From a bacterium (GTDB lineage: Bacteria > UBA8248), in assembly GCA_965204535.1 (NCBI GenBank), contig CBDBEV010000001.1, positions 704,001-768,000 on the forward strand: 64,000 nt of DNA, given 5' to 3'. The position numbers and the translations under genes were made by a program. The notes beneath the pieces were generated by a model. It had not been told where the DNA came from. It saw nothing but the letters and a program-made list of their open reading frames with translations, and searched no databases. This document shows positions 1 to 64,000 of this stretch, in pieces. Positions within the stretch are counted from its first letter, which is position 1, and the number at the start of each line of letters is the position of its first letter.

Positions 1-123
1 ACGCAGGGCCTGCTTCACCTCTTTTGACATGGGCTGGGCCAGGTCGACGCCCCTGATTTCGGCCCCCAGGGCGGCGCCGGTCGGCACCACTTCCAGACTG
101 TCGAGCGTGTTTTTCGTACTCAT
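1..123 (-). CDS. N-terminus of a TauD/TfdA-family Fe(II)/2-oxoglutarate dioxygenase (runs off the window edge)
   Basis: Manual translation from the ATG at 123 gives MSTKNTLDSLEVVPTGAALGAEIRGVDLAQP, matching the typical LGAEIxGVDL start of TauD proteins; GGAG RBS upstream. Confidence 0.7.
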   Translation of the reverse strand, partial: MSTKNTLDSLEVVPTGAALGAEIRGVDLAQPMSKEVKQALR

Positions 124-231
124 TGCGTTGGACTCCTATCGTGTGAGTTTCTCTTCTCCGGGAGAGACGCCCGGATGATGTGATTGGCTGTTTCGCCCAG
201 TCTAGTAAAACGGCGCTCCCCTGTAAAGATT

Positions 232-1419
232 TCAGGCGACTGTGCTCACGCGCGCGCGCCTTTTCTGCTCCGCGTGAATCAGCCAGGCGAGGCTCGTGGC
301 GACGAGGCAGAGCAGGGCGTAGAAGAGAAACGATTCCCTCAAGCCCACCGCCTGGGCGATGAGTCCTCCCAGGAAGGGCGACGCCACAGACGCCGCCTCG
401 TTCGCCGTATACATCAAGCCGATGGCGCTCGTGCGGTTTTTCTCGCGAACCACGCCGGTGGTGAGCGTGAGCATGAGGCTCTGGGAGGGATTGAGGCACG
501 CGCCCAGAAGCGCGAGCAGACCGAAGAAGACGATCACGGATTCGGCCTGCGACAAGAATGCGAGGGAGGCGGCGCTCGTCGCCATCATGAAGAGGATGAT
601 GCGCGTCTCGTTTTTCGGGTCGGCGTATTTCCCCCATATCACGGCGAAGACCGTTCCGACGAGGAAATAGCCCGTGATGGCCCAGCCCACCTCGATGGTG
701 CCGAGCCCCAGCCCCTCGGCCAGCAGGAGCGGCAGGAACGTCATGATGCCCCGCAAACCCATCACCCGGCAGGAGGAGAGCAGCGTCATCAGGATCATGA
801 ATTTGTCGCTCAATAATTCACTGAAAGTGGATTTGGCCTCTTTCGCCATCGACTTGCGCCTGCCGGGCGCGTCCTGAAAACGCAGCCAGATGAGGAGCGC
901 GCACGCGACGCCGGGCAGCACGAAATACTGCGCCGCCGAGCGCCAGCTCGCGAGATAGACCGTGAGCCAGCCCATGGCCACCGGCGTCAGGATGCTCCCG
1001 AAATCGCCCCCCGCCTTGAAAAGGCCCATGGCGAGGCCCCGGTTTTTGGGGCTTTCTGCGGCGATCATCGAAACCGCCGCAGGGTGATAGGCCGAACAGC
1101 CCAAACCGCTCAGGAAGACGAAGGTGAGCAGGGCCGCGTAGGTATCCGAATAGCCGTAGAACCAGGCGGGCAGGGCGTTGAACAGCAGAGACAGCCCCAG
1201 GATGAGGCGGGTTTTGCCCGTGAAATCGCCCAGAAACGAGATGGGCAACTGAAAGAGGCTGCTCGACAGCGCGTAGACCGAGGCGATGAGGCCCGTCTGC
1301 GCGTAGTTGAGGCCGAAATCCGCCATGATGAGCGGAAGGATGGGCGTCAGGATCCGGTTGTAGAGTGAGTTCACCGAGTGGCTCGACGCGATGATGAAGA
1401 TGTTGGCGCCTGTGCTCAT
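232..1419 (-). CDS. MFS transporter (FSR-like)
   Basis: 395 aa with about 12 hydrophobic segments; GLGCSAYHP and RGLAMGLFKAGG motifs. Confidence 0.9.
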   Translation of the reverse strand: MSTGANIFIIASSHSVNSLYNRILTPILPLIMADFGLNYAQTGLIASVYALSSSLFQLPISFLGDFTGKTRLILGLSLLFNALPAWFYGYSDTYAALLTFVFLSGLGCSAYHPAAVSMIAAESPKNRGLAMGLFKAGGDFGSILTPVAMGWLTVYLASWRSAAQYFVLPGVACALLIWLRFQDAPGRRKSMAKEAKSTFSELLSDKFMILMTLLSSCRVMGLRGIMTFLPLLLAEGLGLGTIEVGWAITGYFLVGTVFAVIWGKYADPKNETRIILFMMATSAASLAFLSQAESVIVFFGLLALLGACLNPSQSLMLTLTTGVVREKNRTSAIGLMYTANEAASVASPFLGGLIAQAVGLRESFLFYALLCLVATSLAWLIHAEQKRRARVSTVA

Positions 1420-1520
1420 GCGGATTCCAGGGTGGGAGAATGATGGAACGATGAAGACGCGCCATTCATACCACTAAACGGAGCGTGCGGGGAAGCGTGC
1501 GCGATGAGGGCGCAAGCGCG

Positions 1521-1847
1521 GGGTAGTTGAACAAGCCTCTGAGAACGAAGGTTTGACCCGACCGATGAATGAGCAAGAATCACTCCCCCCTGGAGGGGGA
1601 GTCGAAGAGCTGAGGGCGTAAGCCCGAAAGCGATTCGGTGGGGGGGATAATTCGGAATGGCAATAAAACGCATTTTACCCCCCCACCAGTTCAGCCTTCG
1701 CAAAAATCGCTCGGCTTCACTGTCTGGCTTTCCCCTCGGGAAGCCAGACCCTCCAGGGGGGAGTGATTCCTTTCTTCTCGGTTGCCGATGACACTCAAGG
1801 GGGAGTGAAATTTAGCGTGCGCCTTCTGAGGAGTTTTCAACAATCCC
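1521..1847. repeat. Non-coding MITE/REP-like element: IS-like ends enclosing an AATCACTCCCCCCT(G/T)GAGGGG hairpin element
   Basis: Ends GGGTAGTTGAACAA and TTTTCAACAATCCC; inner inverted repeat AATCACTCCCCCCTGGAGGG (~1578) and CCCTCCAGGGGGGAGTGATT (~1768); a related copy lies inverted at ~16260-16438. Confidence 0.7.
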
Positions 1848-1949
1848 GCGCCCTCTCACGATTCACCGAGGGTGTGATATGCTGTGCGCGAATCAACATC
1901 CGCTCGTCGTGACGGCTGCCCGGGAAAGTGTGCGAAGAGGCATTATCGC

Positions 1950-3566
1950 GTGAAATACGATCTCGATACGCTTCGCGGAGACCTTTTCGGCGGCGTCACC
2001 GCCATGGTGGTGGCCCTGCCGTTGTCCTTGGCCTACGGCGTGGCTTCGGGCATGGGGGCCGCAGCGGGGCTTTACGGCGCGATAGCGGTGGGCTTTTTCG
2101 CTGCCGTCTTCGGCGGCACGGCGACCCAGATATCCGGCCCCACGGCGCCGATGGCCATCGTCATGGCGGTCATCATCACCACCTATGCGGAAAACCTGAC
2201 CGAAGCCCTCACGGTGGTCGTGATGGGCGGGTTGCTGCAAGTGCTTCTGGGCGTGTTGAAGCTCGGCCGCTTCGTGGCCTACACGCCGTATGTGGTCGTC
2301 TCGGGCTTCATGTCCGGCATCGGCGTCCTCGTGATGGCGATTCAGGTCCTGCCCTTTTTCGGCTCCGACCCCGTGCCGGGCGGAGCCGTGGGCATGATTC
2401 TCGCACTGCCCGAGACGCTGGCCGACATCAACGGGAGCGCTTTGGGCGTCGGGCTCGTCACGCTCGGCGTCGCGGTCTTCTGGCCGCCCCGATTCCGGAA
2501 AATCCTGCCCACGCCCCTCGTGGGGCTTTTCGCCGGCACACTCGTGGGTGTCTTGTGGCTGAAGGGGGCGCCCGTCATCGGGGAGGTGCCGACCGGCCTG
2601 CCGGGGCTGCAGATAGGACTCCCATCGCTCGGCTTTCTGGCGCGCGCGGTGGAGCCCGCCCTCATTCTCGCCCTCATCGGCTCGGTGGTGAGCCTTCTCA
2701 CCGGTCTCGTGGCCGACTCATTGACCCGCACGAGCCACGACCCGGACCGCGAACTCATCGGCCAGGGCGTGGGCAACGCGGCCGCGGGCCTGATCGGCGG
2801 ACTGCCCGGCGCGGGCACACCCGTGTATACGGTGCCCAACATCCGCTCCGGCGGGCGGACCCGCGCGGCGGGTGCGATATTCGCGGTGTTTCTCCTGGCG
2901 ATCCTCCTGGGTCTCGGGCCTTACGTCGAGTCGATTCCGCTCGCCGCTCTCGCGGGTGTCCTGATAAAGGTCGGCTGGGACATCATCGACTGGCGCCTCC
3001 TCACCCGCCTGCACCGCATCAAGCGTGAACACCTCTTCGTCCTGTTGACGACGCTCGGCCTCACGGTGTTCGTCGATCTCATCAGCGCCGTGGCGATAGG
3101 CCTCATCGTCGCGGGTCTGGCCCACGCGGGACAGCTCGAGAACCTCGAACTCGACAGCGTGGTCTCAGTACCCCTGCTGGATCAGATGTTCCTCTACGAG
3201 GGGGAAGAGGTCGAAGGGGTCGACCCGTTCGAGGCGCGCGTCGGCATGGTGGCGCTCCGGGGAAGCTTCACCGTCGCGTCGTCCAAGAAACTGGTGCGGA
3301 CGATCAGCCTCGACATCAAGGATCACGAGGTCGTCATCTTCAATTTCACAGAAGCCACCTACATCGACGACAGTGCCGCCATGGTCATCAAGCAACTCAT
3401 CGACGTCGCCACCGAAGAAGATACCGAGTCCATCGTCATCGGGCTTACGGGCGACGTCGCGGAGACGCTCGACGCGCTCGACGTCCTGCGCGAGGTGCCG
3501 CCGGAGCGCATCGTCGAGAACCTGGACCAGGCGCGCGAGATAGCGAAACCCCTTGTGGGGGTTTGA
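1950..3566 (+). CDS. SulP/SLC26 anion transporter with C-terminal STAS domain (BicA-like), copy 1
   Basis: GDLFGGVTAMVVALP, AGLYGAI and QISGPTAP motifs; STAS VIFNFTEATYIDDSA. GTG at 1950 chosen as start by alignment with copy 2 and a GAGG RBS. Confidence 0.92.
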   Translation: MKYDLDTLRGDLFGGVTAMVVALPLSLAYGVASGMGAAAGLYGAIAVGFFAAVFGGTATQISGPTAPMAIVMAVIITTYAENLTEALTVVVMGGLLQVLLGVLKLGRFVAYTPYVVVSGFMSGIGVLVMAIQVLPFFGSDPVPGGAVGMILALPETLADINGSALGVGLVTLGVAVFWPPRFRKILPTPLVGLFAGTLVGVLWLKGAPVIGEVPTGLPGLQIGLPSLGFLARAVEPALILALIGSVVSLLTGLVADSLTRTSHDPDRELIGQGVGNAAAGLIGGLPGAGTPVYTVPNIRSGGRTRAAGAIFAVFLLAILLGLGPYVESIPLAALAGVLIKVGWDIIDWRLLTRLHRIKREHLFVLLTTLGLTVFVDLISAVAIGLIVAGLAHAGQLENLELDSVVSVPLLDQMFLYEGEEVEGVDPFEARVGMVALRGSFTVASSKKLVRTISLDIKDHEVVIFNFTEATYIDDSAAMVIKQLIDVATEEDTESIVIGLTGDVAETLDALDVLREVPPERIVENLDQAREIAKPLVGV

Positions 3567-3606
3567 GGCGGTGGATGTGTCTTAAGATGGAAGAGGGTTT
3601 CCTCAC

Positions 3607-5223
3607 TTGAACTACGATCTCAAGACGCTTCGCGGGGACGTCTCCGGCGGCCTCACCGGTACGGTGGTCGCGCTGCCATTCGCGCTCTCTTTCGGTGTGG
3701 CGTCGGGAATGGGGGCTGCGGCGGGGCTTTACGGCGCGATTGCGGTGGGTTTTTTCGCGGTGCTCTTCGGCGGTACGCGGACGGTTATTTCAGGGCCTGC
3801 GCCTTCCATAACCGTCGCCATGGCGGTCATCGTCACCACCCACGCGACGAATCTCACCGAGGCGCTGAGCATCGTCGTTCTGGGCGGCCTGCTGCAGGTG
3901 CTTCTGGGCGCGCTGGGGGCCGGCCGCTTCGTAGTCTACACGCCCTATGTGGTCGTCTCGGGCTTCATGTCCGGCATCGGCGTCATCATCATGGCGATCG
4001 AGGCGCTGCCCTTTCTCGGGGCGCCGCCCGCGCCCGGCGGGTTCATGGGCGCGATTCGCGCGCTCCCGGAGGCGCTCGGGAATATCAACGCAGACGCCCT
4101 GGGCGTCGGCGCCGCCACGCTCGCCGCCTTCGCCTTCTGGCCGCGACGCTTCGCTAAGTTTCTCCCCGCTCCGCTGGTGGCGCTCGCAGTGGGCTCGCTT
4201 CTGGGCGTCTTGTGGCTGAATGAGGCGCCCGCCATCGGACGGATTCCGGCCGGCCTGCCGGAACTGCACCTGGGACTGCCCTCCGCCGGCTTCCTCCTGG
4301 GGGCCTTGCAACCGGCGGTCGTCCTCGCCCTGCTGGGCTCCATCGACAGCCTCCTCGCCGCCCTGGTGGCCGACTCGCTCACCGGCTCGCGCCACAACCC
4401 GAACCGTGAACTGGTGGGACAGGGGATCGGCAACGTGGCCGCAGGTCTCATCGGCGGACTACCCGGCGCGGGCGCCACCGTGAGCACGGTGACGAACATC
4501 CGCGCGGGGGGGCAGACCCGAGTGTCGGGTATGCTGCGCGCCGTGTTGCTGCTGGCGCTCCTGCTGGGTTTCGGGCCTTACGTCGAGTCGGTTCCGCTCG
4601 CCGCCTTGGCGGGCGTTCTGATGAAGGTGGGCTGGGAAATCGTCGATTGGCGGCTCCTCGCCCGTTTGCGCCACATCCGGCGCGAGCATCTCTTCGTCAT
4701 GCTGATGACGCTCGGCCTCACGGTGTTCGTCGACCTGCTGACCGCCGTGGCGATAGGCCTCATCGCCGCAGGGATGGCCCACGCAAGGCACCTCGAGCGC
4801 CTCGAGATCGACAACGTGGTGTCCGTGCCGATGCTCGACCACATATTCTTTGGAGGGACGAAAGACGCAGGCGAGGTGAACCCCTATGCGGCGCGCGTCG
4901 GCCTGGTGTCGCTCCGGGGCAGCTTCACCGTCGCCTCATCGCACGAGCTGGTCGCGGCCATCAGCGCGGACATCAAGGACCACGAGGTCGTCATCTTCGA
5001 TTTCACGGGCGCCACGCATCTCGACGACAGCGCCGCCATGCTGATCAAGCGGCTCATGGACGTCGCCGCGCAGGAGCGCACGGCGTTCATCGTGATGGGC
5101 CTGGCGGGCGACGCCGCGCGCACCTTACGCGCGTTCGACGTTCTGCGCGACGCGCCCGAAGGGCGCGTCGTCGAGACCCTGGATGAGGCGCGGGAGACCG
5201 CGAAGAAGATTCTGGGAGTATAG
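3607..5223 (+). CDS. SulP/SLC26 anion transporter with STAS domain, copy 2 (tandem paralog)
   Basis: Same motifs as copy 1; long near-identical DNA stretches shared with 1950-3566. Confidence 0.92.
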   Translation: MNYDLKTLRGDVSGGLTGTVVALPFALSFGVASGMGAAAGLYGAIAVGFFAVLFGGTRTVISGPAPSITVAMAVIVTTHATNLTEALSIVVLGGLLQVLLGALGAGRFVVYTPYVVVSGFMSGIGVIIMAIEALPFLGAPPAPGGFMGAIRALPEALGNINADALGVGAATLAAFAFWPRRFAKFLPAPLVALAVGSLLGVLWLNEAPAIGRIPAGLPELHLGLPSAGFLLGALQPAVVLALLGSIDSLLAALVADSLTGSRHNPNRELVGQGIGNVAAGLIGGLPGAGATVSTVTNIRAGGQTRVSGMLRAVLLLALLLGFGPYVESVPLAALAGVLMKVGWEIVDWRLLARLRHIRREHLFVMLMTLGLTVFVDLLTAVAIGLIAAGMAHARHLERLEIDNVVSVPMLDHIFFGGTKDAGEVNPYAARVGLVSLRGSFTVASSHELVAAISADIKDHEVVIFDFTGATHLDDSAAMLIKRLMDVAAQERTAFIVMGLAGDAARTLRAFDVLRDAPEGRVVETLDEARETAKKILGV

Positions 5224-5280
5224 GAGGGGGGTGGCCTTGGTTGCGAGCAGGGCATCCAGGCTGGTGAAATAATCCACATC

Positions 5281-5314
5281 ATCTGCTCGTAAGCGTTCGG
5301 GCGGGCCGTGATGG
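5281..5314. repeat. IS66 target-site duplication (5281-5288) and terminal inverted repeat (5289-5314)
   Basis: Read directly from the sequence. Confidence 0.95.
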
Positions 5315-5357
5315 TAGTGCCTTGAAGCAGTAGTTCGGGCCGGAATGGGGGATGATT

Positions 5358-6230
5358 TTACCGGTTGAGGACTTGCTTCCAGTTTCTGCGCAACGGTCGT
5401 AGCCAGATGTCCTTTTTCGGTTGGTCTCGTTTCGTGTATCTGTCGTAGCGTCCACGCCCCTGGGTCATACCGACGTGAATCCACCCCGATGCCCTGTAGA
5501 CGGCGCCGGTGTAGCGCGGCGTCTCGACGAAGGTCTCGACGAGGACGGGTGTCGTGCCATAGCGCTCGGTCCAGTCCTCGGGCAGGCGCCTGCGGATGAT
5601 GGCGAGGAGGTGTGAGCCGAGGTTGAGGATCCTGATCCATGGCAGGATGAGGAACCTCGGGTTGTCGACCACGAGGGGGAGGTTCTTCTCGCGCAGCTGC
5701 GGCGTCCAGCCGATGAAGCTGTCGCGCGGGGCGAGCTTCCACGCGGCGGTGGAGAAGCCGAGCATGGCGAGGGGCCTGCCGCCCCGGTCGTGGACGGCGT
5801 AGCGCATCTGCGCGCCGACGAGGGTCTTGTAGCCGAGGTAGTGGTAGCGGGCGACGAACTCGTTCCAGAGCCTGCCCTCGCGGGTTCCGCGCACGGCGAC
5901 GCGCATATCGAGGGGGCGGACTTCGTCGAGGGTCTCAGGCGCCGGGATGAGGGGAGGTTCGGTGTCGGGTCCGAAGACGATCGGCCCGGGCCGGTTCTGG
6001 CGCCACTTCGGTGGGGGCAGCGTGATCAGGCCGTCCTTGTGCATGGCCAGCATAGTCACCCGGGCCATCATGTCCTTGAGTCCGCCGTCGGGCTTGTACC
6101 AGCCGATTCGGCGGCAGAACTCCTTCGATAGCGCATGGCGGTTGAGCGCAGGTGGACCTGCGATCAGTTCGCGCAGCAGCGCCATCTCTTCCGTCGTGAA
6201 GTCGCGTCCGTGGTAGCGGCACTCGGTCAC
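5358..6230 (-). CDS. DUF4338 domain protein (Druantia DruA-related, Mom/GNAT-like fold), inside the IS66
   Basis: RYHYLGY, RDSFIGW, NPRFLILPW..NLGSH, ETFVE..RYTGAVYRASGW..VG.T.GRG motifs; starts 4 bp after the transposase stop. Confidence 0.85.
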   Translation of the reverse strand: MTECRYHGRDFTTEEMALLRELIAGPPALNRHALSKEFCRRIGWYKPDGGLKDMMARVTMLAMHKDGLITLPPPKWRQNRPGPIVFGPDTEPPLIPAPETLDEVRPLDMRVAVRGTREGRLWNEFVARYHYLGYKTLVGAQMRYAVHDRGGRPLAMLGFSTAAWKLAPRDSFIGWTPQLREKNLPLVVDNPRFLILPWIRILNLGSHLLAIIRRRLPEDWTERYGTTPVLVETFVETPRYTGAVYRASGWIHVGMTQGRGRYDRYTKRDQPKKDIWLRPLRRNWKQVLNR

Positions 6231-6234
6231 GGCG

Positions 6235-8589
6235 TCATCCCGGCGCCGTGAGGGCGCGCCTGCGCTCCGTGCTCATCGACCAGGGCAGCCACGCGGAGAG
6301 GTCCCCGGGCGCCCGGCCGCCGTTCTCCGCGCAGGCCGTGAGCCATGCCTCCAGCCAGCGGAGCGGGTCGACCCCGTTCGACGCGAGGGTTCCGAGGACC
6401 GAGTACATCATCGCCGTAAACCTGGCGCCGGCCTCGCTGTCGGAGCCGAACGAGAGCCGCCTGCCGATCACAGGGCCCCGAAGCGCACGTTCGCTGGCGT
6501 TGTTATCCATCGGCACCGAGGGGCGTTCGATGAAGACGCTCAGCCCCTCGCGGTGGTTCAGCAGCGAGCGAAGCGCCTTGCCCTCGCGCGCCTGCGCGGG
6601 CAGAGCGGCCATCTCCCGTCGGGCCTGCGCGAACAGGTCCTTGAGCGCCTTCTTCAATTCGTCGTGCGCCGCGTCGAACGCCGCATCCTGGCGTTCGACG
6701 CCCGGGTCGTAACTGGCCAGGCGCGCCTCGTTCAGGCGGTAAAGCAAGGCAATCCGCTCGATCCATCTCTCGCACCACGGCGTCAGCCGCTCATCGCCGG
6801 CGGCGCAGTGGATATAATCGCGCCGGACGTGACTCCAGCACCATGCGAGAGTCACCAGACCCCCGGGAATGCGCGCCAGCTTCTTGTAGGCGCTGTAGCG
6901 GTCGCAGACGATGACCGTATGGGAGCCGGCCGCGCCGAACAGCTTCATCGCGACCTCAGCACTCCGCGAGGGGTCGACGTGGAAGTAGACGGAGTCTGCG
7001 CTGACCGAGGTCCACAGCCAGGCGCGGCTCGAGCGTCCTTGTTCGCGAAGCGACTGAACGCGCCACGTCGTCTCGTCCCCGTGACGCACCGCCGCTTCGT
7101 TCTGGCGGTCGAGGATCGCCGCAGCCAGCGGCTCGAAGAGCGGCGTGAAGCGGTGCGTGCTGTCGCCCAGTGTGCCTGCAGAGACCGGAAGCCCCTGGTC
7201 GGAGAGCCACGCGGCGACCCGGCGCAGCGGGCGGAAGCAGGCGTAGCGCTCGAACAGGAAGCGCGCCCACACGCTCGTCCCGTAAGGCGTGCCCGCGAAC
7301 AGGCGCGGCGCGGCGGGCGCCGACACTTCCACCGGAGACGACGCGCACGCGCATCTCCTGCGCCATCTCGGACGGCGGATGACGCGCTTGTGGGCCGAGA
7401 CTTCGATCTCGAAGATGGAGGAGACCTCGGCGCCATTGGCCACGTAGGGCTTCCCGCAACCGGCGCAGACGCGCGCACCGGCCGGCGGGTTGCGAACTTC
7501 GGTCCTCTCATCGAGCGCGGGCCGCGGGGTGCGGCCATGACCGGCGGCGCCGGGTTGCCGGCCGCGCCTGCGCTCCGAGCGCGGCCTCTCCTGCCGTTCG
7601 CTCTTGCGCCCGAACAGTCTTCTCGCCAGCACCGCTCCGGTGGCGCGAAGCTTCGCGAGATCGGCCTCCAGCCGCGCCCGGATGGTCTCTGACTTGCGGA
7701 GCGCCCTGCGAAGACGCCCGTTCTCCCTCGACAGCGACCTGAGCGCCGTCTTCTGGCGCCGCGACCTCCCCAGGGCCTTGCGCAGTTCCTCATCTGCACG
7801 AGACGGCGACTTCGAGCGCGCCGCCTCGAGAGCGCGCAGCAACCGCGCCTTCAGCCGTTCGGTCGCAATGCCTACGGCCCCCAGGGAGACTTCAAGACGG
7901 TAGACCTCCGCAGACAGCGACTCGACCACCTCCGCCTGGTCGCGCAATCGCCTCAACTTCCTGTAGAGCCCGATGGCCTCCTCGTCCAGGCTCCGAATGG
8001 TCTCCTTGTCGGTCGCCGACTTCTGCTTCTCCAGGGCCAGACGATCTTCGAGCCGGGCAACTTCCTTCTCCCGCCGGCCGACCTCCTTGCGCAGGGCATG
8101 AATCGTCTCCTTGCGCTCCTCCAGGGCCTTGCGCAGCCGCCCCGCCTCCCCCGGCGACGGCACGCCCGAGAGCTCCTTGCGAAGCCGGACGACCTCCATG
8201 CGCAGCGACATGAGCGGGCTGCGCTTGCGCGGATCGACCCCCGCCTCCGCAAGCAGCTTCTCCAGCCGCGCCACTTCCGCCTTGAGCGACAGCGCGTCCT
8301 TCGCCGCGCGGCGGGCTTCCTTCGCCTCCCCGGCGGCCGCCTCGAGCTTCTTCCGGCTGGCGTCGAGATGCCGCTTCAGCTTGCCCGCACGGGAGCGGGA
8401 ATCCACTTCCGCCCAACGCAACTCCTCGCAGCGCGCCTCCGCCGCCTCCGCGCGCGCACGCTCGCGCTCGTACAGCGAACGCCAGTACGCCTCTGCGGTT
8501 GTGGACAACCCGGGGGAATGAGGCCATGGCTCATCCGGCCTCTCGGCCAACGCCAACTCCGTCTCGACAGCTTCTGCGCGAATCTTCAT
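6235..8589 (-). CDS. IS66-family DDE transposase (TnpC) with long N-terminal coiled coil
   Basis: LFGRKSE, CxxCG...CxC Zn ribbon, HGDETTW, CDRYSAY, CWSHVRR and DNNASERALR motifs. Confidence 0.93.
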   Translation of the reverse strand: MKIRAEAVETELALAERPDEPWPHSPGLSTTAEAYWRSLYERERARAEAAEARCEELRWAEVDSRSRAGKLKRHLDASRKKLEAAAGEAKEARRAAKDALSLKAEVARLEKLLAEAGVDPRKRSPLMSLRMEVVRLRKELSGVPSPGEAGRLRKALEERKETIHALRKEVGRREKEVARLEDRLALEKQKSATDKETIRSLDEEAIGLYRKLRRLRDQAEVVESLSAEVYRLEVSLGAVGIATERLKARLLRALEAARSKSPSRADEELRKALGRSRRQKTALRSLSRENGRLRRALRKSETIRARLEADLAKLRATGAVLARRLFGRKSERQERPRSERRRGRQPGAAGHGRTPRPALDERTEVRNPPAGARVCAGCGKPYVANGAEVSSIFEIEVSAHKRVIRRPRWRRRCACASSPVEVSAPAAPRLFAGTPYGTSVWARFLFERYACFRPLRRVAAWLSDQGLPVSAGTLGDSTHRFTPLFEPLAAAILDRQNEAAVRHGDETTWRVQSLREQGRSSRAWLWTSVSADSVYFHVDPSRSAEVAMKLFGAAGSHTVIVCDRYSAYKKLARIPGGLVTLAWCWSHVRRDYIHCAAGDERLTPWCERWIERIALLYRLNEARLASYDPGVERQDAAFDAAHDELKKALKDLFAQARREMAALPAQAREGKALRSLLNHREGLSVFIERPSVPMDNNASERALRGPVIGRRLSFGSDSEAGARFTAMMYSVLGTLASNGVDPLRWLEAWLTACAENGGRAPGDLSAWLPWSMSTERRRALTAPG

Positions 8590-8675
8590 GCCGACATCAT
8601 TAGCACATGTCGAATCGCGTTACCAGTCGCCCGGGAAAATTCTATCCGATGGAGGCGATGCGCCCGGCGCCGGGT

Positions 8676-8709
8676 CCATCACGGCCCGCCCGAACGCTTA
8701 CATCTGCTC
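8676..8709. repeat. IS66 terminal inverted repeat (8676-8701) and target-site duplication (8702-8709)
   Basis: Read directly from the sequence. Confidence 0.95.
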
Positions 8710-8739
8710 TCAATCACCAGAGCGGTAAGAATTTCCATA

Positions 8740-8835
8740 AATATTGCAAAAATAAATTGAAAAGTTGTAAAATAACTGGTGAAAAGTATATAGTTTGCGA
8801 CATTAAGTTGCAAAAAATAATTGAATAGTTTCAAA
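8740..8835 (+). promoter_or_regulatory. AT-rich leader with ~21-bp phased direct repeats (putative operator array)
   Basis: AATATTGCAAAAATAAATTGA (8740), AAAGTTGTAAAATAACTGGTG (8761), TAAGTTGCAAAAAATAATTGA (8804), ATAGTTTCAAA (8825). Confidence 0.5.
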
Positions 8836-8848
8836 GAGGTTGTTTCGT

Positions 8849-9877
8849 ATGGCCAAAGTCAGGCAAACCGAAAGGATAAGGGCGTATATCCTCGATAATG
8901 TTGAAGCGCACCCGCAGGATATCGCCAGGGCGACGTCCGAGAGATTCGGGGTTTCCAGGTCCGCCGTGAGCAAGCACTTGAGGTCGCTCGTTGATGGCGG
9001 TTTCCTGGAATCGAGCGGAACAACGAGTGCGCGCAGGTATTCTCTGCGAAAAATCCTGGATGAGAGCTGGGTGTTCAAGGTCGATGAAATCGAGGAAGAC
9101 CGCGTTTGGCGTGAATATGTACGACCCCACCTGAAAGAGCTTTCCGAGAACATATATGGCATTTGTTATTTCGGTTTCACGGAAATGCTGAATAATGTGA
9201 TTGACCATTCAGAGTCGAAAGAAGCCAGAGTTCACCTGTCCCGAACTGCAACGAACATTACGATAGATGTAATAGACGCAGGCGTCGGGATTTTCAGGAA
9301 GATTCAGTCGGAGTTCGACTTGCACGATCCCCGCCACGCCCTTTTGGAACTGTCGAAAGGAAAACTCACGACGGACGAGGCGAGGCACACCGGCGAAGGG
9401 ATATTTTATACCTCGCGAATGTTCGACAGGTTTTCCATCATCTCGGGTACCCTTTGCTTCATTCGTGAAAACGATGAGGACGACTGGCTGATTGAAACGT
9501 CGGAGGGAAAGAGCCTTCCAGGAACCATCATCAGGTTAGAAATAAAAACCAAGACGCAAAGAACGCCAGAAGAAATCTATGAGAAATTCGCTGCGGGAGA
9601 TGAGGGCTTTGATTTTTCCAGAACCCATGTTCCCCTGCAGCTTCTGTTGTATGAAGGAGAAGAGCTCATTTCCCGCTCTCAGGCCAAGAGGTTGTTGATG
9701 CGCCTCGATGGCTTCCGGGAAGTCCTTCTCGATTTCAAGGGGATACAGAGAATCGGTCAGGCGTTCGCGGATGAAATTTTCAGGGTCTATAAAAACGCGT
9801 ATCCCCAAGTAGAAGTCATAGCCGTCAGGGCAACCGAACACGTGCAGCAAATGATCGACCGGGCAAGACGCCGATGA
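8849..9877 (+). CDS. wHTH + histidine-kinase-like (GHKL) ATPase + STAS-like (DUF4325) protein
   Basis: HTH GVSRSAVSKHLRSL; EMLNNVIDHS, DAGVGI and HTGEGIF boxes; LISRSQAKR...LDFKGI..IGQAFADEIFR; GAGGT RBS before ATG 8849. Confidence 0.85.
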   Translation: MAKVRQTERIRAYILDNVEAHPQDIARATSERFGVSRSAVSKHLRSLVDGGFLESSGTTSARRYSLRKILDESWVFKVDEIEEDRVWREYVRPHLKELSENIYGICYFGFTEMLNNVIDHSESKEARVHLSRTATNITIDVIDAGVGIFRKIQSEFDLHDPRHALLELSKGKLTTDEARHTGEGIFYTSRMFDRFSIISGTLCFIRENDEDDWLIETSEGKSLPGTIIRLEIKTKTQRTPEEIYEKFAAGDEGFDFSRTHVPLQLLLYEGEELISRSQAKRLLMRLDGFREVLLDFKGIQRIGQAFADEIFRVYKNAYPQVEVIAVRATEHVQQMIDRARRR

Positions 9878-10005
9878 TGTCTATGTAAATCAAGAGGCAG
9901 CTTTTCGCGCCCGCCTCTCTCATCTACGCAGAGGCTTCATGTTGTTAAGCAACTTGGTGTCGTTGCTGATTTGCAGCCGATCGATGACCTCCTGAAATTC
10001 AAAGC

Positions 10006-10551
10006 TCACGAAGGCAAGTTCTCGTCGCCTTCGCCCAGGGCGCGCTGCATGATCACGCAGTCGAGCCATCGGCCGTGCTTGAAGCCGATGGACTTCAGGG
10101 TGCCGACGAGCCGGAACCCGGCGCGCTCGTGCAGCTTTATCGAGGCCGCATTCGCGCTGTCGCCGATGACGGCGACCATCTGGCGAAAGCCCTGGCGGGC
10201 GCATGCGTCGATCAGCCTGTCGAGCAGCGCAGCACCCAGCCCTTGGCGCATGATGCGATGATCGACGTAGACGGAATTTTCGACGGCGTGGCGGTACGCC
10301 GGCCTTCGGTGGTAGGGCGCTGCATAGGCGTAGCCGCAAACGACGCCCTCGACCTCCGCAGCGAGCCAGGGGAGGCCTTTCGCTCTGACGGCCCGGAAGC
10401 GGCGGCGGATCTCCTCGATGCCCGGCGGTTCCTCCTCGAACGTGGCCGTGCCGCACAGCACGTGGTGGGCGTATATCTCCCGGACCGCGGGCAGGTCATC
10501 TTCTGCGGCGTCGCGGACGAGCGGCCCCGCTTTCGAACCGGCCTTGCGCAA
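10006..10551 (-). CDS. GNAT N-acetyltransferase, phosphinothricin/methionine sulfoximine (YncA/MnaT) type
   Basis: ATFEEEPP, AYRHAVENSVYV, NAASIKLHERAGF and GFKHGRWLD motifs. Confidence 0.88.
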   Translation of the reverse strand: MRKAGSKAGPLVRDAAEDDLPAVREIYAHHVLCGTATFEEEPPGIEEIRRRFRAVRAKGLPWLAAEVEGVVCGYAYAAPYHRRPAYRHAVENSVYVDHRIMRQGLGAALLDRLIDACARQGFRQMVAVIGDSANAASIKLHERAGFRLVGTLKSIGFKHGRWLDCVIMQRALGEGDENLPS

Positions 10552-10626
10552 CCTTTCTCCCTCCCGGCTTTCGGGGATTCACGAATCCGGCGCCCCGGGC
10601 GTCCGATCTTACGTCTCATGCCTGCG

Positions 10627-11385
10627 TCACGCCATGGGAATCATATATCGCCGCATGAGCCTGTGGATGGTCATGCGGAAGAGCTGGTCGGTGATGAGGC
10701 CGAACGAGCCCAGCATCAGGAACCCGACGAACATCTCGGCGGGCGCGATGATGTTCGTGCTCTGCATGATGAGGAAGCCGATGCCCTGGTCGGCGGCGAG
10801 CATCTCCGCGGCCACGACGCCCATGAAGGAGAAGCCCAGCGCAAGCCTGAGCCCGGTGAGGATGTGGGGCCAGGCCGAAGGCAGGACGACCCGCACGAAG
10901 ATGTCTTGTTTGCGCGCGCCCAGGCAGAGGGCGGCCCGGACCCGAATCTGAGGCGTGGAGGCAACGCCCGCCGCTGTGTTGAACAGCACCGCGATCCCCG
11001 CGGCGTAGGAGATGATGAAGTACTTTCCGATCTCGCCGATGCCGAAGATCGAGACGACCAGCGGAATGAGGGCCACCGGCGGGATGTTCCGGCAGAACTC
11101 GAGCGGCGGCTCGATGAGGTCGCGGGCCAGTCGAATCGCCCCGGTCGCCACGCCGACCACGATTCCGATGACGCAGCCCAGGGCGTAGCCCAGGACGATG
11201 CGCCGCAGGCTCGCTCCGAGGTGGGCGAACAGTTCGGTGTTCCAGATCATCTCGGCGAGTTTCCCGGCCACCGAGACGGGAGAGGGCACGATAGCCTCCT
11301 CGAAGAAGGTCCCGCTCGACGTCCACCAGACCCCTGTGAACACCAGGATCGAAACCGACAGCCTCGCCAATTTGCCCGCATTCAT
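10627..11385 (-). CDS. ABC transporter permease (SsuC/TauC type), second permease
   Basis: IPPVALIP, EAA-like AALCLGA, VLPSAWPHILTGLR, VVAAEM. Confidence 0.9.
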   Translation of the reverse strand: MNAGKLARLSVSILVFTGVWWTSSGTFFEEAIVPSPVSVAGKLAEMIWNTELFAHLGASLRRIVLGYALGCVIGIVVGVATGAIRLARDLIEPPLEFCRNIPPVALIPLVVSIFGIGEIGKYFIISYAAGIAVLFNTAAGVASTPQIRVRAALCLGARKQDIFVRVVLPSAWPHILTGLRLALGFSFMGVVAAEMLAADQGIGFLIMQSTNIIAPAEMFVGFLMLGSFGLITDQLFRMTIHRLMRRYMIPMA

Positions 11386-11408
11386 TCGTCCCGACCTCCC
11401 ATGGCGTA

Positions 11409-12176
11409 TCAGTCGAACGCGGCCGTCTGCAGCATGTAGCGCCGCATGAGCCTGCCGATGGTGAACTGGAAGGCGCGATCCGTGACAAGCCCGATCAGGC
11501 CCAGCAGGAACAGCCCCGAGAACATCTGCTCGGGCAGCAGCATGTTCCGGCTTTGCATGATGAGGTAGCCCACGCCGGACTCGGCCGCGATCATCTCAGC
11601 GGCCACCACCCCCATGAACGCGAAGCCGAGCGCGACCCTGAGCCCGGTGAGGATGAACGGCCAGGCCGAGGGCAGCACCACGCGCACGAAGATGTCCCAG
11701 CGCCCCGCGCCCAGGCACATGGCCGCGCGAACGCGAATCTGCGGGGTCGACGCCACCCCCGCCGCGGTGTTGAAGACGACCGGAATGATGGTCGAATAGA
11801 TGATGACGAAATACTTGCTGGGCTCCTCCAGGCCGAAGGCGTTCACCGCCAGCGGGATGATGGCGACAGGCGTGATGTTGCGCACGAACTGAAGGGGGGG
11901 CTCCAGCATGTCTTCGGCAATCCGGATCCGCGCGACGGCGACGCCCGTGAGAATCCCCAGGACGGAGCCCAAGGCGTAACCGACGATCACGCGCCGGAGG
12001 CTGGCCCAGGCGTGAAAGAGTATCTCGCCGTCCGCCGTCATCTCCCAGAGGTGCACGGCGACCTTGTGCGGCGCGGGAACCAGGATCGGGTTGAAGAGGG
12101 TGCCGCTGCTCAGCCACCACAGGGAGAACGCCGCGGCGACCGAGAGCGTTCTCCAGAAGACCATCCGGCGGCTCAC
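11409..12176 (-). CDS. ABC transporter permease (SsuC/TauC type), first permease
   Basis: Paralogous motifs ITPVAIIP, VLPSAWPFILTGLR, VVAAEM. Confidence 0.9.
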   Translation of the reverse strand: MSRRMVFWRTLSVAAAFSLWWLSSGTLFNPILVPAPHKVAVHLWEMTADGEILFHAWASLRRVIVGYALGSVLGILTGVAVARIRIAEDMLEPPLQFVRNITPVAIIPLAVNAFGLEEPSKYFVIIYSTIIPVVFNTAAGVASTPQIRVRAAMCLGAGRWDIFVRVVLPSAWPFILTGLRVALGFAFMGVVAAEMIAAESGVGYLIMQSRNMLLPEQMFSGLFLLGLIGLVTDRAFQFTIGRLMRRYMLQTAAFD

Positions 12177-12958
12177 CGGGCGCGCATCCTCTGCACTTCT
12201 TCGTCGATGAGCGTCTCGACCCGGCTGTACATGGCGGCGAAATCGGGATTCGACGGAGAGCGGGGTTCTTCCAGGTCGAGCTGGAAGACCTCCTTGATCC
12301 CCGCCTTGGGACCTGCCGTCATCACCGCCAGATGGGTGCTTAGCAGAAGCGCCTCGAAGATGTCGTGGGTGATGTAGAAAATGGTCTTGCCCGTCTCGGA
12401 CCAGATTTTACGGAATTCGACCTGGAGGTGTTTCTTCGTGATCGCGTCGAGCGCCGCGAAAGGCTCGTCCATGAGGAGGATGTCCGGGTCGTTCGCCAGC
12501 GCGCGGGCGATCTGGATGCGCTGCTTCATCCCGCCCGAGAGCTCGAAGGGGAACTTCCCGGCGTCGGCGTCGAGGCCCACGAGCCGAAGGTACTTCTCGG
12601 CCCGCTCATTGCGCTCCCCGGCGCCGAGACGGGCCATCTTCGGGCCGAACTCCACGTTTTCGCGCGCGTTCATCCATGGGAAAAGAGCGTTGCTGACGTC
12701 CTGGAAGATGACCGTCCTGTCCGTTCCGGGTCCGGTGACGGGCCTGTCGTCGAGGGATGCGCCTCCCGTCGTCGCCCCCTCGAAGCCGGCGACGATGTTG
12801 AGGAGGGTGGATTTGCCGCACCCGCTCGGTCCGAGGAGGGTGAAGAAAGCTCCCCGCTCCACGGTCAGGGTGACGTCCCGCAACACCTGCGCGACGCCCC
12901 CGTCGGCGCGGGTGAAATCCTTCCCCACGCCCTCCAGGCGTAAGACCCGCCAACTCAC
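12173..12958 (-). CDS. ABC transporter ATP-binding protein (SsuB/TauB type)
   Basis: Walker A GPSGCGKST, LSGGMKQR signature, LLMDEPF. Confidence 0.93.
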   Translation of the reverse strand: MSWRVLRLEGVGKDFTRADGGVAQVLRDVTLTVERGAFFTLLGPSGCGKSTLLNIVAGFEGATTGGASLDDRPVTGPGTDRTVIFQDVSNALFPWMNARENVEFGPKMARLGAGERNERAEKYLRLVGLDADAGKFPFELSGGMKQRIQIARALANDPDILLMDEPFAALDAITKKHLQVEFRKIWSETGKTIFYITHDIFEALLLSTHLAVMTAGPKAGIKEVFQLDLEEPRSPSNPDFAAMYSRVETLIDEEVQRMRAR

Positions 12959-13033
12959 TCCGCCTCCTCGTCCCCGCCCCCGGCCGCCGCTCGGCCGGTC
13001 GGAGACGGGGGAAACAGCGTTTTCGTCCCTTGC

Positions 13034-14023
13034 CTACTTGATGAGCTTGGGGCTCACCGACTTCAGCCCCCGCGTGTCGAAGAGCTTGCCCCAGTCCACC
13101 TTGGCCTTCGACTTGCCCTTCGAGATCATGAAGTTGTTGAGGGAGTCCATGTCTTTACGGAATTGCGCCGTATAGGACACGTCCATGTTCATGACCGCGA
13201 TCATCCGCTTGGCCTTGTCCGCGGGGACCTTGAACTCCTTGCCCACGATCTTCGACGCTTCGTCGACGTTCTTCGCGGAGAACTCGGCGCCCTGCATCGT
13301 CCCCTTGATCAGCGCCGTCACGGCGTCGAAGTCGTTGTCGATGAGGTCCTTGCGGGCGGACGTGACCATGTACTCGGTGAAGAAGCCCTTGCCCGTGCTC
13401 AGGATGTGCACCTTTTTCGCGCCCGAAACCTCGACCGACCGCCAGCCGAAGGGCTGCCAGATGGTGAAGCCGTCCAGGTCGCCCCCGTCGAGGGCGACGA
13501 CCATCTCGGCCGGCTTGACGTTCTTGTACTTCACGTCGGAGAGCTTGACGCCGTTCGCGTCGAGATACTTGGCCGCGAAGAACTCCGACGTCGTCCCCAG
13601 CCATACGCCCATCGTCTTGCCGATGAAATCCTTGGCGCTCTTGATCGATTTCTTGGCGACCACCACCGAAAGCTCGGTGTAGTGCGCGGAGGGGTGGACC
13701 CCCACGATCTTGCCCTTGGTCTGGAGCCAGGTGCGTACGGCGGGCCAGTCGCCCGTGTTGACGAAGTCTCCGCGTCCCGCGATGAACGACTGCGCGGCGA
13801 CGCCGCCCGAGGTGAAGTGCTTGAGTTTCACGTTGAGTCCCAGCTTCTTGTAGAACCCCTTGTGGACTGCCGTCACCATCGGAGCGAACTGGGGCGTGGA
13901 GCCGATGAGATAGGTGTACTGGGACTTCTTGGGCGCCGCCTCTGCCGGAACGGCCGCAACCAGTGCGAACGCTACCAGTAGAATCAGCGCGAATCCGAAC
14001 ATCCTGTTTGCCGTGTGACGCAT
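13034..14023 (-). CDS. ABC transporter substrate-binding protein (SsuA/NMT1-like)
   Basis: Signal peptide; FTSG, GTTSEF and DGFTIWQP motifs; first gene of the ABC operon. Confidence 0.88.
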   Translation of the reverse strand: MRHTANRMFGFALILLVAFALVAAVPAEAAPKKSQYTYLIGSTPQFAPMVTAVHKGFYKKLGLNVKLKHFTSGGVAAQSFIAGRGDFVNTGDWPAVRTWLQTKGKIVGVHPSAHYTELSVVVAKKSIKSAKDFIGKTMGVWLGTTSEFFAAKYLDANGVKLSDVKYKNVKPAEMVVALDGGDLDGFTIWQPFGWRSVEVSGAKKVHILSTGKGFFTEYMVTSARKDLIDNDFDAVTALIKGTMQGAEFSAKNVDEASKIVGKEFKVPADKAKRMIAVMNMDVSYTAQFRKDMDSLNNFMISKGKSKAKVDWGKLFDTRGLKSVSPKLIK

Positions 14024-14120
14024 AGCTCAACCTCCCTGTAGTGATTGCCTCGAAAAGCGAACTTCTTCAGGAACTTCCTCAAACGTCCAGGTGAAACCCG
14101 GGTTCCCCTTCTCCGGAACA

Positions 14121-14355
14121 GCAACCCCCCCTTCCCCCCCTTATCAGGGGGGTTTTTTCTTATCCCCCTTGTCAGGGGGGCCTTCTTTTTTACCCCCTTT
14201 GTCTGGAGGGCAGGAAAAAACAAAAACCCCTCTACCGGCGGCGGGCGTCGCCTTTTCATACCCCCCTGTCAAGGGGGGGTAGGGGGGGGTTGCCTTTCCA
14301 GAAGAAAGGAGCGTTCTCTCTGCCCCCCTGAAAAGGGGTCTTTTTCAACAACCTC
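14121..14355. repeat. Cluster of CCCCCCTTGTCAGGGGGG hairpin repeats with one IS-like end
   Basis: Several C6-(TT)G(T/A)CA-G6 palindromes; core CCCTCTACCGGCGGCGGGC..CGCCTTTTCATAC; ends TTTTTCAACAACCTC (14341-14355). Confidence 0.8.
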
Positions 14356-14385
14356 GGCTATCCGTCGCCTCCCGCCTCCCGCGGT

Positions 14386-15741
14386 TCAGAGCGTGACCGT
14401 GCTATGGCGCTGCTCTTCGATCTTCCGCTTGATGTGGGGGAGGATTTCCTCCTTCGGCCTGCCGCAAACTTCGAGCAGCAGGCTCGCATAGACCTTCGTG
14501 GTGTGGTAGAGGTCTTCGAGGCTCACGTGCTCGCCGATGTTCGGGTCCCACCCCGGGACGCCTGAGCGCGTCCGGCCCGAGGGTCCGTAGTTGAGGGTGG
14601 GAACGCCGTAGCGCGTGATGTGGGAGGCGTCCGATATCCAGCCCTCGGTCACCGTTTCCGGGTCCCGGCCGTGCACCGACTTGTGGGCGCGCTTGATGGC
14701 GCCGTAGATGTATTCGTCATCTTCGATCTCGGCCCCCGGGTTGGACATGTACATCTCCAGATCCACCTTGAGGTCGGGGTCTCCCGCCACGATCTCCTCG
14801 ATGATGTCCTCGATCTCGCGCTTGATCTCCAGGGGGTGCTGCCTGGGGAGGAGGCGCGTATCCATATACAGGTTGCAGAAGACGGGGGTGCGGCTGCACC
14901 GCCAGGGCCAGCCGCCCTCGATGGCCGCAATGTTCACGTTGGCGTGCGAGTTGCCGTAGGGGTGCGCTTCGCGGTACTTGGGCGCCCAGCGCTCCAGGGC
15001 GTCGAGGATTTTCTTCATCTTCAGGATGGCGTTGACCGCGTTGTGCGCGTAGGTCGTGTGGGCCGGCGTCCCGTAGACGGTGATCTTGTGGTAGACGTAG
15101 CCCATGTGGCCGAGAACCACCCGCATCTCGGACGGCTCGCCGATGACCGCCATGTCGGCGGTGCCGCCGTGGGTGGCCAGATAGCAGGCCCCGCAGCCGC
15201 CGCCCCGGTAGTGCTTGCCCTGGTACTGGTCGACCGCGCCCATCTCGATCTCGCCGCCCACCGCCCCGACGGTGACGTTCCCCTTGAGCTTGACGCCCGC
15301 GTCCTGGATGGCGTTCAGGGCCTCGACGTAGCAGGCGATCGCGCCCTTCATGTTGTAGATGCCCAGGCCGTATATCCACTCCTCGCCCGTGGCGGGGTCC
15401 GTTTCGCTCCAGGCGCTGGGCTGGTAGGCGGGGAGCTTGGGGAGGCCGGGTTCCTTGCCCGAGTAGGAGGTGTCGATATGTCCGCAGAAGAGGAACTCGA
15501 TGCCGGTGCCGTCGCCCTTGAGCGTCCCCAGCGCGTTGAACCGTTCCGTCTCGAATTCCTGGAGGCGCGAGATGAGCCCGATGGATTCGTAGTGCTCGCC
15601 GAGGAAGCGGGCGATCTCCTCTTCCTCTCCCGTGGGGCTCCAGATGTCGACCAGGTCCATCCCCAGCTTCTTGAGGCGCCCCTTGTCGATAGCCGCCCAG
15701 ACCTTCTCCCGATGTTCGGGCATACCCGCCGCCTGTTCCAT
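14386..15741 (-). CDS. M20-family metallo-amidohydrolase (ArgE/DapE-like)
   Basis: CGHIDT, YGLGIYNMKG, GGEIE, VIGEPS and C-terminal EHVSLEDL; start moved to ATG 15741 (GGAG RBS). Confidence 0.85.
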   Translation of the reverse strand: MEQAAGMPEHREKVWAAIDKGRLKKLGMDLVDIWSPTGEEEEIARFLGEHYESIGLISRLQEFETERFNALGTLKGDGTGIEFLFCGHIDTSYSGKEPGLPKLPAYQPSAWSETDPATGEEWIYGLGIYNMKGAIACYVEALNAIQDAGVKLKGNVTVGAVGGEIEMGAVDQYQGKHYRGGGCGACYLATHGGTADMAVIGEPSEMRVVLGHMGYVYHKITVYGTPAHTTYAHNAVNAILKMKKILDALERWAPKYREAHPYGNSHANVNIAAIEGGWPWRCSRTPVFCNLYMDTRLLPRQHPLEIKREIEDIIEEIVAGDPDLKVDLEMYMSNPGAEIEDDEYIYGAIKRAHKSVHGRDPETVTEGWISDASHITRYGVPTLNYGPSGRTRSGVPGWDPNIGEHVSLEDLYHTTKVYASLLLEVCGRPKEEILPHIKRKIEEQRHSTVTL

Positions 15742-15986
15742 ATAACCACTCCCTCTCCTGGCCGAACCGGAGCCCGGCGGACACGGACCGCGAAGAGACG
15801 GCGGGGAAACGGGGCCATATCGCATGAAGCAAAAACGACGTGAAAATCGTGGTCCCGCCTCGATTCCGCATCGCTCGCTCGCGATCTCAAGCGCGCTTTA
15901 TATTCTGTATGTACCTGACACTAGCACAATATATGCGCGGATTAAACCACGCGCGAGGCGCCTGCTCCCCGAAATCCCGGTTCGAG

Positions 15987-16502
15987 GGGGTGATGAAAAA
16001 GCCTTTGTCAAAGGAGCAACCCCCCCCTACCCCCCCTTGTCAGGGGGGCAAAAAAAGAAAACCCCCCTCGCCGGGGGCGCCGCCTTTACCTCCCTGAGGA
16101 GCGTCCGGGCGTAGACGACGGAAAGCGAATTCCTGTCGAGGGGTTTTGACTTTACCCCCCTGACAAGGGGGGTAGGGGGGGTTGGTTTTCGAGTCGAGGA
16201 GCATTTTCAACGGCCCCTGGCAAGAGAGGTGGACGAAAAGCCCCCGGGAAGCGATTTTGAATTTCACTCCCCCCTTGAGGGGGTCGGGCTTCCCGAGGGG
16301 AAAGCCCGACAGAGGCCGAGTTCTTTGGACGAAGGCCGATGTGGTGGGGGGACATGCCACAGAAAAAGCTCCCCCCACCGACTCGCTTGCGGGCTTCGCC
16401 CTTACCTCGTCGACTCCCCCTCAAGGGGGGAGTTGATTTGAAATTCTCTTTGGTGGATAGGCCTCGCTGCAGACGTCAAGTACTGACTATTTCAACAACC
16501 CC
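15987..16502. repeat. Composite MITE/REP region: hairpin family A (16017-16182) plus AATCACTCCCCC family element (16260-16438), bounded by IS-like ends
   Basis: GGGGTGATGAAAAA (15987), TTTTCAACGGCCCC (16204), TTTCAACAACCCC (16490); internal palindromes homologous to 14121, 52584 and 1578. Confidence 0.8.
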
Positions 16503-16523
16503 CGAAAGGACTCGACTCCTCCC

Positions 16524-17795
16524 TCAATCCGGGATGTAGGCCGCGAGCGACGCCAGGATCCGGCATCCGGGCACGGGCATGGGGGTGGCGGTCTGCGCGC
16601 TCATGTTCACCGGCGGCGCGTCCGCGAATGCACTGCCCCAGATTTCGAACGCCCCGTGCAGGTCAGCCATGTCGCAGAACACGGTCTGGCTTCTCACGAC
16701 GTCGGCGAGGCTCCCGCCCGCCGCGCGGCAGATGGCGTCCGCGTTTTTGAGGATGTATTCGGTCTGGCGTTTGACGGGCGAGGAATGCCAGGGGAGGCCC
16801 GGGTTCACGCGAACCTCGGGCGCCAGGCCGCTTTCGCCGGCGGCAATCTGCGTCGAAAGCCACAGATAAGGCCCCGTCTTGACGGCGTGCGGCTCATGGA
16901 AGAGGGGCGGCGGGGCATCGGGCGAATGAATCGTTTGGCGTTCCAAACCGCCGTCCGGACGCAGGGAGATGGAACTGACCTCGATGCGCGCGCCGCCGAT
17001 GGCCAGATCGTCGCAGGGGATGACGCTGCGCGCGGGCGGAGCGTCGCCAAAGAACTCGCGCCACACGAGGTCCACCGCCGGGAGGTCCTCCATGTGGGTG
17101 AGGTAGACGGAAGTCTGGACGATGTCGCCCAGGTCGAGGCCGAGTTCGTTCAGCACCTTCTGCTTGGTGCGGAGGATGTACTCGGTCTGGCGCTTGATGG
17201 CGGACTGGTGCCAGAAAACCGGGTCGACGCGGGCGTCGGGGTGAATCCCGGTCGCGTAGTCGGTGGCGATCATGCCCGGCATGAGCACGAAAGGACCTGC
17301 GGACTGGGCCGCGGGGTAGCCCGTGAGGGACTTGGGCACGATTTCCAAGTCGTGCGTCCGCTTCTCCCATCCCGAGCCGGGCTTGAGCGCGAAGCCGTCG
17401 CACACGATGAGCGCACCGGGCACTTCGAGGGTGCGCGCCACCACCCGCGTGCTGGTCGGGTGCGCCTTCGACATGTAAGCCTGCCGCGTCGCGGAATACC
17501 ACGCGGCCTCCTCGCGGCCGGTGATGAACTGCTCGATGCGGATCAGGTCCTCGAAACCGAGACCTGCTGATTCGAGGATTTCCCCCATCCGCCGGAGTAT
17601 GACGTGGGTCTGCCGCGCCATCGGCGGAGGACCGGCGAACGGGTTGTCGGGGTCCACCGCGGCCTCGGGCGCGACGCCGGTGGCGTAGTCCGTCGCCATC
17701 TGTCCGGCGAAAAAGAGCAGGTGTTCGGTCTCGATGGCCTCTGACTGCGCTTTCGGGGAGGCCGGGCAGTCTCCTGGAACGATCACGCGCTTCAT
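16524..17795 (-). CDS. Rid (YjgF/UK114) family protein with three tandem Rid domains
   Basis: Three repeats of G/T-Q/M-x-A...RQT..IL...D.V/I...PP..S; FFGDAPPARSVI in domain 2. Confidence 0.85.
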   Translation of the reverse strand: MKRVIVPGDCPASPKAQSEAIETEHLLFFAGQMATDYATGVAPEAAVDPDNPFAGPPPMARQTHVILRRMGEILESAGLGFEDLIRIEQFITGREEAAWYSATRQAYMSKAHPTSTRVVARTLEVPGALIVCDGFALKPGSGWEKRTHDLEIVPKSLTGYPAAQSAGPFVLMPGMIATDYATGIHPDARVDPVFWHQSAIKRQTEYILRTKQKVLNELGLDLGDIVQTSVYLTHMEDLPAVDLVWREFFGDAPPARSVIPCDDLAIGGARIEVSSISLRPDGGLERQTIHSPDAPPPLFHEPHAVKTGPYLWLSTQIAAGESGLAPEVRVNPGLPWHSSPVKRQTEYILKNADAICRAAGGSLADVVRSQTVFCDMADLHGAFEIWGSAFADAPPVNMSAQTATPMPVPGCRILASLAAYIPD

Positions 17796-18036
17796 GGTTT
17801 CTCCTCATAGGGGGTCCGGTAAAGCCGGGGGGTTGCCCGACTGGCCCTGGCTTTTTGTCGATGGCTTCGGGAACGAGTATAGCCGAATTATGAACCCGAA
17901 TGCGTGAAGAGGGAAGGGGGGATTGAATGGAAGGTGGGGGAGGTTATGGAGTTTTTTGTGCTAATTTTAGCAACCCTACCCTCACGCTCACGATTGGAAC
18001 TTTTTCATCTGCACTTTGTTAGCTGGCGCTCTTCTT

Positions 18037-21000
18037 TCATGGTGTTAGAACATCCCTGATTATGTCTGCAATGGCTTTGGCGTCAATCCCACCTACTTCG
18101 TTGTCCCGCGTAATAATTAACGTGCCCGCGCTACCACCTCCATCTTTATATGGGAGAATGCCAGCTTCACGGTAAGCATGTAACTTTCGCTGCCAGCGCG
18201 CCGCATATTCGGGGTTGTGGAGTAAACCGAGGTGTTCCCAATAATAGCGCGCACCAGTGTCATCATCGACAATGGTGAAGTCTGGATAGCGCGTTTTGCC
18301 GCTTGGCAAGGTAAGTGGTTCTTCGTATTCGTAACGATCAATCCCTTGAGCGAGGAGTTCGTTCGCAATAATGACCTCGGATTTGGATCGGACGAGATCG
18401 CCACGCTTGGTGCGATGGATGAGCCTTTCCTCGAGGAACTTCTCATTACCGTCGCTTTCTTGGAACCTGATGGGGTTGGGAGGTGCAAAGAGATTCGTCA
18501 GCCTGCGCGCGATGTCGGAATGATTGTCGTTTGCATATCGACGAAGATCACGCACATCTCCTTGGTGCAGGATGACAACGCGATCTTGTTGGCGTGTCAA
18601 CGCCGTGTACAACAGTTCCCGGGAGAGCAGCCAACATGGGTTGGGTAGCACGACGAAGGTGATTCCAAACTCGCTTCCTTGCGTTTTATGTACTGTCAGC
18701 GCATACGCAAGTTCAAGGGGTGGTGCTCCTTTCTCGCCGTCGAACTCCCAAATCCGAAAGTCGTAGTCATGACCTGGTTGCGATGTAAACTCCACCTCTA
18801 GGAATGGAAACAGTTTTTTTTGTTTCTTGGTTTTGTAATTACCTACAACGAGGCCGACATCCCCGTTAGCAACATAAGGGGTTCGGTCAGGTTCAGGATA
18901 TACTCTACGTTTACTGCTATTCTGCAAATTTATAACTTTGTCGCCATAGATGATCCCTTGGGGACCAATAGGACTGTTAATTTTACGCTGCCTGTTATAC
19001 GAAGTCGCCCGAGATAGCCATGTCCTGCGAAATGTTTGCTGTACAATCCGGTTCAGGGCAGCAACACCATGTTCTGCGCCACGCACAGGCGAGATGATCT
19101 GCCATCGTTCAGCCTTAGGCGAATCATCTACATTCTGACTCCGCCAGAAGAAAGTCCCATTATTGAACATGGTTGCACCCAGACTACACTCGAAGCCTAC
19201 TTCGTCGTCTGGACCGTCGAGACCGAGTTCCTTGACAATTAATGTGAGTAGCTTCTCCTGAAGATCCACTCCGTTAATCCAAGACTCGAAGTAGATATCA
19301 GTCATTGTCTCTGTTGTAAGCCGATCCCATATCTCGTCTGCTGCGGGATCCGGATCGCCTCCGAACCAGTTAGCTAACAGAAGGTCTGCACGTCTCGTTC
19401 CTTGCTGGCGGCGAGGAATGATGAGTTCAGCATAGCCACGACCAACCCTCGGGAAGCGGTGCTCAATACCCTCGGGCTTGAGTTCCTTTACGATGTCCAC
19501 AAAGGGACGACCACTTCCGATGGGAGGAAGTTGACGATGATCCCCTACGAGCACCAAGCGATCAACGCCGCTCAGACCGTCGAGCAAAGCGGCAAGTTGC
19601 TCTTCAGTCAGCATAGAGCATTCGTCCACAATCACGGTCCTGTAGTCACTGCAACGATTTGAACTACCGGTTACAATGTAACGACCCGTTTCAGGATCAT
19701 ATCGGTCACCGTAACGCATCAGGAACTGTGCGATCGTAAATCCGTTGCCTACTTCAGTCTCGGTTTCGAGTTGGACACGGGCTTTGCCAGTAGGTGCCAA
19801 CAACAGAACTCCACCTAGGGCGACATCTTCCAGTTCGCAAAGCATCTTCAAAAGAGTTGTTTTCCCAGTACCTGCTGCACCGATAAGTACGGAAAATCTT
19901 GATGCAAAGAGTTCTTCAAGAGCAGCGGCCTTCTCGCATCGCGCTTGAGCTTCGATCTTCGCCTCATCGGAGTCGGTCGGTAAAGCATCCAAAGCCTGGT
20001 TTATCACTGCAGAGTAGTCGTATTTGCCACAATGTCTTTGACTCTTGGGGCCTATGCGCTTGAGCACGGTGCGCTGGATCAGCTTGGCCGTGTCGGCCAA
20101 TCGCTGAAGCTGGTAGCCTATCTTGCCATTCGCTATCTCTATGGTTTCAATAGCTCCATCCAAAAAATCTTCAAGGCCGGTAAATATTTCTGGCCCTAGT
20201 GGGCAATCGGTATCGAGTGGCATGTTGTTGATAAGCGACCTTAACCATGCCCGTGGCAATAATGTGTGCCCCTGCTCAGTTCCTTGCTCGAGTGCGGCAA
20301 CCATGAGAGCGCGCACACGGCGGGGATCAACTTTGTCCTCGAGTCGCGTGCGTTCAGGTAGAGGATGCGCTTCGATAACCACACGATCCGGTAACATGCC
20401 GCGGTCGATGGTCATTAGCGAGATATGGTCGACCGTCGTACGGTCGAGTTCGTATAAGAGATAGGGGTTCGCAATTAGCGATGCGTCGTCTACGTCGGTC
20501 TCTCTTTTTTCGGGGTCGAAGAACCGAATCACTTGGTCGGTATCTAGTGAGAAACGACTGAGTAGCTTTAGTAATTCTTTTCGTTTTTCAGTCATGGAAA
20601 GCCATGCCCGAGAGAATCCTTCTCCAATTAGTTCTTTGGCCGCACCGGTCGCTGTGCTGGGAGTTTGCATGATGCGTTCAAAGGTAGGCCACGGATCGAT
20701 ATTCCTGTCGTTGCTTCCTTTTGTGCATTCGTCAGCGATCTCGTAGGCAACGAGACTTCCTCCGTCGCCTAAGAATGCCGAAAGAGCCGACCCGAAGCCC
20801 GGGAATGGACCTCTCATGCGCCACAACCGATTTAGTTGCTGGTCGAGCCACGCAGATGCCTGTGTCCAAGGTCCAGTTAGGACGGCTTGAATTCGTTCTA
20901 GGGCGCGAAGACAGTTCAATACAGTTGCGATGGCGTGATCGTGCGACACATGCTCTGATCCGTACGAGAAACTCCAAAAGGCATCATCAGGAGCAAAAGC

Positions 21001-21789
21001 AAGAAACTGCTCTGGGTCAATACCTTTTTCAAGCGCGAGATCGAACAGCTCTTGATATGGAAAGAGGAAACCTTCTTTAAAGCCCGGTCGAATGGAATGC
21101 TCAACATTGCGTTCCCAGAGTACACTGCGGTGAGGCGGGTTCGGTGTCGAATACTGATATTCGACGTGCTCATCGACTGCTCGTACTATGCCTATACCCA
21201 CGATTACTCGTCCAGCGGATACCGACAGTGGAGTGTCCTTCGCATAGAAGAAGCAGAGCGATTCCTCGGGGCGGATAGCACCGAAAAACGTGTCGAGCAT
21301 GACGAGTTGGTTGGAGCGCTCTTGTATCCAATCTGTATCAAACCCAAGGTCGGGTTCGCAATCAGGTTGGAAACCCAAATTATAGCACTCGACAAAGTTT
21401 GAGCTTTCCTTCGTCAACATCCAACGATATGGCACACAAGCAGCGCTATAAGGGCGCATGGTGTAGGGTGTCGGAAGGAAGTGCCCATACGATTCCGGAT
21501 TACGCTCGACATAGGGATGCTGTTTGATGTCCGTTAGTGGGAAAGGAGCCATGAAGTTCATACGCTCGGCGATGCATGGGGGCAATTGGTCGGGTGCCAG
21601 ATTTTCGATAGATTTACCAGCCAAAGTTACTTCTGCTTTGTCGTCTTTCATCTCCGCGACTCTCGGCAGTATACGGCAAGCCATGTTGCTCGCAGGTTTG
21701 TTGCAGATTGTTCCAGCCCAGCCAGCATCATGCCATGGTACTCGAATCGAAAGGTGCTGAATTGGAAGCTTGCGTGCTCCCGCAATCAT
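18037..21789 (-). CDS. RecD2-like SF1B helicase with large N-terminal domain and C-terminal Vsr/DUF559-like nuclease
   Basis: GAAGTGKT, LLLAPTGKA, VIVDECSM, LVGDHRQLPPIGSG, AYALTVHKTQGSEF, ELLYTALTR; C-terminal VRSKSEVIIAN..YEYE..YPDFTI..YWEHLG; visibly lower GC than its flanks. Confidence 0.88.
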   Translation of the reverse strand: MIAGARKLPIQHLSIRVPWHDAGWAGTICNKPASNMACRILPRVAEMKDDKAEVTLAGKSIENLAPDQLPPCIAERMNFMAPFPLTDIKQHPYVERNPESYGHFLPTPYTMRPYSAACVPYRWMLTKESSNFVECYNLGFQPDCEPDLGFDTDWIQERSNQLVMLDTFFGAIRPEESLCFFYAKDTPLSVSAGRVIVGIGIVRAVDEHVEYQYSTPNPPHRSVLWERNVEHSIRPGFKEGFLFPYQELFDLALEKGIDPEQFLAFAPDDAFWSFSYGSEHVSHDHAIATVLNCLRALERIQAVLTGPWTQASAWLDQQLNRLWRMRGPFPGFGSALSAFLGDGGSLVAYEIADECTKGSNDRNIDPWPTFERIMQTPSTATGAAKELIGEGFSRAWLSMTEKRKELLKLLSRFSLDTDQVIRFFDPEKRETDVDDASLIANPYLLYELDRTTVDHISLMTIDRGMLPDRVVIEAHPLPERTRLEDKVDPRRVRALMVAALEQGTEQGHTLLPRAWLRSLINNMPLDTDCPLGPEIFTGLEDFLDGAIETIEIANGKIGYQLQRLADTAKLIQRTVLKRIGPKSQRHCGKYDYSAVINQALDALPTDSDEAKIEAQARCEKAAALEELFASRFSVLIGAAGTGKTTLLKMLCELEDVALGGVLLLAPTGKARVQLETETEVGNGFTIAQFLMRYGDRYDPETGRYIVTGSSNRCSDYRTVIVDECSMLTEEQLAALLDGLSGVDRLVLVGDHRQLPPIGSGRPFVDIVKELKPEGIEHRFPRVGRGYAELIIPRRQQGTRRADLLLANWFGGDPDPAADEIWDRLTTETMTDIYFESWINGVDLQEKLLTLIVKELGLDGPDDEVGFECSLGATMFNNGTFFWRSQNVDDSPKAERWQIISPVRGAEHGVAALNRIVQQTFRRTWLSRATSYNRQRKINSPIGPQGIIYGDKVINLQNSSKRRVYPEPDRTPYVANGDVGLVVGNYKTKKQKKLFPFLEVEFTSQPGHDYDFRIWEFDGEKGAPPLELAYALTVHKTQGSEFGITFVVLPNPCWLLSRELLYTALTRQQDRVVILHQGDVRDLRRYANDNHSDIARRLTNLFAPPNPIRFQESDGNEKFLEERLIHRTKRGDLVRSKSEVIIANELLAQGIDRYEYEEPLTLPSGKTRYPDFTIVDDDTGARYYWEHLGLLHNPEYAARWQRKLHAYREAGILPYKDGGGSAGTLIITRDNEVGGIDAKAIADIIRDVLTP

Positions 21790-21900
21790 GTATGTCTCCC
21801 TCAGTTCATTACTTAAATTCAGTTAGTATCTTTTGCTTCGATCATAACTGATTCACTGCTGTCCAGCGATCTAGGTTTCGCTTTTTTGTGAAGGAACGTT

Positions 21901-22002
21901 ATAGGAAATACCAGCGCGCTGTTCATCGTCGTGGAGAGGATGGTGAACGGCAAGGACATGCGCGCGCAGTTGCTTGAGAAGATCGGCGCGGCGGGTGGGT
22001 GA
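21901..22002 (+). pseudogene. 3' remnant of a gene, resembling the C-terminus of type III restriction (Res) subunits
   Basis: Open frame ...ALFIVVERMVNGKDMRAQLLEKIGAAGG-stop with no start codon; family resemblance is from recall and unverified. Confidence 0.35.
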
Positions 22003-22049
22003 TGTTCTGGTCCGGCAATCGCTCCCGCAACCGCCTCCGTCGTCATCTC

Positions 22050-22222
22050 TGGATTCCGGCCTTCGCCGGAATAACGACCCAAAGCGAGTTCGACGCGCAT
22101 TCTCTGATCGGGTCGCGTCGAACCCCTCTTGCCTGGAAAAGCAACCCCCCCTACCCCCCCTTGTCAGGGGGGTATGAAAAGGCAACGCCCGCCGCCGGTA
22201 GGGGGGCTTTTTAGGCACCCCC
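22050..22222. repeat. REP hairpins: TGGATTCCGGCCTTCGCCGGAAT and a family A half-element
   Basis: Match to 48108-48133 and 48224-48249, and to the 14121/52584 elements. Confidence 0.75.
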
Positions 22223-22435
22223 TCTCCAGCCGGATTCGATTCCGCACCTTCCGTCCGGGGATTCATCCCTCGCGCGGGGATCGCATTTCCCCGTATTTGC
22301 CGTCGGGGGTTTTCGCGTCGATGGGGCTATGCTGGAGAGGCCGCCCGTTTGCTTTTGGTTTTTCACGCGGTGAAGCGCTCATCGCTCCCTCCCGGCATCC
22401 GGGCGAAATTCTTCACGTCTCGTTCGAAATCGACC

Positions 22436-22690
22436 CGCATTTGCCCGCATTTCCCGTCGCGCTGCCCGGGGCGCGAGCGCGTATGATGGCGAAGCCGGGC
22501 GGTTTCGTTCGAGAAAATGGAATTTCCGTAAATTTCGATAAAATTAGATAAATTAACGGGGTTTTTCGATAAATTGACGGGGTATTTCTGAAAATTAAAT
22601 TCTCGGGAAATGACGCTGCGGAATCGGGGCGCAGGGGAATTCTGCCACGATCGGCCGGCCCGGCCATGACGGCAAATGCGGGCAGTTGCG
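22436..22690. mobile_element. ~255-bp MITE-like element, copy 1 (inverted copy at 34432-34676)
   Basis: Imperfect 23-bp TIRs CGCATTTGCCCGCATTTCCCGTC / GACGGCAAATGCGGGCAGTTGCG, AT-rich core, colinear with the reverse complement of 34432-34676; solo TIR at 22282-22304. Confidence 0.75.
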
Positions 22691-22795
22691 GGGGAGGAAA
22701 TCCCTCGGGCGCGCTTTGCACCGGCGCGCGGGTATTGTAAGAATACGGGTGGCCGCAAGGGCCTGATTTTCTTGAGTTTCCTGGGAGAGGCGGAT

Positions 22796-23491
22796 ATGGC
22801 GCGGCGCATGATTCTGGTGTTGACACTTGGCGTTCTCGCCGGCCTGATGGCCGCGCCCGCGTGGCGGTGGCTTGAGAGAAGCCTTTTCGAGAGCCTGCCC
22901 GTATATTCGCAACTGCCTGATTTTACGCTGGTTGACGCATCGGGCCGGGCGTTCGCGAGAGAGCGCCTGAAGGGCAAAGTCTGGGTGGCCGACTTCATCT
23001 ACACGCGGTGTGAGGATACCTGCCCCCTCCAGAGCGTCGAGATGCGCAGGCTGCAGGGGGCGTTCGCCGCACACCCGGATTTCCGGCAGATATCCATCAC
23101 CACCGACCCTGCTTTCGATAAGGCGGAGCGCCTCGCGGCCTATGCGCGAAAGTTCGCCGCGGACAGGGCGCGCTGGTTTTTCCTCACGGGCAAGGAAAAG
23201 GAAATCAAGGACTTGGCGCTCAAGGGTTTCCGGCTGAGCTATGCGACGAAACAAGCCATGCGCTTGCCCGGTTCGGTCGGCGGGCGGTTCTTCCGGCTTC
23301 TTTTGCCCCATGCGCACGCGCATCACCCCGGGCATCAGGAGGGGGGAAAGACGCCGGGAATCCTGATCTCCCACAGCTCGCGCTTCGTGCTCATCGACAG
23401 GAACTTCACCATTAGAGGCTATTACCACAGCAACGACGCGGAATCTCTCGAGAAGTTGAGGAAGGATTTGAGGGTCCTGCTAAACAGTTGA
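22796..23491 (+). CDS. SCO1/SenC copper chaperone
   Basis: N-terminal TM anchor, FIYTRCEDTCP (CxxxC), ISHSSRFVLID conserved His. Confidence 0.92.
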   Translation: MARRMILVLTLGVLAGLMAAPAWRWLERSLFESLPVYSQLPDFTLVDASGRAFARERLKGKVWVADFIYTRCEDTCPLQSVEMRRLQGAFAAHPDFRQISITTDPAFDKAERLAAYARKFAADRARWFFLTGKEKEIKDLALKGFRLSYATKQAMRLPGSVGGRFFRLLLPHAHAHHPGHQEGGKTPGILISHSSRFVLIDRNFTIRGYYHSNDAESLEKLRKDLRVLLNS

Positions 23492-23503
23492 TTTATTTGC
23501 CGG

Positions 23504-24364
23504 TTACGTGGTTTCCATCTCTGCGATCATCTCGGCGTAGCCCTCCCGGTAGGACGGATAGAGAAAGCGGTAGCCGCTCGCCTTGAGTCTTGCGTTCGAG
23601 CATCGCTTGTTCGTCGCCGCGCGCGCGGAGGGGGCTTCGCCGCCCGCGGCTTCGCGCGGTCGCGGGACGCCCAGCCGCTCCGCCAGCCAATTCAATACCT
23701 TGCGGCGATCCGCAGGCTCATCGTCGACGCCGACGTATATCTCATCGGGCGCATCCATCTTCATCAGGTGAGCGAGTACGCCCGCGCAGTCATCGCGGTG
23801 GATGCGGTTCGTGAAGCGGGGGGGGCCCTCAGGGACTTCGGCCTGCCCCGCACGGACGGCGTCTATCAGGCGCGTTCGGCCGGGACCGTAAATGCCTGAA
23901 AGTCTTAGGATTGTGGCGGGATGGCCGCTCTCCAGAAATGCGCGCTCGCCTTCGAGCAGGATGCGGCCCGAGTAATGGGTGGGCTGCGTGGGGGATTCCT
24001 CGTCCACCCGGCCGCCGTCTGTTTGCCCGTAGACGGCCGTGCTCGAGGTGAAGAAGATTCGCCTGGGCCTTTCTCCTTTTTTATCAATGGCTTCCAAGAG
24101 GTTTCTCGGGCCTTCCGCATACGCCGCCCGGTAGCCGGCCTCGCCGCCTCCTCCCGAAGAGAGGGTGTAGAAGATGAAATCGAGGCCCTCGGGGAGGAGT
24201 TTGCCCAGGTCCTTGTCGTGGATGTCGGCCCTTAACGGCTTGATGGATTCGGGCAGGCTTTCGGGGTTCCGGCGCATGCCCCGGACGTGATGGCCCTCCT
24301 CGGCGAGCTTCGCTCCGAGCGCAACGCCGACATAGCCGCAACCCACGATGAGAACGTTCGCCAT
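23504..24364 (-). CDS. NAD-dependent epimerase/dehydratase (atypical SDR, YeeZ-like)
   Basis: GCGYVG, FTSSTAVYG, LRLSGIYGPGR, NRIHRDD. Confidence 0.9.
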   Translation of the reverse strand: MANVLIVGCGYVGVALGAKLAEEGHHVRGMRRNPESLPESIKPLRADIHDKDLGKLLPEGLDFIFYTLSSGGGGEAGYRAAYAEGPRNLLEAIDKKGERPRRIFFTSSTAVYGQTDGGRVDEESPTQPTHYSGRILLEGERAFLESGHPATILRLSGIYGPGRTRLIDAVRAGQAEVPEGPPRFTNRIHRDDCAGVLAHLMKMDAPDEIYVGVDDEPADRRKVLNWLAERLGVPRPREAAGGEAPSARAATNKRCSNARLKASGYRFLYPSYREGYAEMIAEMETT

Positions 24365-24393
24365 GACGGGCCTGATCTTTGAAATCGCTCGAC

Positions 24394-25242
24394 TTAGGGC
24401 GCTTCGAGCGAGGGAACCTGGCCGCGGAAGATGCTCTTCAAATGGTGCGGCATGACGCGCAGCCCGGCGTAGAAGGGGCCGAACTCGCCATACCAGACGC
24501 TGGCCTCATCGAAGCGCATCTCGTATACGAGGCGCTTGAAGACGAGCGGGTCTTCCGCGAACAGGTATACGCCCCACTCCCAGTCGTCGAAGCCGATGCT
24601 GCCCGTGATGATTTGCTGGACGCGGCCGGCGTAGCGTCTGCCGACGAAGCCGTGCTCGCGCATCATCTGCTGGCGTTCCTCGATGGGCAGGCCGTACCAG
24701 TTCTTCTCCTCGCCCCGGCGCTTGTTCATCGGGTAGAAACACAGATATCTCGTCCTGGGGATGTCCATGTAGAGACGCTCTTTCATGCGCTCGCGCTGGC
24801 TGTCCATCTCTTCGGCCCATTTCGATTTCCACTCGTCGCTTCCGGGTTCGAGACCCTCATCCACGAACCGGGCGTGGAGCTTCACGGTCATCTCATACAG
24901 GCCGAGCTCCAGGAACGAGAGGTAGGAGGTGGTCTCATCCATATATTCCGCCAGCGCCAGCCGCCGCAGCCCCAATTCGACTTCATTCAGCGCATCGAGC
25001 GTGGGTCTGAAATGAAGAAACAGCAAATCTCCCTTGTGCCCCAGCAGGCTGAAGAGTGCGCTCTCGCCGGATTCGGGCCGGGCGACCGAGGCGAAGTATT
25101 CCGTCGCTTCATCCAGGATGCGGTGCCTCCGGGCGCTCTCCAGGCGGTTCCAGGCGGGCCAGTTCACCCGGAAGATATGATGCAGAATGGCCCACCCATC
25201 GAGCGTTTCGGGCATTTTGGCGTCTTTTAAGTTCGGATTCAC
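24394..25242 (-). CDS. chdC: Coproheme decarboxylase ChdC/HemQ (chlorite dismutase-like family)
   Basis: ETLDGW..LH, CFYPMNKRR, NWY.LP.EER..MM.EHG, GSIGFDDWEWGV, YEMRFDE.S..YGEFG. Confidence 0.85.
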   Translation of the reverse strand: MNPNLKDAKMPETLDGWAILHHIFRVNWPAWNRLESARRHRILDEATEYFASVARPESGESALFSLLGHKGDLLFLHFRPTLDALNEVELGLRRLALAEYMDETTSYLSFLELGLYEMTVKLHARFVDEGLEPGSDEWKSKWAEEMDSQRERMKERLYMDIPRTRYLCFYPMNKRRGEEKNWYGLPIEERQQMMREHGFVGRRYAGRVQQIITGSIGFDDWEWGVYLFAEDPLVFKRLVYEMRFDEASVWYGEFGPFYAGLRVMPHHLKSIFRGQVPSLEAP

Positions 25243-25649
25243 AGTTTGCTCCCGCAGGATGACGTGTGTCGGCTAAGCGCCGCTTTTCCAAAGAGATACC
25301 CCAGAGTCCGCCGTGTTGCAAACATCGCGGCTTCGGAGTCGTTCGATCTGCCGGGAAAGGTTTGCGTCTTCTGGCGGCTGGATTTGCGCTTTCTTTCGTA
25401 GCAGGATTCGACCCGATGACACAATGGATTCAGGCGAATTGACAGGTCGACCATCCAGAGGGTTGACTTAATTTGAAAGGTGGATTACTTGAGTGGAGCA
25501 GGTTTGATTTCCTGGCGGTTCCGATTTGATTAGAAGTCAATTTTAGAGGTCCTGCATCTGAAGCCACCGATATCGTGTGCGAATGATTGCGCGCACGCTT
25601 TTTGAAAACAGTTGCTGCCAACCTGAAAAATAATTTGAGAGGAGTAGGC

Positions 25650-26390
25650 ATGGTTCCCAAACGCTTTCCATTGTGCTGGATGTTTGCGGTGTTGTTGAGC
25701 ATCGCATTGGCTGGCTCCGCGGACGCTTATAAAGCAGGCAAGGTAAGTGGCGGCGGTTCGATTACAGGGGCAATCAAGTTCGACGGCGCGGCCCCGAAAC
25801 TAAAAACGTTGTCCGTGAATAAAGACAAGAAAGTTTGCGCAAAAAAACCGATCAAGGATGAGAGTCTGGTCGTGAAAGACGGCGGCGTGGTATGGGCCGT
25901 CGTGTCCTTGAAGGGTGTGAAATCCGGCAAGAAATGGTCGAAGAGCCAGAAAAAAGCGACGATGGACCAAAAAGGATGCGTGTACCTTCCCCGCGTGGTC
26001 GTAATGAAACCAAAGACGAAACTGTTGATGAAGAACAGTGACAAAATTCTCCACAACGTTCACACCCACCCTGGCAAAACGGGGAACTCGGTAGCCAATA
26101 TCGCGCAGCCCAAGTTCAAGAAAAAACTGAGAATGTCGACCCGCTATTTCAAGAAGCCCGGCATCATGAAAGTGACCTGTGACGTTCATGACTGGATGAG
26201 GGGCTATATCGTCGTGGCGGATAATCCCTATGTCGGCATCACGGGCTCCGGGGGGAAATTCGAGATCAAAGATGTTCCCGCAGGCTCTTATACCCTCGAG
26301 ATTTGGCACGAGGTTTTGGGAAAGAAATCCATGAAAGTGTCTGTAAAAGGTGGTGCTGCCACGGCAGTGAACGTAACGCTGAAAAAATAA
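25650..26390 (+). CDS. Exported Lys-rich protein with cupredoxin-like and carboxypeptidase-regulatory-like domains
   Basis: Signal peptide, DQKGCVY.P, HNVH, CDVHDWM, DVPAGSYTLEIWHE; AGGAG RBS before ATG 25650. Confidence 0.75.
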   Translation: MVPKRFPLCWMFAVLLSIALAGSADAYKAGKVSGGGSITGAIKFDGAAPKLKTLSVNKDKKVCAKKPIKDESLVVKDGGVVWAVVSLKGVKSGKKWSKSQKKATMDQKGCVYLPRVVVMKPKTKLLMKNSDKILHNVHTHPGKTGNSVANIAQPKFKKKLRMSTRYFKKPGIMKVTCDVHDWMRGYIVVADNPYVGITGSGGKFEIKDVPAGSYTLEIWHEVLGKKSMKVSVKGGAATAVNVTLKK

Positions 26391-26406
26391 TCCCAAACCA
26401 GACATG

Positions 26407-26440
26407 AAAAAGCGGCGGTGAAAGAACCGCCGCTTTTTTT
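26407..26440. terminator. Bidirectional rho-independent terminator
   Basis: AAAAA-GCGGCGGT-loop-ACCGCCGC-TTTTTTT between convergent genes. Confidence 0.85.
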
Positions 26441-26460
26441 GTGTTTGATTTTGAGCTTTT

Positions 26461-27648
26461 TTATCCCTTTTTTCTGCCTGCCGCGATTGCGGATATTGCA
26501 TTTGCAATCGAGTCCATTTCTCCTTCCGTGTTCAAATAATGAATGGAAACCCTCACGGCGGGAGGCTCCGTGACCACTGCCCGGAGAATGATTTGGTGTT
26601 TTCTGTATAGCCTGTCCACTACGTTTTGAGATTCGACGTTTTTCATCCGAAAAGAAACCAGACCAGACTGAGCCTCGCCTTCAGGCGTACTGACTTCAAC
26701 ATTCTCGAGCCCACGGATTTGCGACATCAGGCGATTCGCCAGCGCGAGAATTCTTTTTTCGATGGATACGGGTCCTGTTCTCTTGAAGTGTTCGACCGCA
26801 GCACGGAATCCCAGGAAACCGGGTGTATTGAGCGTGCCGACTTCATAGCGCATCGCGCTCGTCTCAGGGGTAAACGACAGGGTTTTTAATCTCTTTTTTT
26901 GCGCCGAGCGAAAACTTGCGGATGAAAGCTGAATCTTTTTGCCTGCCCCGCGCCTTATATACACGGCGCCCGTGCCGTCCGGACCCATCAGCCACTTCTG
27001 GCCGGAAATGGTGTAGACATCTACGCCGGTGTCTTTGATTTTGACTGGTATGTGTCCTACGGACTGGGCGCCGTCCACGATGAGGAGGGCGCCTGCGGAG
27101 ACGCAAATTCGCCCGATTGCTTCGAGAGGGAGTCTCCTGCCATTTAGCCACGAAATATGACTCACGCAAACCACCCTTGTTTTTGGCGTGATGGCCTTTT
27201 CCAGGTTTCGGAGAAGCTCCTCGTCATTTTGACCGGTTTTGAATAGTTTCACCTTGATGGGATTTCTCTTCCGCCATACCAACCAGGGCAGGTAGCCGCC
27301 CGGATGCTCCAAATCCGAGACGAGCACCTCGTCTCCTGGATCCCAGTTTAGTCCTGCAGCCGCTATGTTGATTCCGACCGTCGTATTGTTTGTCAGGGCG
27401 ATTTCCGAGGTTTCGGCGCCGATGAGTTTCGCGCAGCTCTCTCGGGTGCGCTGCAGGGCCGTGGTGGTTTCATTCCTGATTTCCGGGTGAAACGAGCCGA
27501 GTTCCAAGTCGCGTTTCGTGAACTTGTCCATTTCACGAAGAATCGATTTCGATGATGGCCCTCCGCCACCCCAATTCACGTAAATTTGATTTCTCAGGGC
27601 CGGGACATCGGAACGCAGCCGTTTGATTTTGCTCTTATCGAGAGGCAT
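26461..27648 (-). CDS. Class V PLP enzyme, cysteine/cystine lyase (C-DES)-like
   Basis: YVNWGGGGP, DLEHP, VDGAQSVG, SGQKWLMGP (PLP Lys), RYEVGT; no catalytic-Cys loop in the C-terminal domain. Confidence 0.85.
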   Translation of the reverse strand: MPLDKSKIKRLRSDVPALRNQIYVNWGGGGPSSKSILREMDKFTKRDLELGSFHPEIRNETTTALQRTRESCAKLIGAETSEIALTNNTTVGINIAAAGLNWDPGDEVLVSDLEHPGGYLPWLVWRKRNPIKVKLFKTGQNDEELLRNLEKAITPKTRVVCVSHISWLNGRRLPLEAIGRICVSAGALLIVDGAQSVGHIPVKIKDTGVDVYTISGQKWLMGPDGTGAVYIRRGAGKKIQLSSASFRSAQKKRLKTLSFTPETSAMRYEVGTLNTPGFLGFRAAVEHFKRTGPVSIEKRILALANRLMSQIRGLENVEVSTPEGEAQSGLVSFRMKNVESQNVVDRLYRKHQIILRAVVTEPPAVRVSIHYLNTEGEMDSIANAISAIAAGRKKG

Positions 27649-27680
27649 TTTTCATTCCTTATAAAGGGAATAAAGGGATT

Positions 27681-29591
27681 TTATCTTGCGTCTGGTCGAA
27701 GCACTCTTTTATCTTCCACCCGTAAGGTAATCCGCGCAGTATCAAAATATTCAAGCAAAGGTATGGCGTGTTTTCTGGTAATACCCAGGAGATCCCGAAA
27801 TTCCGCCGCCGTAATTTCGTTGTTTTGCGATAGATGCTCTCTAAGAAGGTTTTCTGCTTCGCTCAAAGCGAGCCGATGGTAGACAATGTTGTCTTTCAGC
27901 CGCAATAAAACATCTTGATCGATGAGGAGTTGCAGAGCGTTTCGATTTGAGTTGCCTTTGCCGCCGCTTTGTGAGAATGCGTCTTCGACGGATGGCGGTT
28001 GAAAATGGGCATTCTTGAAAACAGACTCCAGTTTCGTTTTCACTTCTCCGAGCGTTTCATCAATTTCTACTGAATGGGAAGCGAGTCTTAAGGTGGCGCC
28101 ATTTTCAACGATTTCGTTCGATTCGCTTAAGTATCTGAGTGCGGCAGCAAAGATTTTCTCATTGATGTCGCCCGCCTTGCCGCGAACTTCTTCTCTGGGC
28201 GCCCCTGTGCGAAGAGGGTTTTGAGCATGGTATTCATTCAAAAAAGAAAGAATATTTTTCTGGGCTGTATTGAAATGCGCCGTTGTCATGGAGAAGAAAT
28301 TGGCTTGGTCGATAATTTGCACTTCTCCCTGGGCGGATAATTCCTGAATGGATTTCTGGATGTCGCTTGGCTTTAATGTGAGACGGCCTGTGAGGTCAGC
28401 GAGTTCGACTCCGTTCAACCGGGCATCCCGGAGCAATATGAGCAGTCTTTCCGTCTCATCTCCTTGATAGAGTGATTTCAGATGATCTAGGGATGAACTC
28501 CGCAGTCGCCTATGCTTGCGAGGCATGATATCCAGGATTTCCCCGCCACCTATCGTGATGATTGGCGAATAACTCCGGATGACGAATCGGTCTCTGGGTA
28601 GTACGACGATAGGTTCCTCCAGCCGTATCTGGGCAAATGAGCTATCTCCCGGTTCAAGCACGTCTCGTCCGATGAGAGATATCCTGCCCATGATTTCGGC
28701 GGTCCCTGCATGGAACCGGATCCGATTGCGGGTTTTCAGCGGGCGGGGCGCGTCGGCCAGATGTTCCAGGTGAACGTCGAGCATATACGTTGACTTCAGT
28801 TCGCCACGATGACCGATAATGTCTCCCCTGAACACTTCGGTCCGCTCGAGACCCTGTAGATTCACGGCGGTTCTGAGGCCGGCAGTCGATTTTTCCACGG
28901 ACTCCCCATGTACTTGCAGGCCACGAACGCGCGCCTGAAGAGTCCTGGGATAAACTTCAACCTGCTCACCTACAGCCACACTCCCACTGAACAAGGTTCC
29001 CGTAATCACGACCCCGAAGCCCCGCATCGTGAATACTCGGTCAACCGGTATGCGAAATATGCCCGTTTCGCTTTTCGCAGGTGTTTGATTAGCGATTTCG
29101 CTTACGGCTTTTTTGAGATTTTCCAGACCATCCCCGGTGTGAGCCGAAACTAGCACGATGGGTTTTTCTTCCAGGAATGTATCTTTTACGAAGTCTAGTA
29201 TGTCGTCCGTGACAAGTTCGACCCATTCCGGTTCGACCAGGTCTGTCTTGGTGAGCACGATGAGACCTGTTTTTATGCCGAGAAGTCGGCAAATGGATAG
29301 GTGTTCCCTCGTTTGCGGCATGATGCCTTCATCGGCAGCAACGATCAGCATGACCAAATCGATACCGCCGACTCCCGCCAGCATGTTCTTTACGAATCGT
29401 TCATGGCCCGGAACGTCCACGATGCCTGCGTGGACATTGTCGAGAGTTAACTCGGCGAACCCGAGTTCGATCGTGATACCGCGTTCTTTTTCCTCTTTGA
29501 GGCGATCGGTATCTGTGCCGGTCAATGCTTTGACGAGAGAGGTTTTGCCGTGATCGATGTGGCCGGCGGTTCCGATGACAACATGTTTCAT
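27681..29591 (-). CDS. selB: Selenocysteine-specific translation elongation factor SelB
   Basis: [36 protein letters not shown]; C-terminal winged helix [20 protein letters not shown]. Confidence 0.97.
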
Positions 29592-29639
29592 AAGGTGGTT
29601 TCGTCTTCGTGTTTGATAGGCGAAATATGAAAATATCGA

Positions 29640-30443
29640 TCAGTCATGGCGATGGATGAATTCCAGGATGGACTCATTGAATTCAAGCGGTTTCTCGATA
29701 TATACGAAATGGCCGCCTTCATCAAAAATCTTCAATTCGGCTTCAGGGATGGCATCACTTAGTTGATGAGAATAATACGGCGGAGTGACAACATCGTCTC
29801 TTGCAACGGCCACCAGCACTGGACATGTGATTTGACCCAAGCGATCCAACTGATCGTGCGCAATAATGCAGTCGATTCTCTCGGCCATGATCTCGGCGGG
29901 AGGCGCGTTTGCGATCGATTGTTCTTCCTGCATTTGAATTTCTTGAAAGTTATCGGCGAAAAACTTCGGGCTATGCAATGTGAATGTGGAAAATCTTGTA
30001 TAGGTTTCCCATCCCATTTCAAGTAGAACTTCTTTGCGTACGCTGAACTGGCGGGTGAAATATGCGTCGCTCTTGGGCCAGGAACTTACGATAGACCCGC
30101 TTTTGACACGCTCGGGATAGTCGATACACATCACCTGGATGATAGCGCCCCCCGTTGAACTGCCGACGAGATGCGCTTGTTCTATTTCAAGATCATTCAT
30201 GATGGCGATGATATCTTTCGCCATGTTGGGGACGCTATAAACCCCACTCGGTTTGTCGCTCTTTCCCGTTCCTCTATGGTCATGAAGGATAAGCGGTCTC
30301 GTAGCGGAAAAGGCGTCGATTTGCTTTGCCCATATACCGCGAATACCCCCCAGCCCGGTGATTAGGAATACAGGCGTATCGGTATGCTGGGGATTGATGA
30401 TTTCATAATCTATTGCAACACCTTCGGAATTTACGGTTGGCAT
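29640..30443 (-). CDS. Alpha/beta hydrolase (RutD/PcaD-like)
   Basis: HDHRGTGKS, nucleophile elbow GSSTGG, Asp in RDDVV, His in GGHF. Confidence 0.88.
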   Translation of the reverse strand: MPTVNSEGVAIDYEIINPQHTDTPVFLITGLGGIRGIWAKQIDAFSATRPLILHDHRGTGKSDKPSGVYSVPNMAKDIIAIMNDLEIEQAHLVGSSTGGAIIQVMCIDYPERVKSGSIVSSWPKSDAYFTRQFSVRKEVLLEMGWETYTRFSTFTLHSPKFFADNFQEIQMQEEQSIANAPPAEIMAERIDCIIAHDQLDRLGQITCPVLVAVARDDVVTPPYYSHQLSDAIPEAELKIFDEGGHFVYIEKPLEFNESILEFIHRHD

Positions 30444-30503
30444 CGGAAAATTATCCCTTCTTATTGTGATAACGAGAAAAGTACTTGTACGGAAGGTATA
30501 AGG

Positions 30504-31946
30504 TTACTTTGCAAATTCGTTGAGAATCACGCCAAGCTGATCCATTTCACCTTCTCGAATACACCGCAGATCCAGTATCACTTTATCCTCATGAATGCGC
30601 GCCACGACAGGTGGAGTCGCATTACGTAACTTGGTTTCCAACGATTTGGCGGAAGAGTTTTTGGGAGATAATGTCACGGCGTAGCTTTCAAGTTCCGCCA
30701 AGGGCATAGCCCCGCCGCCTACCATACCCGACGTTTCCTCCACCCTGGCGCCAAGTGCGGAACAAGTGTGTTTCCCCATGAGATTCATCAGGGATTCCGC
30801 CTGTTTTTTCAGCTTTTCCCGGTTGGTGGATAACATGTAAAGTGTCGGAATCTGAGTGTGGGCGGCATCAGGATCGAGATATGCCCTGAGTGTCGCCTCC
30901 AAGGCGGCGAGCGTAAGCTTGTCGAGCCTGAGAATGCGCATGAGCGGGTGTTTTTTCATTTTTCCCACCCATGTCGCCTTGCCTACAACAATGCCGGCCT
31001 GCGGGCCACCGAGAAGTTTGTCCCCGGAAAAGGTAACGACATCGATTTCTGCCTGAATTGATTCAATGGCGGTGGGTTCATGCGGCAGACCATCGACATG
31101 AAGAAGCGAGCCGCTCCCGAGATCTTCCAGCGTGGGTATATTTGTTTCCTTGCCGAGTTTCGAGAGTTCATCGCGAGATGTTTCTTCCGTGAAGCCGACA
31201 ATCCTGTAATTACTGGTATGCGCTTTGAGCAGCAAAGCCGTATCTTGGGTAATGGCGTTGCGGTAGTCGGATATTCTCGTTTTGTTTGTCGTTCCTACTT
31301 CTACCAATTTTGCGCCGCTTTGCCGCATGATATCCGGGATTCGGAAAGAACCGCCAATTTCGACTAACTCGCCCCTGGAAACGATCACCTCGGCGGAATT
31401 GGCCATCGTATGAATCGCGAACATCACGGCGGCAGCGTTATTGTTGACGACAAGCGCCGCCTCCGCCCCTGTTAGTTGGCAAAGGAGAGATTCCACGTCG
31501 GACCCTCTTTTCCCTCTCCGCCCGAGGCTCAAATCGAATTCCAGATTTGAATATCCTTGCGCTACCTCATCTAGTGCCGCCCTTGCTGCCTCACTTAACG
31601 GGGCTCGACCCAGATTTGTATGCAGGACGATTCCTGTGGCGTTGATGACTTTTTTTAGCCCGAGTTGTTTGTTCGAGGTAAGTATTTGTTTTGCTTCATC
31701 GAGAACAATATCCCGAAGCGTTTGCTCGCACAGCGATGCGTTTTCCGCAGTATTCGGGAATTCCTGGTTTATTTGCTCGAGCAGAAGCTGTCTTTTTATT
31801 CCGATTGCTTTTCTGACGGCATCGGATAGGGCGGTGTCTGATGAGCCGTTGACACCGTCATTTTTAAGGCGGGTAACGATTTCATCCACCGAAGGCAATA
31901 GTCGAAGCAGCTTGGATGGAAGATTTCGAGCGTTTGGAGAAGTCAT
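30504..31946 (-). CDS. selA: L-seryl-tRNA(Sec) selenium transferase SelA
   Basis: LLPSVD, INATGIVLHTNLGRA, VVNNNAAA, SRGELVEIGGSFRIPD, EVGTTNKT, FSGDKLLGGPQAG; start set at ATG 31946. Confidence 0.97.
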   Translation of the reverse strand: MTSPNARNLPSKLLRLLPSVDEIVTRLKNDGVNGSSDTALSDAVRKAIGIKRQLLLEQINQEFPNTAENASLCEQTLRDIVLDEAKQILTSNKQLGLKKVINATGIVLHTNLGRAPLSEAARAALDEVAQGYSNLEFDLSLGRRGKRGSDVESLLCQLTGAEAALVVNNNAAAVMFAIHTMANSAEVIVSRGELVEIGGSFRIPDIMRQSGAKLVEVGTTNKTRISDYRNAITQDTALLLKAHTSNYRIVGFTEETSRDELSKLGKETNIPTLEDLGSGSLLHVDGLPHEPTAIESIQAEIDVVTFSGDKLLGGPQAGIVVGKATWVGKMKKHPLMRILRLDKLTLAALEATLRAYLDPDAAHTQIPTLYMLSTNREKLKKQAESLMNLMGKHTCSALGARVEETSGMVGGGAMPLAELESYAVTLSPKNSSAKSLETKLRNATPPVVARIHEDKVILDLRCIREGEMDQLGVILNEFAK

Positions 31947-32103
31947 GCTGCATCCCTTATATGAATACGATTGTCGACTATAAGATTGCAGGTTTTGAAT
32001 GGTCAAGTCGTCAATATCAAGGTTGGCTTGGGAGGCAATGTATCATGAATAGAGGTCCTCTCTCGTAAGGAGGATTGGGGGATTTCTCCGATTTGAATTC
32101 ATC

Positions 32104-32132
32104 TTGACACCCGCCCGACCCCTTGGTAGTGT
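32104..32132 (+). promoter_or_regulatory. Putative sigma70 promoter for the DUF35-CoA transferase genes
   Basis: TTGACA (32104), 17-bp spacer, TAGTGT (32127) preceded by an extended -10 TG. Confidence 0.55.
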
Positions 32133-32230
32133 TCGCGCACTAATCCCGGAATGCCTATGAGATTTAACTAGCCGTTTACATTTCGTTCAAGTAGATTTGG
32201 TTCTTCGAAACTTGAAAAGCAGGGTAGTAC

Positions 32231-33154
32231 ATGATTTTCCCCGAAAATGAGCCTTCGATTTTCATTCCTGGCAAGAATAAAGTTGTCGTTCCGTTTATGC
32301 GCGATGTTTTTACGATTCCCAGGAATTCCCGTCATAAGCCCAAGCTCATCGGCTCTGTTTGCAAGGAATGCGAGGAATATTTTTTTCCGAAGACCGGCTC
32401 GAAAACGACTTGCGATAATCCGGTCTGTCCGCGCAGCACGAGTGAAGTGCTTTTGAGCGGAAAGGGCAAGCTCCTTTCGGCCACGATCACGCGTTCTTCC
32501 ACGGATGGGAATGCAGAACATGTCTCCGCAGTGATACTGCTCGATGAGGGGATAAAGATAAATTCCCATTTGATTGGTTGGGAAGGTTATCGGGACTTGC
32601 TTATTCCCGGTTCCCCGGTGGAACTCGTGTTACAGGATCTTGGAGAGAATGAATGGCGGGAAACGCAGGTGGGGTATGCCTTTCGCTTGATAACGGGACG
32701 CAGAAAACCCGTTTTCCCGCCCACCGAAGAGGAAATACAGGCGGCTGAGGCCTCGCGTGTGACAAATGAGAAACATGCGAAAAAACAAAAGGTTCGGCGG
32801 CAGAAAAAAGCCCCCCCGAAAGCTGTGGCGCAGAAAGCGGGAACGCGAACCAGGGGGAAAGCCTCCGTGTTGAAGAAAAAATCGGCTGCCGCTCCCAGCA
32901 AGCCCGCATCGGCGAAGAGCAAAGCGGCCAGTGCGAAAGCGGCTGCCGTTAAGAAAAAAGAGGCGGCGACGCGGAAAACGGCGGCCAACAAGAAAACGAG
33001 CACCACCAAGGCCGCGAATACGACGAACAGGAGCGCCACCGCCAAGAAAGCCGCCGGAGGAAAGGCGGCCGGGGCGAGGGCAACGACAAAAACAGCGGCG
33101 AAAAAACCCACCCGGAAGAAAACGGCCTCCAAAACCATCCCAAAACGCCCCTAG
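32231..33154 (+). CDS. DUF35/ChsH2-like Zn-ribbon + OB-fold protein with a Lys/Ala-rich histone H1-like tail
   Basis: LIGSVCKEC..YFFP...CDNPVC, LSGKGKL.S.T, ILLDEG, GYAFR, followed by a >100-aa K/A/T/S-rich tail. Confidence 0.8.
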   Translation: MIFPENEPSIFIPGKNKVVVPFMRDVFTIPRNSRHKPKLIGSVCKECEEYFFPKTGSKTTCDNPVCPRSTSEVLLSGKGKLLSATITRSSTDGNAEHVSAVILLDEGIKINSHLIGWEGYRDLLIPGSPVELVLQDLGENEWRETQVGYAFRLITGRRKPVFPPTEEEIQAAEASRVTNEKHAKKQKVRRQKKAPPKAVAQKAGTRTRGKASVLKKKSAAAPSKPASAKSKAASAKAAAVKKKEAATRKTAANKKTSTTKAANTTNRSATAKKAAGGKAAGARATTKTAAKKPTRKKTASKTIPKRP

Positions 33155-33172
33155 AGCGCATTCTCTCATCCG

Positions 33173-34339
33173 ATGCCACTCCTCCAGGGTCTGAAGGTTA
33201 TCGACGCCAGCCAGTTCAACGCCGGCCCCATCGTATCGCTCTATCTGGCGGGCTATGGCGCTGAAGTCATCAAGGTGGAGCGCCCCGGCGGGGAGGACAG
33301 CCGCGCCATCGGCCCGTTCAAGAACGGCGAGAGCAGCTACTTCATGAGCTTAAACCGCGGCAAGCGCTCCATCGCGCTTGATCTCAAAAACCCCGATGGA
33401 GTCGGGGTTTTCAGGAAACTCTGCCGGGGAGCCGACGTTCTCGTGGAAAACCTCCTCCCCGGCGTGATGGACCGCCTGGGCGTCGGCTGGGAGGTCCTGA
33501 AGGCGGAAAACCCCAGGCTCGTATACGGCGCGGTATCCGGCTTCGGCCAGACCGGCGAACACGCACGACGCCCGGCCTTCGACAGCCTCTTGCAAGCCGC
33601 GGGCGGACTCATCAGCGTGACGGGGCCTGTGGGCGGAGCGCCCGTGCGCGTGGGCGTCTCGATCGTCGACGTGACGAGCGGCCTCTACCTGCTCTCGGGA
33701 ATCCTCACCGCCCTCCTGCGCCGGGAGCGCACCGGCGAGGGCACCCGCGTGGACGCCTCCATGATGGGCGCGACGGTCAACATCATGGAAAACCCGGTGG
33801 CGCGCCACGCCTTCACCGGCCAAGTGCCTGAACCGGAAGGACTTTCCCATCCGGTGGTCTCTCCCTTTTCGGGCTATAAGACCAGGGACGGCCTCTTATA
33901 CGTGGCGATCTCGAACACGAACCGCTACCGCGTTTTCGTCGAAGCCATTGAAAAGCCTGCGCTTGCGGACGATCTCCGCTTCCGGGAGAACAAGGATCGT
34001 GTGGCGAACGACGCCGCCCTGCGCGAAATCCTGGAGGACGTCCTCACCGAGAAGACGACCGCCGAATGGGAGGAACTCCTTATCCCTCAAGGGGTTACGG
34101 TGAGCGCCATCAACGACGTCGCCCAGGTGAAAGAGCGCTTCCCGGAAGCCTTCGTCGAGGTCGACCACCCCGCTGCGGGGCCGGGTCTCATGCCCGCCTC
34201 CCCGGTTGCGTTCGGGGGCGAAACGCTTGATTTTTCAAGGCCTGCGCCGATGCTGGGCGAGCACACCGATGAGATTCTCGCAGAGCTGGGCTACGGATCG
34301 GAGGAAATCGCCCGCCTGCGCGCCGGGAAAGTCGTGTAA
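33173..34339 (+). CDS. CaiB/BaiF family III CoA transferase
   Basis: AGP..., GAEVIKVERP, NRGKRSIALDLK, ADVLVEN, SGFGQTG, APMLGEHT. Confidence 0.95.
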   Translation: MPLLQGLKVIDASQFNAGPIVSLYLAGYGAEVIKVERPGGEDSRAIGPFKNGESSYFMSLNRGKRSIALDLKNPDGVGVFRKLCRGADVLVENLLPGVMDRLGVGWEVLKAENPRLVYGAVSGFGQTGEHARRPAFDSLLQAAGGLISVTGPVGGAPVRVGVSIVDVTSGLYLLSGILTALLRRERTGEGTRVDASMMGATVNIMENPVARHAFTGQVPEPEGLSHPVVSPFSGYKTRDGLLYVAISNTNRYRVFVEAIEKPALADDLRFRENKDRVANDAALREILEDVLTEKTTAEWEELLIPQGVTVSAINDVAQVKERFPEAFVEVDHPAAGPGLMPASPVAFGGETLDFSRPAPMLGEHTDEILAELGYGSEEIARLRAGKVV

Positions 34340-34431
34340 TCTCTAATAGGTTAAAATACAATCACTTGGCGAAGAATGGCCTCGGCCCCGTAAGGGGAAA
34401 GAGGATCAAGCTTTTCCGCGCGTTTTGACAT

Positions 34432-34676
34432 CGCAACTCCCCGCATTTGCCGTCATGGCGGGACCGGCCGATCGTGGCAGAATCCTCCTGCGCCCCGATT
34501 CCGCGGCGTCATTTCCCAAGAATTTAATTTTCAGAAATTTACGGAAAAACCCCTTTAATTTATCGATATTTTCGGGAATTTACGGAAATTCCATATCCTT
34601 GAGAATGAAGCGCCCGGCTTCGCCATCATACGCGCTCGCGCCCCGAGCAGCGCGACGGCAATTGCGGGGAAATGCG
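34432..34676. mobile_element. ~245-bp MITE-like element, copy 2 (inverted relative to 22436-22690)
   Basis: TIRs CGCAACTCCCCGCATTTGCCGTC / GACGGCAATTGCGGGGAAATGCG (20/23 match); internal AATTTACGGAAA direct repeats. Confidence 0.75.
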
Positions 34677-35193
34677 TGGGGGGGAGCGCCAATACCTCAG
34701 GAATGTTCCCATTGGTTTCGGATCTTCTTGCTTGAGCGAAACGTGTCTCTTACTCACCTGAAGCACGTCACCGCAGAGATTGGTTTGAGCCTGTAGGCGG
34801 CTGCGACAAGTATCCTTGGCGTGCAGAGCCTTGAATTTGACGACGAAAGCCTAAAATAGCAGCGAGCTGGATTGGAGTTCACGATGCCGAACGTCGAAAG
34901 CCTCAAACGTCATTTGCGGGCACGCCTTCAACGTGAATCACGAAAGGAGGTCAGCGCGGCGGAAGCGGAGGGATGGAAAAGGATGGATTTCTGCTTGATC
35001 GAAAAGATGGCCAGCTCCTACGAAACTTGCTTTGCGGTAGGCTGATCACTAGTCAGAAACAGCACCCGAACCAGAAATACGGTCTATGGCGGATTCGGTG
35101 TGAGGCTGTCTTTCCGAACCATTCAAACAGATTGGTATCAGTGGATAAACCCATGACACCGGCCATCCAAGATACGGAAAGGTTCCCGGCCGT

Positions 35194-36435
35194 TTACGCT
35201 CCACCTTCTATTTCGATGCGCCTGAAGTAGTAGCTGTCCTCGGCCGTCACGACCAGCCCCTCGGTCGAGGCATTGCGGATGGCCGTAACCTCGATCTGGT
35301 ACTTCAAGCCGTAATGCGAGATTTTCCCCAATCCAGCTTCGACCGAGTTCCTGGCGGGGAACGGAAAGGCGAAGAAGTTCCTGTAAAGGGCGTTGTAGGC
35401 GTCATAGTCGCGGAAATCGGTCAGCGTCACCTGAGATTGCGCGACGTCCAGCACCTCCATGTCGAACTCCTTCAGAAGATGTTCCACATTGGCAAGGACG
35501 TTTCGCGTCTGTTTTTGGATGTCACCGGGATCGCGCACGCCGCTTTCCTCGTCCACGCTGAGGATTCCGTTGGAAATCATCATCTCACCGGCCAGAACGC
35601 CTCGGGCGTTTCCGGGCCCCGTCCGGTACTCCTTCTCACCAAGGTATGCGGTCGCCTCTATCTTCACGTCGGCTTCGAGAATCGGCAATGACGCCGTCAC
35701 GATCGTCGTGATCGGTCTTGGTTCCGCAAATGCATCGGCGATTGCCGCTTCAACCGCCTCCACGTCTCTCATGTCACGGACGAACCCCCGCAGGCGGATG
35801 ACGTCTCCGAGGGATCCGCCGTTTTCGGTCAATATGTCTCCAATACCCTCGACAATTGCCTCGGTCTGCGCCTTCGAATTCCCCGGCGAGACGACATCAC
35901 CTTTGGCATCGAGCGGCAGCCGCGCACTCAGGCACAGCAGGTCGCCCATTCTCCTGCCGGCGCAGGACGGCGCGTACTCATGCGCCTGCTTCCCAGCGGG
36001 CTGGAGTGGTGTGGTTTCTACGGCACCGGCAAACCCTTCGATTTCCATGATCATCGACGGCATATAGAGGTCGTAGCCGGTGAGCGTGTCAGCCGGTTCA
36101 GCCGGGATGCGATACTTCTCGTACGCTTTGATGAATGGCCCGATCTCTTTCCAGCCTTCTAGAAACAGATTCAACCGAAGAACATCACTCCACTTACCAC
36201 CGGCGATCTCGACGGCGAGTTTCAGGGACTCGATGGCCTCGCGCGTCTGGGCTTCCATATCGGCACGACCGGGCGTTTCTCCGGCCATTCGGCCATTCGG
36301 GATGCCATCGACCATCAACGCTTCGGTCGTGATGCCCGGCATCCCGCCAAGAAAGATGTAATCCCCCGCCCGGAACGCGTAGCAGTACGGTCCTGATGGC
36401 GGTGGCAGTCTCGGGTCTTGTATTGTTCTGGGCAT
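35194..36435 (-). CDS. Second triple-domain Rid (YjgF/UK114) protein
   Basis: PSGPYCYAFRAGDYIFLGG, three AQT/KQT...DV repeats, FFAFPFPARNSV in domain 3. Confidence 0.85.
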   Translation of the reverse strand: MPRTIQDPRLPPPSGPYCYAFRAGDYIFLGGMPGITTEALMVDGIPNGRMAGETPGRADMEAQTREAIESLKLAVEIAGGKWSDVLRLNLFLEGWKEIGPFIKAYEKYRIPAEPADTLTGYDLYMPSMIMEIEGFAGAVETTPLQPAGKQAHEYAPSCAGRRMGDLLCLSARLPLDAKGDVVSPGNSKAQTEAIVEGIGDILTENGGSLGDVIRLRGFVRDMRDVEAVEAAIADAFAEPRPITTIVTASLPILEADVKIEATAYLGEKEYRTGPGNARGVLAGEMMISNGILSVDEESGVRDPGDIQKQTRNVLANVEHLLKEFDMEVLDVAQSQVTLTDFRDYDAYNALYRNFFAFPFPARNSVEAGLGKISHYGLKYQIEVTAIRNASTEGLVVTAEDSYYFRRIEIEGGA

Positions 36436-36492
36436 ATTGGAATTCTCCTATCTTGAGACTCGTGTTGACCGGTTGTCACGCGGTTGCAAAAT

Positions 36493-37197
36493 TTATCCTC
36501 CGAGGTAGTGGCGTATCAGGTCACCGTCCCCGATAAGACTGGCGGTGGGCCCGGCCATGGAGATCTTACCGTCGCGCAATATGTACCCGAAGTCAGCAAC
36601 CGAGAGCGCCAGGTGGACATTTTGCTCGACCAGAAGAATCGTCATTCCGGCCTCCTTCAGTTTCTTGATGATTTCCCCCAGGCGCTCAACGAGGATCGGA
36701 GCAAGCCCAGACGAAGGTTCATCAAGCAGCAGAAGCTTCGGCCGCGAAATCAGACCGCGCCCGAATGCGACGAGCTGCTGTTGTCCGACACTGAGCGTAT
36801 TGCCCTTACGGTTCAACCATTGTCGAATTTCAGGAAACCGTTCGTAGATCGACTCGAAATCATCTTTCGATTTCTCCTGGCGTGGCCGCGCGAAGGCGCC
36901 GAGCCTCAGGTTCTCCATAACCGTCAGCGGCGCGAAGATGCGGCGGCCCTGCGGCACAAGAGAAATGCCCATTGGAACGATTTCACGGGGTTCCATACCG
37001 CAGATTTCCCTATCCTCGAATCGAATGCTGCCGGCGCTCGCCTTCACGGCGCCGACGATCGTTTTCAATGTCGTTGATTTTCCCGAGCCGTTACCGCCAA
37101 GCAGGGTAATGACCTTGCCGGCCGGAACGTCGAGCGAGACACCGCTCAGTACCTGTACGGGGCCATATGCGGCCCAGATATTGTCAAGAGTCAACAT
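36493..37197 (-). CDS. Branched-chain amino acid-type ABC ATPase (LivF-like)
   Basis: GGNGSGKST, VPQGRRIF..LTV.ENL, LLLDEPS.GLAP, LLVEQN. Confidence 0.92.
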   Translation of the reverse strand: MLTLDNIWAAYGPVQVLSGVSLDVPAGKVITLLGGNGSGKSTTLKTIVGAVKASAGSIRFEDREICGMEPREIVPMGISLVPQGRRIFAPLTVMENLRLGAFARPRQEKSKDDFESIYERFPEIRQWLNRKGNTLSVGQQQLVAFGRGLISRPKLLLLDEPSSGLAPILVERLGEIIKKLKEAGMTILLVEQNVHLALSVADFGYILRDGKISMAGPTASLIGDGDLIRHYLGG

Positions 37198-37963
37198 ATT
37201 TCATCGCCTTGCCCAGGTAGGCCTCGATTACATTCGGGTCCCTGCGTACGACCTCGGGTGTCCCCTCGGCGATCTTCTCGCCGTGATCGAGAACCGTGAT
37301 CCGATCGGAAATGCTCATCACCAGGCGGATGACGTGTTCAATCAGCAATATGCTCGTCTTGCCGCGAGATCGCAGGTTGTCCAGGATTTCGGTGAGCCGC
37401 TCGTACATCACCGGACTCAATCCCGCGGCCGGCTCGTCCAACAGGACGAGCAGCGGATCGGAAACCAGTGCGCGCGCGAGTTCCAACATGCGTTGTTGCC
37501 CAAACGACATCCGGTTCGCCGGACGGTTGGCTAGATGAGCGAGCCGCACGGATTCAAGCGCCTCATACGCCCTGTCCCTGATCTCCGAATCTTCCCGCAC
37601 GACCCGAGGCGGGCGAACGACCCCGCCGATAACACTGCTTCGGCTCTTGCCATGATAGCCGACCATGACGTTCTCAAGCCCCGTCATCTCCGAAAACACC
37701 TGGAGGTCTTGAAAGGTGCGCGAAATGCCAAGGCCGGCCATGCTGTATGCCTTGGTCGAACTGATGTTCTGGCCGTTAAAGACGACCTCTCCTGTTTTTT
37801 GATGCAGAAACCCCGTTATCGCGTTGCAAAGCGTCGTCTTCCCAGATCCGTTCGGACCAATCAGTCCATGGATCTCACCAATGCCGATCTCGAGCGATAC
37901 GCTCGAGAGAGCCGTAAGCGCCCCATAATTTACGGTCAGATCATCCACTTTAAGAATCGACAT
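37184..37963 (-). CDS. Branched-chain amino acid-type ABC ATPase (LivG-like)
   Basis: GLIGPNGSGKTT, RTFQ, LDEPAAGL, VIEAYLG. Confidence 0.92.
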   Translation of the reverse strand: MSILKVDDLTVNYGALTALSSVSLEIGIGEIHGLIGPNGSGKTTLCNAITGFLHQKTGEVVFNGQNISSTKAYSMAGLGISRTFQDLQVFSEMTGLENVMVGYHGKSRSSVIGGVVRPPRVVREDSEIRDRAYEALESVRLAHLANRPANRMSFGQQRMLELARALVSDPLLVLLDEPAAGLSPVMYERLTEILDNLRSRGKTSILLIEHVIRLVMSISDRITVLDHGEKIAEGTPEVVRRDPNVIEAYLGKAMKYVDS

Positions 37964-39908
37964 TGGTTTTCACCGGATTGGCAGCTAAGATTTCGTTATG
38001 CTCCGAACTGATGACAGAGACTTCGGAAGTTTCTTCCTTGTGTCTGAAAACAGACAGCAACCGGTGGACGAGGTCAGCCAGTCCCCCCGGCAAGAACATC
38101 ATGAACGCGACCAGAAGCAACCCGAAGATCAGGATTCTATACTCCGCAAGCCAACGCAGCATTTCCGGAACCCCAAGGACGAAGAACGCGCCGATAACGG
38201 CGCCGGCAAAGCTGCCGAGACCACCGAGCACGATCATCGTAAGGAATGCGATCGACTGCAGGATCGTGAAGGAATCCGGACTGATATAGGAGAAGAAGTG
38301 CGCATACAGAGAACCTGCAACCCCGGCGCAACCGGCGCCGATACAGAAGGAGAGTGTCCGGTACCAGGCGACATTCACTCCCATGGCGACCGCAGCCAGC
38401 TCGTTCTCGCGTGCTGCGATCAAGCCACGGCCGTAACGTGACCCTATCAGACGCTGTAGCCCCACGAAGACGATTACCAGGACGGCTATTGTCAAAAAAT
38501 AAAAGGGTGCGCCTTCCTCGAACACAAAGGAACCGATGGACGGTTTTCGAATGCCGCTGATGCCCGACATCCCGTTTGTAACTTCCTTCCAGTTGATGAA
38601 CGTGAGATGCATAATTTCGCCGAAGCCCAGGGTTGCGATGGCGCAGAAATGGGTCGGCAGCCTCAAAATCGGCCCGAACAGCAATCCGAATACCCCGGCG
38701 ACAATCGCCGCCGCAATGATCCCAAGCAGGAATGGAACGCTAAAATATACGGTCATGATCGCCGAAGTGTAGGCACCGATTCCCAGAAACGCCGCATGAC
38801 CGACGATGATGGCGCCGGCGTATCCGATTACGAGTTGGAGTCCGAGGGCGCCCGTGGCGTAGATCAGGATGAGCGTGACGAGGTAGATCTCATAGGTATC
38901 GAGGAGCGACGGCAGCAGCAAGGCCATGACGCCGAGTGCGGCGATCATGCCGTACCTGAGATGGACGGTCTGCTTTTCGTTCAGCTCAAACAAGTCCGCT
39001 ATCGTTTGCCGTCTGTACCTGAACACCAGGCTCCCGCCGCGCGGCATTCGAGGGATCGCTACGAGCATCAGCACGATGATGGTGATGCCAAAGGCAATCC
39101 CGTTCTTGTAAGCGGATGAAATGTAACCCGCAGCGAAAGTTTCCATCAGGCCCAGAATGGGACCTCCAATCATCGTACCGAGTATATGAAACTGTCCAAG
39201 CGCCGCACCGGCGAATGCCCGGGGTCCCTGCAGCCAAAGTTCCTGCGCGACAAAAAACAATGGCGCGATGAGGACGCCGGCGGCGCCTGCCAGCATGGAA
39301 CTGATGCCAAAAGTCATGGTGACGACGCGGTCGAAACTTACACCCATAATTTCCGCTGTATAAGAATCGTATGCCGACGCCCGCCATGCGATGCCGAGAA
39401 GTGTTCGCTGAAAGAAGTAATGCAGGCCGAGCATGGAAAGGATGGCGAGGGCGATAATCCAGATATGCTGAACGCTCATCGGCAGACCGGCCACGACAAG
39501 GTGGCCGACTTGACCAACGGATACCGGGTAACGCAGCGGCGCAGCCCCCCAAATCAGCTGTGAGACCAGCCGAAGGCATATCCCGGTACCGACCGTTGCG
39601 ATGATTAAATTCAAGAGCGGCGATTGCCGAAGTCGAATCGGGCGCAGGGCTACCCGCTCGATCAGCATGCCAAGGATGCCCGTCAGGATGCTCGCTATAA
39701 TGAATACGGCCAAATACGGCAGCGGTGTCGCCACCAGGAGGGTATAACCGATGAAAGCGCCCGACATCACCAGTTCGCCCTGTGCGAAGTTGACGAGCTC
39801 GGTGGCCCGCAACATCATCGTGAAGCCAAGAGCAATCAGGGCGTAAACGCAGCCGACCGCCAGCCCGCCGACAACCTGCTGCGTGACGATATGTAAATCT
39901 ATCCCCAT
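37950..39908 (-). CDS. Fused LivH-LivM-like ABC permease
   Basis: LivH part YALIALGF..VNFAQG; LivM part GHAAFLGIGAY, IATLGFGEI, LGGLGS; start reassigned to ATG 39908. Confidence 0.88.
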   Translation of the reverse strand: MGIDLHIVTQQVVGGLAVGCVYALIALGFTMMLRATELVNFAQGELVMSGAFIGYTLLVATPLPYLAVFIIASILTGILGMLIERVALRPIRLRQSPLLNLIIATVGTGICLRLVSQLIWGAAPLRYPVSVGQVGHLVVAGLPMSVQHIWIIALAILSMLGLHYFFQRTLLGIAWRASAYDSYTAEIMGVSFDRVVTMTFGISSMLAGAAGVLIAPLFFVAQELWLQGPRAFAGAALGQFHILGTMIGGPILGLMETFAAGYISSAYKNGIAFGITIIVLMLVAIPRMPRGGSLVFRYRRQTIADLFELNEKQTVHLRYGMIAALGVMALLLPSLLDTYEIYLVTLILIYATGALGLQLVIGYAGAIIVGHAAFLGIGAYTSAIMTVYFSVPFLLGIIAAAIVAGVFGLLFGPILRLPTHFCAIATLGFGEIMHLTFINWKEVTNGMSGISGIRKPSIGSFVFEEGAPFYFLTIAVLVIVFVGLQRLIGSRYGRGLIAARENELAAVAMGVNVAWYRTLSFCIGAGCAGVAGSLYAHFFSYISPDSFTILQSIAFLTMIVLGGLGSFAGAVIGAFFVLGVPEMLRWLAEYRILIFGLLLVAFMMFLPGGLADLVHRLLSVFRHKEETSEVSVISSEHNEILAANPVKTNVDS

Positions 39909-39974
39909 ACCACCGTTCCGTGTCGTTCGTATCGATCCCGCATGCCCCGGATAACCTTCAATTCCGTGGTGATC

Positions 39975-40270
39975 ATTCCCGAATTTCACTGCCGCAGGGA
40001 TGGAGTCTCCACCGCGGGCATCCGACGGTTTGGTTTCGGTGATCCGGCCGTGTTACGAAGACCATTCGGCCGGTTTTCTCCTCATCCGGACAGCTATTCC
40101 GTTGTTTTGCCTCGCCGCGGATTTCCCCGGCATACGCTGGGGCGGGTTCTCGTAGCAGGTCATGAATCAAGGTAGAGATTTTCTGGAACATATTGCTCGG
40201 CACGGCAACCTCGATCAGTTGGAACGTAACGCATTAAACGTAGTCGAGAATATTCGCGCCGAGATTCAAT
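39975..40270 (-). pseudogene. Degenerate IS1380-family transposase C-terminus and right end
   Basis: Minus frame LGANILDYV*CVTFQLIEVAVPSNMFQKISTLIHDLLREPAPA resembles the IS1380 C-terminus (IGAKVVxHGRYVTFQLAEVAVP..LF..IL.LI..L); internal stop. Confidence 0.65.
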
Positions 40271-40364
40271 TGATGAGGCCACCAACCCTCAAGTCGTCGG
40301 CCCGAAAACCACTCACGGCAGTCCCGTTGCAGGCAACCGGACTGCCGTGAGCTTCAAATAGACG

Positions 40365-41549
40365 CTATCGACCGAGAGAACGCCAGAACTCTCCATCGGG
40401 ATTTTTGCTGTCGACGATTTCCCCGATGATCGGAGCCCAGTCGCCGTCTCCGTTTTTAGCAAAATAGACATTGCCCAGGATGCCGCTGTAGCTGCTTTTG
40501 GCGCTTGTGAGATTGCGCGTAAACGCGCCTATCTGTTTGCTGTCAGGGACGTAGCCGTTGGCCTTGACCGCTTCAAATACAATGCCCACCGCGTCATAGA
40601 ACTCGCCGGCCCAGGGGTCGGGACGTTCATTGAATTTTGCGATGTAGGCCTTCATGAAGGGCGCCAGACGCTTGTCGGCGCTTACGGGGATAAAGGTCGT
40701 GGCGAACACCAATCCCTCTACGTGCTTGCCGCCGAGTTCCACGAACTTCGGATTCCCGCCGATTGTATCGCCACCGAGAAGCTGAACCTTCATGCCGAGT
40801 TCTTTCACCTGGCGGGCAATGATGGCCTGCTCCTGGAATCCCGTCGCCATGATGACCGCATCCGCGCCCGCGGCCTTGATGCGGCCGAGTTGGCCCGTGA
40901 AGTCCTTGTCGCCACGCGCATATTCCTCTTTCGCCGCGGGCTTGAGCCCAAGCGTTTTCAATACGGCGACGGTGCTGGCGGAGAAGGATTTTCCGACCTC
41001 CTCATTGGACGAGAGGATGGCGATCTTTTTCAGACCAAGATTCTTAACGGCGTAATTGACTGTTGCGATATTCAAGCCCTTGGTCGGGATAGCAACCCGG
41101 AAGATCCACTTGGAACCCTGCTGGGTGATAGGCCCCGCAACACTCGTTGTATATTGCGGAATTTTCGCCGCTGCGGTGATCGGAACGATGGCGAGCGTAC
41201 AAGTGCTTTGCCATGCTCCGAGGAGCGCATGAACTTTGTCGCGCGTGATGAGCTTGCGTGCAGCCGATACCGAGACGTCACATTTGGATTCATCATCCTC
41301 GGCGATGATCTCGATCTTGACCTTGTCCTGCATCTTGTTCAGTTCTTCGGCCTTCAGCTGGGCCCCCTTGAGCTGGAATTGACCACCGAACGCAAGATCG
41401 CCGGTAAGAGGACCGAGCACGCCCAGCCGCAATACTTTCGCCGCCTCGGCATGACCGCCGAAGGGCGCGACGACTATGGTTGCCAGAGTGAATGCAAGAA
41501 CTGTTGCGGAAATTTGAAACCGACGCCTGATAGAGATTGTGTAGCGCAT
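40365..41549 (-). CDS. LivK-like ABC substrate-binding protein
   Basis: Signal peptide, GVLGPLTG, AEDDESK, WIFRV, DFTGQLGRIKAAGAD. Confidence 0.92.
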   Translation of the reverse strand: MRYTISIRRRFQISATVLAFTLATIVVAPFGGHAEAAKVLRLGVLGPLTGDLAFGGQFQLKGAQLKAEELNKMQDKVKIEIIAEDDESKCDVSVSAARKLITRDKVHALLGAWQSTCTLAIVPITAAAKIPQYTTSVAGPITQQGSKWIFRVAIPTKGLNIATVNYAVKNLGLKKIAILSSNEEVGKSFSASTVAVLKTLGLKPAAKEEYARGDKDFTGQLGRIKAAGADAVIMATGFQEQAIIARQVKELGMKVQLLGGDTIGGNPKFVELGGKHVEGLVFATTFIPVSADKRLAPFMKAYIAKFNERPDPWAGEFYDAVGIVFEAVKANGYVPDSKQIGAFTRNLTSAKSSYSGILGNVYFAKNGDGDWAPIIGEIVDSKNPDGEFWRSLGR

Positions 41550-42241
41550 CTTGAACCTCCTTTTAAAAAGAGATTGACTAGCGCGTATAAAACCTCCGTA
41601 TTTCTATATGATGGCGTGAATGATTTGATGGCAGTTATTATCTTTAATGTATCAGATGAGCATGCAGGTGTCTACGAGTAAAATCCGGGCGCATTTCACC
41701 GTCCTGGGTCAGGTTTTCGGCACAGACCAGTCTGATAGCAGGCCGCAACGGGTATCCACGTTCTCGGGCGATCCGGTCTTCCCACGGTTCTGCCTCCTCG
41801 ATTCGTGATCCGTCATCGAAGCGAGGGGGCTGTGGCTCGATAATAAGGACTAGCATGATGGCAATACAGGAATTCTTTATGTATCGTCACGGCATCGACT
41901 TACCGAGGGAGAAGATTGAATCCGTGGTAGGTGTTAGCCAAGAGAGATAGTTCTTTAAAGAGGCTCGCGAGCCGCCCCTGCGACGGCTTCCCTGCTTTCG
42001 TGGGTGAGCCGCAATCCTCTCTTAATCGGAGGAGCAATCCCTCCCTCCCCGGTCGGAATAATCCCTCATTCTTCAATCGGGATTGACCCCCAACACCCCT
42101 TCCGCAATCTCTCTCCGCGCCCGCCCCTCCCCACGCCCCTCCCTCGTCACTCTCGGTGCGGTTCGGGTTTTGACGAAGCCTTCCTCGGTCGTCATACTGC
42201 CGCCGGGAATGTTTTTTTCGTCTTGTCGCGGGGGATTTTTC

Positions 42242-43024
42242 ATGATCATGCGAGGTTCGAGCCGCCCGCGGCGGTTTTTCGCCGCCGCCGTTCTCCTGAC
42301 GCTTTTCCTGACGGCCGGCACGGCGCGCCGGGCCGCGAACGCGGCCGAGGGGGGATACGCCGGAATCGCGGTCGAACATTCGAGCGTCCGGGTGGATTAC
42401 GGCAAGTCCGTCGGCATCGACTTGCCGCCGGCCTCCTACAGGGAAGCGGAAGACGACGCGCGCGACGCGATACACTCCCTCCGGGCGTTCGCGGGATACC
42501 GCCGCATGCTGCCCGGTCGATTCTATCTTTCGGGCGAGGTCGAGGCCGCGCTCCACCCCGAGGGGGGTGTATCGGGTTTTCTGGAGAGGGGAACCGGGAC
42601 GGAAGACCGCGACGTCTGGCCCGGGGCGTGGACCTTCGAGAAGCGCAGCGACTTCGGTTTCAACGTCAGGGCGGGTTACGCGCCTGAGTCCCTGGATTTT
42701 CTGGGCGCGGGCCGCTCGCTCTATCTGCTCGCCGGAATGCGTCGGCTCGACGCGCGGGTCGAGGCGGGGCACGACAACGGAAGGGGGATATCGGGCGTCA
42801 GGCGCGAGGACGTCACCGCGACCCCGTGGCTGATCGGGGCCGGGGTGGAGTTCGGGGGCGCGCGGGGCCGGTTCGACTTGCGGGTGAGTTACGCGCGCTA
42901 CGATTTCGACTTCGTCGGCGGGGGGGACGGCTCGGCTTTGGACAGACCGAGGCTCCGCTACGAGTTCGACGCCTCGGAATGGAGCGTTTCCCTGGGTTAC
43001 GTCTGGTCGTTTTCGATCGAATAA
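42242..43024 (+). CDS. Outer-membrane beta-barrel protein (8-stranded OMP-like)
   Basis: Signal peptide ending AANA-A, GGYAG, FAGYR, GAGVEF, C-terminal SVSLGYVWSF; start uncertain (42242 or 42248). Confidence 0.75.
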   Translation: MIMRGSSRPRRFFAAAVLLTLFLTAGTARRAANAAEGGYAGIAVEHSSVRVDYGKSVGIDLPPASYREAEDDARDAIHSLRAFAGYRRMLPGRFYLSGEVEAALHPEGGVSGFLERGTGTEDRDVWPGAWTFEKRSDFGFNVRAGYAPESLDFLGAGRSLYLLAGMRRLDARVEAGHDNGRGISGVRREDVTATPWLIGAGVEFGGARGRFDLRVSYARYDFDFVGGGDGSALDRPRLRYEFDASEWSVSLGYVWSFSIE

Positions 43025-43059
43025 CAGCCCACCGGCCCGCACACGGCGGACCGCTCCTC

Positions 43060-44013
43060 TCACGCCGCATCCTCACCTCCCAATACTCTCGGATAGGGCT
43101 CGAAAATCGTCTGCGTCTCCAGGTATTCCGAACCGAAGCGCGTCGTCCATTCTTTGAGGGTTTCAATCGGCGCATCCAGCGGGATTTTCCCCGCGCGGTA
43201 TTCTTCCAGCGAATCGAGAAATCGCTTCTTTTCTTCTCCGCTGATTTTCTCAGATAGATGCCCCAAGGCGTGGGTGAGGGCGTTCACGCATGAAGCGTGC
43301 GAGGGCGTACGGGCGAGGAGCCGCAGGAGCGCGTCTTCGTATCGGGCGGCGGCCTCGCCGAACGCATGTTTTTCGTGATTCGCCGCGATTCGGCCCATCT
43401 CGCGCATTCTCGATTGGTCGTAGGCCATGAACAGGAGCTTGTTCTCCGCGTGGTAGCGGACGAGGTGGTCCGTATTCCCTTGCTTTTTGACTTCGCGGAA
43501 GGCGGCGAGCGCGAAAATTTTCGTGAGAAAACGCCCGCGAGCGTCCGGTTCGTTCAGACCGGCCTCGTCTACGAAAGCGCGCGCGCCGAATCTCTCCAGC
43601 GCGGCCCCTGCGAACAAGCCCGTCCCCAGAGCGGTATGGTTCGCGGAAGCAGCTGTGGGAAATATCTTCGCGTCGTCAATCGCGCAGGACGGGGATTTCG
43701 CCTTGAGAATGAAGCCGTCGACCTCTTCGAGACCCGCGAGATAGCGCTTCGAAAAGCCGTTCATCGCCCCCGTCAGGTCTTTCTTCGTGGCGGGCTGGTA
43801 GAGGGCCTTCTTTTCGCCTTGCAAATGGATTCGTATCGGGTCCCTTGGCGTGCCGAGGCCGATCTCCACCTCGGGGCAGACGGGGCGGAAGCGGGCGTGC
43901 GGCTTGAGCCGTTCGATGAAAGATGAGGAGATGCGCTCGCCGTTGTAGCGGCAGGCCTCGAATTCGAGGCACTTGCTCACGACGACGACGGGTTTTGGAA
44001 ATGCGCGGCTCAT
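43060..44013 (-). CDS. DUF523 (2-thiouracil desulfurase-like) + DUF1722 protein (YbgA-like)
   Basis: SKCL..EACRYNG, VCPEVEIGLGTPR, ILKAKSPSC, YHAENKLLFMA, YLETQTIFEPYP. Confidence 0.9.
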   Translation of the reverse strand: MSRAFPKPVVVVSKCLEFEACRYNGERISSSFIERLKPHARFRPVCPEVEIGLGTPRDPIRIHLQGEKKALYQPATKKDLTGAMNGFSKRYLAGLEEVDGFILKAKSPSCAIDDAKIFPTAASANHTALGTGLFAGAALERFGARAFVDEAGLNEPDARGRFLTKIFALAAFREVKKQGNTDHLVRYHAENKLLFMAYDQSRMREMGRIAANHEKHAFGEAAARYEDALLRLLARTPSHASCVNALTHALGHLSEKISGEEKKRFLDSLEEYRAGKIPLDAPIETLKEWTTRFGSEYLETQTIFEPYPRVLGGEDAA

Positions 44014-44083
44014 CGCTCCTCTCCCCGTTCGATGGGCTGGGCGGCGATGCGCATCGTGAAATCCGGGCGGCTAGTAAGCGCGC

Positions 44084-45865
44084 CTATTCGTAGTCATAAA
44101 AACCCTTGCCCGTCTTTCTCCCGAGCCACCCCGCCGAGGTCATCCGGCGCAGGATGGGCGGCGCGTAGAACCTCGCCTCGCCCAGCTCTTCGGCCATCGA
44201 ATCGGCGACGAATGTCTGCACGTCGATTCCCACCAGGTCGATGAGCGTGAGCGGCCCCATCGGGTGGCCGAGGCCCATGCTGATGGCCTTGTCCATGCTC
44301 TCCCTGTCCGCGAGGCCTTCGTCATACGCATGCGCGGCGTGGTTGAGGTAGGGCACGAGCAGGCGGTTCACCAGGAATCCCGGCCTGTCCTTCACGGGAA
44401 TCGGCGTCTTGCCGATGCGGTGGCAGAACGCGATTCCGAACTCGGTAATCTCGGGCGCCGTCTGGACGGCCTCGATCACCTCGACGAGCCGCATCGCGTA
44501 GGGCGGGTTGAAGAAGTGAAGGCCCACTACGCGCTCGGGGGCTTTCGTCTTCGCCGCCATGGCGGTCACCGAGAGGCACGAGGTGTTCGACGCGATGACA
44601 GCGCCTTCTTTCGCGATCTCTCCCAGCTTTTCGAAGAGTTCGAGCTTGGCGCCCAAGTTCTCCACGATCACCTCGATGATGAGGTCGCAGTCCGCAAGCT
44701 CTCCCAGATCGGTCGAACCGCCGAGGCGCGTGAGCGTCGCCTCTTTCCGGGCTTCGTCCATCTTGCCGCGCTTGACCGCGCCGTCCAGGTTCCGGCGGAT
44801 GCGGGTGAGGCCCGCTTCGAGAGCCTCCGCGTTCACCTCAACCCCGGTTACTTCCAGCCCTGCGGTGATGCAGACCTGCGCGATGCCCGACCCCATGGCG
44901 CCGAGACCGATGACGCCCACTTTCTTCACCGCGTCCGCGATGGGCTGTCCCCGGGAGAGGTCGCGCTCGTTCGCGGAGTCTTCTTCGGGTTCCGCGACGC
45001 CGAATAGTCCTGCGGACTTGTAAGTATAAAACCCTCGTCCCGTTTTCGCGCCCAGATGGCCTGCGTCGATCATGCGGTCCACCAGCGGCGGGGGGATGTA
45101 GTGCGGGTCTTTCAGTTGTTCGTACATCGAGAGCGAGACCGTGCGGTGGATGTCGAGCCCCTCGATGTCGAGCAGGCGCATGGGGCCCATCCTGTAGCCC
45201 AGGCCGAGCCGCACGCCTGCGTCGAGGTCCGCCGGGTTCGTATAGCCCGACTCGATCAAGCGGATGCAGTCGTTCTGGAACGCCACGAGGAAGTAGTTGA
45301 GCACGAATCCCGGCCAGTCCTTGACCGTCACGGGCGTCTGCCCGACTTCTTCCAGAAAGGCGCTCGTCGCGCTTACGGTCTCATCGCTCGTGAGCAGGCC
45401 GGGGACGACTTCCACGAGCTTGTTGAGTGCAGCCGGCAGGCAGAAATGGGTGCCGATGGTCCGGGCCGGCCGCCCCGACGCCGCCCCCATGTGGGAGATA
45501 GAGAGCGTGCTCGTGTTGGACGCGATGATGGCGCTGCCGTCCAGGACGGCGTTCAGGCTGCGGAGCAGCTTGTTCTTCTCCTCGCGGTCTTCCGTGATGG
45601 CCTCGATCACCAACTCGCAATCTTCCAGCCCCGAGAGCGAATCGGCTTGCGTAATCCGGCCCATCATCGCGTCTCTCTCCCCGGGGGTGGTCTTGCCCTT
45701 CTCGACGCCTGCGTCGACGAACGAGCGCACCCGGCCCATGCCGGCCTCCATGGCCTTCACGTTCGCCTCGAATACGACCGTCTCCTTGCCGCCCCGGGCG
45801 CATACGATGGCGATGTTCGAGCCCATCGTTCCCAGACCGACGACGCCTGCCTTTTGCACCTTCAT
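44084..45865 (-). CDS. 3-hydroxyacyl-CoA dehydrogenase composed of two full-length tandem units
   Basis: Two GxGxMG Rossmann motifs, two ASNTS, HFCLP and HFFNP, two GxK(T)GxGFY. Confidence 0.9.
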   Translation of the reverse strand: MKVQKAGVVGLGTMGSNIAIVCARGGKETVVFEANVKAMEAGMGRVRSFVDAGVEKGKTTPGERDAMMGRITQADSLSGLEDCELVIEAITEDREEKNKLLRSLNAVLDGSAIIASNTSTLSISHMGAASGRPARTIGTHFCLPAALNKLVEVVPGLLTSDETVSATSAFLEEVGQTPVTVKDWPGFVLNYFLVAFQNDCIRLIESGYTNPADLDAGVRLGLGYRMGPMRLLDIEGLDIHRTVSLSMYEQLKDPHYIPPPLVDRMIDAGHLGAKTGRGFYTYKSAGLFGVAEPEEDSANERDLSRGQPIADAVKKVGVIGLGAMGSGIAQVCITAGLEVTGVEVNAEALEAGLTRIRRNLDGAVKRGKMDEARKEATLTRLGGSTDLGELADCDLIIEVIVENLGAKLELFEKLGEIAKEGAVIASNTSCLSVTAMAAKTKAPERVVGLHFFNPPYAMRLVEVIEAVQTAPEITEFGIAFCHRIGKTPIPVKDRPGFLVNRLLVPYLNHAAHAYDEGLADRESMDKAISMGLGHPMGPLTLIDLVGIDVQTFVADSMAEELGEARFYAPPILRRMTSAGWLGRKTGKGFYDYE

Positions 45866-46075
45866 GGAATTCTCCCCTCGATTTTCACCGACGAGGCGCG
45901 TTTCCCCGCCCGTATTTTGCCGTTTCAGACCGCATTTTCAGTATGAAAATTCTTCGAAGAGTGGCGCTTGCGCATCTCCAAAGTGTCCGCACGTGGGTCT
46001 CTTTGTAGGCTTCGCGCCGGAATCTTGTCAATCCGTCCTTGCAAGTTCGTCGATGTGATTTATGATTTTCCCATC

Positions 46076-46438
46076 ATGAACATGCCGCGAGAGAAGCTGG
46101 AGCAACTGATTGAAGAAGCCGCGCAAAAAGGCGAGCCGCTCTCGCTGGAGGGGGAAGACCTCTCCTGGGCGGACCTGAGCGGATGCGACCTCACGGACGC
46201 CAATCTGAGAGGGGCGAGCTTGGTGCGCGCGAACCTCGCGGGCGCCGATTTATCAGGCGCGAACATGTGCGAGGTGGATCTCAGGAACGCCGATCTGGAG
46301 GGAGCCATCCTGCGCGATGCGCTCTTGAGCGATGCCGATGTCGCGGGTGCCAGCTTCCGGGAGGCTGACCTCGTCGGCGCCGATATGGAGGGCGTGAACT
46401 TCGATGAGGCGATCATCGAGGACGCGCGGTTTCTTTGA
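46076..46438 (+). CDS. Pentapeptide repeat protein
   Basis: Contiguous A(D/N)Lxx repeats. Confidence 0.88.
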   Translation: MNMPREKLEQLIEEAAQKGEPLSLEGEDLSWADLSGCDLTDANLRGASLVRANLAGADLSGANMCEVDLRNADLEGAILRDALLSDADVAGASFREADLVGADMEGVNFDEAIIEDARFL

Positions 46439-46450
46439 GGCGCGCGCATA

Positions 46451-46668
46451 GAGGTTGTTGAAAAACCTCTCCCCGTTCGGAATTGATTGCTGGAATGACG
46501 ATCAAAAGCACATTCACCCGTAGGGGCGGCCCCCTGTGGCCGCCCGCATCGTATATGTTCATCCCCGTGGCTACGCTTCGCAGGGACAGGCACGGGGGCC
46601 TGTCCCTACGGGCTCCTCGGTCGGCTCCATGCACCGAATCACGGGATCAGGGCTTTTTCAAAAATCCC
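46451..46668. mobile_element. MITE-like element with IS-like ends containing GTAG-type REP hairpins
   Basis: GAGGTTGTTGAAAAA ... TTTTTCAAAAATCCC; GTAGGGGCGGCCCCCTGTGGCCGCCC and GGGACAGGCACGGGGGCCTGTCCCTAC. Confidence 0.7.
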
Positions 46669-46670
46669 GC

Positions 46671-47849
46671 CTACTCCTCCCCGCGCAAGATGATAGAAAC
46701 CATCTCCCGCAGGCCGACCGCCTCCACCTCCTTCGAGACGGGGTAGCGCTCCTCGCCCGGATGGACGAGGAAGGCGCGCTCGGGCCGTACGTCCTCGCGC
46801 GCGTGATGAAAGCCCTTGCCGAGCCTTGCGGAGAGCCCGCGCTTGATCTCGATCGCCCAAGGACCCCGCTTCCCCGGGATCTCCAGCAGCAAGTCGATCT
46901 CGGCGCCCGCCTGCGTGCGGTAGAAACTCGCCATGGTGCGCGGCGGAGCGACGGCGAGCAGGTTCTCGATGACGAACCCCTCCCAGCTCGCGCCCACGAC
47001 CGGGTGGCCCGCGAGCGCGTCGTGGTCCGCCAGACCCAGCAGGGCGTGGAGGAGGCCGCTGTCGCGCACGTAGACCTTGGGGGATTTCACCAGGCGCTTT
47101 TTCACGTTCGCGTGGAACGGGCGCAGGCGGCGCACGAGAAGCAGGTCGACGAGCAGGTCGATGTAGCTGCTCACCGTCGGCGCGCTGAGCGCAAGGCCCG
47201 CGGCCGGCTTCGAGGCGTTGAGCGGCCCGCCCTGGTTGTGGGCCAGCATGGTCCAGAGCCGCTCCAGCGTCTCCGCCGGGATGCGCCGGCCGAACTGCGC
47301 CACGTCGCGCTCCAGATAGGAGCGGATGAAGTTTTGCCTGAAGGTCATGCTGTCGGCGTCGTCCTCGGCCAAAAAGCTGTCCGGGAAGCCCCCGCGCACC
47401 CACAGCGTCGTCATGGCCCGCGCGTCGGGCGCGGCCTCTCCCACGTCGAGCGGGTTCAGGTTGACGTATTCGATTCGCCCGGCGAGGCTCTCCCCCGACT
47501 GGCGGAGCAGGTCCAGCGACGCCGACCCCAGTATCAGAAATCGTCCCGTTCGTTTTCCCTGTCTGCGGCCCCGGTCGATCAGTCCGCGCAACTCCTGAAA
47601 CAATTCCGGGACGCGGTGAATCTCGTCGAGTATGACGAGGCGGTCTTCGTACTCGCCGAGATAGAGCGCGGGATCGGCGAGCTTGACGCGGTCTGCGTGG
47701 GACTCCAGGTCGAGATAGATCGCCTCCGATCCCTCCGCGACCTTGAGGGCCAAAGTCGTCTTGCCGACCTGGCGGGCGCCGAGCAGGACCACGGCGGCCT
47801 GGCGGTCAAGCGCGTTCAGCACGTTTTGGTATGAGCGTCGATATATCAT
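46671..47849 (-). CDS. AAA_14 ATPase + wHTH + DUF4143 (PD-(D/E)xK-like) protein
   Basis: GARQVGKTT, VILDEIH, FLILGSA, ESLAGR, RGGFP, KSPKVYVRDSG, AEIDLLLE..AIEIK. Confidence 0.92.
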   Translation of the reverse strand: MIYRRSYQNVLNALDRQAAVVLLGARQVGKTTLALKVAEGSEAIYLDLESHADRVKLADPALYLGEYEDRLVILDEIHRVPELFQELRGLIDRGRRQGKRTGRFLILGSASLDLLRQSGESLAGRIEYVNLNPLDVGEAAPDARAMTTLWVRGGFPDSFLAEDDADSMTFRQNFIRSYLERDVAQFGRRIPAETLERLWTMLAHNQGGPLNASKPAAGLALSAPTVSSYIDLLVDLLLVRRLRPFHANVKKRLVKSPKVYVRDSGLLHALLGLADHDALAGHPVVGASWEGFVIENLLAVAPPRTMASFYRTQAGAEIDLLLEIPGKRGPWAIEIKRGLSARLGKGFHHAREDVRPERAFLVHPGEERYPVSKEVEAVGLREMVSIILRGEE

Positions 47850-47850
47850 T

Positions 47851-47938
47851 CTCGTAAATTAAAATAAATATTTTTAATTTGCAAGGAAAATTTTATATTA
47901 TTATTGTAAATTAAAAGTTTAACTTTTGATTTACTAGG
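47851..47938. promoter_or_regulatory. Two 36-bp imperfect palindromes directly upstream of the ATPase (third copy at 48389-48424)
   Basis: CTCGTAAATTAAAATAAATATTTTTAATTTGCAAGG and ATTGTAAATTAAAAGTTTAACTTTTGATTTACTAGG. Confidence 0.6.
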
Positions 47939-47998
47939 ATACTGGAAGTTGCGCAGGGCCAGATAGCACCAAATGGAAGCCCGAAATCCGCCTGAACA

Positions 47999-48340
47999 GG
48001 GATTGTTGAAAAAGCTCTGATTTCGTGATTCGGCGTATGGAGCAACCAGGTGAGAGATTGCAGGGACAGGTCGCGACCTGTCCCTGCGAGACGGTACGGT
48101 TTTGTTCGTCATTCCGGCGAAAGCCGGAATCCATTTGGTTTTGCCTTTGTTTTTTATTTTCTGATCGATTTGCACCAATGACGAGGAGATGAAAAGCCGT
48201 AGTATTATCATTCTGCTTAAAAATGGATTCCGGCTTTCGCCGGAATGACGGCTGTAGGGGCGGTTCGCGAACGTGGGCTGTTCACGAGAACAGCCCACTA
48301 CGGAACAAACCTTTCCCTTATCAGGACTTTTCAACGGCTC
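47999..48340. mobile_element. MITE-like element, inverted relative of 46451-46668, with a GTCATTCCGGCGAAAGCCGGAATCCA REP doublet
   Basis: 47999-48043 matches the reverse complement of 46624-46668 at 39/45; REP pair at 48108-48133 and 48224-48249; ends TTTTCAACGGCTC. Confidence 0.72.
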
Positions 48341-48388
48341 CGAATAAGGGGTAATCGGCTCAATTGGGGATGAAAATACCAAATTTTC

Positions 48389-48424
48389 CTTGTAAATTAA
48401 AAGTCTAACTTTCAGTTTGCAAGG
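48389..48424. promoter_or_regulatory. Third copy of the 36-bp palindrome
   Basis: CTTGTAAATTAAAAGTCTAACTTTCAGTTTGCAAGG. Confidence 0.55.
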
Positions 48425-48469
48425 ATAATGACTGAATTTGTCCAATAAGTGCTCAGTTTGGGGAGATTC

Positions 48470-50071
48470 CTAGTCGAACACCGTGTCGTCGTAGTGTGCG
48501 GCGTCCACCACCGCCTCGATGACGGTCGGCCCCTCTGCCTTGAAGGCTTCGGTGAGCGCGCGTCTGAGTTCCTCCGGCGTTCGTGCGCCCACGGCGGGCA
48601 CCCCGAAATAATGGGCGGGCGGCGCCTGGTATTCCTCGGCCTGGAGTTCGGTGCCGTAGCGGCCGTATTCGCGCCTGTCCTGTTTGACCTGGATGAGCGA
48701 GAGCCAGCGGTCGTCCAGCACGACGATGGGGATGGCGAGCCCCATTCTCTTGGCGACGGCCACCTCGCCGCACGTCATCTGGAAACACCCGTCCCCGATC
48801 AAGGCGACGACGGGTTTTTCGGGGTGCGCGAGTTTGGCGGCGATGGCCCCGGGCAGGCCGAAGCCCATCGAGGACCACCCGTTCGTGATGAGGAACGTGC
48901 GAGGCTCGTGCACCGTCCACTGGCTGGCGATCTGGTGCGTGTGCGCGCCCACGTCGAAGGAGAGGATTCCCTCTTTGGGCGTCGCCTCGCGCACCACGTC
49001 GATGGCCGCGTGCGCCGCGAAGTGCGGAGCCGCAGGCCGCAGGGCCTTCTGGTATCGCTCCTTGTGACGCAAGGCGGCGTCGGAGGGCCACTCGTAGCTG
49101 CCCGGCGCGAAATCGTTCATGCGCTTTAAGGAGGCGTCGAGATCGCCCACCACCTCGTGCGCGATATCGACCGAGGAATCCGCGTCCACCGGGTCGATGT
49201 CCACGCTGGCGAGGGGCACGTCCTTGATCCATTGCTCGTATTCCACCTCGACCACGTCGTAGCCGATCCCGAGGATGAGGTCCGCGCTTCTCAGGAACTC
49301 GCGCTGCACCTGTCGCTTGCCGCGCTCGATGCAGCCGACCGAGAGCGGGTGGTCCTCATCAATCATCCCCTTGGCCATGGTGGTCGTGGCGAAGGGAAGC
49401 TGGTGGCGGTCGATGAAGGCGCGCAGAAGCGCGGGGTTTTCCATCCGCATGGTGGTGGAGCCGAGCACGGCGACGGGCCGCTTGGCGTTTTGAAGCAGGG
49501 TTTCGAGTTTCCCGAATGCGCTCTCGGGCGCGGGCCTGTGGCGCTTTCCCCGGGGGATCGGCGGCATGTCCTCGGTGGCGGGCGCGAGCGATACGTCTTC
49601 TGGCAGATCCAGATGAACCGGGCCGTGCGGTTCGCTGAGTGCGAGGCCCATCGCATCTTCGAGGACGGAGGCGACGCGGCCCTTTCTGAGCGGGAGACTC
49701 GCCTTGGATATGGGCCGGTAGAGGGTGTGGTGGTCGATATACATCTGGATGCGGCGTCCCAACTGGTGCGTGTGCAGGTTGCAGGTCAGCGCGATGAGCG
49801 GGGAGCGGTCGAGATAGGCGTTGCCCACGCCGGTCGAGAGGTTGGTCGCTCCCGGTCCCAGGGTGGCGATGCAAAAGCCGGGCGCGCCCGTCAGGCGGCC
49901 CATCACGTCGGCGGCGAAGCTCGCGGAGCCCTCGTGCGCGGTGAGGACGAAGGTGAGCCCCCCCTTGCGCATGGCTTCGAGCATGGGCAGGACGTTTCCG
50001 CTCGGGATGCCGAAGCAGTGCGTGACGCCCGCTTCCTTCATGGTTTTGACGATCAGGTCCGCGTTGTTCAT
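48470..50071 (-). CDS. Thiamine diphosphate-dependent enzyme (acetolactate synthase large subunit-like)
   Basis: FGIPSG, HEGSASFAA, TLGPGATN, SSMGFGLP, IGDGCF. Confidence 0.9.
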   Translation of the reverse strand: MNNADLIVKTMKEAGVTHCFGIPSGNVLPMLEAMRKGGLTFVLTAHEGSASFAADVMGRLTGAPGFCIATLGPGATNLSTGVGNAYLDRSPLIALTCNLHTHQLGRRIQMYIDHHTLYRPISKASLPLRKGRVASVLEDAMGLALSEPHGPVHLDLPEDVSLAPATEDMPPIPRGKRHRPAPESAFGKLETLLQNAKRPVAVLGSTTMRMENPALLRAFIDRHQLPFATTTMAKGMIDEDHPLSVGCIERGKRQVQREFLRSADLILGIGYDVVEVEYEQWIKDVPLASVDIDPVDADSSVDIAHEVVGDLDASLKRMNDFAPGSYEWPSDAALRHKERYQKALRPAAPHFAAHAAIDVVREATPKEGILSFDVGAHTHQIASQWTVHEPRTFLITNGWSSMGFGLPGAIAAKLAHPEKPVVALIGDGCFQMTCGEVAVAKRMGLAIPIVVLDDRWLSLIQVKQDRREYGRYGTELQAEEYQAPPAHYFGVPAVGARTPEELRRALTEAFKAEGPTVIEAVVDAAHYDDTVFD

Positions 50072-50093
50072 GTGGAATGTCTCCGGCTTGGAA

Positions 50094-51131
50094 TTATGAA
50101 TGACGATAAATGTTGATGAGGTCTTTCAGCAAAGCGGCGGCGGCGCCGCGCGGGTCACTCTTGCCGCCCGCGACGGTGACGCGATCCATCGTATCGCTCG
50201 TATAGGTGATTCCCTTCTCGGCTCCTTCCACGCCCGCCAGGGGATGATCGGGCGGGAGAAGCGCGGGCGCGACGCGCGCCGATACGCGCCCCGTCTCATC
50301 CCGCCTCGCGGCGCCCACGAGGCGCATGATCTTGCCCGCTGCGCTCGCGTTCTGCACCTCCTCAAGCGATACCCCGGCGATGCCCGTTCGCGGTACGTCT
50401 TCGGGCGTCAAGTCCGTGCCCATGCAGACGTTCGTGATGAGCGCCAGCTTGTTCGCCGTGTCGAAACCTTCCACGTCGAGCGTGGGGTCGGTCTCCGCGA
50501 TGCCGAGCGCCTGCGCCTCTGCGAGCGCTTCTTCGTAACTCTGGCCGTTTGTCCTCATTCTGGAGAGTATAAAATTCGTCGTCCCGTTCAGGACGCCTTC
50601 TATGCCTAGAATCTCCGCGCCCGCCAGGCAGGTCTCGGCCACGTCGATGGTCGGGAGGGCGGCGGCCGCTGCCGCCGATATTTTTAATCCTAAGTTTCTC
50701 TCCTTCGCCAGGCCGGTCAGTTCGCGGTAGGCGCGGATGAAGGGCCCCTTGTTCGCGCTCACGACGTGAATTCCCCTATCGAGTGCCTCGCGTATGTGGC
50801 TCAAGGCGGGTTCGCCCGTGCGGACCTCGGTGGGCGTCGTCTCGATGAGGACGTCGGCCTGTGCGGAGCGGATGAGGTCGAGCCCCCGCCAGTCAGACTC
50901 CAGGTTCGGATGACCCGCGAAGCCGCCCTCGCGCTCAAACGCGTCCGCCGTCTTCGCCGCGTCGAGTCCGCCGGGGCGGTGCAGGCTGCCGTTCAACTCG
51001 CCCACGCCGACGATGGACGCCTCCATGCCGTAAGCCGCCCGCATGCGTTCCGATTTTTCGTGAACGAGTCTCGCGAACTCACGCCCCACGCGCCCGAACC
51101 CGCAAACGATCACTTTTATTCTTGTAGCCAA
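50094..51131 (-). CDS. Homoserine dehydrogenase (short form without ACT domain)
   Basis: CGFGRVG, HVVSANKGP, GVLNGTTNFIL, GIAETDPTLDVEGFD..K; start likely TTG 51131 (AAGGA RBS). Confidence 0.88.
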   Translation of the reverse strand: MATRIKVIVCGFGRVGREFARLVHEKSERMRAAYGMEASIVGVGELNGSLHRPGGLDAAKTADAFEREGGFAGHPNLESDWRGLDLIRSAQADVLIETTPTEVRTGEPALSHIREALDRGIHVVSANKGPFIRAYRELTGLAKERNLGLKISAAAAAALPTIDVAETCLAGAEILGIEGVLNGTTNFILSRMRTNGQSYEEALAEAQALGIAETDPTLDVEGFDTANKLALITNVCMGTDLTPEDVPRTGIAGVSLEEVQNASAAGKIMRLVGAARRDETGRVSARVAPALLPPDHPLAGVEGAEKGITYTSDTMDRVTVAGGKSDPRGAAAALLKDLINIYRHS

Positions 51132-51340
51132 GCGCCGTCCTTTTCGGTTGTCTAAGTGAAGGCCGAAGATTGCCCGCCCCTTCATGCCACGCCGGAAGGC
51201 GGGCGGTCAACTCAGGGGCTTTCAAGCGCCAAGAGGCTCGCCTCGTTGCCGAGCGGGGAAAACTATGAGAAACCTTTTTCTCGTTTGACCATCATCGCAA
51301 CGATGCGCTTTCACGAACCGATGACGCGAAAGGGGAGAAG

Positions 51341-52306
51341 ATGCCGGATCTGGAGCTGACGGCAGCGTTCGGGGATTACGATCGCACCAACATTCTCAAG
51401 ATGGGCTCGGTTCGCCCGGAGGGGGTGAACCTCCGGGTGCTCTCCCTGCCGCCGGCCGAGATATTCTTCCGCATGTGCCGATACCAGGAGTTCGATTTAT
51501 CCGAAATGTCGATGGGCGCGCACATGTTCCTGCTGGGTGAGGGAAACAGCCCCTTCGTCGGGATGCCCGCTTTTCCGAGCCGCGTCTTCCGGCATTCGAT
51601 GGTCTACGCCAACACGGATTCCGGCGTCGATGAGGTGGCCGACCTGAACGGCAAGCGGGTCGCGATCCGCGAATGGGGGATGACGGCGGTGGTGTGGATC
51701 GTGGGCATCCTCGCCGAAGAGTACGGCCTCGACGTGGGTTCGGTGGACTGGGTGGCGGCCATCGAGCCGCGCGTGCCGATTCCCATGCCGCCCGGCGCGC
51801 GCATCCGCTATATGAAGCCCGGCCAGACGGTATCGAACATGCTCGATTCGGGTGAGGTGGACGGCGCGCTGATCCACCAGGTACCGGAGTGCTTCGCCAA
51901 GGGCTCGCCAAGCGTGAAGCGCCTCTTCCCGGACTACAAGGCCGCAGAGACGGCGTATTACAAACGAACGGGCGTTCACCCCATGATGCACTGCGTCGTG
52001 CTGAGACGCGACGTTCACGAGCAAAACCCCTGGGCGCTCGGCTCCATCTACCAGGCCATGTGCGAGGCGCGCGAGAAGACGCTCGAGTTGCTCGGCGACA
52101 ACGGCGCGCTCTCGGCCATGATCCCGTTTCTGCCCGCGGTGATGGACGAGACGCGCGAGATTTTCGGCGATGATTTCTGGCCCTACGGGGTGGAGGCGAA
52201 CCGCGCGTCGCTCGAAAAGCTCCTCTCCTACGCCCACGCGCAGGGCCTCACGCCCGGCCCCCTCAAGGTGGCGGATCTGTTCGGCGAGAGCGTGCGGAAC
52301 ACGTAA
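51341..52306 (+). CDS. 4,5-dihydroxyphthalate decarboxylase-like protein (periplasmic-binding-protein fold)
   Basis: GDYDRT, EIFFRM, EFDLSEMS, FPSRVFRHS, HPMMH, FWPYGVEANR. Confidence 0.8.
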   Translation: MPDLELTAAFGDYDRTNILKMGSVRPEGVNLRVLSLPPAEIFFRMCRYQEFDLSEMSMGAHMFLLGEGNSPFVGMPAFPSRVFRHSMVYANTDSGVDEVADLNGKRVAIREWGMTAVVWIVGILAEEYGLDVGSVDWVAAIEPRVPIPMPPGARIRYMKPGQTVSNMLDSGEVDGALIHQVPECFAKGSPSVKRLFPDYKAAETAYYKRTGVHPMMHCVVLRRDVHEQNPWALGSIYQAMCEAREKTLELLGDNGALSAMIPFLPAVMDETREIFGDDFWPYGVEANRASLEKLLSYAHAQGLTPGPLKVADLFGESVRNT

Positions 52307-52409
52307 GCCGACGCGCTCCCCTCGTCGTGACCAGCAATCGCATCGATCTCACCTTGAATAGCCGCTCCCTCGATTTTGCTCGGGGCAGGCACCGCCGTCC
52401 CCAACGCCC

Positions 52410-52520
52410 CTCACCCTGAGTAAGGGCGAAGCCGCGTATCGAAGGTCAGTTCCGAGCGAGAAGCGAGGAGCTGCGGGTTTCCGTCCCTTGATACGGCGCG
52501 CAAGCGCGCCTACTCGGGAT
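52410..52520. repeat. REP doublet of the (A/C)CCTGAGTA...GTATCGAAGG family
   Basis: 52410-52445 and 52485-52520 are imperfect inverted copies. Confidence 0.6.
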
Positions 52521-52545
52521 AAAGGAGGTCGAACCCGACCGATGA

Positions 52546-52703
52546 GGGGTTGTTGAAAAAGCCCCCCCCTTCAGGGGATAAAGGCAACCCCCCCTACCCC
52601 CCCTTGACAGGGGGGCAAAAAAAACAAAAGCCCCTCTACCGGCGGCGGGCACCGCCTTTTCATACCCCCCTGTCAAGGGGGGGTAGGGGGGGTTGGTTTT
52701 CAA
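52546..52703. repeat. Family A hairpin element with IS-like end
   Basis: GGGGTTGTTGAAAAA, then ACCCCCCTACCCCCCTTGACAGGGGGG-core-CCCCCCTGTCAAGGGGGGTAGGGGGGTT, near-identical to 14121-14292. Confidence 0.8.
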
Positions 52704-52856
52704 GGCGAGAGCCTGCACCGTCCGGAAACGCCGTCTGCCCCAACATCGCGGCCTCTCGCGTCCAGAGCCTCGAATCTCGCCGTCGAGTCATGTATATAAT
52801 TCCCATAACTTTTTGGGTGGTGCTTCATATTTCAAAACCGCCCTATTACCGTTGAT

Positions 52857-55800
52857 ATGGAACTCCCCATGGCGTCGGCCCCTAAAATTCTTGTAACCGC
52901 TCCTTTCCACCATCTGGAATCATCCCTTGCCTCGCGCGTGCGCGGCCTGGGCTGTGGAGACCCGCTGGCGCACAGGCGGGTCGTCGTCATCTCGAACCGG
53001 CTGCGCGACCACGTCCAGGGCGTGCTCGCTCGCGCGGGCGGCTTCGCCGGCGTGGAGGTTCTGAGCATGATCGACCTGGCGCGCGAGATCGCCGAGCCGG
53101 AGCGTGCGCCGGCGGGATTCACACTGCCCCATCCGGCCTTGGCCGAGGTCCTGGCGGAAAAGACGTTCGAGCGCGCGGGGGGGGAGTTCGTCTTTTTCAA
53201 CTCTGATACGAGAGGATACGGCGAGAGCCTCTGCGCGACGCTGACCGACCTCGCGGAGGCGAACCTCTCGCCCGAAGCCCTGAGAGAACTTTCCGCGAAA
53301 ATCTCAGGCCCCGACGCGGCGCGCCTCCGCGATCTGGCGCTTCTGGCCGAGCGTTTCCAAAGCTTGATGCGCGAGCGCGGGTTCTACGACCGCTCCTCGC
53401 TGTTTCTGGCGGCGTGCGAGAGGGCGGAAGCCGAGCCGCCGCGCGTTCCCACCGTCTTCTACGGCTTCGCCGAGATGAACGCGCTCCAGCGCAGGCTGAC
53501 GGCGGCGGTCTGCCGAGAGGCCCACTCCCAGGCACTCGTGCCCGCGCAGCCGGATGCGCCCGCATGCGCGCATGCGCAGCCTTTAATCGACTGGTTCGAG
53601 CGGCAGGGTTTCCGCAAAGAAGAAACCGGACCGATGGAGCCGAGGCCGCTCTCGGGCCTGGCGGGGGCGCTCTTCTCGCGCGATAAGGCGCATGCGGAGC
53701 CTTTGGCGGCGGACGCCCTGCGCGTCGTGGCGCCTCCTTCCAGAGGACGTGAAGCCTGGGAGGCGTGTCGGGAGATTCTGCGGGCACGGGAGGATTTCGG
53801 GGGCGATGATGAAGTGTGCGTCCTGATGAGCGCGCGGGAGGGCTATCAGGATTTGTTCGAGGAGACGTTCCATACCCTCGAGATTCCCGGCCGGGCGGAA
53901 GAGAAAGCCCCCTTGTCCGATGCGTCCGCCGCCCGCTTGTTCCTCCTCATGCTTCGCCTGGCCGTCGACGGCTACCCGCGCGCGGATTTGATGCGCTTTC
54001 TGGATGAGGGAGGCTTCACCGGATCGGTCACTTTTCAGGTACTGGCAGAACAGTATGGATTTGAAGAGCGTATCGACGATCCCTTGCTTGCTTCACAATG
54101 GGAGTATTTTTCGAGAAGCCTGCCCTATCTGAGAGGCGCGGACGCCTGGTTCTCAGAACTCGATGACGTCCTGGTGAGGATGGGGAAAGGGGATGAGGAA
54201 TATAGCGCCGCGTATTCTTTCGCCATGGCGATGAGTGATGTTTTCGATCTGCTCGAGAAAATTCCCGAAAAGGGGCTGCCCTCGGCTTTCGCCGAGTCCG
54301 CCCTGGCGGCCTTCTCGGAGACGACGCGCGGGTTAGCCGACTTGGAAGCGGTGAAGGAGGCGCTCTCCCGCGTGGCGAGTTTGGATGAGATCACCGGCGA
54401 GGTGAATCGCGAGCGGTTCCATGATCTTTGCGAGCGGTTTTTCGAGAAGACCACCCTGAGCGGGAACGAGCCGGACGGCGGCCATCTGGCGAGTCTCTCC
54501 TCCATCCAGAGCGCGCGCGGTCTTTCCTTCGACGCCGTCGCCCTCTCGGGCCTGGGCGAGGGGCTGTTTCCGCCCGCAGGGAGCGAAGACCCGCTCCTGC
54601 CCGATTCGGCCCGCGAGGCGTTGAACCGCGCCGTGCAGAAGACCTTCCCGGATAGGGAGGTGGCGCTTCCGCTCAAGAAATCGCGAGAAAGCGAAGCGCG
54701 CTTTCAGTTGTGGACGATTTTCCAATCGGCGCGCAAGCGCCTCATTCTCACGGCGACGAGCGCCGAGGATGGTTTGGGGGATAATGCGGCGTCTTTCCCG
54801 AGCATGTTCCTGCGTTACTTGGCCGACGCGCTGGGGGAAGAGAGAGACGGCGCGTGGGGGCTTTTCGCGGAATCGCGCAGCCGCACCGCCGCAGCGACGC
54901 TGGACGCCGAGGCCATCGGCGGGAGTCCCGCTCACCTTCGCGAGTACGACCTGGCGCTGATGGCGGAGCAGATCGGCCGGCCCGAGGCGGGCGGCCTCTC
55001 CTGGATGAACGATTCTCCGGGGTTTCCAAGAAGGCGGGCTGCTCTGAGCGAGCGGTGGCGGCCGGGTGTTTTGACCGAGCACGACGGAATGTTCCAGGAC
55101 CACGACTTGCAGAAGATCATCCGGGAGAAGGTCCACTCGCCAGTCTGGCCGCTCGGCGTCACTGCGGTGGAGGTCTTCTTCGGCTGCCCGTACCGCTTCG
55201 TGAACGACCGCCTGCACCCGCGCATGGAAAAGCGCGAGGAGCCGGCGCCTCCCTTCGCCCTAGACGGTTTGCTCAGGGGACAATTGACGCACCGGATTCT
55301 CGAACTCTTTCACCTTTGGCTCAAGGAGGAGAACCGGCCGCTTCATGCGTTAGGTGAACCGGTCGCGCAGGATGCGCTCCGCGAAGCGATTTGCGAGGCG
55401 ATGGCCGAGGAGGCGGAAACAGCCGAGTCGCCGCCCCTGCCCGCGCTGCCCTGGGCGGTGCTCGAGGATGCGCTCTACCGGCGCTTGCGGGGCTACCTGG
55501 AGCTTGGGCGCGCGGACGCATCGGGCCGGCTCCCGGTGAGCGTGGAAGAGTGGTTCGGGGGCCGGGGTTCGGAGTCTTTGCGGATATCGCTGGAAGCGGG
55601 AGAGCTTTCCCTCAGCGGGCGGATGGACCTGCTCGAGCGAGACGAAGCGGGGGAATACCGCGTCGTCGACTTCAAGACGGTGGGGAGGAGGAGTTCGATC
55701 CCTTCCAAAGGGAAAGTTCTGGACGGCGGCGCGAGCCTGCAGCTTCATCTCTATGCGCGGGGTCTGCGCGCGCGGCCCGGCGCCTTGCCGGATGACGCCC

Positions 55801-56084
55801 GGGTGAGCGGCGCATACGTCTACGTCACCGAGGAGGAGGGCGTGGAAGAGCGCGTCCGCTCCTGCGAGGAGGTCGAGGAACGCATGGCGGACGTGGATGC
55901 GCTTTTGGACTATTTCCTCGCCTCGGCCGGAGCGGGGCGCTTTTTCCCGACGCCCTCGGATGCCGGGTGCCGGTATTGCGATTACAAGACGCTCTGCGGA
56001 CCCGACAGGGCCGAGCGCGCGGCGCGAAAGGAGGGTGTGCAAAGGGTGAAAGATCTTCTGGCCTTGAGGGAGAGAGCCACATGA
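52857..56084 (+). CDS. addB: AddB/RexB-like inactive helicase + PD-(D/E)xK nuclease with Fe-S cysteines
   Basis: ARGLSFD..GLGEGLFP, CPYRF, RGQLTH.ILE, GRMDLLE..VVDFKT, LQL.LY, CRYCDYKTLC; ATGA overlap with addA. Confidence 0.85.
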   Translation: MELPMASAPKILVTAPFHHLESSLASRVRGLGCGDPLAHRRVVVISNRLRDHVQGVLARAGGFAGVEVLSMIDLAREIAEPERAPAGFTLPHPALAEVLAEKTFERAGGEFVFFNSDTRGYGESLCATLTDLAEANLSPEALRELSAKISGPDAARLRDLALLAERFQSLMRERGFYDRSSLFLAACERAEAEPPRVPTVFYGFAEMNALQRRLTAAVCREAHSQALVPAQPDAPACAHAQPLIDWFERQGFRKEETGPMEPRPLSGLAGALFSRDKAHAEPLAADALRVVAPPSRGREAWEACREILRAREDFGGDDEVCVLMSAREGYQDLFEETFHTLEIPGRAEEKAPLSDASAARLFLLMLRLAVDGYPRADLMRFLDEGGFTGSVTFQVLAEQYGFEERIDDPLLASQWEYFSRSLPYLRGADAWFSELDDVLVRMGKGDEEYSAAYSFAMAMSDVFDLLEKIPEKGLPSAFAESALAAFSETTRGLADLEAVKEALSRVASLDEITGEVNRERFHDLCERFFEKTTLSGNEPDGGHLASLSSIQSARGLSFDAVALSGLGEGLFPPAGSEDPLLPDSAREALNRAVQKTFPDREVALPLKKSRESEARFQLWTIFQSARKRLILTATSAEDGLGDNAASFPSMFLRYLADALGEERDGAWGLFAESRSRTAAATLDAEAIGGSPAHLREYDLALMAEQIGRPEAGGLSWMNDSPGFPRRRAALSERWRPGVLTEHDGMFQDHDLQKIIREKVHSPVWPLGVTAVEVFFGCPYRFVNDRLHPRMEKREEPAPPFALDGLLRGQLTHRILELFHLWLKEENRPLHALGEPVAQDALREAICEAMAEEAETAESPPLPALPWAVLEDALYRRLRGYLELGRADASGRLPVSVEEWFGGRGSESLRISLEAGELSLSGRMDLLERDEAGEYRVVDFKTVGRRSSIPSKGKVLDGGASLQLHLYARGLRARPGALPDDARVSGAYVYVTEEEGVEERVRSCEEVEERMADVDALLDYFLASAGAGRFFPTPSDAGCRYCDYKTLCGPDRAERAARKEGVQRVKDLLALRERAT

Positions 56085-59000
56085 GCGCCCAGCCCCGCGA
56101 TCAGGAACAAAGGGATGAGGCCACGACCTGGACGCAAGGCCCCGTTCTGGTCGAGGCGGCCGCGGGCACGGGCAAGACCACCCTGCTCGTCGAGCGAATC
56201 CTGCACCTGATTCGCGCAGAAGGGGTGCGTATCAATGAGATAGCCGCCATCACCTTCACGCGTAAGGCGACGGCGGAGCTCAAGGACAGGATTCGTAGTG
56301 AAATTCTCTCGGCGGTCGAGAAAGAAGAAGACGACGACGAGGCGAAAGCGCGCCTACAGGACGCGCTGGATAATCTCGAATCCGCGCGCATCTCCACGAT
56401 CCACGGCTTCGCCCTCGATATCCTGCGGGGCTTCTCCGTGGAAGCGCGGCTTCGGCCTGATTTGGAAAACGTGGGCGAAATCGAGTATGACGCGCGGCGC
56501 GACGCGGTCTGGCGCGACTGGCTGGCGCAGGCGCTGGACGGTGAGGATGCGCGATTGCGCGATTTCCTGGAGCTTGGCTTTTCGACAACCGATCTGGAGA
56601 AAATCCGTGACGCCCTGCTCGTCCTGCCGGAACTGAGGGAGCATTTCCCGCGCTCGGGGGGCGCGTCTCCCGATGAAATCCGCGCTTCCGCCAAAAAGGC
56701 GTTCGACGCCTGGGTGGAGGTGGGCGAGCGCCATTGCAGCAATGAAGAGGACAAGGCGTTTCAGCAACTCGAAAAAGCGAGAGGCTGGCTGGAGGGTCTA
56801 TCCGGACTTTTGCAAACGGAGTTGCTGCGCGAACTCTGGGTTCCCGGCTTCAAGCTGAACAAGCGGGTGGGTTCGGCGGCGAATTGGGGTGATTCCACGG
56901 ATTCGGGGAGAGAAAACCTGAAGCTCTTTCGTAGCGGGTATGATCGCTTCATGCAGAAAGGCGTCTCGTCAATCACCCACGAGATGCTCGCCGATCTGGT
57001 TCCCCTCGTTCGGGATTTCGTCGAGTCCTTCGAGAGGGATCTGCGCGAGGCGGGTCTGTTGTCCTATCAGGACATGCTCTTTCAGGCGGCGAAGCTCGTC
57101 CGGGAGAACGCCTCCGTGCGGGGGAGAATCCGCGAGAGCATCCGGCATTTTCTTGTCGATGAGTTTCAGGATACCGATCCCTTACAAGTCGAGTTGATAT
57201 TCCTGCTCGCGGGAGAAGGAGACGCCGCCGACTGGCGCGAGGTGCTGCTGGAGGACGCAGGCCTTTTCCTGGTGGGCGATCCCAAGCAATCCATCTACCG
57301 CTTCCGCCGGGCGGACATCGCCATCTATCACGAAGTGAGTGAGAGGATCGAGGCGCTCCCGAATGGCCGCCTGCTGCATATCAAGGAAAACTTCCGCAGC
57401 ACGCCCGGCGTGGTCGATTTCGTGAACGAGGCGTTCTCGCGCGTCATCCGCCCGGAAACAGGGGTTCAACCCGAATATGTCCCCTTGGAAGCGCACCGCG
57501 AATCCGCAGATACCGCTGTTTTCCTGATCAGACAGAAAGAAGACGGAGACGAACCCGAGGCCGGCGGCAGAATGAACGAGGAGGAGAGGCGCAAAGCCGA
57601 GGCCGCCTGCCTCGCCGCCGCGATCCGCGAGCTGGTGGAGAGGAAAGTAGAGATTCACGATAAAGAGGAAAACACGCGCCGCCCCGTCGGTTACGGCGAC
57701 GTCGCCGTCCTGTTCCGCGCGCGCACGGGCTACGCCGAGTTCGAGGATGCCTTTCGCGCTGCGGGCGTTCCCTTCATCACCGACGGCGGGCGCGGGTTTT
57801 ACGACAAGTTCGAGGTCGGCGCGGTCGTCTCGGTATTGTCCGCCGTCGCGCGGCCCGGCGACCCGCTGGTGCTGGCCGCCGCCCTGCGCTCTCCCTTGTA
57901 CGGCTTTTCGGACGTGGAACTCGCCCGCTGGTTCCTGAAAACGCAAGACCCGTCTGAAAAGGAAATAGAAGACCCGCCTGAGGAATTGCGCGAGGCGGCT
58001 TGCGAGATTCGCTGTCTCCACGGCATGAAGAGAGATTCGAGCGCGCGCGCCCTTTTGGAGGAGATATACCGCCGTACGCGGGCGTTCGAGTTGTTCCTGG
58101 CCTCATCGGGCGGGGAGCAGCGCGTCGCCAACCTGTTGAAGCTCCTGGACATGGCGCATGAATTCGCCGGGAACGGGAGGCGGGGCGTGGATGCGTTCGC
58201 CGCGCACCTCATGGCGGAATACGAACGCGGGCGCGACGCCGATGAACCGGAGGCGTTTCTGGATGATCGGGGAGCCGAGGCGGTTCGGTTCATGAGCGTC
58301 CACCAGGCCAAGGGGCTGGAATTTCCCGTCGTCGCCCTGGCCGATCTGGAGGGGGGGAGCGGACAGCATTCGGAGGCATGGATTGGGAACCACGCAAAAG
58401 GAGGCGAAGCGGTCGATCTGCATCTGGGTTCAGGCTCCAGGCGGCTCGATACGCTGGGCTATGCGGATGCGCTCGGGCGCGAAAAAGAGTTCCGGGAGGC
58501 CGAAACAAAACGTCTGTGGTACGTGGGCGCGACGCGGGCGCGGGACTGTCTGCTCTGGCCGGAATCGGGTTTTCGCTTCTTGATGAAGGGCGCTGGGCTG
58601 AGCGAGGGAGAGATGGACGAGGTGATTCAGGCGGCGTCGGCTTTCCGCCGGGAAGTTTCGCCGCAAGCGCCTGGGGAGCCGGAGCCTATCCTCCGCCTTC
58701 GCGACGATGTGTTCTGTCCGGTGAACGGGGGCTCGGCGGGCGTCCTCGACCGGCGCACGGTCCTCGACGAGAAATTGAAGCGCCTGAAGAAGCCGGTTGA
58801 GACGAGAAAGCCCCTGGCTCCCAGCGGTCTCGTGGAAGGCTTCAGCGAGGAGGAGTCCCCGGCCTCCCGGACGGTGTTCGATGAGGATGCGCCGGAGGAA
58901 CGAGAGGTTCACGCGGGCGGGACGGATTTCGGGAACCTGGTTCATGCGATCCTCGCGCGGCTGGAGCCGCCGGATATCGAGCGTCTGGAGAGTCTGCGGG

Positions 59001-59443
59001 AAGAGGGCGTCGCGTTCGCGAGCGCGCTGGAATTGAAAGAAGAAGATGTCGATTACGCCATGGGGTTGATTCGAGACTCGATGCAGACGGGGAGGATACT
59101 CGCGCGCGCGGCGGCGGCTTCCAGGCGCCGGCGGGAGCTTCCCTTCGCCTTCGAACTGGAGGGCAGCGTGATCCGGGGATTCATCGATCTGGTGTTCGAG
59201 GAAGGGGGCAAGCTCGTGGTCGTGGACTTCAAGACGGATAACGTCGCGGCGGGCGAAGCGGATGATAAGGCCACGTTTTATGAGAACCAGGGAGCCGCCT
59301 ACGTCATGGGGCTGGAGGCGGCGACGGGTCTCGAAGCGGGTGAGCTCGTGTTTTCCTTTCTGCGTCCGGGCGTGGACGTTTCCCGCTCCGTCGATGATGT
59401 GTTAAGACAGCGCGTACGAGAGGCCGTGGCGGGAGCGGAATAA
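56081..59443 (+). CDS. addA: AddA-like UvrD helicase/nuclease
   Basis: EAAAGTGKT, ITFTRKA, TIHGF, VDEFQDT, VGDPKQSIYRFR, NFRS, MSVHQAKGLEF, YVGATRARD, GFIDL..VVDFKT. Confidence 0.9.
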   Translation: MSAQPRDQEQRDEATTWTQGPVLVEAAAGTGKTTLLVERILHLIRAEGVRINEIAAITFTRKATAELKDRIRSEILSAVEKEEDDDEAKARLQDALDNLESARISTIHGFALDILRGFSVEARLRPDLENVGEIEYDARRDAVWRDWLAQALDGEDARLRDFLELGFSTTDLEKIRDALLVLPELREHFPRSGGASPDEIRASAKKAFDAWVEVGERHCSNEEDKAFQQLEKARGWLEGLSGLLQTELLRELWVPGFKLNKRVGSAANWGDSTDSGRENLKLFRSGYDRFMQKGVSSITHEMLADLVPLVRDFVESFERDLREAGLLSYQDMLFQAAKLVRENASVRGRIRESIRHFLVDEFQDTDPLQVELIFLLAGEGDAADWREVLLEDAGLFLVGDPKQSIYRFRRADIAIYHEVSERIEALPNGRLLHIKENFRSTPGVVDFVNEAFSRVIRPETGVQPEYVPLEAHRESADTAVFLIRQKEDGDEPEAGGRMNEEERRKAEAACLAAAIRELVERKVEIHDKEENTRRPVGYGDVAVLFRARTGYAEFEDAFRAAGVPFITDGGRGFYDKFEVGAVVSVLSAVARPGDPLVLAAALRSPLYGFSDVELARWFLKTQDPSEKEIEDPPEELREAACEIRCLHGMKRDSSARALLEEIYRRTRAFELFLASSGGEQRVANLLKLLDMAHEFAGNGRRGVDAFAAHLMAEYERGRDADEPEAFLDDRGAEAVRFMSVHQAKGLEFPVVALADLEGGSGQHSEAWIGNHAKGGEAVDLHLGSGSRRLDTLGYADALGREKEFREAETKRLWYVGATRARDCLLWPESGFRFLMKGAGLSEGEMDEVIQAASAFRREVSPQAPGEPEPILRLRDDVFCPVNGGSAGVLDRRTVLDEKLKRLKKPVETRKPLAPSGLVEGFSEEESPASRTVFDEDAPEEREVHAGGTDFGNLVHAILARLEPPDIERLESLREEGVAFASALELKEEDVDYAMGLIRDSMQTGRILARAAAASRRRRELPFAFELEGSVIRGFIDLVFEEGGKLVVVDFKTDNVAAGEADDKATFYENQGAAYVMGLEAATGLEAGELVFSFLRPGVDVSRSVDDVLRQRVREAVAGAE

Positions 59444-59521
59444 AGTAGAAGCACGCAAAACTATAAAATGGTGTCGGGAAAGAGCAAGGACTCCCTCTCA
59501 CATAAAGCAGGGGTTGTGTTC

Positions 59522-59848
59522 ATGAGCGATCTGGAGGAACACCGGAGAAACTTGCTGGAAAGCAGGGAAAGTCTCCGGGAATGTAGACGAGAGGCGCAAG
59601 AGCTCCTGTGGGAACTTCGGAAAGAACTTAACGACCCCACGTTGTCACCTGATGAGAGGGCGGAGAAAGAGGACTTGGCGTTCAAATATGGACAACTTAT
59701 TCAAGACATAGAAGACGATCTGAAGAACGCTGAAGAAGCATTCTCAAACCTGTACGTCGCGCAGAACCGACAGAACACCGACGTGCTGATGGGAGTCGCT
59801 GGCGCAGTTTTGCTCATCTTCATTGTTTTCATTTTGCTGGCCCAATGA
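59522..59848 (+). CDS. Hypothetical coiled-coil protein with C-terminal transmembrane helix
   Basis: E/R/K/L-rich heptads then VLMGVAGAVLLIFIVFILLAQ; alternative start at 59468. Confidence 0.65.
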   Translation: MSDLEEHRRNLLESRESLRECRREAQELLWELRKELNDPTLSPDERAEKEDLAFKYGQLIQDIEDDLKNAEEAFSNLYVAQNRQNTDVLMGVAGAVLLIFIVFILLAQ

Positions 59849-60018
59849 CTACCGGAGAGATTGTCGCCGCCATTGCGATCATTGCAGGGGCATTTATCAT
59901 GCTCATCCCGTGGACACATGGGCAAATCAAAGAATATGCAAAGAAGCCCAAAATGCGGAAATACTATAAAGACTCGAGCCAGAAATGGGAGGATGGGAAA
60001 ATCAACCCTTGGGTATGA
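59845..60018 (+). CDS. 57-aa small membrane protein, not in the supplied ORF track
   Basis: ATGA overlap with the upstream stop; MTTGEIVAAIAIIAGAFIMLIPW THGQIKEYAKKPKMRKYYKDSSQKWEDGKINPWV. Confidence 0.6.
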   Translation: MTTGEIVAAIAIIAGAFIMLIPWTHGQIKEYAKKPKMRKYYKDSSQKWEDGKINPWV

Positions 60019-60171
60019 AAGGTGCCTTATACTCACCGGCAGACCCCAAAGAAAAAAAGAATGAAATTCCGTGGTCCTGGAACAATCAGGACGACACTGA
60101 ACAGCACAATGAAATCTGCAAGGGAATTCACAAGGCTTCAATCTGTTCTAGATGAATAGAGGAGGGTTGCT

Positions 60172-61290
60172 GTGAAGGTCGAATCCATCGAGGTGTTCCG
60201 CGTCGACATGCCGATGCGGGATTTTTTCAAGAACGCGAACCACAACCACAACGTCCAGCCCTCGGTCGTCGTTCGGGTGACTTCGGACGACGGTTTCACA
60301 GGTATCGGCGACGTCGAACCCGTGGCGGGGTATTCGGGCCTGAGCCGCGACGATATCGCGGACGCGGTGGAGCGCAAGCTCGCGCCCGCGCTCATCGGCG
60401 CGAACCCCAGGGCGTCGCGCGAGATCACGCAGAAGATGGATGAGGCTTGCGACGGCTTCGACGGCGGCAAGGGCGCCTTGTCGCTCGCCATGGCGGACCT
60501 CCATGCGAAATTCCTGGGCGTCCCGCTTTATGAACTTCTCGGCGGCGCCGTGAAGCGCGAGGTGCGCTTCAACGCCTGGATCGGCATCAAGGCGCCCGAT
60601 GAGGCGGGGCGCGAGGCGCGGGGTTTTTACGAACGCGGCTGGCGGGCCTGCAAGGTGAAGACGGGGGGAGACGTGGCGTCGGACGCGGCGCGGGTGCTGG
60701 CCGTGCGGGAATCGACGGGAGATGATTTCGAGATACGGATCGACGCGAACGAGTCCTACGGGAACGTGGAAGACGCCATCGCCCTCGCGCGCGAGGTGGA
60801 GGGGGCGGAGATCCAGCACTTCGAGCAGCCCGTTCCCAGAGCCGACATCGAGGGGCTCGCCCGCGTGCGCCGGTCCATCAACATACCCGTCATGGCGGAT
60901 GAGTGCGTGTTCGGGCCGGAGAGTCTGCTGGAGATCATCCGGGCCGAGGCCGCCGATATCGTCAAGGTCAAGATCATGAAGCAAGGCGGCCCCCTGCGCG
61001 TCAGGGATATGGTCGGCACGGCGGAGGCCGCCGGCATGAAGCTGGTCATCGGCCACGGGTTCGGGTTGTCGCCCTACACGCTGGGGGAGATTCACGTGGC
61101 GGCGACCTCGAACGCTTTCCTGGCGGCAATAGAGTCCGTCGGTCCCGAGAAGATGCTGGACGACGTCGTGGATTCTCCGGTCGATATGAGCACGGGGCGG
61201 CATACGATATCCGACGCCCCCGGGCTGGGCGTCGCCCTGGATGAGGACAGGATGGAGAAGTATCTGACGCGCGAAGTCGTCAGGGTGTAA
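60172..61290 (+). CDS. Mandelate racemase/muconate lactonizing enzyme family protein
   Basis: GVPLYELLGG, KVK motif, RIDANE, FEQP, MADE, D.VKVKIMK.GG, PGLGV. Confidence 0.92.
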   Translation: MKVESIEVFRVDMPMRDFFKNANHNHNVQPSVVVRVTSDDGFTGIGDVEPVAGYSGLSRDDIADAVERKLAPALIGANPRASREITQKMDEACDGFDGGKGALSLAMADLHAKFLGVPLYELLGGAVKREVRFNAWIGIKAPDEAGREARGFYERGWRACKVKTGGDVASDAARVLAVRESTGDDFEIRIDANESYGNVEDAIALAREVEGAEIQHFEQPVPRADIEGLARVRRSINIPVMADECVFGPESLLEIIRAEAADIVKVKIMKQGGPLRVRDMVGTAEAAGMKLVIGHGFGLSPYTLGEIHVAATSNAFLAAIESVGPEKMLDDVVDSPVDMSTGRHTISDAPGLGVALDEDRMEKYLTREVVRV

Positions 61291-61360
61291 GTATTCGCGG
61301 GATCGGTTTCTCCGGTTTCGATTCCGGGGCGTCTTTCATCATTTCGAGCAGGTAACTCCG

Positions 61361-62929
61361 GTGCCATTTCCATTTCAGGAAGCGCTGTCATTCTCCGACC
61401 ATCTCCTGGCGGCGGGGCTTTATTTTCTCTTCACCCTGGCGGGCGCGTGCGTCTGCGGCGGTTCGGTTTTCACCCTGATCGCCGGGTCGCACGCTTCGGA
61501 GAGTATGGATCCCAGGTGGGACGGCCTCGCTCTTTTGTGCGCGAAGACGACGCGGGCTCTTGCGGCGGGGGCGGCATTTCCCCTGGCCCTTGCCCTTTGG
61601 GTCGTCATGATGGCCCAGCGGCCCCGCATGATGGAGCAACTCCATTCGATTTTTCTGGCGCCCGCCCTGTTCGGTTTGTTGCTCTTCGGGGTGGGCCTTT
61701 GTTGTTCGCATCAATACATCGCCTCATGGGGGAGAGACCGCCATGAAAGCAGGCTTCATTTTGCGTGGGGGCTCATCTCGGCGATCGGCTTTTGGTGCGC
61801 GGCCGCCGTTTTGGTTTCGGTCTGCGCTTTTTCGGTGCACACGGGCGCGTGGGTGGCGAAGCCCGCCCTCTGGAACGCTCTCTGGAACCCCGCCTTCCCC
61901 GCCGCGCTCTTGACGTGGGCGGCGGTTGCGATGTCGATCTTCGGCGCTTTCGGCCTGCTCTACGCCGCGACCCGGAAGGACGGCGCATGGCGCGCCGCTA
62001 TGGCGCATGAACTGGGCAAGTGGATGGTGGCGGGAGCCGCCGCCGGCGTTCTCGGATGGTTGTGGTGGGGAATCAGCCTGCCGGAGAGCGCGAATCAGAA
62101 GTTGGTGTTCTGGTTGGTAGCGGTCGCAGTGGCGGCGACGGCCGCCTTGGGGGGCATCGCATACAGATGGGGCGTCCGCGAACCCGACAGTCGGCATGGA
62201 TTGCACGCGGGCGCGGCTTCGGCGCTGGTTGTTCTTCTAACGGCGGTATGCGGGTGGGCCTACGTGGAAGCGAAGGGGAATTTCCATATCCACCGGTATA
62301 TGTATCGCAACGGAATCATCATCGAAGAAGCCGAGGATTCCAAACGAACGGGCCTGTGGAACATCGTGAAGCTGGGCGAGCCCGCGCCTGCGCAGGCCGA
62401 ACTCGGCGCGTTCGGCTTCCGCGCGCAGTGTATGGCCTGCCATGCGGATTGGGTGAAGCCGCAAGACCCGGCCCGGCTCCCCCGATTCAGTCTCAAAGGA
62501 GACGCGCTTCGGTTTCTCGGGGAAATGCGCTCCAAACACCCCCCGTACCCGCTTATGGCGGGTACGCCCGAAGAACGCCGCGCCCTGGCGGCGTATCTGG
62601 AAACGCTGATCGCGAAATCGGGCCGAACACTCGCATCGCGCCCCGAGCCGCCAGCCGTCGGACCGAAACCGGCGGCTTCTCCGGCGATGGTCTCGAAACC
62701 CTCTCCCGGGGATGCAAAAAAACGCTCTGAAAACCCGGAGGCGGGCAAGCCGGAAGCGGTGGAGAAGGGCGCCGCCGTCCCTGTTCTCCCGTCCCCCGCC
62801 GCGGCGCAGGCCCCCGAGAGAACACGAGAGGCCAAAGCGCCGGAAAAGGAAGGTCGCCCCCTGGGTTCTCCCGTCCCCCCTGCCGCTGCGTCAGACGCGG
62901 AAAAACCGGAAGAGAAGAATTCGCCATGA
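61361..62929 (+). CDS. Diverged cytochrome bd subunit I-like membrane protein with one heme c motif and a low-complexity tail
   Basis: About 9 TM helices, ALWNPAF, YMYRNGI, CMACH, MAGTPEERRALAAYL. Confidence 0.7.
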   Translation: MPFPFQEALSFSDHLLAAGLYFLFTLAGACVCGGSVFTLIAGSHASESMDPRWDGLALLCAKTTRALAAGAAFPLALALWVVMMAQRPRMMEQLHSIFLAPALFGLLLFGVGLCCSHQYIASWGRDRHESRLHFAWGLISAIGFWCAAAVLVSVCAFSVHTGAWVAKPALWNALWNPAFPAALLTWAAVAMSIFGAFGLLYAATRKDGAWRAAMAHELGKWMVAGAAAGVLGWLWWGISLPESANQKLVFWLVAVAVAATAALGGIAYRWGVREPDSRHGLHAGAASALVVLLTAVCGWAYVEAKGNFHIHRYMYRNGIIIEEAEDSKRTGLWNIVKLGEPAPAQAELGAFGFRAQCMACHADWVKPQDPARLPRFSLKGDALRFLGEMRSKHPPYPLMAGTPEERRALAAYLETLIAKSGRTLASRPEPPAVGPKPAASPAMVSKPSPGDAKKRSENPEAGKPEAVEKGAAVPVLPSPAAAQAPERTREAKAPEKEGRPLGSPVPPAAASDAEKPEEKNSP

Positions 62930-63924
62930 ACGTGATGATGGCCGAATCGAGCGAGTGGCTTATCGTCGCGCTGGGCTCCGTCTTGTGGCTGTGCGCCGGC
63001 GTGAGCGTTTCGCTTCCGTGGTTTTCCGCGCATCTCGCGTTCTGGGGCCGACGGGAGAACAACGCCGCCGACGCGGAATTCGCACGCCGCCTTTCGGGCC
63101 TGTGCCTGACTTCTCTCGTTCCCGTATTCTTCATCGGGGCGGCGCTCTCCTTGCTCGCGTCCACGATGCAGCCGGCCGTTTTTTTCACCTCCGTGATAGC
63201 GTTGATTCGCCCGTTGGGCGCCTCCTTGCTCTTGTTATTCGTCTTCTGGGTTCTCGCCTCCGCGTATTCGAGGGATTGGGAATGGCGCCTGAAATACCGG
63301 TTCGCGCACCTGATGATGGTTCCAGCGGGCGTCTTGATGGGGTTATGCACAGGAGTGGCGTGGATATTCGCGCTTTCTTGCATGAATCCGCACCTGCTTG
63401 ATTTGGAAGAGGGGTGGAATCGGCGCTTTTGGGCGTATTCCTCTTTTTGGTGGCCCATCACGCATTTCTATCTTTCGGCGTTTTCGGCCGGCGGCCTCTT
63501 CCTCATGTTTCTGGGGGGGCAGGCTTTCAGGTGGGAGAGTTCCGCTTCGGTGTCGAACGGCGCGCGGTGGGTTCGTCTCGGCGCGAAGTTCTCCTTGTGT
63601 TTTCTGATGATCCAGGCGGGATTGGCGGGCGCATGGCTCTTCTTCCGGGGGGCTGATTTCCTGGGCGGCATGCTGGCGTCGGGTGGCTCGACTTTCGTGA
63701 CGTTCCTCATTATCGGTGCCGTTTGCGCCGTATCCTTGTTCGAGTTGCTTCTCGGCGCGCTCAGACGGGGCGGGAACGCCCGAATGACCACTTTTTTCGC
63801 CATCTTCCTCGTTTTCATCCTGGCGGTGTCCGTGAATTCGGCGCGATTGACCTTGAACCAGAATGATTTCTCCATTTTCCGGCCGGACCCATCTGCCGGG
63901 CAGGCCCGGGGGCGATCGCGTTGA
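62926..63924 (+). CDS. Multi-pass membrane protein, probable partner of the bd-like subunit
   Basis: About 8 TM helices, ATGA overlap, WWPITHFYLSAFSAGGL. Confidence 0.7.
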   Translation: MNVMMAESSEWLIVALGSVLWLCAGVSVSLPWFSAHLAFWGRRENNAADAEFARRLSGLCLTSLVPVFFIGAALSLLASTMQPAVFFTSVIALIRPLGASLLLLFVFWVLASAYSRDWEWRLKYRFAHLMMVPAGVLMGLCTGVAWIFALSCMNPHLLDLEEGWNRRFWAYSSFWWPITHFYLSAFSAGGLFLMFLGGQAFRWESSASVSNGARWVRLGAKFSLCFLMIQAGLAGAWLFFRGADFLGGMLASGGSTFVTFLIIGAVCAVSLFELLLGALRRGGNARMTTFFAIFLVFILAVSVNSARLTLNQNDFSIFRPDPSAGQARGRSR

Positions 63925-64000
63925 TCGTCGATATCTGCAGCTTCCTGCCCGTCGCGGAGTCCTACCGCGCCCGCCTGTCGGGCTGGGCCTCGATCCCCGG
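63921..64000 (+). CDS. Probable start of the next gene (truncated at the window edge)
   Basis: TTGA overlap; open frame MIVDICSFLPVAESYRARLSGWASIP. Confidence 0.35.
   Translation, partial: MIVDICSFLPVAESYRARLSGWASIP

What the first reader, a model, noticed from the sequence alone, without database searches (positions are those of the whole stretch)
18037..21789. Foreign-looking 1250-aa RecD2-like helicase-nuclease fusion, candidate single-gene anti-phage system
Seen: lower-GC gene with complete SF1B motifs, about 600 aa of N-terminal sequence starting with a RVPWHD.GW.G.IC..P..N..C motif, and a C-terminal PDF...WEH nuclease. The host already has AddAB, so this is not RecBCD. Established: several defence proteins are helicase-nuclease fusions (e.g. 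Nhi, Hna). Inference: the N-terminus senses foreign or modified DNA and the helicase-nuclease degrades it.
Basis: partly seen in the sequence, partly recalled or inferred. Interest (0 to 1): 0.72.

Follow-up and report, generated by a model that had tools for sequence, protein, structure and literature searches.

The report
Modified-base reader on mobile helicase-nuclease
This intact 1250-residue gene belongs to a catalogued but untested family of candidate anti-phage proteins and fills a chromosomal slot that a related species fills with restriction genes; its front end is predicted to fold like the domains that read chemically modified bases, so it likely finds and cuts modified phage DNA.

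Summary
The ORF is real and intact (18037-21789, minus strand). It is a full-length member of PADLOC PDC-S68 (1524 bits), an untested single-gene defence candidate. It is not the housekeeping RecD2, which the host encodes elsewhere.

Defence is well supported by context. 17 of 24 homologue loci have a PADLOC gene within four genes, against 2 of 13 ordinary RecD2 loci. A congener fills the same slot with a type I R-M system plus HEC-01, and this allele keeps a type III res scar. The closest relatives (70-75%) are in other phyla; 3 of 22 congeners match, elsewhere.

The orphan N-terminus shrinks to about 440 residues. Residues 10-300 (pLDDT 94) match EVE/YTH/ASCH readers: best Z 6.7, with nearly all of the top 22 rows of this class and unrelated rows at 2.6 or less. 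Residues 483-572 are a RecD2-like winged helix. The nuclease rests on invariant motifs only.

Best reading: a one-chain, modification-dependent (type IV-like) restriction enzyme with an SF1B motor; base reading and protection are untested. The scan had filed this family and the PUA-like fold before on other DNA; I saw the fold notes only after my own fold search.

The parts
18037..21789 (-). PDC-S68 family gene, 1250 aa, intact
   Evidence: PADLOC PDLC05065 1524.5 bits, residues 9-1247 against profile 4-1218/1221
20875..21789 (-). Residues 1-305: predicted PUA-superfamily (EVE/YTH-like) core with large insertions; conserved C29/C38/C72 plus H12/H20/H91 (possible metal site, inferred) and conserved aromatics W19, W24, W123, W154, F168, Y182, W225
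   Evidence: AF2 pLDDT 94.0, pTM 0.91; VIA rows 1-8 Z 6.7-5.0; Foldseek; conservation in 130 representatives
20344..20874 (-). Residues 306-482: helical region, in part like the RecD2 N-terminal helical part
   Evidence: DSSP of the model; BFVD top hit a RecD2-like HHH-domain protein, E 6.1e-5; 3e1s aligns from residue 443
20074..20343 (-). Residues 483-572: winged helix, as in RecD2
   Evidence: VIA 3bz6 Z 8.2; RecD2 3e1s Z 6.9 over 443-587
18565..19953 (-). Residues about 613-1075: SF1B (RecD/RecD2-like) helicase core with all motifs
   Evidence: (best PDB match RecD2 3e1s, E 1.9e-33)
18040..18444 (-). Residues about 1116-1250: putative restriction-endonuclease-fold nuclease (S-K-x-E ... P-D-F-T ... 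W-E-H-x-G)
   Evidence: motif residues invariant in 19 of 19 aligned homologues; weak PDC-S69 match E 6.7e-5; fold not confirmed
17928..22231 (.). Variable slot (4.3 kb here) between the ridA-like gene and the SCO side; 7.6 kb type I R-M plus HEC-01 in G016; 269-bp remnant in G002
21919..22002 (+). Scar: last ~27 codons of a type III restriction (res) gene, 89% identical over 82 bp to the 3' end of a 982-aa type III res frame at G000:C2:1941035-1943983
   Evidence: REase_III 565 bits; upstream MTase_III 657 bits
22123..22215 (.). G/C-run-rich short dispersed repeat at the slot edge; 109 matches of 60 bp or more in the genome
16524..17795 (-). Flanking ridA-like gene (3 x Ribonuc_L-PSP), found in 15 of 22 congeners; anchor for synteny
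22676..23491 (+). Flanking SCO1/SenC gene; anchor on the other side

Best explanation
This is a horizontally mobile, single-chain helicase-nuclease of the PDC-S68 family that likely works as a modification-dependent (type IV-like) restriction enzyme: its N-terminal domain is predicted to fold like EVE/YTH readers and would bind a modified base in invading DNA, the RecD2-type motor would then run along the strand, and the putative C-terminal nuclease would cut. Shown: intact gene, family membership, motif conservation, defence-rich neighbourhoods, swappable slot, patchy cross-phylum spread. Predicted: the PUA-like fold. Inferred: base reading, base flipping into an aromatic pocket, 5'-to-3' translocation (from established RecD2/SF1B behaviour, recalled), nuclease activity, and protection from phage.
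For: Family: PDC-S68 over the whole length; PDC systems were picked as genes embedded in BREX, DISARM or type I R-M loci and are untested (bioRxiv 10.1101/2024.01.29.577857, passages). Context: 17 of 24 homologue loci against 2 of 13 RecD2-size control loci have a PADLOC hit at E<=1e-45 within four genes; 15 of 24 against 1 of 13 for named systems; Fisher p about 0.002 for both. The gene is embedded in type I R-M in L058 and between the DISARM methylase and drmA/drmB in L061, and lies next to Gabija, Azaca, Tiamat/Dsr1 and BREX genes in others. Slot: G016 holds type I R-M plus HEC-01 at the same position, and this allele keeps a type III res scar. Fold: residues 10-300 align with Mmi1 YTH (Z 6.7, rmsd 3.5, 123 of 134), THYN1 bound to 5mC DNA (Z 6.1, rmsd 3.6, 136 of 171) and the EVE domain of VcaM4I (Z 5.7, rmsd 3.5, 122 aligned over its residues 1-149); YTH, EVE, ASCH and McrB-N entries fill nearly all of the first 22 rows, and unrelated rows score 2.6 or less. 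Foldseek independently ranks such entries in 9 of its top 10 rows. Reader, motor and nuclease travel together: 66 of 66 representatives of 1100 aa or more have Walker A and 57 of 66 the exact PDF..WEH pattern. Precedent: PUA reader plus nuclease enzymes, and SauUSI with nuclease, helicase and reader in one chain (PMC6765204, PMC12707154, PMC7897488; passages).
Against: Best Z is 6.7, within the range the tool calls common; no Foldseek row reaches E<=0.001 (best 0.035). Profile comparison with an EVE alignment was not significant (E 0.5-0.8, no better than control segments). A shared fold shows no function: PUA-like domains also bind RNA or free m6dAMP (listing), and I had no coordinates to check a pocket. 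The nuclease fold was not confirmed: hhalign against DUF559 E 0.2, no PDB match below E 0.2, Atlas lead at 0.79 only. 7 of 24 homologue loci, and this window itself, have no intact defence neighbour at the threshold; 2 of 7 plasmid contexts viewed had no named defence gene. An ssDNA-translocating SF1B motor needs a loading strand, which double-strand readers such as SauUSI do not.
Confidence: 0.5

Rival explanations
1. It is a defence enzyme, but the N-terminal barrel binds unmodified nucleic acid or a structure (ends, forks, ssDNA of replicating phage), so it works like Nhi or Hna: structure-triggered unwinding and cutting.
For: All the context evidence for defence applies. SF1B motors load on ssDNA (established, recalled). 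The barrel carries about 170 extra residues relative to the matched readers, so its surface may differ.
Against: The closest folds are known modified-base readers, and aromatic residues in the domain are 97-100% conserved. Nhi matches only the helicase core.
Confidence: 0.24
2. The PUA-like domain senses a soluble modified nucleotide or RNA released during infection and switches on indiscriminate DNA degradation (abortive infection).
For: PUA-domain systems that sense m6dAMP are reported (10.1101/2025.11.05.686725 and 10.64898/2026.01.15.699771; listing and start of abstract only). The top structural rows are RNA-binding YTH domains. A few homologues carry extra C-terminal domains, one of them a Schlafen AlbA_2.
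Against: A DNA motor fused between reader and nuclease is simpler to explain by target tracking. YTH and EVE rows are tied within 1 Z unit.
Confidence: 0.13
3. It is a mobile accessory for repair or processing of modified or damaged DNA, or a helper of neighbouring R-M systems, and does not protect alone.
For: It is often embedded in or next to R-M, DISARM or BREX loci. HEC-01, another embedded candidate, gave no protection when tested.
Against: No fixed partner across loci; it stands alone here and in 7 of 24 loci. The host has its own RecD2 and AddAB-like genes. Seven of nine embedded candidates tested by the same authors protected.
Confidence: 0.11
4. It is a housekeeping RecD2 or RecBCD-type repair helicase inherited vertically.
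For: RecD2 is the nearest solved relative of the motor.
Against: 181.6 bits against a cut-off of 500; a true RecD2 (844.7 bits) lies elsewhere; found in only 3 of 22 congeners, at other loci; nearest relatives are in other phyla.
Confidence: 0.02

Closest known systems
PADLOC PDC-S68 (phage defence candidate, Payne et al., bioRxiv 10.1101/2024.01.29.577857)
   Same: Whole-length match to all three models, best 1524.5 bits; homologues embedded in type I R-M and DISARM loci.
   Different: Nothing in sequence. This copy stands alone in a variable slot rather than embedded. The main text has no passage with 'RecD' and no held paper contains 'PDC-S68'; the preprint's supplementary tables could not be seen.
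PUA-superfamily modification-dependent restriction enzymes (VcaM4I EVE-HNH; T. gammatolerans McrB YTH; SauUSI PLD-helicase-SRA)
   Same: Predicted EVE/YTH-like reader joined to a nuclease; SauUSI also carries a helicase in the same chain.
   Different: SF1B RecD2-type motor instead of none, an AAA+ GTPase or the SauUSI helicase; order reader-motor-nuclease; reader about 300 aa with a Cys/His insertion; modification dependence untested.
RecD2 (TIGR01448; D. radiodurans 3e1s)
   Same: Winged helix and SF1B core, residues about 443-1075.
   Different: Below cut-off; extra 440-aa N-terminus and C-terminal nuclease motifs; mobile; host has its own RecD2.
Nhi and Hna helicase-nuclease defence proteins (properties recalled)
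   Same: Single-gene helicase-nuclease logic.
   Different: Only a weak helicase-core match to Nhi (E 0.0011); different size and domain order; no Hna model among the 25 hits.

Membership tests
PADLOC PDC-S68 | Whole-length match to the PDC-S68 HMMs | tested here: met
   PDLC05065 1524.5 bits, 9-1247 against 4-1218/1221; PDLC05066 537.9; PDLC05064 424.1
PADLOC PDC-S68 | Family members found embedded in BREX, DISARM or type I R-M | tested here: met
   L058 hsdM-hsdS-SEFIR-[gene]-hsdR; L061 between DrmMI and DrmA/B; L059 between BrxD and BrxHI. This copy itself is not embedded.
PADLOC PDC-S68 | Anti-phage activity | not testable with these tools
   the 145 PDC systems are described as untested
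Type IV (modification-dependent) restriction enzymes with a PUA-superfamily reader | PUA-superfamily (EVE/YTH/SRA/ASCH) domain | tested here: met
   on a predicted model only: Z 6.7-5.0 for the first 8 rows, 117-136 residues aligned, unrelated rows 2.6 or less; 9 of top 10 Foldseek rows, each E>0.03; not seen at sequence level
Type IV (modification-dependent) restriction enzymes with a PUA-superfamily reader | Conserved pocket for a flipped modified base | tested here: inconclusive
   W154, Y182 and W225 are 97-99% conserved and lie, by eye, at EVE-like positions; no coordinates were available to check a pocket
Type IV (modification-dependent) restriction enzymes with a PUA-superfamily reader | Catalytic nuclease domain (PD-(D/E)xK, HNH or PLD) | tested here: inconclusive
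   E1138, P1169-D1170, E1185-H1186 invariant in 19 of 19; profile tests not significant; Atlas lead MTES_1575/DUF559 at 0.79
Type IV (modification-dependent) restriction enzymes with a PUA-superfamily reader | Cleavage depends on a modified base | not testable with these tools
   needs biochemistry
Type IV (modification-dependent) restriction enzymes with a PUA-superfamily reader | No dedicated cognate methyltransferase | tested here: met
   none in the 4.3-kb slot; no fixed partner across 24 loci
RecD2 (TIGR01448) | Score above the curated cut-off of 500 bits | tested here: not met
   181.6 bits; the host's own RecD2 scores 844.7
RecBCD subunit RecD | TIGR01447 cut-off and a RecC partner in the genome | tested here: not met
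   127.5 against 310.15 bits; PF04257 not found in G000, 95.7% complete
Nhi | Whole-length match to the Nhi model | tested here: not met
   15.7 bits on residues 624-753 only

The most novel reading that the evidence does not exclude
PDC-S68 is an undescribed, cross-phylum class of one-chain modification-dependent restriction enzymes in which an enlarged, probably metal-braced EVE/YTH reader recognises a phage base modification and hands the DNA to a RecD2-type motor and nuclease. It would be a reader-guided SF1B destroyer of modified phage genomes, an architecture not found in the type IV papers searched here.
Probability: 0.4. Interest if true: 0.75.

Novelty: new variant of a known kind. 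Interest (0 to 1): 0.55.

Why it matters
PDC-S68 is widespread (1214 clusters at 50% identity match the N-terminal domain; 21 plasmid records cover 80% or more of the protein) yet has no assigned mechanism. Placing an EVE/YTH-like reader at its front turns an anonymous candidate into a direct test: which modified base does it read, and does a RecD2-type motor extend the cut? A positive result would add a motor class to type IV restriction and might give a reagent for detecting modified DNA. The locus also shows defence turnover at one chromosomal slot among congeners.

Tried and rejected
Sequence-level naming of the N-terminus failed: no Pfam family of note, no NCBIfam hit on residues 1-597, no usable Atlas hit for a homologue's residues 1-330, and hhalign against 27 EVE proteins gave E 0.5-0.8 with control segments scoring as well or better.

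The nuclease fold was not confirmed; the C-terminal half was not folded, because both fold jobs went to the N-terminus.

GC content was rejected as stand-alone proof of transfer, because nearby syntenic selA/selB are equally low. Synteny was informative in only 2 of 10 congener flanks; the other 8 carry different genes upstream of the ridA-like gene. The 269-bp G002 remnant had no PADLOC or NCBIfam hit; its likeness to a type III res C-terminus is recalled only.

Alternative fusions: among 120 listed of 330 shorter hits, 10 had more than 60 unmatched residues, nearly all reading like out-of-frame tails; no alternative effector was established.

The promoter and terminator scan gave no more than shuffles. 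No tRNA in the window. No RNA holder listed. In phages: 2 of 50,697 records match, both short unannotated records.

Literature: searches listed no paper describing this architecture, and 'RecD' does not occur in the main text of PMC7641849, PMC11090510, PMC12839542 or PMC12707154. Subscription papers and the Payne preprint's supplementary tables were not visible.
Full report
Observation. The window holds one uninterrupted 1250-codon ORF at 18037-21789 on the minus strand. GC is 0.511 (GC3 0.506) against a genome median of 0.614. The selA/selB genes nearby are just as low, so composition alone does not prove transfer.

Identity. PADLOC gives a whole-length match to PDC-S68 (1524.5 bits). PDC systems are 145 untested candidates found embedded in BREX, DISARM and type I R-M loci (bioRxiv 10.1101/2024.01.29.577857; I read parts 1-2 of 5 and passages; its supplementary tables were not visible and may annotate this family). 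No held paper contains the string PDC-S68. The motor resembles RecD2 but scores 181.6 bits against a cut-off of 500. The host has a true RecD2 elsewhere (844.7 bits), an AddAB-like pair in this window and no detectable RecC.

Distribution. 2421 proteins matched among the 7995 candidates scored. The nearest named relatives, 70-75% identical over the whole length, come from Alphaproteobacteria, Gammaproteobacteria, Bryobacterales, Longimicrobiales, Binatia and Thermodesulfobacteriota MAGs. Only 3 of 22 congeners (79-100% complete) match: one whole copy at 45%, one in two contig-end pieces and one fragment, all at other loci. 21 of 25 matching plasmid records cover at least 80% of the protein. 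This pattern indicates repeated horizontal acquisition; I built no tree, so no donor is claimed.

The slot. I fetched the DNA upstream of the flanking ridA-like gene from 10 congeners; 2 are syntenic on both sides. In G002 the flanks match window 32450-22231 (95%) and 17921-16500, with only 269 bp between them. In G016 the same interval holds 7.6 kb: a type I HsdR, a fused HsdM-HsdS and a HEC-01A/B pair. In the window allele, 82 bp at 21919-22000 are 89% identical to the 3' end of a type III res frame elsewhere in this genome. A dispersed repeat with 109 long matches in the genome marks the slot edge. The slot therefore turns over defence cargo; how it is filled was not determined.

Neighbourhoods. 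With a home-made gene caller I scanned up to four genes on each side of 24 homologue loci (a 25th had no neighbour; 2 of the 24 are short fragments) and of 13 control loci with ordinary RecD2-size genes that lack the N-terminal domain (the first 13 of 22 that fitted the residue limit). At E<=1e-45, 17 of 24 against 2 of 13 have any PADLOC hit; leaving out a lone RT, PDC-only hits and a generic ABC hit gives 15 of 24 against 1 of 13; Fisher p is about 0.002. The loci are not fully independent, and two positives rest on a SNF2 helicase alone. Partners vary: type I R-M, DISARM, BREX, Gabija, Azaca, Tiamat, Dsr1, DruE, pAgo. Seven loci had none at this threshold. Of 7 plasmid contexts viewed, one has an integrase upstream and DISARM downstream, one a type ISP R-M gene directly upstream, and two no named defence gene. 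With no fixed partner, a single-gene unit is the simplest reading.

Anatomy. Residues 1-630 folded with pLDDT 91.9 and residues 1-305 with 94.0. Residues 483-572 are a winged helix, and 443-587 superpose on D. radiodurans RecD2 (Z 6.9), so the unassigned part is about 440 residues. Against 48,161 chains, residues 10-300 match Mmi1 YTH (Z 6.7, rmsd 3.5, 123 of 134 aligned), PH1033 (6.4), THYN1 with 5mC DNA (6.1, 136 of 171), the VcaM4I EVE domain (5.7) and further YTH, ASCH and McrB N-terminal entries; unrelated rows start at 2.6. Row 9 is the N-terminal part of a DISARM DrmAB chain, whose class I did not check. That the structural-genomics entries (1wmm, 2ar1, 2gbs, 2p5d, 2hd9) are EVE proteins is recalled. 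Foldseek puts such entries in 9 of its first 10 rows, none at E<=0.001. Each score is middling; the agreement of the whole list and the near-complete cover of the targets make the PUA-like assignment likely. About 170 residues are insertions. In 130 of 150 representatives with a long enough match, C29, C38 and C72 are 98-100% conserved and H12, H20 and H91 90-97%, which suggests a metal site (inference); W19, W123, W154, F168, Y182, W225 and H231 are 97-100% conserved. The C-terminal S-K-x-E, P-D-F-T and W-E-H-x-G motifs are invariant in 19 of 19 aligned homologues and look like a restriction-endonuclease active site (recalled pattern), but profile tests did not confirm the fold. All 66 representatives of 1100 aa or more have Walker A; 57 have the exact nuclease pattern, 7 a variant and 2 end before it.

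Mechanism. EVE domains flip 5mC or 5hmC into a hydrophobic pocket and are fused to nucleases in modification-dependent enzymes (PMC7897488 and PMC6765204, passages). SauUSI joins nuclease, helicase and reader in one ATP-dependent chain (PMC12707154, passages). By analogy the most likely working model is: reader binds a modified base in invading DNA, the SF1B motor translocates, the nuclease cuts (0.5). Rivals are structure-triggered defence with no base reading (0.24), sensing of a free modified nucleotide or RNA followed by abortive infection (0.13; two preprints seen as listings only), an accessory repair or helper role (0.11) and housekeeping (0.02). Defence of some kind totals about 0.87.

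Novelty. The gene is a member of a catalogued, untested family. The scan had filed five other windows under or beside this family and three with a PUA-like N-terminus. I recorded the fold idea and tested it, before seeing the latter; those notes are not independent support. What this locus adds is the allele series at one slot and a controlled neighbourhood count. Verdict: real, probably defensive, a new variant of a known kind; interest 0.55.

Noticed in passing
window 21919-22002 (+); G000:C2:1939785-1943983 (L218): 3'-end scar of a type III res gene at the slot edge; the related mod-res pair lies 1.2 Mb away, and a second degenerate copy of the same 3' end is at C2:323759-323852.
   Followed up: yes
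window 14112-14338, 16016-16450, 22123-22215: Family of G/C-run-rich short dispersed repeats (REP- or MITE-like), 314 blastn matches in the genome, 109 of 60 bp or more; different members sit at the same slot edge in G002 and G016.
   Followed up: partly
L041:3060-10109 (G016): Type I R-M with fused HsdM-HsdS (830 aa) and HsdR (851 aa), facing a HEC-01A/B pair, in the orthologous slot.
   Followed up: yes
L043:10295-10459 (G002): About 50-codon remnant with its stop codon in the near-empty slot; no HMM hit; recalled likeness to a type III res C-terminus.
   Followed up: partly
L050 (G002:C1:987500-1007400): The congener's own, distant PDC-S68 copy lies in a dense island: type I R-M with embedded Septu-like ATPase, then PD-Lambda-4A-like and DrmA genes.
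   Followed up: partly
P0286, P0311, P0359, P0386: Long PDC-S68 homologues with extra C-terminal domains: Schlafen AlbA_2 in P0286; the other three end in an R-x4-H motif suggestive of HEPN (recalled, no Pfam hit).
   Followed up: partly
L051, L052, L055, L056, L063: Recurring neighbours: a SNF2 helicase (DrmD/BrxH-like) and a TmtA-like protein directly beside the gene in several unrelated loci; possibly a sub-module worth its own look.
   Followed up: no
G000:C2 590836, 1504642, 351528, 2962188, 2362949, 1676839; C1 855604, 189134: Eight 939-1119-aa frames with a RecD/TraA-like helicase stretch, suggesting several integrated conjugative elements in this genome.
   Followed up: no
window 8840-9877 (+) and 6235-8589 (-): A second low-GC gene (HTH, HATPase, DUF4325; GC 0.505) next to an IS66 transposase.
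   Followed up: no
L138:9968-14966 (NZ_AP028130.1): On a Vibrio fluvialis record typed IncC the homologue lies 0.7 kb upstream of an annotated Qnr-family pentapeptide repeat gene.
   Followed up: no
model residues 12-295 against PDB 7s9w chain A residues 13-122: The N-terminal part of a DISARM DrmAB chain aligns with the PUA-like core (Z 5.0, rmsd 3.3, 106 residues).
   Followed up: no
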